Positions 1 to 7,652 of a stretch of 7,652 bases of DNA are shown here, one piece after another. The stretch comes from Nanopusillaceae archaeon (GTDB lineage Archaea > Nanobdellota > Nanobdellia > Nanobdellales > Nanobdellaceae). The position numbers and the translations under genes were made by a program. The stretch covers positions 27,397-35,048 of the forward strand of contig JBMFJD010000009.1 of NCBI GenBank assembly GCA_049974095.1, in the 5' to 3' direction. Numbering within the stretch: the first letter of the stretch is position 1; each line of letters starts with the position of its first letter. The notes below the pieces were generated by a model. That model was not told where the DNA came from. It did not search any database and saw only the letters and a list, made by a program, of their open reading frames with translations.

Positions 1-5
1 TAGTC

Positions 6-71
6 ATGAAAAAGGCTAGATTTTTTGTTGTACTTTTATTATCTCTATTTTTAGTTAAATCTATCTTCTCT
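6..71 (+). other. Predicted Sec-type signal peptide of the 1251-aa protein (aa 1-22)
   Basis: MKKAR (positive n-region), FFVVLLLSLFLV (h-region), KSIFS (c-region), followed by QNYPY. The cleavage position was estimated by eye only. Confidence 0.6.
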
Positions 72-3000
72 CAAAATTATCCATATACTAATTATTCTGT
101 AATTACTATACAAAATAATGTTAATTCTAACCTTTATAATTATCCTATCTTAATTACATTAAACAATACCCAAACTTTAATGACTAATGGATATTTAAAT
201 CCTACATGTACTAACTTAATATTTCAACAGAACGGACAGGAATTACCTTATTTTGTTCAAACATGTGGTTATATATCTGTAAGCTCATCTATTGGTTTTG
301 GTAATACAAATATGCCCTTATCTAATAATCCAACAATTCCCGTTAGCTTATCTACTGTTAATGGTTCTTGGTGGGGAAATAATGTATGGACTGGATCTTC
401 TCAGGATTCCTATGCATCTATTAGTCTAAATCTCAATGGTTATGCATATCCTATATGGTTAGAGGTAAATACAAGTGGACCTGAATATGCAGTATGGGTA
501 AATGGTCAATATGTATATAATAGTAATCCATGGAACTTTAGTTATAATTCTCAACAACCAGCAAATACGACAGATCAGATATTTGATATAACAAATTATA
601 TAGTACAAAATAGTACAAATAATATATTAATATTTGCTACTAGTAATTCAACAAGTAATTATCTATCATATCAAATTATAATACCATCTGCAAATGTTAC
701 TATTTCTAGTAATGGTGTATATTACTTACCCGGTACAATTTGGGTAAATATACCTTCTATACCCGCAAATAATTATACAAATGTATATTTATTGTTAACA
801 TATCCAAATACATCTACTATTGTTAATAATATGTCAAATGTATTTACATATGGAACACACAAGATATCTAATACATATAATGATGTTGATATAATAAAAG
901 ATACAGTATTTTCTGATGTACCTGGTAGTGAATATGGATATGAACAATGGGTATTAACTCCTTTCCTATACCAAGTGAATGATTATTGTTCTAATAGTAA
1001 TTATTATCTTGTACCATATGAAATTACAAGTATTTCTATACCAGTAAATAAAGGTAAATATACTCTATCCGGTGTAAATATTGGTTATTACTTATCATCA
1101 TATTTACCAAGTACTAGTGTTGGTCCTGAACAATTCATTGCTGTTCAACAAAATTATACCACTAAAGTAAACTCCTGGTCTAGTATAAATATTAATTTAC
1201 CAACACCTATATTCTGGTTATATGGATATTATCTTAATTTAATATTTAATAGACCTCCTATAGGTGGTGCTGGTGAGATATTTGGTATTTCTGGTATGAA
1301 TGCAACAGGATTATATGGAGTTACATCTAATGGTTATTATCCATTATATAATATACCTGTAAAATCCTCCAATATTATTCCACTCTCTTACATTACTGGA
1401 TACTTTAGACCATATATATCACCTGAACCTATGGTTTCTATGAGTGTACTATTAAATATAACCAATGCTACAAACATATCTGCTCCTATATCAATAAATA
1501 TACAATTCCCACAACAAAACTCTACAGTTGCAATATTACCAAATAATCAAATATTACAACCAATTGTTATAATAAACTCTACACTTCCAATAAATAGTTG
1601 TAATATGACATTATATAATAGTGTAAGTGTAATATATAATGGTATATGTACTAATTCAATAAATGTTACTGGTATACAATCTGGATTCTATACATTATCT
1701 GTATCTGCATCAAATCAATATAATTCTACAAATGCTAGTGTATCATTCTATATGACAATTGCAAATGGAGAGTATAACTTTACTTATATAACATATCCAT
1801 CTACTGTTCCATCTATACCATTCTATATTAATATTTCTACAACATGTACCAATAATATCTGTGCTCCTGGACAAGTATCTTTAATAACTCCTGTAGCATG
1901 TTATACTCCAACACCAACTATTAATATACCTGAAATGTTGCCTGGACAAATATTTAATACATCTTTTATTGTTCAATGTGCATATACAACATATCCATAT
2001 GTATTTAATGTTAGTTTCTACTTAGCTGGAAGTTTATTCTCTACACAAAGTATAAGTCTAAATGGACCAACACTATCTTTATCATATAATGTAACTAATG
2101 GTAATCTATATGTATATGCATATCCATCAGGATGGGGACAAAATATAACATTACTTGGTACTGTACAACAAGGATGGGTTATGAATAGTACAACTACTCA
2201 GAGTCAATTCTATGTAAATATTTCTGATGATACTCAATCCTTAATATATAGTAGTCCTGCAATACCGGGACAAACATATGCAGTATATGCACAAGTATAT
2301 TCTCCTCAATTCTTTGATACATATCCAATACAAAGTATATTTGCAACAATACAAGCAACTCAACCGCCTACTATATATTCAGTTACTGCTCCATCTACTA
2401 ATTATAATGGATTATTAACTAATATTTGTTATAATGTTTCAGATCAAATTGTAGTAACAAATGTATATGGATATTATGTAAATAGTTTAGGACAAACAAT
2501 ATATCTATTTAATAATACATACTTTAATCAAACTGTATATGCATGTACTCCAGTTAATTTAACCTTAGGTAATTATTCTATATATGTAAAAGCATGTGAT
2601 TATTCTGGTTTATGTTCTATATTCCCACCGGTACCTGTAAGTATTGTTCCATATCCTCCATATACTATTATAATATATCCATCTAATGTATCTATATTCC
2701 ATTCATCTCCACAAGTAATAAGTATATATTATTCTCATCCATTAGAGCGATATACATCATGTATTATAACATCAAGTAGTGGAATAATCAATATGAAAGC
2801 TACATTATATAATAATACAAATAATACTATTGCATTTTCATTCTCTCCAGGAGAATATAACCTATTTATTACATGTAGTTCAAATTATACTGCAGAAACA
2901 ATTCCATTTACAATAATCTATAATTATTTACCACCAATGATTAATTCTGTAAATATATCAAATGGATACTTAATACTTAATGTATCATCAGATGTTGGAT

Positions 3001-3761
3001 TAGCTAGCATAACATATAATATTACTGTTGGTAATACTACTAATACATATGATCAAACATTATCTGGAACATCTGCAATAATACAAATACCTTTACCAAC
3101 TGGATCATTTACTATTAGTGGATATATATATGATATATCTGGTTTGTCTATGCCATTTATATATGGAGTATCTGGCGTGTCTGTAATATCTACAAATAGT
3201 AGTATTACAAATTCAGCTAGTGGTACTTCTTCATATGTACCACTATTGTTACCAAGTATTAATGTATCTGAAACACCCAAAGGATTAATGGTAACTGCAA
3301 TGGCAGTATCTAAATATTATCCAGTAAACTGTACAATAGAACCACTTAATACAACCGTCAGATTAGATAACTCATTACCATATGCATCAATAATACCAAA
3401 TGCTCCTACTGGTACATATCCTATATATGCTGTATGTACAGATCCAGCAGGTGATATTGCAACATCTAATACTGTACCTGTAAATATATCGCCTGATTAC
3501 TTACAATTTATTGGAACAGCATATGCAATTGCAAATCAAAATACATTATATTCATTACCAATTCTAGGTATAATATTTGCAATACTCGGATATTTATTTA
3601 GATCAAAGACCTTGTTCTTCTCTGGAACAGAATTAGCATTGACAACACCAATAATATATGCAATACTGTCAACAATGAGTCCATTATTTATTGGTCTATC
3701 TATTGTACCGGCAATTATTGGGGCTTATATATTATATAAATATATATTGCCATTATGGTAG
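6..3761 (+). CDS. Giant secreted, C-terminally membrane-anchored, heavily N-glycosylatable multidomain surface/envelope protein; no named homologue recognised
   Basis: The ORF is 1251 codons, far too long to be chance in AT-rich DNA. The N-terminus MKKARFFVVLLLSLFLVKSIFS/QN looks like a Sec signal peptide: basic n-region, hydrophobic core, small residues before a likely cut. I hand-counted about four dozen N-x-S/T sequons. Charged residues are very scarce: aa 481-910 hold about 1 Lys, 0 Arg and 7 Asp/Glu by my count. Cys residues fall in pairs within modules, for example CDYSGLC. The C-terminus has 2-3 hydrophobic helices. Only 5 nt lie upstream, so the promoter is outside the window. Confidence 0.85.
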   Translation: MKKARFFVVLLLSLFLVKSIFSQNYPYTNYSVITIQNNVNSNLYNYPILITLNNTQTLMTNGYLNPTCTNLIFQQNGQELPYFVQTCGYISVSSSIGFGNTNMPLSNNPTIPVSLSTVNGSWWGNNVWTGSSQDSYASISLNLNGYAYPIWLEVNTSGPEYAVWVNGQYVYNSNPWNFSYNSQQPANTTDQIFDITNYIVQNSTNNILIFATSNSTSNYLSYQIIIPSANVTISSNGVYYLPGTIWVNIPSIPANNYTNVYLLLTYPNTSTIVNNMSNVFTYGTHKISNTYNDVDIIKDTVFSDVPGSEYGYEQWVLTPFLYQVNDYCSNSNYYLVPYEITSISIPVNKGKYTLSGVNIGYYLSSYLPSTSVGPEQFIAVQQNYTTKVNSWSSININLPTPIFWLYGYYLNLIFNRPPIGGAGEIFGISGMNATGLYGVTSNGYYPLYNIPVKSSNIIPLSYITGYFRPYISPEPMVSMSVLLNITNATNISAPISINIQFPQQNSTVAILPNNQILQPIVIINSTLPINSCNMTLYNSVSVIYNGICTNSINVTGIQSGFYTLSVSASNQYNSTNASVSFYMTIANGEYNFTYITYPSTVPSIPFYINISTTCTNNICAPGQVSLITPVACYTPTPTINIPEMLPGQIFNTSFIVQCAYTTYPYVFNVSFYLAGSLFSTQSISLNGPTLSLSYNVTNGNLYVYAYPSGWGQNITLLGTVQQGWVMNSTTTQSQFYVNISDDTQSLIYSSPAIPGQTYAVYAQVYSPQFFDTYPIQSIFATIQATQPPTIYSVTAPSTNYNGLLTNICYNVSDQIVVTNVYGYYVNSLGQTIYLFNNTYFNQTVYACTPVNLTLGNYSIYVKACDYSGLCSIFPPVPVSIVPYPPYTIIIYPSNVSIFHSSPQVISIYYSHPLERYTSCIITSSSGIINMKATLYNNTNNTIAFSFSPGEYNLFITCSSNYTAETIPFTIIYNYLPPMINSVNISNGYLILNVSSDVGLASITYNITVGNTTNTYDQTLSGTSAIIQIPLPTGSFTISGYIYDISGLSMPFIYGVSGVSVISTNSSITNSASGTSSYVPLLLPSINVSETPKGLMVTAMAVSKYYPVNCTIEPLNTTVRLDNSLPYASIIPNAPTGTYPIYAVCTDPAGDIATSNTVPVNISPDYLQFIGTAYAIANQNTLYSLPILGIIFAILGYLFRSKTLFFSGTELALTTPIIYAILSTMSPLFIGLSIVPAIIGAYILYKYILPLW
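75..809 (+). other. N-terminal DUF2341-like segment interrupted by a jelly-roll (galactose-binding-domain-like) module
   Basis: aa 24-88 (YTNYSVITIQNN..LYNYPILITLNN...NLIFQQNGQELPYFVQ) and aa 243-268 (GTIWVNIPSIPANNYTNVYLLLTYPN) resemble the two halves of the DUF2341 pattern (itI.N...l.nfpvli.l ... dirF.d.dG..LpY.ie ... vWVkvPsipa....iylyYgn). Between them, aa ~140-213 (YPIWLEVNTSGPEYAVWVNGQYVYNS...QIFDITNYIVQNSTNNILIFATS) resembles the GH2-N/CBM-type jelly-roll pattern (a.VwvNG..v ... fDiT..l..g.N.l.v). These are pattern matches by eye, not profile searches. Confidence 0.35.
1473..3500 (+). other. Array of about seven tandem Ig/PKD-like beta-sandwich modules (aa ~490-1165)
   Basis: A strand motif G-x-[YF]-x-hydrophobic-x-hydrophobic, often followed by D-x-x-G, recurs at about 95-100-aa spacing. 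Examples are GFYTLSVSASN (aa 560), GQIFNTSFIVQCAY (647), GQTYAVYAQVYS (755), GNYSIYVKACDYSGL (855), GEYNLFITCSSN (949), GSFTISGYIYDISGL (1033) and GTYPIYAVCTDPAGD (1136). Confidence 0.5.
3546..3755 (+). other. C-terminal membrane-anchor bundle of the 1251-aa protein (2-3 TM helices, aa ~1181-1250)
   Basis: The hydrophobic segments are LPILGIIFAILGYLF, then a basic loop RSK, then LALTTPIIYAILSTMSPLFI and GLSIVPAIIGAYILYKYIL. Confidence 0.6.
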
Positions 3762-4003
3762 ATAAGAAATTAAAGGAAGAGGCTGCAAAATTTGTTGAAA
3801 AAAGAATTAGATTAGGTTTTGAAACAGAGAAATTACAAAAAAATTATATGAGGAATGTTGCTAAATTCTTAGGATTACCAGTTTCTAAAGTAGAAAAATC
3901 TATGGCAGTACAACACTATTATGAGGTTATAAGAAAAAGTAAGCCTGAAATGGCTAAAAAGATGGTTGCTAAATTATTAGAAAGATGGAAAGAAACAGAG
4001 TAA
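3755..4003 (+). CDS. Small K/E-rich helical cytoplasmic protein, possible helix-turn-helix DNA-binding protein
   Basis: The ORF is 82 aa. Its ATG lies inside the sequence ATGGTAG that also carries the upstream stop (a 7-nt overlap), and its 3' end overlaps the next start by 19 nt. The composition (K, E, A, R rich) is typical of a cytoplasmic protein and contrasts sharply with its neighbours. The segment MRNVAKFLGLPVSKVEKSMAVQHYY fits a helix-turn-helix pattern (hydrophobic-A-x-x-L-G-hydrophobic-x-x-x-x-V). Confidence 0.65.
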   Translation: MVDKKLKEEAAKFVEKRIRLGFETEKLQKNYMRNVAKFLGLPVSKVEKSMAVQHYYEVIRKSKPEMAKKMVAKLLERWKETE

Positions 4004-4716
4004 TAGGTTTATCTATAGATTTATTTAAGTATATTGTTGTAGTTACAATATTAGCATATGCATGGTATCTTGTAGCTGCAATAGTACAACATGGATATCC
4101 TGTACAGGTAATTGTACAATTACAAGAAACACAACAAATCTATCTATATTATATTATACTTGCTACAATTGCAATGCTATATTATGTAGCATCCGCATTA
4201 TTAGATAAATCATATGCTCCAACATATTCAAAATTATTTAGTAAGACTCAATTATTCTGGGCAATAGTATTTATTCTTGTATATTCTATAGCATATTTAT
4301 TTGGGTTATTCAGTAATGGATTTCCACAATTAGCTACTATTGCAACAGCATTACCATTTGCAATCGTACTAGGTGTACAGGGTTTAGTAGAGAATATGTT
4401 TTTCATAGGTACATTAGGATTTGGTATGAAATATGAGCTAACAGAGAGAGATATATCAGGATCTATATTATTAGCAGCAATATTTGTTGCATTTGTTGCA
4501 ATGATGTGGCATTTATATATCTATATCTCAGTAACGATGGTTGGAGGAACATTATATAATGTAATACAAGTAGCAGCATCTGTATTTACTTTCTTCTTCT
4601 TTGGAGCATTGCTATCATTTTCGAATGATAATACATGGACCTGGGATATAGTACACTTTACAGTTAATTTCTTGGTAGCTCTGGCAGGGGCACATGGTTA
4701 TGTTATTATATTCTAA
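3985..4716 (+). CDS. Polytopic (about 7 TM) membrane protein, candidate divergent CPBP-family (CAAX protease / Abi) intramembrane glutamic protease
   Basis: The protein is 243 aa with about seven hydrophobic helices and no Cys. Polar residues inside the last four helices follow the CPBP motif order. V-E136-N-M-F-F-I-G (nt 4390 gag) corresponds to motif 1, EExxxR. M-M-W-H176 (nt 4510 cat) sits at the end of the next helix and corresponds to motif 2, FxxxH. H224-F-T-V-N228 (nt 4654-4668) in the last helix corresponds to motif 3, HxxxN/D. Motif 1 lacks the second Glu and the Arg, and motif 2 lacks the Phe at -4. The CDS call is strong. The family call is a by-eye motif match. Confidence 0.8.
   Translation: MERNRVIGLSIDLFKYIVVVTILAYAWYLVAAIVQHGYPVQVIVQLQETQQIYLYYIILATIAMLYYVASALLDKSYAPTYSKLFSKTQLFWAIVFILVYSIAYLFGLFSNGFPQLATIATALPFAIVLGVQGLVENMFFIGTLGFGMKYELTERDISGSILLAAIFVAFVAMMWHLYIYISVTMVGGTLYNVIQVAASVFTFFFFGALLSFSNDNTWTWDIVHFTVNFLVALAGAHGYVIIF
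4703..4712 (+). promoter_or_regulatory. Possible internal TATA-like box for a leaderless transcript of the 472-aa gene
   Basis: The sequence ttattatatt is centred about 25 nt upstream of the ATG at 4732. The intergenic gap is only 15 nt and has no Shine-Dalgarno-like GGTG/GAGG. TATA-like strings are common in DNA this AT-rich, so support is weak. Confidence 0.25.
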
Positions 4717-4731
4717 ATACAATAATATATA

Positions 4732-6150
4732 ATGAGAGTTAAAATTGAGTATATTCTTGTATCATTGTTGTTATTAGGATTCATTCTTCCTATTATTGTA
4801 GTTAATATATCATCCCTTCATTCATTTAATATACAATGTTCCTTTTTAGCAAATAGTGTAAATGTTGGTAGCGAAATACAATACCAATGTTATGGTACTT
4901 ATCCTTTATCTTCAGGAGATAATATATTTACTATATCTTTACCAGGTATTGGAAATATACAAACATCTTATCTCTCTTTTGTAAATGTTACAGAGCCTAT
5001 ATATAATATTAATATATCTGGATATGTGTCTCCAAATAGTCAAATAACTCAACAAGTCTCTATACCATCTACAGCTACAAATATACTAATATATGGTTCT
5101 TTACAAGGTATACAATCTAATGGTCAATACCCATCTGGTGCATCGATAACTGGTGGTAATTATCCTTTATACTGTAGTCCAACATGTATCTATAATTCTA
5201 GACTAATAATTAATAGTACTGGTAACTATGTCCTAACTATATCTTCTGGTACTGGTGGTGGAGGAGTTAATTATGATATATATGGATCTTATAATTTACC
5301 ATATCCAACTGCAAACATACTTTTAAATGGTATGTTAATACAGTCATTAACATTATCTTCATCTCAAATCATTTCTCTACCTGTTAATTCTTTATCTACC
5401 GTAGATGTACAAGTTAATGGTCAACCAAATGCAAATGTTTTGTTTAATATTATACAAAATTGTTTCTTAGGTGGTGGAAATTGGAGTTGTAGTGAATATA
5501 CAAATCCCCAAAATAGTTCAGAATCTATATTGGATTGTACTACACAAGTAACATCTAATTGTAATTTAAACAATATTAATATTCAGGTACCTATTAGTAT
5601 ACCACAAGTTAAATATTTTTCACAGGCAGTTCAAACCAACGTTTATGTAAATGGAGTGCAGGTTAGTGCTGATACTTCAGGATTAACATCTGTAGCTCCT
5701 TACTTTGTAATATATTCTTTAAATCAAGGAACAAACAATATCGAGATTAAGTCAATATTACCGTTCATATTATCTGGTGCACAGACAGCTATTGGTTCAT
5801 GTCAATTATCTGCAACAAGTATAGATATACAAACACTTTCTGGTCAACCTGTTAATTATACATTATATATTAAAAATGTAGGAAACAGTCCTATACAAAT
5901 ACAAATAGCTGTGCCTGTATCTTTAAGTAGATCAATTTCTGTTAGTCCACAAAGTACTTTAATAGATCCGGGACAAACCATTGGCATTAATATATATATA
6001 AAAGGGCCAATATCTGGTGAGATATATATAAATGGATGTTCATATGAGAGTATTACAATGCCTATATCTGTATCGTATACCAATCCATATATTATATTGA
6101 TTGTACTTGCGGCTGGACTAATTGTTTTATTCCTTGCATTTCACAGATGA
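4732..6150 (+). CDS. Secreted glycoprotein with a C-terminal CARDB/NEW3-like beta-sandwich and a single C-terminal TM anchor
   Basis: The protein is 472 aa. It has an N-terminal hydrophobic segment (MRVKIEYILVSLLLLGFILPIIVV), many N-x-S/T sequons, and ten Cys arranged as local pairs (IQC..YQC, YCSPTC, NCF..WSC, DCT..NCN). aa 356-449 read SCQLSATSIDIQTLSGQPVNYTLYIKNVGNSPIQIQIAVPVS...LIDPGQTIGINIYIKGP...ITMPISVSY, which fits the CARDB/NEW3 pattern (G..v.ltv.V.N.G........v..p......l.pGes..v.v.v). The anchor PYIILIVLAAGLIVLFLAF is followed by the tail HR. Confidence 0.85.
   Translation: MRVKIEYILVSLLLLGFILPIIVVNISSLHSFNIQCSFLANSVNVGSEIQYQCYGTYPLSSGDNIFTISLPGIGNIQTSYLSFVNVTEPIYNINISGYVSPNSQITQQVSIPSTATNILIYGSLQGIQSNGQYPSGASITGGNYPLYCSPTCIYNSRLIINSTGNYVLTISSGTGGGGVNYDIYGSYNLPYPTANILLNGMLIQSLTLSSSQIISLPVNSLSTVDVQVNGQPNANVLFNIIQNCFLGGGNWSCSEYTNPQNSSESILDCTTQVTSNCNLNNINIQVPISIPQVKYFSQAVQTNVYVNGVQVSADTSGLTSVAPYFVIYSLNQGTNNIEIKSILPFILSGAQTAIGSCQLSATSIDIQTLSGQPVNYTLYIKNVGNSPIQIQIAVPVSLSRSISVSPQSTLIDPGQTIGINIYIKGPISGEIYINGCSYESITMPISVSYTNPYIILIVLAAGLIVLFLAFHR
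5797..6078 (+). other. CARDB/NEW3-like Ig-fold domain of the 472-aa protein (aa ~356-449)
   Basis: See the motif alignment described for the parent CDS. This is a by-eye pattern match. Confidence 0.45.
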
Positions 6151-6566
6151 TAGTAAAGGTAGGAAATAAATATTATTATATTGGAGATAAGGTAGCGAGA
6201 ACTATATTAAAAAGAATCTCTGATAATAAAATACATACAATAGAATCTATTAAAGATATAAAGGAACAATATGGAAAAAGGGTTTATGATGTACTATGGA
6301 CTTTAAATAAAGAAGGTATTGTTGATATAAAGAAAACATTTACTGGTAAACTATTAATGAAATCTAAGGCTAAGGAAGTAAAATATATCAATATTTTATT
6401 AATTATCTCAATATTTACTTCTACAGGTATATATCTATTATCTCTATTATTGATAAAACAAGAGTTATTTAGATATATTGGTGTTCTAATTGGTTTGGCG
6501 TCTACTATAGAAATAATATTATTATTATTAAGTAAGAAGGTATTTGATGATATGGAGACTTTATAA
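6147..6566 (+). CDS. Membrane-tethered winged-helix-like protein (N-terminal wHTH-like domain plus C-terminal TM hairpin)
   Basis: The protein is 139 aa, and its start overlaps the upstream stop as ATGA. aa 12-66 (ARTILKRISDNKIHTIESIKDIKEQYGKRVYDVLWTLNKEGIVDIKKTFTGKLL) have the helix / helix-turn-helix / beta-wing layout of MarR/TrmB/PadR-type winged helices. aa 80-103 (YINILLIISIFTSTGIYLLSLLLI) and 108-128 (FRYIGVLIGLASTIEIILLLL) form two TM helices, followed by a short acidic tail KKVFDDMETL. Confidence 0.75.
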   Translation: MIVKVGNKYYYIGDKVARTILKRISDNKIHTIESIKDIKEQYGKRVYDVLWTLNKEGIVDIKKTFTGKLLMKSKAKEVKYINILLIISIFTSTGIYLLSLLLIKQELFRYIGVLIGLASTIEIILLLLSKKVFDDMETL

Positions 6567-6567
6567 A

Positions 6568-6573
6568 TTTTTT
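6568..6573 (+). terminator. Oligo-T tract (T6) immediately after the stop of the 139-aa gene; candidate archaeal intrinsic terminator
   Basis: The sequence reads taa-a-tttttt-g, with the tract starting one nt after the stop codon (6564-6566). It sits in the only sizeable intergenic gap in the window (6567-6632). Runs of five or more T are known termination signals for archaeal RNA polymerase. Confidence 0.45.
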
Positions 6574-6597
6574 GCTAGTACGTTCCCTGTATTGTAG

Positions 6598-6632
6598 TTT
6601 TTATTATAAATATCTATGAGTAATAAATATAT
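6598..6632 (+). promoter_or_regulatory. Archaeal TATA-box promoter for a leaderless transcript of the downstream gene
   Basis: In tttttattataaata, the core attataaa at 6603-6610 is centred about 26-27 nt upstream of the ATG at 6633. That is the canonical TATA-to-start distance in Sulfolobales-type promoters when the transcript starts at or next to the start codon. There is no Shine-Dalgarno motif. An in-frame stop (taa, 6624-6626) closes the frame just upstream. Confidence 0.55.
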
Positions 6633-7652
6633 ATGGCAATGACAAAGCAGACAGAGTATATATTAGCAGCACTATTTTTGTTATTAATAGGGGGTATAGC
6701 ATACATGTCATATACGGGAGTAAAGCCATCGGCACCAGTATCAGTAGCCTGTGGTCCAATACTATCACAGGTATACGGACTGTCAGGACAAGCAGTAAGT
6801 GAAGTAGCAAAAGTATTAAATTCAGTAAACAATAATCCAGTACAAGGTGCTAACATATATGCATTTAGCACACAACCATATTACTGGGGACAATCACAAG
6901 TATGGAGTTTAGCATCATCTATGGTATTAGGACAAACACCAACAGCAGTTACAGGAACACAAGGTAATGCTACATTACAAGTAACAATTCCATCAGGAAA
7001 TCAAACATCAACAGAATATTTAATTGTAACAGCACCAGGATACTGGACAGAATTATACACATTATCGACAGGATTTAATTCATTATTCTCAGCATCATCT
7101 GAACAACAATGTGTTCAATTATACCCATATTCAACAATACAAGACTTGTTACCATCTTTAATACAAGTACAAGCACAAGATGTATTAACAGGAAAGATAG
7201 TACAATTAAACCAAATAACATTGGAACCAGTTGGATCACTAGTACCAAATATTACAACAGTTTCATTAGGAGTAAACTCTAACCAATTCGGAGCATCATT
7301 AACAGGAGGATACGTTGGATTCGTAAGCGGTGGATCATTAAGAATTACAGGTATTAAATTAATAGGATTAAACATGTCAAATGACGGAATACAACAAGTA
7401 TCATTAACAATAACAGCAAATGGACAAACATTATACAATGGTGTAGTATATAATGCATTAAACTCTAACTTACCATTAGGATCAGGATCAGGAACATACA
7501 CAATATCTGTACCAAATGGAGTAGTTGAAATACCAAATGGAGGACAATTACAAATACAATTACAAGTAGTTGCAAACACTAATACAGAACAAACAGCAGG
7601 ATACTTATATCCAGGAGAACAATTCATGCAAATACAATTACAATTAGCAGAC
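6633..7652 (+). CDS. N-terminally anchored, beta-rich, Q/G/T/V-rich extracellular protein, 3'-truncated by the window edge; likely abundantly expressed structural or surface protein. Not in the supplied ORF track.
   Basis: I translated 340 consecutive sense codons by hand with no stop through the last base of the window: MAMTKQTEYILAALFLLLIGGIAYMSYTGVKPSAPVSVACGPILSQVYGLSGQAVSEVAKVLNSVNNNPVQGANIYAFSTQPYYWGQSQVWSLASSMVLGQTPTAVTGTQGNATLQVTIPSGNQTSTEYLIVTAPGYWTELYTLSTGFNSLFSASSEQQCVQLYPYSTIQDLLPSLIQVQAQDVLTGKIVQLNQITLEPVGSLVPNITTVSLGVNSNQFGASLTGGYVGFVSGGSLRITGIKLIGLNMSNDGIQQVSLTITANGQTLYNGVVYNALNSNLPLGSGSGTYTISVPNGVVEIPNGGQLQIQLQVVANTNTEQTAGYLYPGEQFMQIQLQLAD. The gene shows strong, uniform codon bias (caa, aca, gga, gta, tta, cca, tca, gca), has one N-terminal TM helix (aa 9-27), and has a promoter and terminator context upstream. 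Met3 (6639) is an alternative start. Confidence 0.85.
   Translation, partial: MAMTKQTEYILAALFLLLIGGIAYMSYTGVKPSAPVSVACGPILSQVYGLSGQAVSEVAKVLNSVNNNPVQGANIYAFSTQPYYWGQSQVWSLASSMVLGQTPTAVTGTQGNATLQVTIPSGNQTSTEYLIVTAPGYWTELYTLSTGFNSLFSASSEQQCVQLYPYSTIQDLLPSLIQVQAQDVLTGKIVQLNQITLEPVGSLVPNITTVSLGVNSNQFGASLTGGYVGFVSGGSLRITGIKLIGLNMSNDGIQQVSLTITANGQTLYNGVVYNALNSNLPLGSGSGTYTISVPNGVVEIPNGGQLQIQLQVVANTNTEQTAGYLYPGEQFMQIQLQLAD

Follow-up and report, generated by a model that had tools for sequence, protein, structure and literature searches.

The window, meaning the whole 7,652-nt stretch of DNA that was analysed, carries six genes on the same strand (A to F), whose positions coincide exactly with the open reading frames given in a preliminary description of this DNA. 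The features on which the following account draws are listed below.

6–3761, + strand: gene A (1251 aa), a giant surface protein, secreted and rich in sequons, with Ig-like stretches and, at the N-terminus, a weak DUF2341 (LamG-like) match
6–77, + strand: signal peptide of A (aa 1–24), predicted from hydropathy, with aa 3–24 hydrophobic
3540–3749, + strand: C-terminal membrane bundle of A (aa 1179–1248, two to three TM helices), predicted from hydropathy
3755–4003, + strand: gene B (82 aa), a soluble, basic, helical, putative HTH-like protein, translationally coupled to A and C
3985–4716, + strand: gene C (243 aa), a seven-TM, divergent CPBP/Rce1-type intramembrane (glutamic) protease, as judged from a structural model, Foldseek, hhalign and a link to PF02517
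4390–4392, + strand: codon of C residue E136, in motif 1 (V-E-N-x-F-F-I-G), counterpart of MmRce1 E140
4510–4512, + strand: codon of C residue H176, in motif 2 (A-x-x-W-H), counterpart of MmRce1 H173
4654–4668, + strand: codons of C residues H224-F-T-V-N228, motif 3 (HxxxN), counterpart of MmRce1 H227/N231
4732–6150, + strand: gene D (472 aa), an extracellular protein rich in Cys that begins with a hydrophobic segment, contains an Ig-like domain and ends in a TM helix with a dibasic tail
6147–6566, + strand: gene E (139 aa), a wHTH-like N-terminal domain (about aa 14–75) followed by a two-helix membrane hairpin (aa 80–133)
6567–6632, + strand: the sole true intergenic region, with a T-run (6568–6573) and then a TATA-like box, TTATTATAAATA (6601–6612)
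6633–7652 (window end), + strand: gene F (>340 aa, cut by the window edge), an N-terminally anchored, beta-rich extracellular protein with a TM segment at aa 7–30 (hydropathy)

Adjacent genes overlap by 7 nt (A/B), 19 nt (B/C) and 4 nt (D/E, as ATGA), with a spacing of 15 nt between C and D; these start/stop overlaps imply coupled translation, and the preliminary picture of a co-directional, overlapping gene set is thereby borne out. Judged from homologues of 353–361 aa, F is missing about 12–20 codons at the window end. The frames are not chance openings, because at a window GC of 29% about 8% of random codons would be stops, which puts the arithmetic probability of a 243-codon open frame near 1e-9, and because dN/dS values of 0.06–0.57 across all six genes, measured against two relatives, indicate purifying selection. 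Hydropathy reproduces the topologies described earlier for A, D, E and F as well as the polytopic nature of C, and a scan of the window found no integrase or ATPase, as had been noted before, and likewise no tRNA, Rfam RNA or tandem repeat. The earlier statement that none of the six proteins has a named homologue holds for A, B, D, E and F in Pfam/NCBIfam-type searches, but not for C, which is of the CPBP/Rce1 type.

The three anchored proteins differ in architecture. The MKK...SIFS signal peptide of A is conserved in two related loci (L008 and L003), and its C-terminal bundle, with TM segments at 1179–1204 and 1215–1248, is kept in all A homologues, including a 24%-identical one in L010. DUF2341 is matched at E = 0.017 in A itself and at 3.7e-19 and 1.3e-7 in its homologues of L006 and L008, respectively; A further contains 49 N-x-S/T sequons, where 26.6 would be expected, and no more than 21 Lys plus Arg residues, with a homologue identity of 29–91% and a dN/dS of 0.32–0.44. 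Protein D is hydrophobic at aa 1–32 and 445–472, carries ten invariant Cys, and has a HYDIN/VesB-like Ig domain at aa 359–422 (E = 1.8e-5, just below the gathering score); its N-terminal segment bears invariant G16, F17, P20 and N25, unlike an ordinary signal peptide, and its C-terminal tails vary across the family (HR, HK, RK, RR or KR) with no conserved signature motif. Homologues of F in L013, L014, L008 and L006 are 43–92% identical and 353–361 aa long, with a dN/dS of 0.31–0.57 and only weak domain matches (CBM32, CarboxypepD_reg-like). The sequon-rich, Cys-rich and K/R-poor composition of A and D is typical of exposed archaeal surface proteins.

No C-terminal signature motif was found that is common to the anchored proteins, and the neighbours of C show neither a cleavage site nor a common sorting motif nor a CaaX end; anchor processing in the manner of ArtA or of sortases is therefore not supported. 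The trimming, release or activation of the flanking proteins by C that had been proposed for the locus stands as a prediction.

Both small proteins look HTH-like. Protein B has no TM segment and contains 21 Lys plus Arg residues; its family motif is Y..N...A[KR]F[LI]G[VL], its profile matches HTH-type "IAxxLGxSxxxV" repeats in PDB 8vd6, and its dN/dS is 0.11–0.21. The 'A.FLG.....V' motif is present, so that the HTH-like character assigned to B earlier is retained, with DNA binding as a prediction only. In E (dN/dS 0.06–0.19), whose hairpin helices span aa 80–104 and 107–133, the N-terminal domain weakly resembles wHTH regulators, as had been suggested: the best PDB matches of the family profile are PH1932 (E = 0.044) and PadR (E = 0.2), and a single-sequence AlphaFold model gives a beta-hairpin and three helices at low confidence (pLDDT 65), with which Foldseek returned no significant match. 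Between E and F, the T-run stands at the E stop and the TTATTATAAATA box about 26 nt before the F ATG, a distance that suggests a leaderless transcript; archaeal promoter geometry points to 6601–6612 as a putative F promoter. The T-run and the box are each preserved across four lineages (those of the window, L013, L014 and L008), and in L006 a TTTTAAATA box precedes F, which agrees with the single internal terminator/promoter-like junction recognised in the preliminary description.

Sequence comparison and modelling place C, with its complete E/H/H/N tetrad, among the CPBP/Rce1-type intramembrane proteases as a very divergent member. Its AlphaFold model (seven helices, pLDDT 77, pTM 0.80) finds MmRce1 (4cad_L; prob 0.90, TM 0.47) as the best Foldseek match in the PDB, SpdC (6u0o) in third place, and an Orpheovirus CAAX prenyl protease (prob 0.99) as the best match in BFVD; Foldseek gave weak E-values (0.27–0.44). 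C itself has no direct Pfam, NCBIfam or PDB sequence match; hhalign joins its family to the distant P0013–15 group (99.9%, E = 3e-31), in which P0014 lies above the PF02517 gathering score and P0013 nearly reaches it. The catalytic residues of MmRce1 are E140, H173, H227 and N231 (PMC5874806). Their counterparts E136, H176 and H224, which had been singled out before, together with N228, are invariant in 15 sequences (11 close and four distant relatives), and this constancy over 25–95% identity argues for retained catalysis; the family also has additional invariant motifs of its own, PTY and DNTW. Within the cassette, conservation is highest in C and divergence fastest in A, F and B, as one would expect if an enzyme worked with exposed partners that evolve rapidly.

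Searches of 5.8 billion clusters and of 1.84 billion representatives yielded 15 members of the C family, all seen in this gene context only, and no relative occurs among 185,579 GTDB species representatives or in the IMG/VR, phage or plasmid collections. Gene order, which had been put forward as a refuting test, is conserved: all loci long enough to cover the block have A-B-C-D-E, usually with F next, at C identities as low as about 50%, and at 37% and 28% identity A-like and D-like neighbours are still present. The cassette lies inside a longer conserved run of secreted or membrane proteins, with downstream members of 844, 959 and 903 aa; D and the 959-aa protein both end in a TM helix and a basic tail, and the 844-aa protein and F have no C-terminal TM. 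A Nanopusillaceae (Nanoarchaeota, DPANN) MAG that holds three divergent paralogous copies has an annotated protein identical to C; the Sulfolobales-type organism supposed earlier thus gives way to a Nanopusillaceae label that derives from metagenomic binning alone.

Almost no recognisable genes surround the cassette over 22–28 kb. The 22 kb of L013 contain only three that Pfam recognises, namely a wHTH regulator, an orphan PALP (PLP-enzyme) gene whose relatives occur only on the same kind of contig, and a truncated, 391-aa MCM-like protein that has the AAA+ core only and whose best matches in the virus collection are archaeal-virus mini-MCMs (23–29% identity). Carrier contigs are 28–35 kb long and nearly all ORFans, with one copy on a 59.9-kb contig; gene A is the assembly break point in six independent loci, several divergent block versions occur in one sample and one MAG, and identity between the window and L013 is mosaic. 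None of the loci showed a capsid, packaging, integrase or att feature, and no sign of circularity was obtained. The scarcity of Pfam genes, the viral-type MCM, the absence from GTDB representatives, the three MAG copies and the mosaic identity together make it more likely that the carrier is mobile or viral, or else a hypervariable island, than that it is core chromosome.

The account to which we lean, with slightly less than even confidence, is that the window forms the central part of a conserved gene block for surface or envelope glycoproteins, with a dedicated protease, C, on a variable, Nanopusillaceae-binned element that is probably mobile or viral. That C is dedicated to the block is argued from its exclusive context, the conserved order, the coupled translation, the contrast in conservation and the invariant segment of D. 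An active C would cut one or several of the membrane proteins encoded alongside it, at a segment within or next to the membrane, thereby maturing, releasing or activating them, with the GFxxP...N segment of D, the C-terminal helix bundle of A and the hairpin of E as candidate substrates; F would be expressed separately, probably more strongly, from its own TATA-like promoter.

Two other readings concern the carrier, and both are possible though doubtful. The block may be the envelope or adsorption module of an unrecognised Nanoarchaeota virus, in which A, D, F and the 844-, 959- and 903-aa proteins would be surface glycoproteins of the virion or infected cell and C a maturation protease or superinfection-immunity factor. 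The ORFan-dominated contigs with small regulators and a mini-MCM, the lone metabolic-looking PALP gene, the absence from all species-representative genomes and the coexisting divergent versions speak for it, as do CAAX-protease homologues in giant viruses and the breaks within gene A, which are expected of a hypervariable receptor-binding protein. However, neither Pfam nor PHROGs recognised a capsid, portal, packaging ATPase or integrase, nothing related appears in IMG/VR or a GenBank set of phages and archaeal viruses, and 59.9 kb is long for this kind of virus; the viral alternative raised earlier is at least as likely as cellular display on the strength of the L013 mini-MCM and the ORFans. 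Equally tentative is a strain-variable host-attachment or S-layer-like island of a nanoarchaeal chromosome with C as resident processing protease, for which the identical C and two paralogues in the Nanopusillaceae MAG can be adduced and with which the GC of about 29% is in keeping, since such a value fits Nanoarchaeota. Surface glycosylation is a heavy investment of Nanoarchaeota, and their hypothetical surface proteins show the highest non-synonymous SNP densities (PMC6142677; PMC4935971); A, D and F are also very K/R-poor, like the predicted S-layer protein of N. acidilobi (PMC4935971). Against this, the GTDB representatives, which presumably include cultured Nanopusillus, have no C relative, no conserved cellular gene lies within 22–28 kb, and in a genome of some 0.6 Mb three copies would occupy much of the available space.

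Three further readings concern what C does. It is unlikely that C is an immunity or scaffold protein that leaves its neighbours uncut, in the manner of the pseudo-protease SpdC, which regulates a partner enzyme, or of Abi/CPBP proteins for bacteriocin immunity; roles other than sorting are common among prokaryotic CPBPs, SpdC is the third-best structural match and the neighbours have no cleavage motif, but the tetrad is invariant, no bacteriocin-like peptide or transporter is nearby, and PADLOC gave no match. Less probable still is regulated intramembrane proteolysis, whereby C would cut the E hairpin and the freed wHTH would act on the F promoter or elsewhere: E, which joins a wHTH-like domain to a TM hairpin, always shares its locus with C, and the conserved promoter-like element follows it immediately, whereas the wHTH assignment is weak (E 0.04–0.45, low-confidence model), no operator repeat was identified, and the coupling of E is to D, not to C. 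To our knowledge, no CPBP signals through cleavage of a tethered transcription factor. Finally, a myxosortase-like role, in which C would remove C-terminal TM anchors from A, D and others and couple the proteins to lipid, is very improbable. CPBPs are predicted to serve as sorting proteases for Cys-containing C-terminal signals: the CPBP-type "archaeomyxosortase" MrtA is predicted for CGP-CTERM in Thermococcales (Haft, bioRxiv 10.1101/2023.06.07.544157), which outdates the earlier view that no archaeal CPBP-based C-terminal sorting had been described, and MrtX now has experimental support (mBio 2025, PMC11980579). The TM helix and basic tail of D and the 959-aa protein would suit such a role. 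Nevertheless, C and its relatives match no NCBIfam myxosortase model, a conserved signature motif is lacking, no Cys adjoins the TM, the C-terminus of A is a bundle of three helices, and neither F nor the 844-aa protein has a C-terminal TM to remove; the invariant Cys436 of D lies about 20 residues upstream of its TM and, being one of an even set of ten, is probably disulfide-bonded.

Among known systems, Rce1/CPBP proteases (PF02517; 4CAD) are closest to C, which is likewise a polytopic helical bundle with 4cad_L as its best match, and in which Glu, two His and Asn at 136/176/224/228 answer to 140/173/227/231 of MmRce1 with HxxxN present. However, motif 1 is without the second Glu and the Arg of EExxxR, motif 2 reads AxxWH instead of FxxxH (Ala for Phe), seven helices are predicted instead of eight, and there is no CaaX end in the neighbours and no hint of prenylated substrates. 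Myxosortases and MrtA offer an archaeal precedent, in Thermococcales, for a CPBP-type protease genomically tied to secreted, anchored surface proteins; the cassette differs in the lack of an NCBIfam model match and of a tripartite signal with an invariant Cys beside the TM, in the varied anchoring modes of its proteins, and in that C sits within a single operon instead of acting on dozens of scattered substrates. With ArtA/PGF-CTERM the likeness is conceptual, as C-terminal anchor processing of archaeal surface glycoproteins; ArtA is of the unrelated exosortase type and has no member in the cassette, and a PGF-like motif occurs in none of A, D and the 959-aa protein. SpdC/LyrA, bacteriocin-immunity Abi and MroQ have their fold in common with C and also sit in operons with the proteins acted on, but SpdC has lost the catalytic residues of which C keeps all four, and these systems are bacterial, whereas the cassette is archaeal and has no bacteriocin, quorum peptide or peptidoglycan enzyme. 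NAV1, a Nanoarchaeota virus that Munson-McGee et al. are said to have described in J Virol in 2020, is reportedly circular, about 35.6 kb long, and has 52 ORFs. Compared by description, it resembles the carriers in host clade, in size range (28–35 kb for the contigs) and in consisting mostly of ORFans; the methyltransferase and glycosyltransferase attributed to it were not seen in the 22 kb of L013, and the window proteins had no match in a phage and archaeal-virus collection of which NAV1 is not certainly a member. The L013 helicase resembles mini-MCMs such as those of an Altiarchaeum virus, Haloarcula tailed virus 3 and TPV1; its gene lies outside the window, downstream of the cassette by about 9 kb, and does not prove that the carrier is viral.

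The six co-directional open reading frames proposed in the preliminary description, with their overlapping starts and stops and one spacer, were all recovered in the 7,652-bp window (~29% GC), as follows:

6-3761, plus strand: gene A, 1251 aa
3755-4003, plus strand: gene B, 82 aa
3985-4716, plus strand: gene C, 243 aa
4732-6150, plus strand: gene D, 472 aa
6147-6566, plus strand: gene E, 139 aa
6633 to the window end, plus strand: gene F, >340 aa visible (homologues 353-361 aa)

Genes A and B overlap by 7 nt, B and C by 19 nt, and D and E through an ATGA quartet; C and D are 15 nt apart, and 6567-6632 is the sole real spacer within the window. Since stops account for ~8% of random codons in DNA as AT-rich as the window, and since dN/dS against two relatives is 0.06-0.57 in all six genes, A-F are true genes rather than chance ORFs. 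A 170-aa antisense ORF inside F (7115-7627, minus strand) is probably an artefact, since it is the plus-strand frame of F that is conserved and under purifying selection. The ATG of F is preceded by a conserved T-run and then by a TATA-like box ~26 nt upstream, an arrangement from which F is probably transcribed separately, as a leaderless and stronger transcript. The window yielded no match to an Rfam family and neither a tRNA nor a tandem repeat.

Protein C, a putative intramembrane protease, is the best conserved protein of the cassette (A, B, and F being the least conserved), and its family membership had to be approached indirectly: it has no Pfam match at E <= 1, no Rce1 match in the PDB by sequence with single-sequence or profile queries, and, as with the other window proteins, no significant match in PHROGs, NCBIfam, or PADLOC, nor does it directly reach the gathering score of PF02517, the Pfam family of Rce1. 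A profile of the C family searched against 1.84 billion representatives returned five clusters only, with P0013 at E 4e-21 and P0014 at E 3e-14, both from a distant group of C relatives that hhalign joins to the C-family alignment at 99.9% (E 3e-31, 233 columns). Against PF02517, P0014 scores 25.7 bits (cut-off 22.4) and P0013 21.9 bits, so that C is homologous, by a transitive link, to sequences matching this family. Moreover, E136, H176, H224, and N228 are unchanged in 11 close (50-95% identity) and four distant (25-37%) homologues, and their numbering nearly coincides with that of the cavity residues E140, H173, H227, and N231 of MmRce1 (PMC5874806). The first motif reads V-E-N-M-F-F-I-G in C (VENxFFIG in the family) as opposed to EExxxR; E136 is invariant, the second Glu is replaced by Asn or Thr, and the Arg is absent, and in MmRce1 it is E140 that faces the cavity while E141 does not (PMC5874806). 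Similarly, the second motif is AxxWH as opposed to FxxxH, in which H176 is invariant and a nearly invariant Ala172 replaces the Phe, and the third, the oxyanion-hole motif HxxxN/D, occurs as H224-F-T-V-N228, whose His and Asn are the same in all 15 sequences, the most distant being 25% identical.

The AlphaFold model of C (pLDDT 77, pTM 0.80) has seven helices, and Foldseek placed MmRce1 (4cad_L; probability 0.90, TM 0.47, full length) first among 350,542 PDB chains and the CPBP pseudo-protease SpdC third; in a viral structure library, the top match was an Orpheovirus 'CAAX prenyl protease' (probability 0.99). The Foldseek E-values of 0.27-0.44 are not significant alone; taken together, however, the invariant residues, the transitive sequence link, and the PDB and viral fold matches make it very probable that C has the CPBP/Rce1 fold and belongs to that family, and it is filed as a CPBP subfamily that is new and very divergent and whose predicted catalytic tetrad is intact. 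The CPBP-like assignment of the preliminary description, which had singled out E136, H176, and H224, is thereby supported, the three residues being as invariant as N228. The positive-inside rule suggests that the N-terminus of C lies on the cytoplasmic side; both termini of MmRce1 are non-cytosolic (PMC5874806).

The order A-B-C-D-E, on whose conservation the preliminary description had made its reading depend, is kept in all related loci from other assemblies in which the DNA spans it (L002/L013, L003-5, L006, L007, L008, and L014). F directly follows E in L013, L014, and L008, and two genes intervene in L006, where 8110-10021 encodes a secreted protein rich in Pro and Thr (495 aa) and a SWIM zinc-finger protein (128 aa). 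Parts of the arrangement extend to more distant loci: in L010 (C 37% identical), C remains preceded by an A-like and a small protein, and in L011 (C 28% identical), a D-like N-terminus still lies downstream of C. In L010, an AAA-ATPase-like protein at 3676-4731 (weak Pfam AAA, E ~0.01) takes the place of D after C. Upstream of A, the block continues with a 201-204-aa protein, an opposite-strand protein of 70-79 aa, which is ribbon-helix-helix-like by eye and has no significant Pfam match, and a 183-209-aa secreted protein:

L003 4683-6122; L006 170-1624; L008 3-182: upstream trio, 70-79-aa member on the opposite strand

The conservation of this trio in three loci places the beginning of the conserved block before the window start. 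Downstream of F follow a ~206-aa transmembrane (TM) protein, two proteins of 844 and 959 aa that are secreted or anchored, and small membrane proteins. In L013, a related contig, secreted, sequon-rich proteins of 844, 959, 903, and 510 aa lie after the cassette (6513-11919, 16367-19078, and 21385-21919), two of which have a C-terminal TM helix and then a basic tail; surface proteins dominate this whole contig.

Hydropathy reproduced all the topologies that the preliminary description had assigned to A, C, D, E, and F: a signal peptide plus a C-terminal bundle of two to three helices for A, a hydrophobic segment at each end for D, a two-helix hairpin for E, a single N-terminal TM for F, and a polytopic arrangement for C. 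N-x-S/T sequons number 49 in A, where 26.6 are expected from its composition, Lys and Arg are very scarce in A, D, and F, and D has ten invariant cysteines; read from sequence, these are hallmarks of exposed, glycosylated, disulfide-stabilized archaeal surface proteins. The N-terminal hydrophobic segment of D (window 4732-4827, aa 1-32) keeps G16, F17, P20, and N25 invariant, although the D homologues are only 40% identical overall; these fixed residues are atypical for a signal peptide, and the segment is possibly a recognition element or a permanent membrane helix. Profiles of A, D, and F gave no useful match among PDB sequences. The sizes of A and D (1251 and 472 aa) are reminiscent of a SlaA/SlaB-type S-layer operon, a reading that was rejected because A carries a membrane bundle itself, two genes separate it from D, and homology was not found; similarly, a type IV pilin-like signal in F was rejected, as F is without a [KR]-G/A cleavage motif.

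The two small proteins are putatively, and plausibly, DNA-binding-like. B is basic and helical, with a conserved motif, Y..N...A[KR]F[LI]G[VL], that resembles a helix-turn-helix (HTH) signature and matches a designed HTH-repeat protein. In the E family alignment, a soluble N-terminal domain of ~75 residues is conserved, and two TM helices come after it; the preliminary description had called B HTH-like and E a membrane-tethered winged HTH (wHTH)-like protein. The wHTH-like match is weak, the best PDB matches of the E profile being to the wHTH regulators PH1932 (E 0.044) and PadR (E 0.2) and to a repressor (E 0.45), and nothing was found for E in Pfam. A single-sequence AlphaFold model of E (low confidence, pLDDT 65) consists of a beta-hairpin and three helices, and its Foldseek matches are tri-helical HTH domains at non-significant scores. 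A 73-aa B paralogue (motif YCRNVGVFLGIG) lies at 20291-20512 of L013 and adjoins a 294-aa PALP enzyme at 20489-21373.

A protein identical to C is annotated in a 'Nanopusillaceae archaeon' MAG (Nanobdellota, Nanoarchaeales) as ACP5GJ_03585 (MGC9133453.1; 35,048-bp contig), and the label of this MAG replaces the Sulfolobales-type host guessed initially; Nanoarchaeota are ectosymbionts of other archaea. Two more copies, ~62-63% identical, are ACP5GJ_02600 (MGC9133266.1; 59,894-bp contig) and ACP5GJ_03790 (MGC9133492.1; 28,702-bp contig), so that one Nanopusillaceae MAG holds three divergent copies of C (P0001, P0006, and P0021), which could stem from paralogous islands, from a mixture of strains, or from the joint binning of several related elements. 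Both divergent C types also occur in one ENA sample (L007 and L008, ERZ1669249). The DNA around these genes appears variable: contigs end inside A, at differing positions, in six independent assemblies (L013, L014, L007, L009, L005, and L010); window 1970-7652 aligned with L013 1-5790 is a mosaic of 0.64-0.94 DNA identity per 300-nt window; and dS against L013 is 0.22 in the C-terminal part of A, four-fold lower than the 0.7-1.5 of B-E. The contig ends suggest that the N-terminal two-thirds of A is hypervariable in populations and breaks assembly, and the mosaic identity and dS contrast suggest that variants have recombined close to the A/B boundary and within D. A circular linkage of the genes downstream in L013 to those upstream in L003 was rejected, as homologues are not shared.

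Whether such DNA is cellular or viral was weighed from its gene content. Only three products with Pfam domains, an MCM-like protein, a MarR/HTH_24 regulator, and a PALP enzyme, are encoded in 22 kb of L013, and the detectable relatives of the PALP enzyme are confined to the same kind of contig. The first two lie in one locus:

L013 13763-15771: MCM (minus strand), then a 93-aa ORF, then a MarR/HTH_24 wHTH protein, ~9 kb downstream of the cassette

This 391-aa MCM (PF00493, E 9.6e-24) consists of the MCM AAA+ core only, and archaeal-virus mini-MCMs top its matches in the virus collection, the best being an Altiarchaeum virus mini-MCM at 28.6%. It is all that Pfam and PHROGs scans turned up in this respect among ~40 proteins from the window and from L003, L006, and L013; these scans found no capsid, packaging ATPase, portal, or integrase, in keeping with the initial remark that the window contains no capsid or integrase hallmark. 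Since the capsid proteins of many archaeal viruses escape such searches, a virus would be compatible with the missing hallmarks. No tRNA was found around the cassette and no att evidence in the related loci, nor did the whole window DNA or the six proteins (tblastn) match a phage and archaeal-virus collection. Plasmids gave no match for C or its distant relative P0014; IMG/VR gave no relatives for A, the alignments of C, D, and F, or the L013 MCM; and 185,579 GTDB species representatives gave no relative of C (sequence and alignment). NAV1 (the record holding QFW68504.1 and QFW68505.1), to our knowledge the sole described nanoarchaeal virus, with a genome reportedly of ~35.6 kb, may be missing from the phage and archaeal-virus collection in which the window proteins found no match; the methyltransferase and glycosyltransferase attributed to it were not seen in cassette-related loci. 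On balance, stable core chromosome explains the carrier slightly less well than does an element of mobile or viral nature or a hypervariable island. The narrower proposal, that the cassette serves an unrecognized family of Nanoarchaeota viruses or virus-like elements as its envelope or adsorption module, with its own Rce1-type protease maturing anchored glycoproteins or releasing E, is considered unlikely.

The A-E block emerges from its sequence as a co-translated unit in which predicted exposed glycoproteins, two small HTH-like proteins, and a putatively catalytically complete protease always occur together. C would be dedicated to this block and would cut a membrane-embedded or juxtamembrane segment of one co-encoded partner, a proposal held tentatively, as a serious possibility short of a probable one. 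Candidate substrates would be the N-terminal hydrophobic segment of D with its G16, F17, P20, and N25, the conserved three-helix C-terminal bundle of A, and the TM hairpin of E; F would be expressed apart from A-E behind its own T-run and TATA-like box. Release of E by C-dependent intramembrane proteolysis, though an attractive idea, is given a low weight because of the weak wHTH assignment, and is regarded as improbable.

What is rated as new here is an orphan CPBP subfamily, an operon architecture, and an uncharacterized nanoarchaeon-associated element. Prokaryotic Rce1/CPBP proteases are abundant, and for most of them no substrate is known; since the C clade, a tiny orphan clade of ~15 sequences, is confined to a single operon that it shares with few membrane proteins, the list of candidate substrates is unusually short. 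Nanoarchaeal surface proteins are regarded as the likely mediators of attachment to the host archaeon. A cellular block would be a candidate module for host recognition, present in three variant copies per genome. If it is viral, it would mark a new virus group missed by current viral-detection pipelines, and if the virus-module reading is true, C would be the first virus-borne intramembrane glutamic protease whose role in an archaeal virus is defined. In either case, a tethered wHTH-like protein beside an intramembrane protease is a candidate for archaeal regulated intramembrane proteolysis, and the cassette offers a way into the biology of nanoarchaeal surfaces or viruses, with a mechanism that is so far inferred only.

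Among known systems, Rce1 proper (type II CAAX protease) differs in that prenylatable CaaX ends are absent here, the C-termini being LPLW in A, KETE in B, VIIF in C, AFHR in D, and METL in E, with F homologues ending in FTVQG. An archaeosortase/PGF-CTERM system is likewise not indicated: no exosortase-family match was found in Pfam or NCBIfam for the window and the examined flanks, and the PGF motif is absent. CPBP myxosortases (bioRxiv 10.1101/2023.06.07.544157; PMC11980579) recognize a signature motif with an invariant Cys, followed by a TM and then an Arg-rich cluster (bioRxiv 10.1101/2023.06.07.544157). An archaeal pair, MrtA/CGP-CTERM, has been predicted (bioRxiv 10.1101/2023.06.07.544157), and the initial claim that no equivalent archaeal system is described is therefore outdated. 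The tripartite C-terminal signal is absent from the cassette, in which D has a TM and a dibasic tail without a conserved motif or a TM-adjoining Cys, A ends in its three-helix bundle, and both F and the 844-aa protein lack a TM at the C-terminus; moreover, C and its relatives P0012-P0015 are unmatched at E <= 1 by any NCBIfam family, the myxosortase models (MrtX, MrtC, MrtP, MrtJ, MrtS, and MrtA; e.g., NF040590) included. With no common motif, no Cys adjoining the TM, differing anchors, and no model match, a sortase-like, myxosortase-type mechanism for C is disfavoured. CPBP/Rce1 is the closest enzyme family to C, and the closest system-level analogy is that of the CPBP myxosortases, whose defining features the cassette fails but whose idea it shares.

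Follow-up and report, generated by a model that had tools for sequence, protein, structure and literature searches.

The window, that is, the whole 7,652-nt stretch of DNA analysed here, carries a block of forward-strand genes around an ORF for a seven-helix membrane protein of 243 aa (Table 1). This ORF is a real gene with an ATG start, and its homologues keep the first methionine and the 'MERNR' N-terminus in the family alignment. It overlaps the small upstream gene by 19 nt, exactly as the earlier note on this DNA had stated, and a counterpart of that gene (56–84 aa) is found upstream in most close loci with an overlap of 4–19 nt. The best family matches of the 82-aa product, Rv2175c_wHTH (E-value 0.14) and phrog_2036 (E-value 8e-4), were sub-threshold. 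The 1251-aa gene is the upstream member of the module; its family profile matched a bacterial Ig domain only, and its orthologue in locus L015 matched DUF2341 at an E-value of 2e-16.

Table 1. Genes of the window and motifs of the 243-aa protein, with the evidence used for each assignment
Feature	Position	Strand	Evidence
Surface glycoprotein, 1251 aa; signal peptide, DUF2341-like region, 49 N-X-S/T sequons, three C-terminal TM helices	6..3761	+	
HTH-like small helical protein, 82 aa	3755..4003	+	Sub-threshold wHTH-type matches only
CPBP/Rce1-like seven-helix membrane protein, divergent subfamily, 243 aa	3985..4716	+	ORF, family alignment, AF2 model, Foldseek, remote members above PF02517 gathering score
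Variant motif 1, V-E136-N137-M-F-F140-I141-G142 (canonical EExxFRG)	4387..4410	+	Translation, hhalign register, conservation
Variant motif 2, A172-M-M-W175-H176 (canonical FxxxH)	4498..4512	+	Translation, hhalign, conservation
Motif 3, H224-F-T-V-N228 (canonical HxxxN), last helix	4654..4668	+	Translation, hhalign, conservation
Cys-rich glycoprotein, 472 aa; N-terminal hydrophobic segment, C-proximal Ig-like domain, C-terminal TM and basic tail	4732..6150	+	
139-aa protein; N-terminal soluble domain, two C-terminal TM helices; alternative candidate substrate	6147..6566	+	
ORF running off the window, >340 aa, 5' part; N-terminal TM; family 336–361 aa	6633..7652	+	

Directly downstream, the 472-aa product has 7 N-X-S/T sequons, 10 Cys residues, a C-terminal TM and a basic tail, in agreement with the anchored glycoprotein that the earlier note had placed there. 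It scored 25.3 bits against the HYDIN/VesB-like Ig domain, for which the cut-off is 25.5, and its family profile matched the HYDIN-type Ig domain only. In its close homologues an invariant Gly-Cys is followed by 17–19 aa, the TM and the basic tail at the C-terminus, where the cysteine probably pairs with C357 as an Ig-domain disulfide; distant members of the family have a second C-terminal TM after the basic cluster. The following 139-aa gene overlaps the 472-aa gene by 4 nt, and the soluble domain of its product is winged-helix-like by eye, with no significant match in family searches. The family of the last ORF travels with the glycoprotein module. No CaaX box stands at the end of any protein of the window (C-termini ...AFHR, ...ILPLW, ...DMETL and ...WKETE), and no cleavage motif was identified in the proteins neighbouring the 243-aa protein. 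Sequence tests of the 472-aa and 1251-aa families for fusexin or other known folds found Ig domains only, and the 842-aa and 959-aa module proteins of locus L002 gave no match in the same tests.

The 243-aa protein had been read in the earlier note as a CPBP (CAAX/Abi) protein with a degenerate motif 1, and the motif strings given there, VENMFFIG (E136), AMMWH (H176) and HFTVN (H224/N228), translate exactly so. Motif 1 retains its Gly, its Phe and the catalytic-type Glu but has Asn137 in place of the second Glu and Ile141 in place of the Arg; the hhalign register pairs E136 with the first Glu, N137 with the second Glu, F140 with the Phe, I141 with the Arg and G142 with the Gly. The canonical EExxxR is absent from the protein, and E-N...I is found across the family. 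The motif-2 His is H176 by alignment, and the position of the motif-2 Phe is occupied by Ala172. Motif 3 (HxxxN/D) is present in register as H224 and N228, both of which are invariant. Both AlphaFold2 models have seven helices, with E136 on helix 4 (residues 116–154), H176 on helix 5 (160–184) and H224/N228 on helix 7 (218–234), consistent with the claimed order of the motif residues on the C-terminal helices. Ionisable residues are few, as had also been remarked (5 D, 5 E, 5 K, 3 R and 4 H in 243 aa). The bare pattern E..H..HxxxN/D was obtained by chance in 430 of 20000 composition-preserving shuffles (2.2%), and taken alone is weak evidence.

Conservation is the strong evidence that this Glu/His/His/Asn pattern exceeds chance. 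The family is small, with about 17 sequences and identities down to 25%. E136, N137, H176, H224 and N228 do not vary among the 11 close homologues (50–100% identity). Searching 1.84 billion representatives with a profile added the remote members P0012–P0015 at E-values from 3e-53 to 4e-7, and an alignment of 12 family members that reaches down to 25% identity leaves just 11 invariant columns, among them E136, F140, H176, H224 and N228; N137, I141 and G142 are conserved at 90% or more in the family alignment. All four tetrad residues, whose conservation in homologues the earlier note had proposed to check, are therefore invariant. A 62%-identical paralogue carries the name 'PsiE' in one source, a label that we rejected since Pfam PsiE gave no match at E-values up to 10.

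Direct searches with the 243-aa protein and with its close homologues found no match to Pfam, NCBIfam, PHROG, PADLOC or PDB sequence profiles. PF02517 (Rce1-like) gave no match at E-values up to 10 for the protein or its 10 closest homologues, and a custom CPBP HMM of 41 members scored it at –4.4 bits. Because these direct profile searches were empty, the link to CPBP was built through the remote members. Against the PF02517 gathering score of 22.4 bits, P0014 and L012:3420-4169 scored 25.7 and 23.0 bits, respectively, both above the threshold, and P0013 scored 21.9 bits. The two members above the threshold are tied to the 243-aa protein by profile E-values of 3e-14 to 4e-21 in 1.84 billion proteins, and a direct BLASTP comparison of a P0014-type protein with the 243-aa protein gave an E-value of 1.5e-18. 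The profile search suggested in the earlier note thus came out negative for the protein itself but positive for these two relatives.

Alignment of the family profile with 41 PF02517 members by hhalign gave P-values of 0.0006–0.007 (about 0.001) with all three motifs in register, at an hhalign probability of just 5–30%. The signal was confined to the C-terminal half in the forward direction, and decoys (reversed profiles and the N-terminal half) gave P-values of 0.2–0.7. Of the nine near-invariant CPBP columns, six line up in register with an identical residue that the family conserves. No transporter or ABC-2 match, which the earlier note had named as evidence against its own reading, was found in Pfam, NCBIfam or PDB searches. 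PDB sequence matches of P0014 or the wider profile to a P-type ATPase, a peptide permease and an SDH subunit (E-values of 0.2–0.4) were dismissed as noise, and tblastn of plasmids with the CPBP consensus sequence gave no match.

The AlphaFold2 model of the 243-aa protein (pLDDT 85.3, pTM 0.85) has an Rce1-type fold with a motif-bearing core of four helices; of the seven helices in all, numbers 4, 5 and 7 hold the motifs. Its best PDB match in Foldseek was 4cad, the Methanococcus maripaludis protease MmRce1, with a probability of 0.96 and TM-scores of 0.52/0.51, the remaining matches being at 0.35 or below. MmRce1 was again the top match of the first AlphaFold2 model, for which SpdC (6u0o) came third. 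In BFVD, the top match was an Orpheovirus 'CAAX prenyl protease' (probability 1.00, TMt 0.60, rmsd 4.2 Å over 158 columns). The Foldseek E-values for the model were 0.09–0.4. Each of these separate lines of evidence is modest. Remote members above the PF02517 threshold, the hhalign register, the conserved tetrad and the fold match nevertheless all support the divergent-CPBP reading of the earlier note, and the product of the ORF is very probably a highly divergent CPBP/Rce1 homologue. The CPBP family is thereby extended beyond the detection of the current Pfam model, and a small subfamily is founded.

In every locus examined, a member of the Cys-rich anchored glycoprotein family (470–700 aa) is encoded directly 3' of the CPBP-like gene. 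The pair is kept across family members of 25–100% identity, and the stop and start codons of the two genes often overlap. This conserved synteny backs the idea, also from the earlier note, that a dedicated substrate may be encoded nearby, and makes the 472-aa glycoprotein a tentative candidate for the substrate.

The CPBP-like gene sits on contigs of 28–35 kb that carry mostly genes of unknown function and are binned with Nanopusillaceae. On a 28.7-kb contig read end to end, about 45 genes were found, of which an MCM helicase, a MarR-type HTH protein and Hjc alone were recognisable, and the gene content of a 27.9-kb contig gave a similar picture. The contigs resemble viral or plasmid DNA of a Nanopusillaceae-associated element. 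The element had no match in INPHARED, IMG/VR or the GTDB species representatives, and the literature on Nanoarchaeota viruses yielded no usable genome description. Neither terminal repeats on the contigs read end to end (L006–L010, L012, L015, L016 and L020) nor tRNA genes at possible integration sites were found. In the distant branch represented by L013, the fusexin Fsx1 appears to be physically linked to the protease-glycoprotein pair.

In MmRce1, E140, H173, H227 and N231 face the cavity, unlike E141, and R145 makes up the base of the cone; two motif-1 positions, the second Glu and the Arg, are conserved but have no assigned catalytic role (PMC5874806). Because the residues replaced in motif 1 are those with no catalytic assignment in MmRce1, we favour an active glutamic intramembrane protease, and by this analogy the 243-aa protein is predicted to be probably active. 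The loss of the E61/R65-type residues could also mean lost or altered activity, since in 41 canonical CPBPs R65 is invariant and E61 is conserved at 90% or more. We lean towards accepting the composite claim, namely that the protein is a divergent CPBP homologue with protease activity towards a co-encoded membrane protein.

We infer a course of catalysis, a substrate and a membrane side of cleavage as follows. By analogy with MmRce1, E136 on helix 4 and H176 on helix 5 would keep the catalytic water in place and activate it, and H224 and N228 on helix 7 would form the oxyanion hole. The protein cut by the protease would probably be a membrane-anchored one encoded on the same element, with the Cys-rich glycoprotein encoded directly 3' as the likeliest candidate, and the cleavage would take place as the surface or envelope glycoprotein module of this 28–35-kb MCM-encoding mobile element, either virus or plasmid, matures. 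The positive-inside rule predicts an N-in/C-out orientation of the protein, by which the loop after motif 1 would be cytoplasmic, so the cavity would open outwards.

Four other explanations were weighed against this reading. The likeness of the E/H/H/N residues could be coincidental in a transporter, channel or other seven-helix membrane protein of unrelated origin, given that the 243-aa protein had no direct profile match, that the simple motif pattern arose in a small share of the shuffles, that helical bundles readily match each other and the Foldseek E-values reached no lower than 0.09, and that one source names a paralogue 'PsiE'. We consider this highly improbable: the scores of two remote members exceed the curated PF02517 threshold, hhalign gives a signal specifically for the C-terminal half in the forward direction, two-thirds of the near-invariant CPBP columns are matched identically in register, CPBP proteins rank top in two independent structure libraries at TM-scores of 0.5–0.6 whereas other 7-TM folds stay at or below 0.35, and transporter or PsiE matches are absent at E-values up to 10. 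A CPBP-fold protein may alternatively be catalytically inert and bind the neighbouring glycoprotein, or another membrane enzyme, in the role of scaffold, chaperone or regulator, like SpdC with SagB or APH-1 in γ-secretase, in which case the motif-1 loss would mark lost proteolysis. The family-wide fixation of the degenerate motif 1 (E-N...I) and of the missing motif-2 Phe, the invariance of R65 in canonical CPBPs, the third rank of SpdC (6u0o) for the first model and the tight translational coupling with the neighbours, which suits a stoichiometric complex, all agree with such a role. Known pseudo-CPBPs such as SpdC and APH-1 have, however, lost the catalytic Glu, whereas here E136, H176, H224 and N228 make up 4 of the 11 columns invariant down to 25% identity, which is hard to explain if they have no chemical role. 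Both residues lost from motif 1 also lack a catalytic assignment in MmRce1 (PMC5874806). An inert protein is, in our view, unlikely.

The remaining two explanations concern what the protein would act on. An Abi- or bacteriocin-immunity-type CPBP of the mobile element would protect the carrier cell by superinfection exclusion or toxin immunity instead of maturing a glycoprotein. Bacteriocin immunity proteins and prophage-borne 'Abi' proteins are numerous in the CPBP family, giant viruses likewise encode CPBP proteins, and the gene lies on a virus- or plasmid-like element. PADLOC, on the other hand, gave no match for the gene or its neighbours, and the adjoining genes encode large glycoproteins with no small bacteriocin-like precursor or ABC exporter among them. 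The gene is moreover embedded in and translationally coupled to the structural glycoprotein block with the same downstream partner at 25–100% identity, which is unusual for accessory immunity genes, and we regard an immunity role as improbable. An active CPBP protease could also release the DNA-binding domain of the membrane-tethered, winged-helix-like 139-aa protein by regulated intramembrane proteolysis, as in PrsW- or site-2-type systems. A protein of 139–144 aa with a soluble domain and two TMs is encoded two genes downstream in the window, L002, L006, L010 and L017, and the small HTH-like gene overlaps the protease gene on the upstream side. That family is absent, however, from the distant loci L012, L015, L019 and L013, where Grx-like or other proteins are found instead and the protease-glycoprotein pair persists, and the winged-helix assignment has no significant profile support; we think this substrate very unlikely.

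To our knowledge, proteins of the CPBP/Rce1 type are abundant, yet a substrate is known for few of the prokaryotic ones. The gene pair described here presents a clean combination of an enzyme and a candidate substrate, given the fixed gene order and the translational coupling, and it stands in the glycoprotein block of a nearly uncharacterised mobile element linked to Nanopusillaceae, tiny symbiotic archaea for which cell-surface contact with a host is vital. The subfamily is also a natural experiment on the CPBP signature, in which the tetrad is strictly kept and the second Glu and the Arg of EExxxR are discarded, and it supports the structural view that these two residues lie outside the chemistry. 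On a bolder reading, which we consider quite unlikely, the CPBP-like enzyme would be the dedicated maturation (priming) protease of an adhesion or fusion glycoprotein module on an undescribed MCM-encoding virus or conjugative-like family of episymbiotic Nanoarchaeota. Were it true, an archaeal membrane-fusion or attachment machine would be primed by a glutamic protease of the intramembrane type whose motif 1 has been pared down. The fusexin co-occurrence at one distant locus would, if it holds, point to proteolytic control of archaeal membrane fusion.

Among known systems, the best structural match is MmRce1 (Methanococcus maripaludis, PDB 4CAD), which, like eukaryotic Rce1, is a type II CAAX prenyl protease of the CPBP family (PF02517). 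The tetrad E136/H176/H224/N228 lies on equivalent helices at nearly the same positions as E140/H173/H227/N231 of that enzyme (PMC5874806). The two proteins differ in that the present one has seven helices instead of eight, reads E-N-x-x-F-I-G in motif 1 where MmRce1 has E-E-x-x-x-R, lacks the motif-2 Phe and is undetected by PF02517; the proteins encoded next to it do not end in a CaaX box, and its cavity, under the predicted N-in topology, would face the opposite way from that of Rce1. The Orpheovirus 'CAAX prenyl protease', the best viral structural match, is likewise encoded on a mobile genome, but it comes from a eukaryotic giant virus, shares 14% identity and stands in an unrelated functional context.

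The myxosortases MrtX, MrtJ and MrtA are CPBP sorting proteases for the Cys-containing C-terminal signals MYXO-CTERM, JDVT-CTERM and CGP-CTERM, which are tripartite (motif, TM and basic cluster) (PMC11980579; bioRxiv 10.1101/2023.06.07.544157). MrtX, confirmed experimentally as a sorting protease, is a CPBP of 239 aa and 7 TM helices whose motifs sit on TM4 and TM7, and the gene for MrtJ lies next to that of its single target (PMC11980579). These enzymes are dedicated to membrane-anchored surface proteins. The 243-aa protein is close to MrtX in size and architecture, and in close loci the downstream protein ends with a motif, a TM and a basic tail, with the invariant Gly-Cys 17–19 residues before the TM. 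It departs from them in its non-canonical motif 1, in a neighbour whose Cys probably belongs to an Ig disulfide and in distant neighbours with a second TM; the NCBIfam myxosortase models (MrtX, MrtC, MrtP, MrtJ, MrtS and MrtA) matched neither the protein nor six remote relatives. With the non-proteolytic partners SpdC (Staphylococcus aureus, PDB 6U0O) and APH-1 it shares the CPBP fold and degenerate motifs, but its Glu/His/His/Asn tetrad, unlike theirs, is strictly conserved, which argues for retained chemistry.

Translation of the CPBP-like gene, in a window of 29% G+C that is densely coding on the forward strand, reproduced exactly the three motif strings read in the earlier note. Two AlphaFold2 models of the product (pLDDT 77 for the first, and pLDDT 85.3 and pTM 0.85 for the second, built from a slightly deeper alignment) agreed on the seven helices proposed there and placed E136 on helix 4, H176 on helix 5 and H224/N228 on helix 7. 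Since the pattern E..H..HxxxN/D arises in 2.2% of shuffles of the protein sequence, its occurrence in a single sequence is weak evidence.

Features of the window discussed in the text
Feature	Position	Strand	Description
Giant surface glycoprotein, 1251 aa	6-3761	+	49 N-X-S/T sequons; DUF2341-type region near residues 243-281; three C-terminal TM helices
Small helical HTH-like protein, 82 aa	3755-4003	+	Upstream of CPBP-like gene
CPBP-like gene	3985-4716	+	ORF, 243 aa; very hydrophobic; D/E/K/R/H total 22 residues
Variant motif 1, VENMFFIG (E136)	4387-4410	+	Translation
Variant motif 2, AMMWH (H176)	4498-4512	+	Translation
Motif 3, HFTVN (H224, N228)	4654-4668	+	Translation
Cys-rich glycoprotein, 472 aa	4732-6150	+	Starts 15 nt past CPBP-like gene
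Small membrane protein, 139 aa	6147-6566	+	Soluble winged-helix-like N-terminal domain; two C-terminal TM helices; 4-nt overlap with 472-aa gene
5' part of ORF, >340 aa	6633-7652	+	Runs past window end; starts MAMTKQTEYILAALFLLL...
ORF, 170 aa	7115-7627	-	Antisense to 6633-7652 ORF; most likely spurious

Only 11 relatives, with 50-100% identity, were found among 5.8 billion protein clusters; one of them, identical to the window protein, comes from a Nanopusillaceae archaeon MAG and is annotated as hypothetical, and E136, N137, H176, H224 and N228 were unchanged in all of them. When 1.84 billion cluster representatives were searched with a profile, just five clusters matched, contributing the remote members P0012-P0015 (E 3e-53 to 4e-7), and additional members were drawn from metagenome contigs. 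Aligning 12 sequences with identities as low as 25% left just 11 invariant columns (M1, D12, P79, E136, F140, H176, F203, F204, D215, H224 and N228); these include the four proposed active-site residues, whose conservation among homologues was a prediction of the earlier reading, and F140, the Phe in extended motif 1. The replacements in motif 1 are likewise fixed, Asn (once Thr) standing at the position of the second Glu and Ile (once Val) at that of the Arg.

Neither the window protein nor its close homologues matched any entry of Pfam, NCBIfam, PHROGs, PADLOC or the PDB sequences, even at E = 10, and the window protein scored -4.4 bits against a CPBP HMM that we built from 41 members of PF02517, the Pfam Rce1-like family. 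The expected CPBP profile match was therefore not obtained directly, but it was obtained via remote members: P0014 (25.7 bits) and the protein of metagenome locus L012 (23.0 bits) exceeded the PF02517 gathering score of 22.4 bits, with P0013 at 21.9 bits, and a P0014-type protein aligned to the window protein in plain BLASTP with E 1.5e-18. In hhalign, the family aligned with the 41 canonical CPBPs at P = 0.0006-0.007 across ~90 columns, while decoys (reversed profiles and the N-terminal half of the family) gave P = 0.2-0.7; the register paired E136 with the first Glu of motif 1, N137 with the second Glu, F140 with Phe, I141 with Arg and G142 with Gly, H176 with the His of motif 2, and H224/N228 with HxxxN. 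The top Foldseek PDB match of both AlphaFold2 models was the Rce1 of Methanococcus maripaludis (MmRce1, 4CAD), matched by the better model over its full length with a probability of 0.96 and a TM-score of 0.52/0.51, and the remaining PDB matches of this model had TM-scores of at most 0.35. In an independent library of viral structures, the top match was an Orpheovirus 'CAAX prenyl protease' (prob 1.00, TMt 0.60), and a second CAAX protease ranked fifth. No transporter family, which had been named as the competing assignment, was matched at any threshold.

None of the four lines of evidence is overwhelming singly, but they are jointly consistent and specific and make homology to the CPBP/Rce1 fold very probable. 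The intermediates, hhalign and fold matches thus uphold the earlier view of a divergent CPBP relative with a degenerate motif 1, its activity and substrate being putative. We classify the family as a new motif-1-variant subfamily of the known CPBP kind, neither a canonical member nor categorically new, because the direct Pfam test failed and the window protein lacks both the full EExxxR (motif 1) and the full FxxxH (motif 2), while HxxxN (motif 3), the fold and homology via intermediates are present. It most probably derives from the CPBP/Rce1 glutamic intramembrane proteases, which would also be closest in working. Assigning this homology solidly rescues a 'hypothetical protein', and its variant motif 1 is informative on which CPBP residues are dispensable. 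One public source names P0059, a 62%-identical paralogue (ACP5GJ_03790), 'phosphate starvation-inducible membrane PsiE'; no family member had a Pfam PsiE match, and the name is probably an annotation error.

In MmRce1, E140, H173, H227 and N231 point into an intramembrane cavity, where the catalytic water is bridged between E140 and H173 and the oxyanion hole consists of H227 and N231 (PMC5874806, an Rce1 review). The tetrad lies at nearly equal positions in the two proteins (136/176/224/228 in the window protein), all four residues with an assigned chemical role are kept, and the two replaced residues are exactly those without one. Because the residues with a chemical role are the ones retained and the tetrad is strictly invariant in the family, we moderately favour a working protease; the same two observations speak against an inert scaffold of the SpdC or APH-1 kind, which appears unlikely. 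As for the orientation of such a protease, Lys and Arg gather at the N-terminus, loop 2-3 and loop 4-5 (family means of 2.3, 2.65 and 2.9, compared with 0.65, 0.47 and 0.18 in loops 1-2, 3-4 and 5-6), which indicates a predicted N-in/C-out topology, and the loop following motif 1 would therefore be cytoplasmic. Basic residues tend to occur there in canonical prokaryotic CPBPs too (mean 1.8 K+R in the 22 residues past motif 1). In MmRce1 the cone is closed at its base on this side (PMC5874806), and by homology the cavity may tentatively be placed as opening to the cell exterior, opposite to Rce1, an orientation that would be apt for cleaving exported proteins anchored in the membrane.

The CPBP-like gene belongs to a module with the conserved order of giant surface glycoprotein (about 1220-1290 aa, with DUF2341 and three C-terminal TM helices), small HTH-like protein, CPBP-like protein, Cys-rich glycoprotein (470-520 aa) and small membrane protein. 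Both neighbours described in the earlier note were recovered, namely the 82-aa gene with its 19-nt overlap and the anchored glycoprotein downstream. GC skew stays negative (-0.08 to -0.31) in the 1251-aa coding region and is positive over 3500-4750. The 472-aa glycoprotein carries a hydrophobic segment at its N-terminus and contains 10 Cys and 7 sequons for N-glycosylation; near its C-terminus lie an Ig-like domain and, last, a TM helix with a basic tail that ends in His-Arg. Its family shares an invariant Gly-rich motif, SGxGGxGxxYxIxGSYxxxxP (residues 173-192 of the 472-aa protein), and an invariant Gly-Cys 17-19 residues ahead of the C-terminal TM and basic tail (residues 435-472). The likeness of the latter to a Cys-containing tripartite sorting signal is superficial: the Cys is probably bonded to C357 in a disulfide spanning the Ig-like domain, and a second TM is present in distant homologues. 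No convincing sorting signal was found.

The sole constant in every locus is a pair in which the Cys-rich glycoprotein gene comes next after the CPBP-like gene. Their stop and start codons often overlap, and the pair persists where divergence is greatest (L012, L013 and, from Great Boiling Spring, L019/L020); this is the pattern expected of a putative enzyme-substrate or enzyme-partner pair. An alternative candidate substrate, for regulated intramembrane proteolysis, is the membrane-tethered 139-aa protein, which could be a regulator but lacks conservation in distant loci. This last component of the module varies: L012 and L015 have a membrane-anchored glutaredoxin-like CxxC protein instead, fitting disulfide formation in Cys-rich exported glycoproteins. 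The ORF at the window end belongs to a family of 336-361 aa that travels with the module and lies directly upstream of the CPBP-like gene in L012 and L019.

More than 40 neighbouring genes in related loci had no significant Pfam or PHROG match. Contig Ga0453806_37478 (28.7 kb; L017/L021/L023), which bears the 62%-identical paralogue and shares the MAG's locus-tag prefix ACP5GJ, encodes about 45 genes from end to end, nearly all without known function; only a short MCM helicase (385 aa), a MarR-type HTH protein and a weak Hjc resolvase match were recognisable. Contig Ga0395593_050736 from another sample (27.9 kb, L022) has the same layout with one additional PALP enzyme, and the helicases of the two contigs are 385-391 aa long. 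One Nanopusillaceae MAG holds three diverged copies (ACP5GJ_02600, _03585 and _03790) on contigs of 35.0, 59.9 and 28.7 kb. The module was absent from 185,579 GTDB species representatives, IMG/VR and INPHARED, and no terminal repeats were seen on the contigs read end to end, nor any tRNA genes at possible integration sites. The unrecognisable neighbours, the MCM/MarR/Hjc set, the diverged copies and the absence from these databases are the signature of a putative, previously uncharacterised archaeal virus or plasmid family, not a core chromosomal locus, whose Nanopusillaceae host is assigned by compositional binning only. The CPBP-like and glycoprotein genes would represent an enzyme and its partner in an unknown mobile element linked to Nanoarchaeota.

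In L013, the 614-aa product of 12860-14704 (+) is clearly homologous to Fusexin1, an archaeal fusogen (PDB 7P4L, E 1.6e-11; precomputed PF28161; HAP2-GCS1, E 3e-4). It is encoded two genes downstream of P0015 (10001-10762), the most divergent family member, and the intervening gene encodes a 702-aa protein homologous to the 472-aa family. No CPBP or CAAX protease near fsx1 or in fsx1 elements is mentioned in the fusexin paper (PMC9259645), and no fusexin-like sequence was found in window-type loci; the linkage, seen at this one locus only, is a lead.

Among known systems, the constant gene pair echoes the MrtJ/JDVT-CTERM pair. In size and architecture, the window protein is closest to the seven-helix prokaryotic sorting proteases such as MrtX, an experimentally confirmed myxosortase that is a 7-TM CPBP of 239 aa, compared with 243 aa and seven predicted helices here.

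Follow-up and report, generated by a model that had tools for sequence, protein, structure and literature searches.

The list of open reading frames for the last part of our window (the whole stretch of 7,652 nucleotides that was analysed) offers three ORFs on the minus strand, 6604..6810(-), 6614..6871(-) and 7115..7627(-), and leaves out a far longer open frame on the plus strand, as the first-pass annotation had pointed out. With a minimum length of 50 aa, 7075..7248(-) and 7109..7282(+) are added to the list. The locus therefore raises the question of which strand carries the gene, why the list misses it and what its product could be. We regard it as practically certain that a real, conserved protein-coding gene lies on the plus strand and that the minus-strand ORFs are its shadows. 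The explanation as a whole, that is, a real gene truncated by the window edge, shadow ORFs of compositional origin and a product that we infer to be a surface glycoprotein of a mobile element, is also highly probable. The features on which the argument is built are collected in Table 1.

Table 1. Coordinates of the gene at the 3' edge of the window, of its signals and of the ORFs opposite to it
Feature	Position	Strand	Evidence or remarks
Second TATA-like sequence tttataaa, overlapping the stop of the upstream gene	6563-6570	+	Sequence
TATA-box-like sequence ttataaat (candidate promoter), centre ~26 nt 5' of the ATG	6604..6611	+	Kept in L001, L004, L005 and L008
Two in-frame stops, taa taa, closing the frame 5' of the start	6621..6626	+	Sequence
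Coding sequence, first 340 of ~353 codons	6633..7652	+	Open frame; gapless against the 353-aa P0001
Hydrophobic helix, signal anchor or signal peptide, residues 7-30	6651..6722	+	19-residue mean above 1.6 only here
Cys40	6750..6752	+	Invariant in the nine-sequence alignment
First beta-sandwich domain, residues ~54-148	6792..7076	+	AlphaFold2 model, pLDDT mostly >90
Sequon N112-A-T	6966..6974	+	Regular expression; kept in most homologues
Sequon N123-Q-T	6999-7007	+	Regular expression; kept in most homologues
Cys160	7110-7112	+	Invariant in the nine-sequence alignment
Second beta-sandwich domain, residues ~177-352; its last strand lies beyond the window	7161..7652	+	AlphaFold2 model
Sequon N206-I-T	7248-7256	+	Regular expression
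Sequon N247-M-S	7371-7379	+	Regular expression
Shadow ORF, 68 aa	6604..6810	-	The other antisense frame, shared with 7075..7248(-); no NCBIfam match
Shadow ORF, 85 aa	6614..6871	-	Same antisense frame as 7115..7627; no family match
Shadow ORF, 170 aa	7115..7627	-	Stops need T or C at the sense third position; 1-4 stops in relatives; no family or PDB match

A gene truncated by the window edge

The first-pass annotation had claimed a plus-strand frame of 340 sense codons without any stop, from the ATG at 6633-6635 to the last base of the window, and this is exact, the last codon being gac at 7650-7652. The taa at 6624-6626 closes the frame upstream, as was also claimed, and a further in-frame stop precedes it at 6621-6623. 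When the window was shuffled (n=200), the longest open run in any frame had a mean of 90 codons and a maximum of 143, against the 340 codons of the gene.

The closest full-length copy (protein P0001 of locus L001) has 353 aa and 92% identity to our fragment, with which it is colinear without gaps, and the nucleotide identity is 94.5% over 1020 nt. By comparison with L001, the window is short of 13 codons and the stop (...ADPMQNSPITFTVTG*), and this missing end is the only reason why the ORF list does not contain the gene. As the stop of this particular copy lies outside the window, this copy may still carry a defect downstream.

A database search with the plus-strand translation recovered 13 homologues of 335-367 aa, some of them encoded in a Nanopusillaceae MAG. 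Nine have 41-92% identity (336-367 aa, E 1e-74 to 1e-197, covering 93-100% of the fragment) and four more distant ones were found by profile search. In none of the nine DNA copies examined, which go down to 43% amino-acid identity, is the sense frame interrupted. Furthermore, in seven loci annotated by the JGI, NCBI and ENA pipelines the homologous place carries a gene on the plus strand and no antisense gene. The order 1251 - 82 - 243 - 472 - 139 - this gene is kept in L002, L003, L008 and L009, and the C-terminal glycine of the product is invariant.

Regarding known families, the product had no significant match by sequence in Pfam, PHROGs, NCBIfam or the PDB sequence profile, the only hit in Pfam being CBM32 with an E of 0.025, below its cut-off. 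The viral collections did not match either: the whole window found nothing by megablast or blastn among 50,697 phage and archaeal-virus records, tblastn with the product had no match in phages or in plasmids, including PLSDB, and in IMG/VR no relative appeared in pattern scans, whether these used the single sequence or the alignment. No relative was found in the GTDB representative genomes, and an HMM of the family run across the element that carries the gene detected no paralogue elsewhere. This is an uncharacterised protein family, for which there is no Pfam, NCBIfam or PHROG model and whose members are annotated solely as 'hypothetical', as judged from sequence searches.

Codon bias and the minus-strand ORFs

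The shadows had been explained by two features, namely that each stop of the antisense frame would need T or C at a third position of the sense codons and that the gene uses almost only A-ending codons. The former is true for both antisense frames and for all the minus-strand ORFs listed. The latter was right in that A-ending codons are dominant (A3 68%) but it was overstated, since T3 reaches 17%, C3 9% and G3 7%. In the other genes of the window, by comparison, A-ending codons represent 39-52%. Thus, the antisense frames stay open largely because the gene prefers A-ending codons and stops there need a third-position T or C.

Synonymous resampling supports this compositional origin. With the gene's own codon usage the longest antisense runs had means of 97 and 107 codons, against 56 and 54 codons with the usage of its neighbours. 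The run actually observed has 178 codons, with 3 stops, whereas resampling with the gene's own usage gives a 95th percentile of 146 codons and 8.5 stops expected. As the observed run exceeds that percentile, codon bias explains most of it, although not all.

This shortage of stops is what could be said for a minus-strand ORF, especially 7115..7627, being a real antisense-overlapping gene in this lineage, together with the fact that its frame is open for at least 160 codons in 4 of 4 close relatives. However, the four close copies are one lineage and the shortage is therefore a single event, with a Poisson probability of ~0.03. Outside that lineage the frame is not conserved: the region homologous to 7115..7627 contains 1-4 stops in L005, L002, L003, L006, L008 and L009, every more distant relative being interrupted in this way, and in L005 a stop falls 12 codons past the ORF start. 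In the region homologous to 6614..6871 there are 1-4 stops in L002, L003, L006, L008 and L009, and 6604..6810 is interrupted in L002, L003, L006 and L008. Taken over its length, the antisense frame shared by 7115..7627 and 6614..6871 has 2-10 stops in the relatives, at positions that differ between them. Nor did the antisense products match anything in Pfam, NCBIfam or, in the case of the 170-aa product, the PDB, and none of the pipelines called a gene at 7115..7627 in the seven loci. The 170-aa product is Cys/Pro/Asn-rich, as had been noticed before (12.9% P, 11.1% N and 8.2% C, including the string CNCICNC), and this is the composition expected from Gln, Thr, Gly and Val codons read backwards. 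We consider a real antisense gene extremely improbable; the antisense ORFs are an ordinary artefact of ORF listing and a by-product of the codon bias of the gene.

Substitution patterns were of little use in this respect. The dN/dS ratios were 0.24-0.80 in the sense frame and 0.30-0.73 in the antisense frame and did not separate the strands, because the sense and the main antisense frames share their wobble positions and synonymous sites are under constraint. Counts by codon position, made with the 94.5%-identical copy, likewise discriminated only weakly between the strands.

Signs of expression

The gene is flanked by AT-rich spacers of 66 nt and ~50 nt, with TATA-like boxes upstream and T-runs downstream; unlike this gene, the genes upstream overlap one another. 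We read ttataaat as a candidate archaeal promoter because its distance is the usual one in archaea between TATA box and transcription start, and it is plausible that a leaderless or near-leaderless mRNA starts from it. The T-rich tract found 3' of the gene in relatives such as L001 and L004 would be its terminator. No Rfam family and no notable repeat were found in the region.

The gene has the highest A3 among the 28 genes of the 31-kb contig, and 26 of its 52 two-fold pyrimidine codons end in C, against 67 of 529 in its neighbours. Synonymous divergence is held down, with a pS of 0.34-0.53 at 43-57% amino-acid identity. The codon bias includes C-ending Asn, Tyr, Phe and Asp codons, a pattern that we read as translational selection. 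As its codon bias is the strongest of the ~31-kb element, the product is probably the protein that this element makes most abundantly.

Architecture and predicted structure of the product

The first-pass description of the translation, one N-terminal transmembrane helix followed by a beta-rich part with four N-x-S/T sequons, agrees with our analysis. There is a single hydrophobic segment at residues 7-30 (Kyte-Doolittle 19-residue mean up to 1.98), preceded by a short, polar N-terminus, and a regular expression counts exactly four sequons, at residues 112, 123, 206 and 247, which are predicted to be N-glycosylated. The composition is rich in L, G, Q, S, V and T, and charged residues represent only 5.6%. 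Cys40 and Cys160, being the only two cysteines, would be joined by a disulfide. A lipobox or Sec cleavage site before Cys40 was considered and rejected, as residues -3 to -1 vary in the family and do not suit such a site.

The AlphaFold2 model, built from the nine-sequence alignment, has a pLDDT of 87.9 and a pTM of 0.78 and is rich in beta structure. Its N-terminal helix spans residues 5-28, and the strands of the first domain lie at 54-63, 74-78, 112-118, 126-133 and 140-148. The second domain, when modelled alone, gave a pLDDT of 83.6. In Foldseek searches the whole model was closest to tandem Ig-like pilins of Gram-positive bacteria, with a TM of only ~0.3, and the C-terminal domain matched weakly (TM <=0.41) arrestin-like lobes, the receptor-binding domain of diphtheria toxin and fimbrial lectin domains. 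The only jelly-roll capsid among the matches listed was birnavirus VP2, with a Foldseek probability of 0.14-0.51 and a TM of 0.14-0.20, and there was no archaeal virus capsid among the top 50 matches of PDB or BFVD.

The ~31-kb element and its probable host

Apart from many large sequon-rich proteins, only MCM, MarR and ParB-N are recognisable in the element, and ParB is its only PHROG match. We recognised no capsid, packaging ATPase or integrase in it, and 28 kb contain no tRNA or housekeeping genes. Archaeal viruses commonly carry no recognisable hallmark genes, so the element may be a virus all the same. Contigs of 27.8-31 kb were met repeatedly, and a large variable ORF contains the break point of two of them; WOZZ01055038.1, Ga0453806_37478 and Ga0395593_050736 are regarded as complete contigs. 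Next to our gene a very hydrophobic protein of 146 aa is encoded, which is codon-biased (A3 0.63); a spindle-virus capsid-like relative of it was sought by tblastn in the phage and archaeal-virus collection and no match appeared.

We take the element to be a ~31-kb archaeal mobile element associated with acidic hot-spring Nanopusillaceae, most likely a virus. Nanopusillaceae, which are nanoarchaeal ectosymbionts of acidic hot springs, would be the host, with metagenomic binning as the sole basis of this assignment. To our knowledge, hardly any viruses or plasmids have been reported for Nanoarchaeota, and in the literature on nanoarchaeal mobile elements and on the assembly accessions we found no description of this element.

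The role of the product

An abundant extracellular glycoprotein is a reasonably probable prediction for the product, its extracellular location being deduced from the single transmembrane segment, the sequons, the few charged residues and the two invariant cysteines. That it belongs specifically to a virion can be suggested tentatively. A more detailed proposal, which is rather unlikely to be right in all its parts, is that it is the major surface or envelope glycoprotein of an undescribed family of ~31-kb DNA viruses, or of virus-like vesicle-forming elements, that infect Nanopusillaceae, with a fold unrelated to known viral capsids or spikes. In our main explanation, the gene's own TATA-like promoter would drive a leaderless mRNA ending at a T-rich terminator as in the relatives, and the strong codon bias would lead to an abundant product. 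The N-terminal helix would seat the protein in a membrane, either the virion envelope or the cell surface, and the distal beta-sandwich would be exposed as an attachment domain.

The same architecture might belong to an adhesin or a filament subunit of the cell surface that a plasmid-like or integrated element encodes and that decorates the nanoarchaeal or another archaeal cell instead of a virion; we consider this explanation doubtful. It agrees with the identity of the top structural matches, which are pilins and adhesin or receptor-binding domains (BcpA, Spa2, T6 pilin, CooA and the lectin domains of F17b-G and UcaD), although all of them are weak, with a TM of 0.2-0.4. The presence of ParB-N, MCM and MarR where capsid and packaging genes are not recognised speaks in its favour too, and the 59.9-kb contig of a Nanopusillaceae MAG that carries one of the homologues, MGC9133269.1, is longer than the ~31-kb element and hence compatible with integration. 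Moreover, a protein of 4911 aa contains 9 copies of a part of the C-terminal domain, as is seen in giant surface proteins. However, nothing in the element was recognised as assembly machinery (ATPase, platform protein, sortase or usher), and free contigs of ~28-31 kb that carry no cellular genes turn up repeatedly, in agreement with an autonomous element.

An archaeal type IV pilin-like protein, in which a class III signal peptide is cut by the prepilin peptidase and the helix forms the core of a filament, would likewise combine an N-terminal hydrophobic helix with a beta-sandwich. Two clades do have K/R-G four residues before the conserved Glu-Tyr at the start of the helix (QKG-IKFEY and ARG-KEMEY), but in the clade of the window (MAMTKQTEY...) the expected -1 position is occupied by neither Gly nor Ala, and the [K/R]-[G/A] cleavage motif is absent from the distant members P0016, P0017 and P0018, so it is not family-wide. 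In addition, the model places a coil of ~10 residues between the helix and the globular part, the element has no pilus ATPase or platform gene, and the top 50 Foldseek matches include no archaeal pilins or archaellins. A type IV pilin-like protein is therefore quite improbable.

Implications

The result is mainly a matter of quality control: ORF tracks that run from stop to stop lose genes at window edges, and in AT-rich genomes with strongly codon-biased genes such tracks offer long antisense artefacts instead. In addition, the gene marks an uncharacterised protein family on an undescribed ~31-kb mobile element linked to Nanoarchaeota. If its product were a virion surface protein, the element could be detected and purified through it, by means of antibodies or FISH or with the gene as a metagenomic marker.

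Comparison with known systems

Sortase-assembled Gram-positive pilins (BcpA 3RKP/3KPT, Spa2 7WOI, T6 4P0D and SpaA 5F44) were the best whole-chain Foldseek matches, with E from 1e-6 to 4e-4. They share with our product elongated tandem Ig-like beta-sandwiches on a surface, and the product ends in ...T-V-T-G. Nevertheless, the TM is only 0.17-0.30 and the sequence identity 9-11%, and the product is anchored N-terminally, in an archaeal context and without a sortase. It also lacks the LPXTG motif, hydrophobic segment and basic tail of a sortase-dependent pilin, because it ends at ...FTVTG with nothing after.

For the C-terminal domain alone, the best matches were the diphtheria-toxin R domain (1F0L/7K7D), arrestin-like N-lobes (4R7X/4GFX) and fimbrial lectin domains (4K0O/6H2L), with which it shares a beta-sandwich of ~9-10 strands. 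At a TM of 0.26-0.41 and an rmsd of 6-15 Å this is a generic resemblance of fold, from which no binding site can be transferred.

Among the major envelope and spike glycoproteins of enveloped archaeal viruses, the spikes of the VP4/VP5 type of the pleolipoviruses HRPV are abundant, glycosylated, beta-rich and membrane-anchored, and they are encoded beside a small, very hydrophobic protein. Our product, as a predicted surface glycoprotein with the small, codon-biased and hydrophobic 146-aa protein as neighbour, resembles them. However, the anchor is C-terminal there and N-terminal here, neither sequence searches nor Foldseek related the product to any viral protein, and the element has no replication genes of pleolipovirus type and none of their other core genes. 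The Nanoarchaeota virus NAV1 is reportedly a circular dsDNA virus of 35.6 kb from acidic hot springs that was assigned to Nanoarchaeota; it would thus be alike in size, in the acidic hot-spring setting and in the nanoarchaeal association.

The antisense ORFs have more familiar counterparts. Shadow ORFs opposite codon-biased genes are also long frames open on the opposite strand whose stops require a T or C at the sense third position, and the antisense frames described here, like them, are not conserved in relatives. The sole difference, which is nothing essential, is that codon usage alone would give a somewhat shorter run. As for the gene itself, it resembles the genes that are lost from ORF lists at contig ends, where the stop is missing solely because the sequence ends.

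A gene cut by the edge of the window

The plus-strand frame that begins at ATG 6633 is a real gene and the edge of the window cuts it. From there 340 sense codons follow one another without a stop as far as base 7652, the last of the window, exactly to the base as the first-pass annotation had reported, and the other five frames of 6633-7652 contain 38, 14, 55, 3 and 13 stops. When the whole window was shuffled 200 times, the longest open run of all frames had a mean of 90 codons and a maximum of 143. The start lies in the context ...gag taa taa ata tat ATG gca atg aca aag... The mechanical ORF list omits this gene, as had been noticed, because ORFs running off the source sequence go unlisted; it offers only the minus-strand ORFs 6604..6810, 6614..6871 and 7115..7627, to which 7075..7248(-) and 7109..7282(+) are added at a minimum of 50 aa.

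Searching the protein databases with the plus-strand translation, a check proposed in that annotation, yielded nine homologues among 5.8 billion proteins (E 2e-197 to 2e-74, 41-92% identity), which range from 336 to 367 aa in length and span 93-100% of the fragment. Furthermore, a profile search of 1.8 billion cluster representatives brought in four remoter members (335-361 aa), one of which is acidic and halophile-like. Closest is P0001 (353 aa, 92% identity). Its alignment to the fragment is free of gaps, and it runs on beyond the end of the fragment for 13 further residues, PMQNSPITFTVTG, before the stop; therefore, the window holds 96% of the gene. The database call of the homologue P0006 (336 aa) begins at an internal Met, and the DNA of locus L008 has the same MAM... 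start upstream. In 9 out of 9 DNA copies (the window and the related loci L001, L004, L005, L002, L003, L006, L008 and L009) the sense frame is unbroken, down to 43% identity, and in seven annotated loci of relatives the gene callers of JGI, NCBI and ENA placed a gene on this strand and none opposite. An AlphaFold2 model built from the nine-sequence alignment reached a mean pLDDT of 87.9 and a pTM of 0.78.

Features of the 6633 gene, its product and the upstream genes
Feature	Position	Strand	Basis or remark
1251-aa protein gene	6-3761	+	
82-aa protein gene	3755-4003	+	
243-aa protein gene	3985-4716	+	
472-aa protein gene	4732-6150	+	
139-aa protein gene	6147-6566	+	
TATA-like ttataaat	6604-6611	+	centre about 26 nt before ATG 6633
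Two in-frame stops upstream of the 6633 gene	6621-6626	+	window sequence
Start ATG, 6633 gene	6633-6635	+	window sequence
First beta-sandwich	residues about 54-148		AlphaFold2 model
Short helical linker	residues 157-176		AlphaFold2 model
Second beta-sandwich	residues about 177-352		AlphaFold2 model

The minus-strand ORFs

The antisense ORFs opposite the 6633 gene are not conserved. In the region matching 7115..7627 there are antisense stops in L005 (1, only 12 codons past the start of the ORF), L002 (3), L003 (1), L006 (3), L008 (1) and L009 (4), and the region matching 6614..6871 has 1-4 in five relatives. The antisense products found no match in Pfam, NCBIfam or PDB, and the 170-aa product has the Cys/Pro/Asn-rich composition already remarked on (8.2% Cys, 12.9% Pro and 11.1% Asn). 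These ORFs are shadows of the gene, as the first-pass annotation had proposed.

Regarding the frames, 7115..7627(-) and 6614..6871(-) share one antisense frame, whose codons pair with sense position 3 of one codon plus positions 1-2 of the next, and the other out-of-register frame holds 6604..6810(-) and 7075..7248(-). In both of them the stop images TTA, CTA and TCA put T or C on the sense third position. Therefore, the argument that an antisense stop would need T or C there, which had been made for 7115..7627 only, is sound and reaches all the listed minus-strand ORFs. The in-register antisense frame has 55 stops, since the gene favours TTA for Leu and TCA for Ser in the sense frame. That the gene uses almost only A-ending codons was an exaggeration, although the bias is real: its third positions are 68% A, 17% T, 9% C and 7% G, the ranges in the five upstream genes being 39-52%, 28-49%, 2-7% and 5-18% respectively.

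We simulated the effect of this bias by keeping the protein sequence fixed and redrawing synonymous codons from a chosen usage. With the gene's own usage the mean longest antisense runs were 97 and 107 codons (8.5 and 7.2 stops on average), and with the usage of the neighbours 56 and 54 codons (17.5 and 19.5 stops). The observed run of 178 codons, with 3 stops, exceeds the simulated 95th percentile of 146, therefore codon bias accounts for most of the effect and not for all of it. Four close copies, which form one lineage, have 2-3 antisense stops each, and more distant clades have 6-10, near expectation; we read the excess openness as a single fluctuation at the lineage level.

Substitution statistics cannot separate the strands (dN/dS 0.24-0.80 in the sense frame vs 0.30-0.73 in the antisense frame), because the wobble positions of the sense and main antisense frames coincide and because the synonymous sites are themselves constrained. 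Comparing 6633-7652 with L002, L003 and L009, synonymous divergence was suppressed, with a pS of 0.34-0.53 at 43-57% protein identity and a dN/dS of 0.6-0.8. This indicates strong constraint on synonymous sites, which makes dN/dS useless for choosing a strand.

The case is an ordinary one, an edge-truncated gene with shadow ORFs. Both the observation and the interpretation of the first-pass annotation are supported, with two minor corrections, namely the codon-bias figure and the sharing of frames among the ORFs.

Expression signals

The ends of the five upstream genes overlap or nearly abut at 3755/3761, 3985/4003, 4716/4732 and 6147/6150. Unlike these packed genes, the 6633 gene is preceded by a 66-nt AT-rich spacer, whose TATA-like element is kept in close relatives and L008. 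The usual archaeal spacing from TATA to transcription start would place the start of the transcript at or next to the ATG, so the leaderless mRNA that the first-pass annotation had raised is a reasonable prediction. T-runs follow the stop codon in every relative, e.g. cctttttgacttttattttttaaatttttt.

C-ending codons make up 26 of the 52 Asn/Tyr/Phe/Asp codons of the gene vs 67 of 529 in the neighbours, and the fraction of A-ending codons is 0.67-0.70 in all relatives. On a related 31-kb contig the homologue of the 6633 gene has the highest fraction of the 28 genes (0.68). From this codon pattern and the low pS we infer that translational selection acts on this gene, whose product would be the one that the element makes in the greatest amount. 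The second highest fraction (0.63) belongs to a very hydrophobic 146-aa protein (L010 6698-7138, equal to L003 14520-14960), helix-rich and hydrophobic almost throughout, which had no match in the phage collection or NCBIfam and may likewise be abundant, as a membrane or structural protein.

The encoded protein

The product is predicted to be a membrane-anchored or secreted protein with two beta-sandwich domains and of no known family: it matched no Pfam, PHROG or NCBIfam model and no PDB sequence. As had been described, it has one N-terminal transmembrane helix and four sequons. Residues 7-30 are the only hydrophobic segment of transmembrane grade (the modelled helix is at 5-28), and the sequons are at N112, N123, N206 and N247, the first two being retained in most homologues. 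Its sole two cysteines, C40 and C160, are invariant and may well form a disulfide. The C-terminal Gly is invariant in 13 of 13 homologues; P0018, a very acidic, halophile-like homologue of 335 aa, also ends in ...VTG. Furthermore, the part of the family profile from position 274 to 343 occurs nine times in the 4911-aa protein P0019, therefore parts of this fold are used beyond hot-spring elements. Charged residues are only 5.6% of the fragment, a low content, as is common in proteins that face hot acid.

When the whole model was searched with Foldseek, Gram-positive shaft pilins came first (BcpA, Spa2, T6, SpaA; E 1e-6 to 4e-4, TM only 0.17-0.30). The C-terminal domain alone resembled arrestin-like lobes, the diphtheria-toxin receptor-binding domain and fimbrial lectin domains (TM 0.26-0.41), and the viral structure library gave no convincing match. 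The likeness of the model to adhesin or receptor-binding modules is therefore generic. A type IV pilin reading fails, as the cleavage motif is not conserved.

The gene's own promoter would drive a monocistronic and probably leaderless mRNA, which would be translated at a high level. The product would then be inserted or exported via its N-terminal helix, N-glycosylated and disulfide-bonded outside the cell and displayed on a membrane, where the distal sandwich may serve attachment. That this membrane is a virion envelope is a tentative suggestion; that it is the cell surface of the carrier is an equally tentative one and only slightly less likely.

The upstream genes

The window is colinear with L002, L003, L008 and L009, sharing the order of a large sequon-rich protein of 1216-1291 aa, genes of about 82, 243, 472 and 139 aa and the 6633 gene. 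The window copy of the large protein (1251 aa) has a signal peptide and 49 N-x-S/T sequons, and its C-terminal part holds a membrane region of several helices; its only family match, to DUF2341, is sub-threshold. One Nanopusillaceae MAG contains two divergent copies, at 62% and 40% identity. The metagenome contigs L002 and L008 break inside its homologue, which suggests that this gene is hypervariable.

The 82-aa protein is basic and part of a small family. At other places the 31-kb element encodes at least two weaker paralogues (L010 14884-15105 and 15158-15379; phmmer E 3e-6 and 2e-5), with the common motif ...FLG(V/L)P..., and a fourth small gene (L010 14645-14851) resembles it by eye. The 472-aa protein has an N-terminal signal anchor, a C-terminal transmembrane helix and, at residues 359-426, a stretch that narrowly misses the Pfam cut-off for an Ig-like domain of HYDIN/PapD/Cep192 type (E 2e-5), and is probably another surface protein of the same module. 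The conserved 243-aa protein is a predicted polytopic membrane protein and the 139-aa protein has a soluble N-terminal and a hydrophobic C-terminal half. Both genes are syntenic in all relatives, neither has a family match, and their starts overlap the preceding genes in an operon-like manner. In L009 (GCA_031961245.1), the most distant of the syntenic loci, two additional genes (495 and 128 aa) stand at 8069-9980 between the 144-aa gene and the 6633 homologue.

A probable element of about 31 kb

The contig WOZZ01055038.1 (31,071 bp) continues with large secreted proteins (722, 954, 908, 524 and >1015 aa), several small hydrophobic proteins, a MarR-type regulator, a ParB-N protein and, on the other strand, a 385-aa MCM-type helicase. 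On either side of the ParB-N gene a protein of 130-135 aa is encoded (L010 17014-17421 and 18476-18868); the two are paralogous, their N-termini being alike by eye (...C.QII.NISKRY.VI.K.W.PD...). The element contigs had neither tRNA nor housekeeping genes. Contigs of similar size recur (27.8, 28.0, 28.7 and 31.1 kb), two of them breaking inside the large variable ORF, and together these observations fit an autonomous element of about 31 kb. Homologues of three element proteins lie on a 59.9-kb contig of a MAG labelled Nanopusillaceae, and the large ORF occurs a second time in that MAG, on a contig of 27.8 kb.

Homologues of the 6633 product are already deposited as hypothetical proteins; what remains of interest is the protein family, which is uncharacterised, and the element carrying it, which is undescribed. 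Searches of the GenBank phage and archaeal-virus collection, IMG/VR, PLSDB and the GTDB representative genomes gave no relative, and a literature search found no published description. NAV1 is presumably the one described nanoarchaeal virus. The MCM of the element is only distantly related to those of archaeal tailed viruses and an Altiarchaeum virus, with 22-32% similarity.
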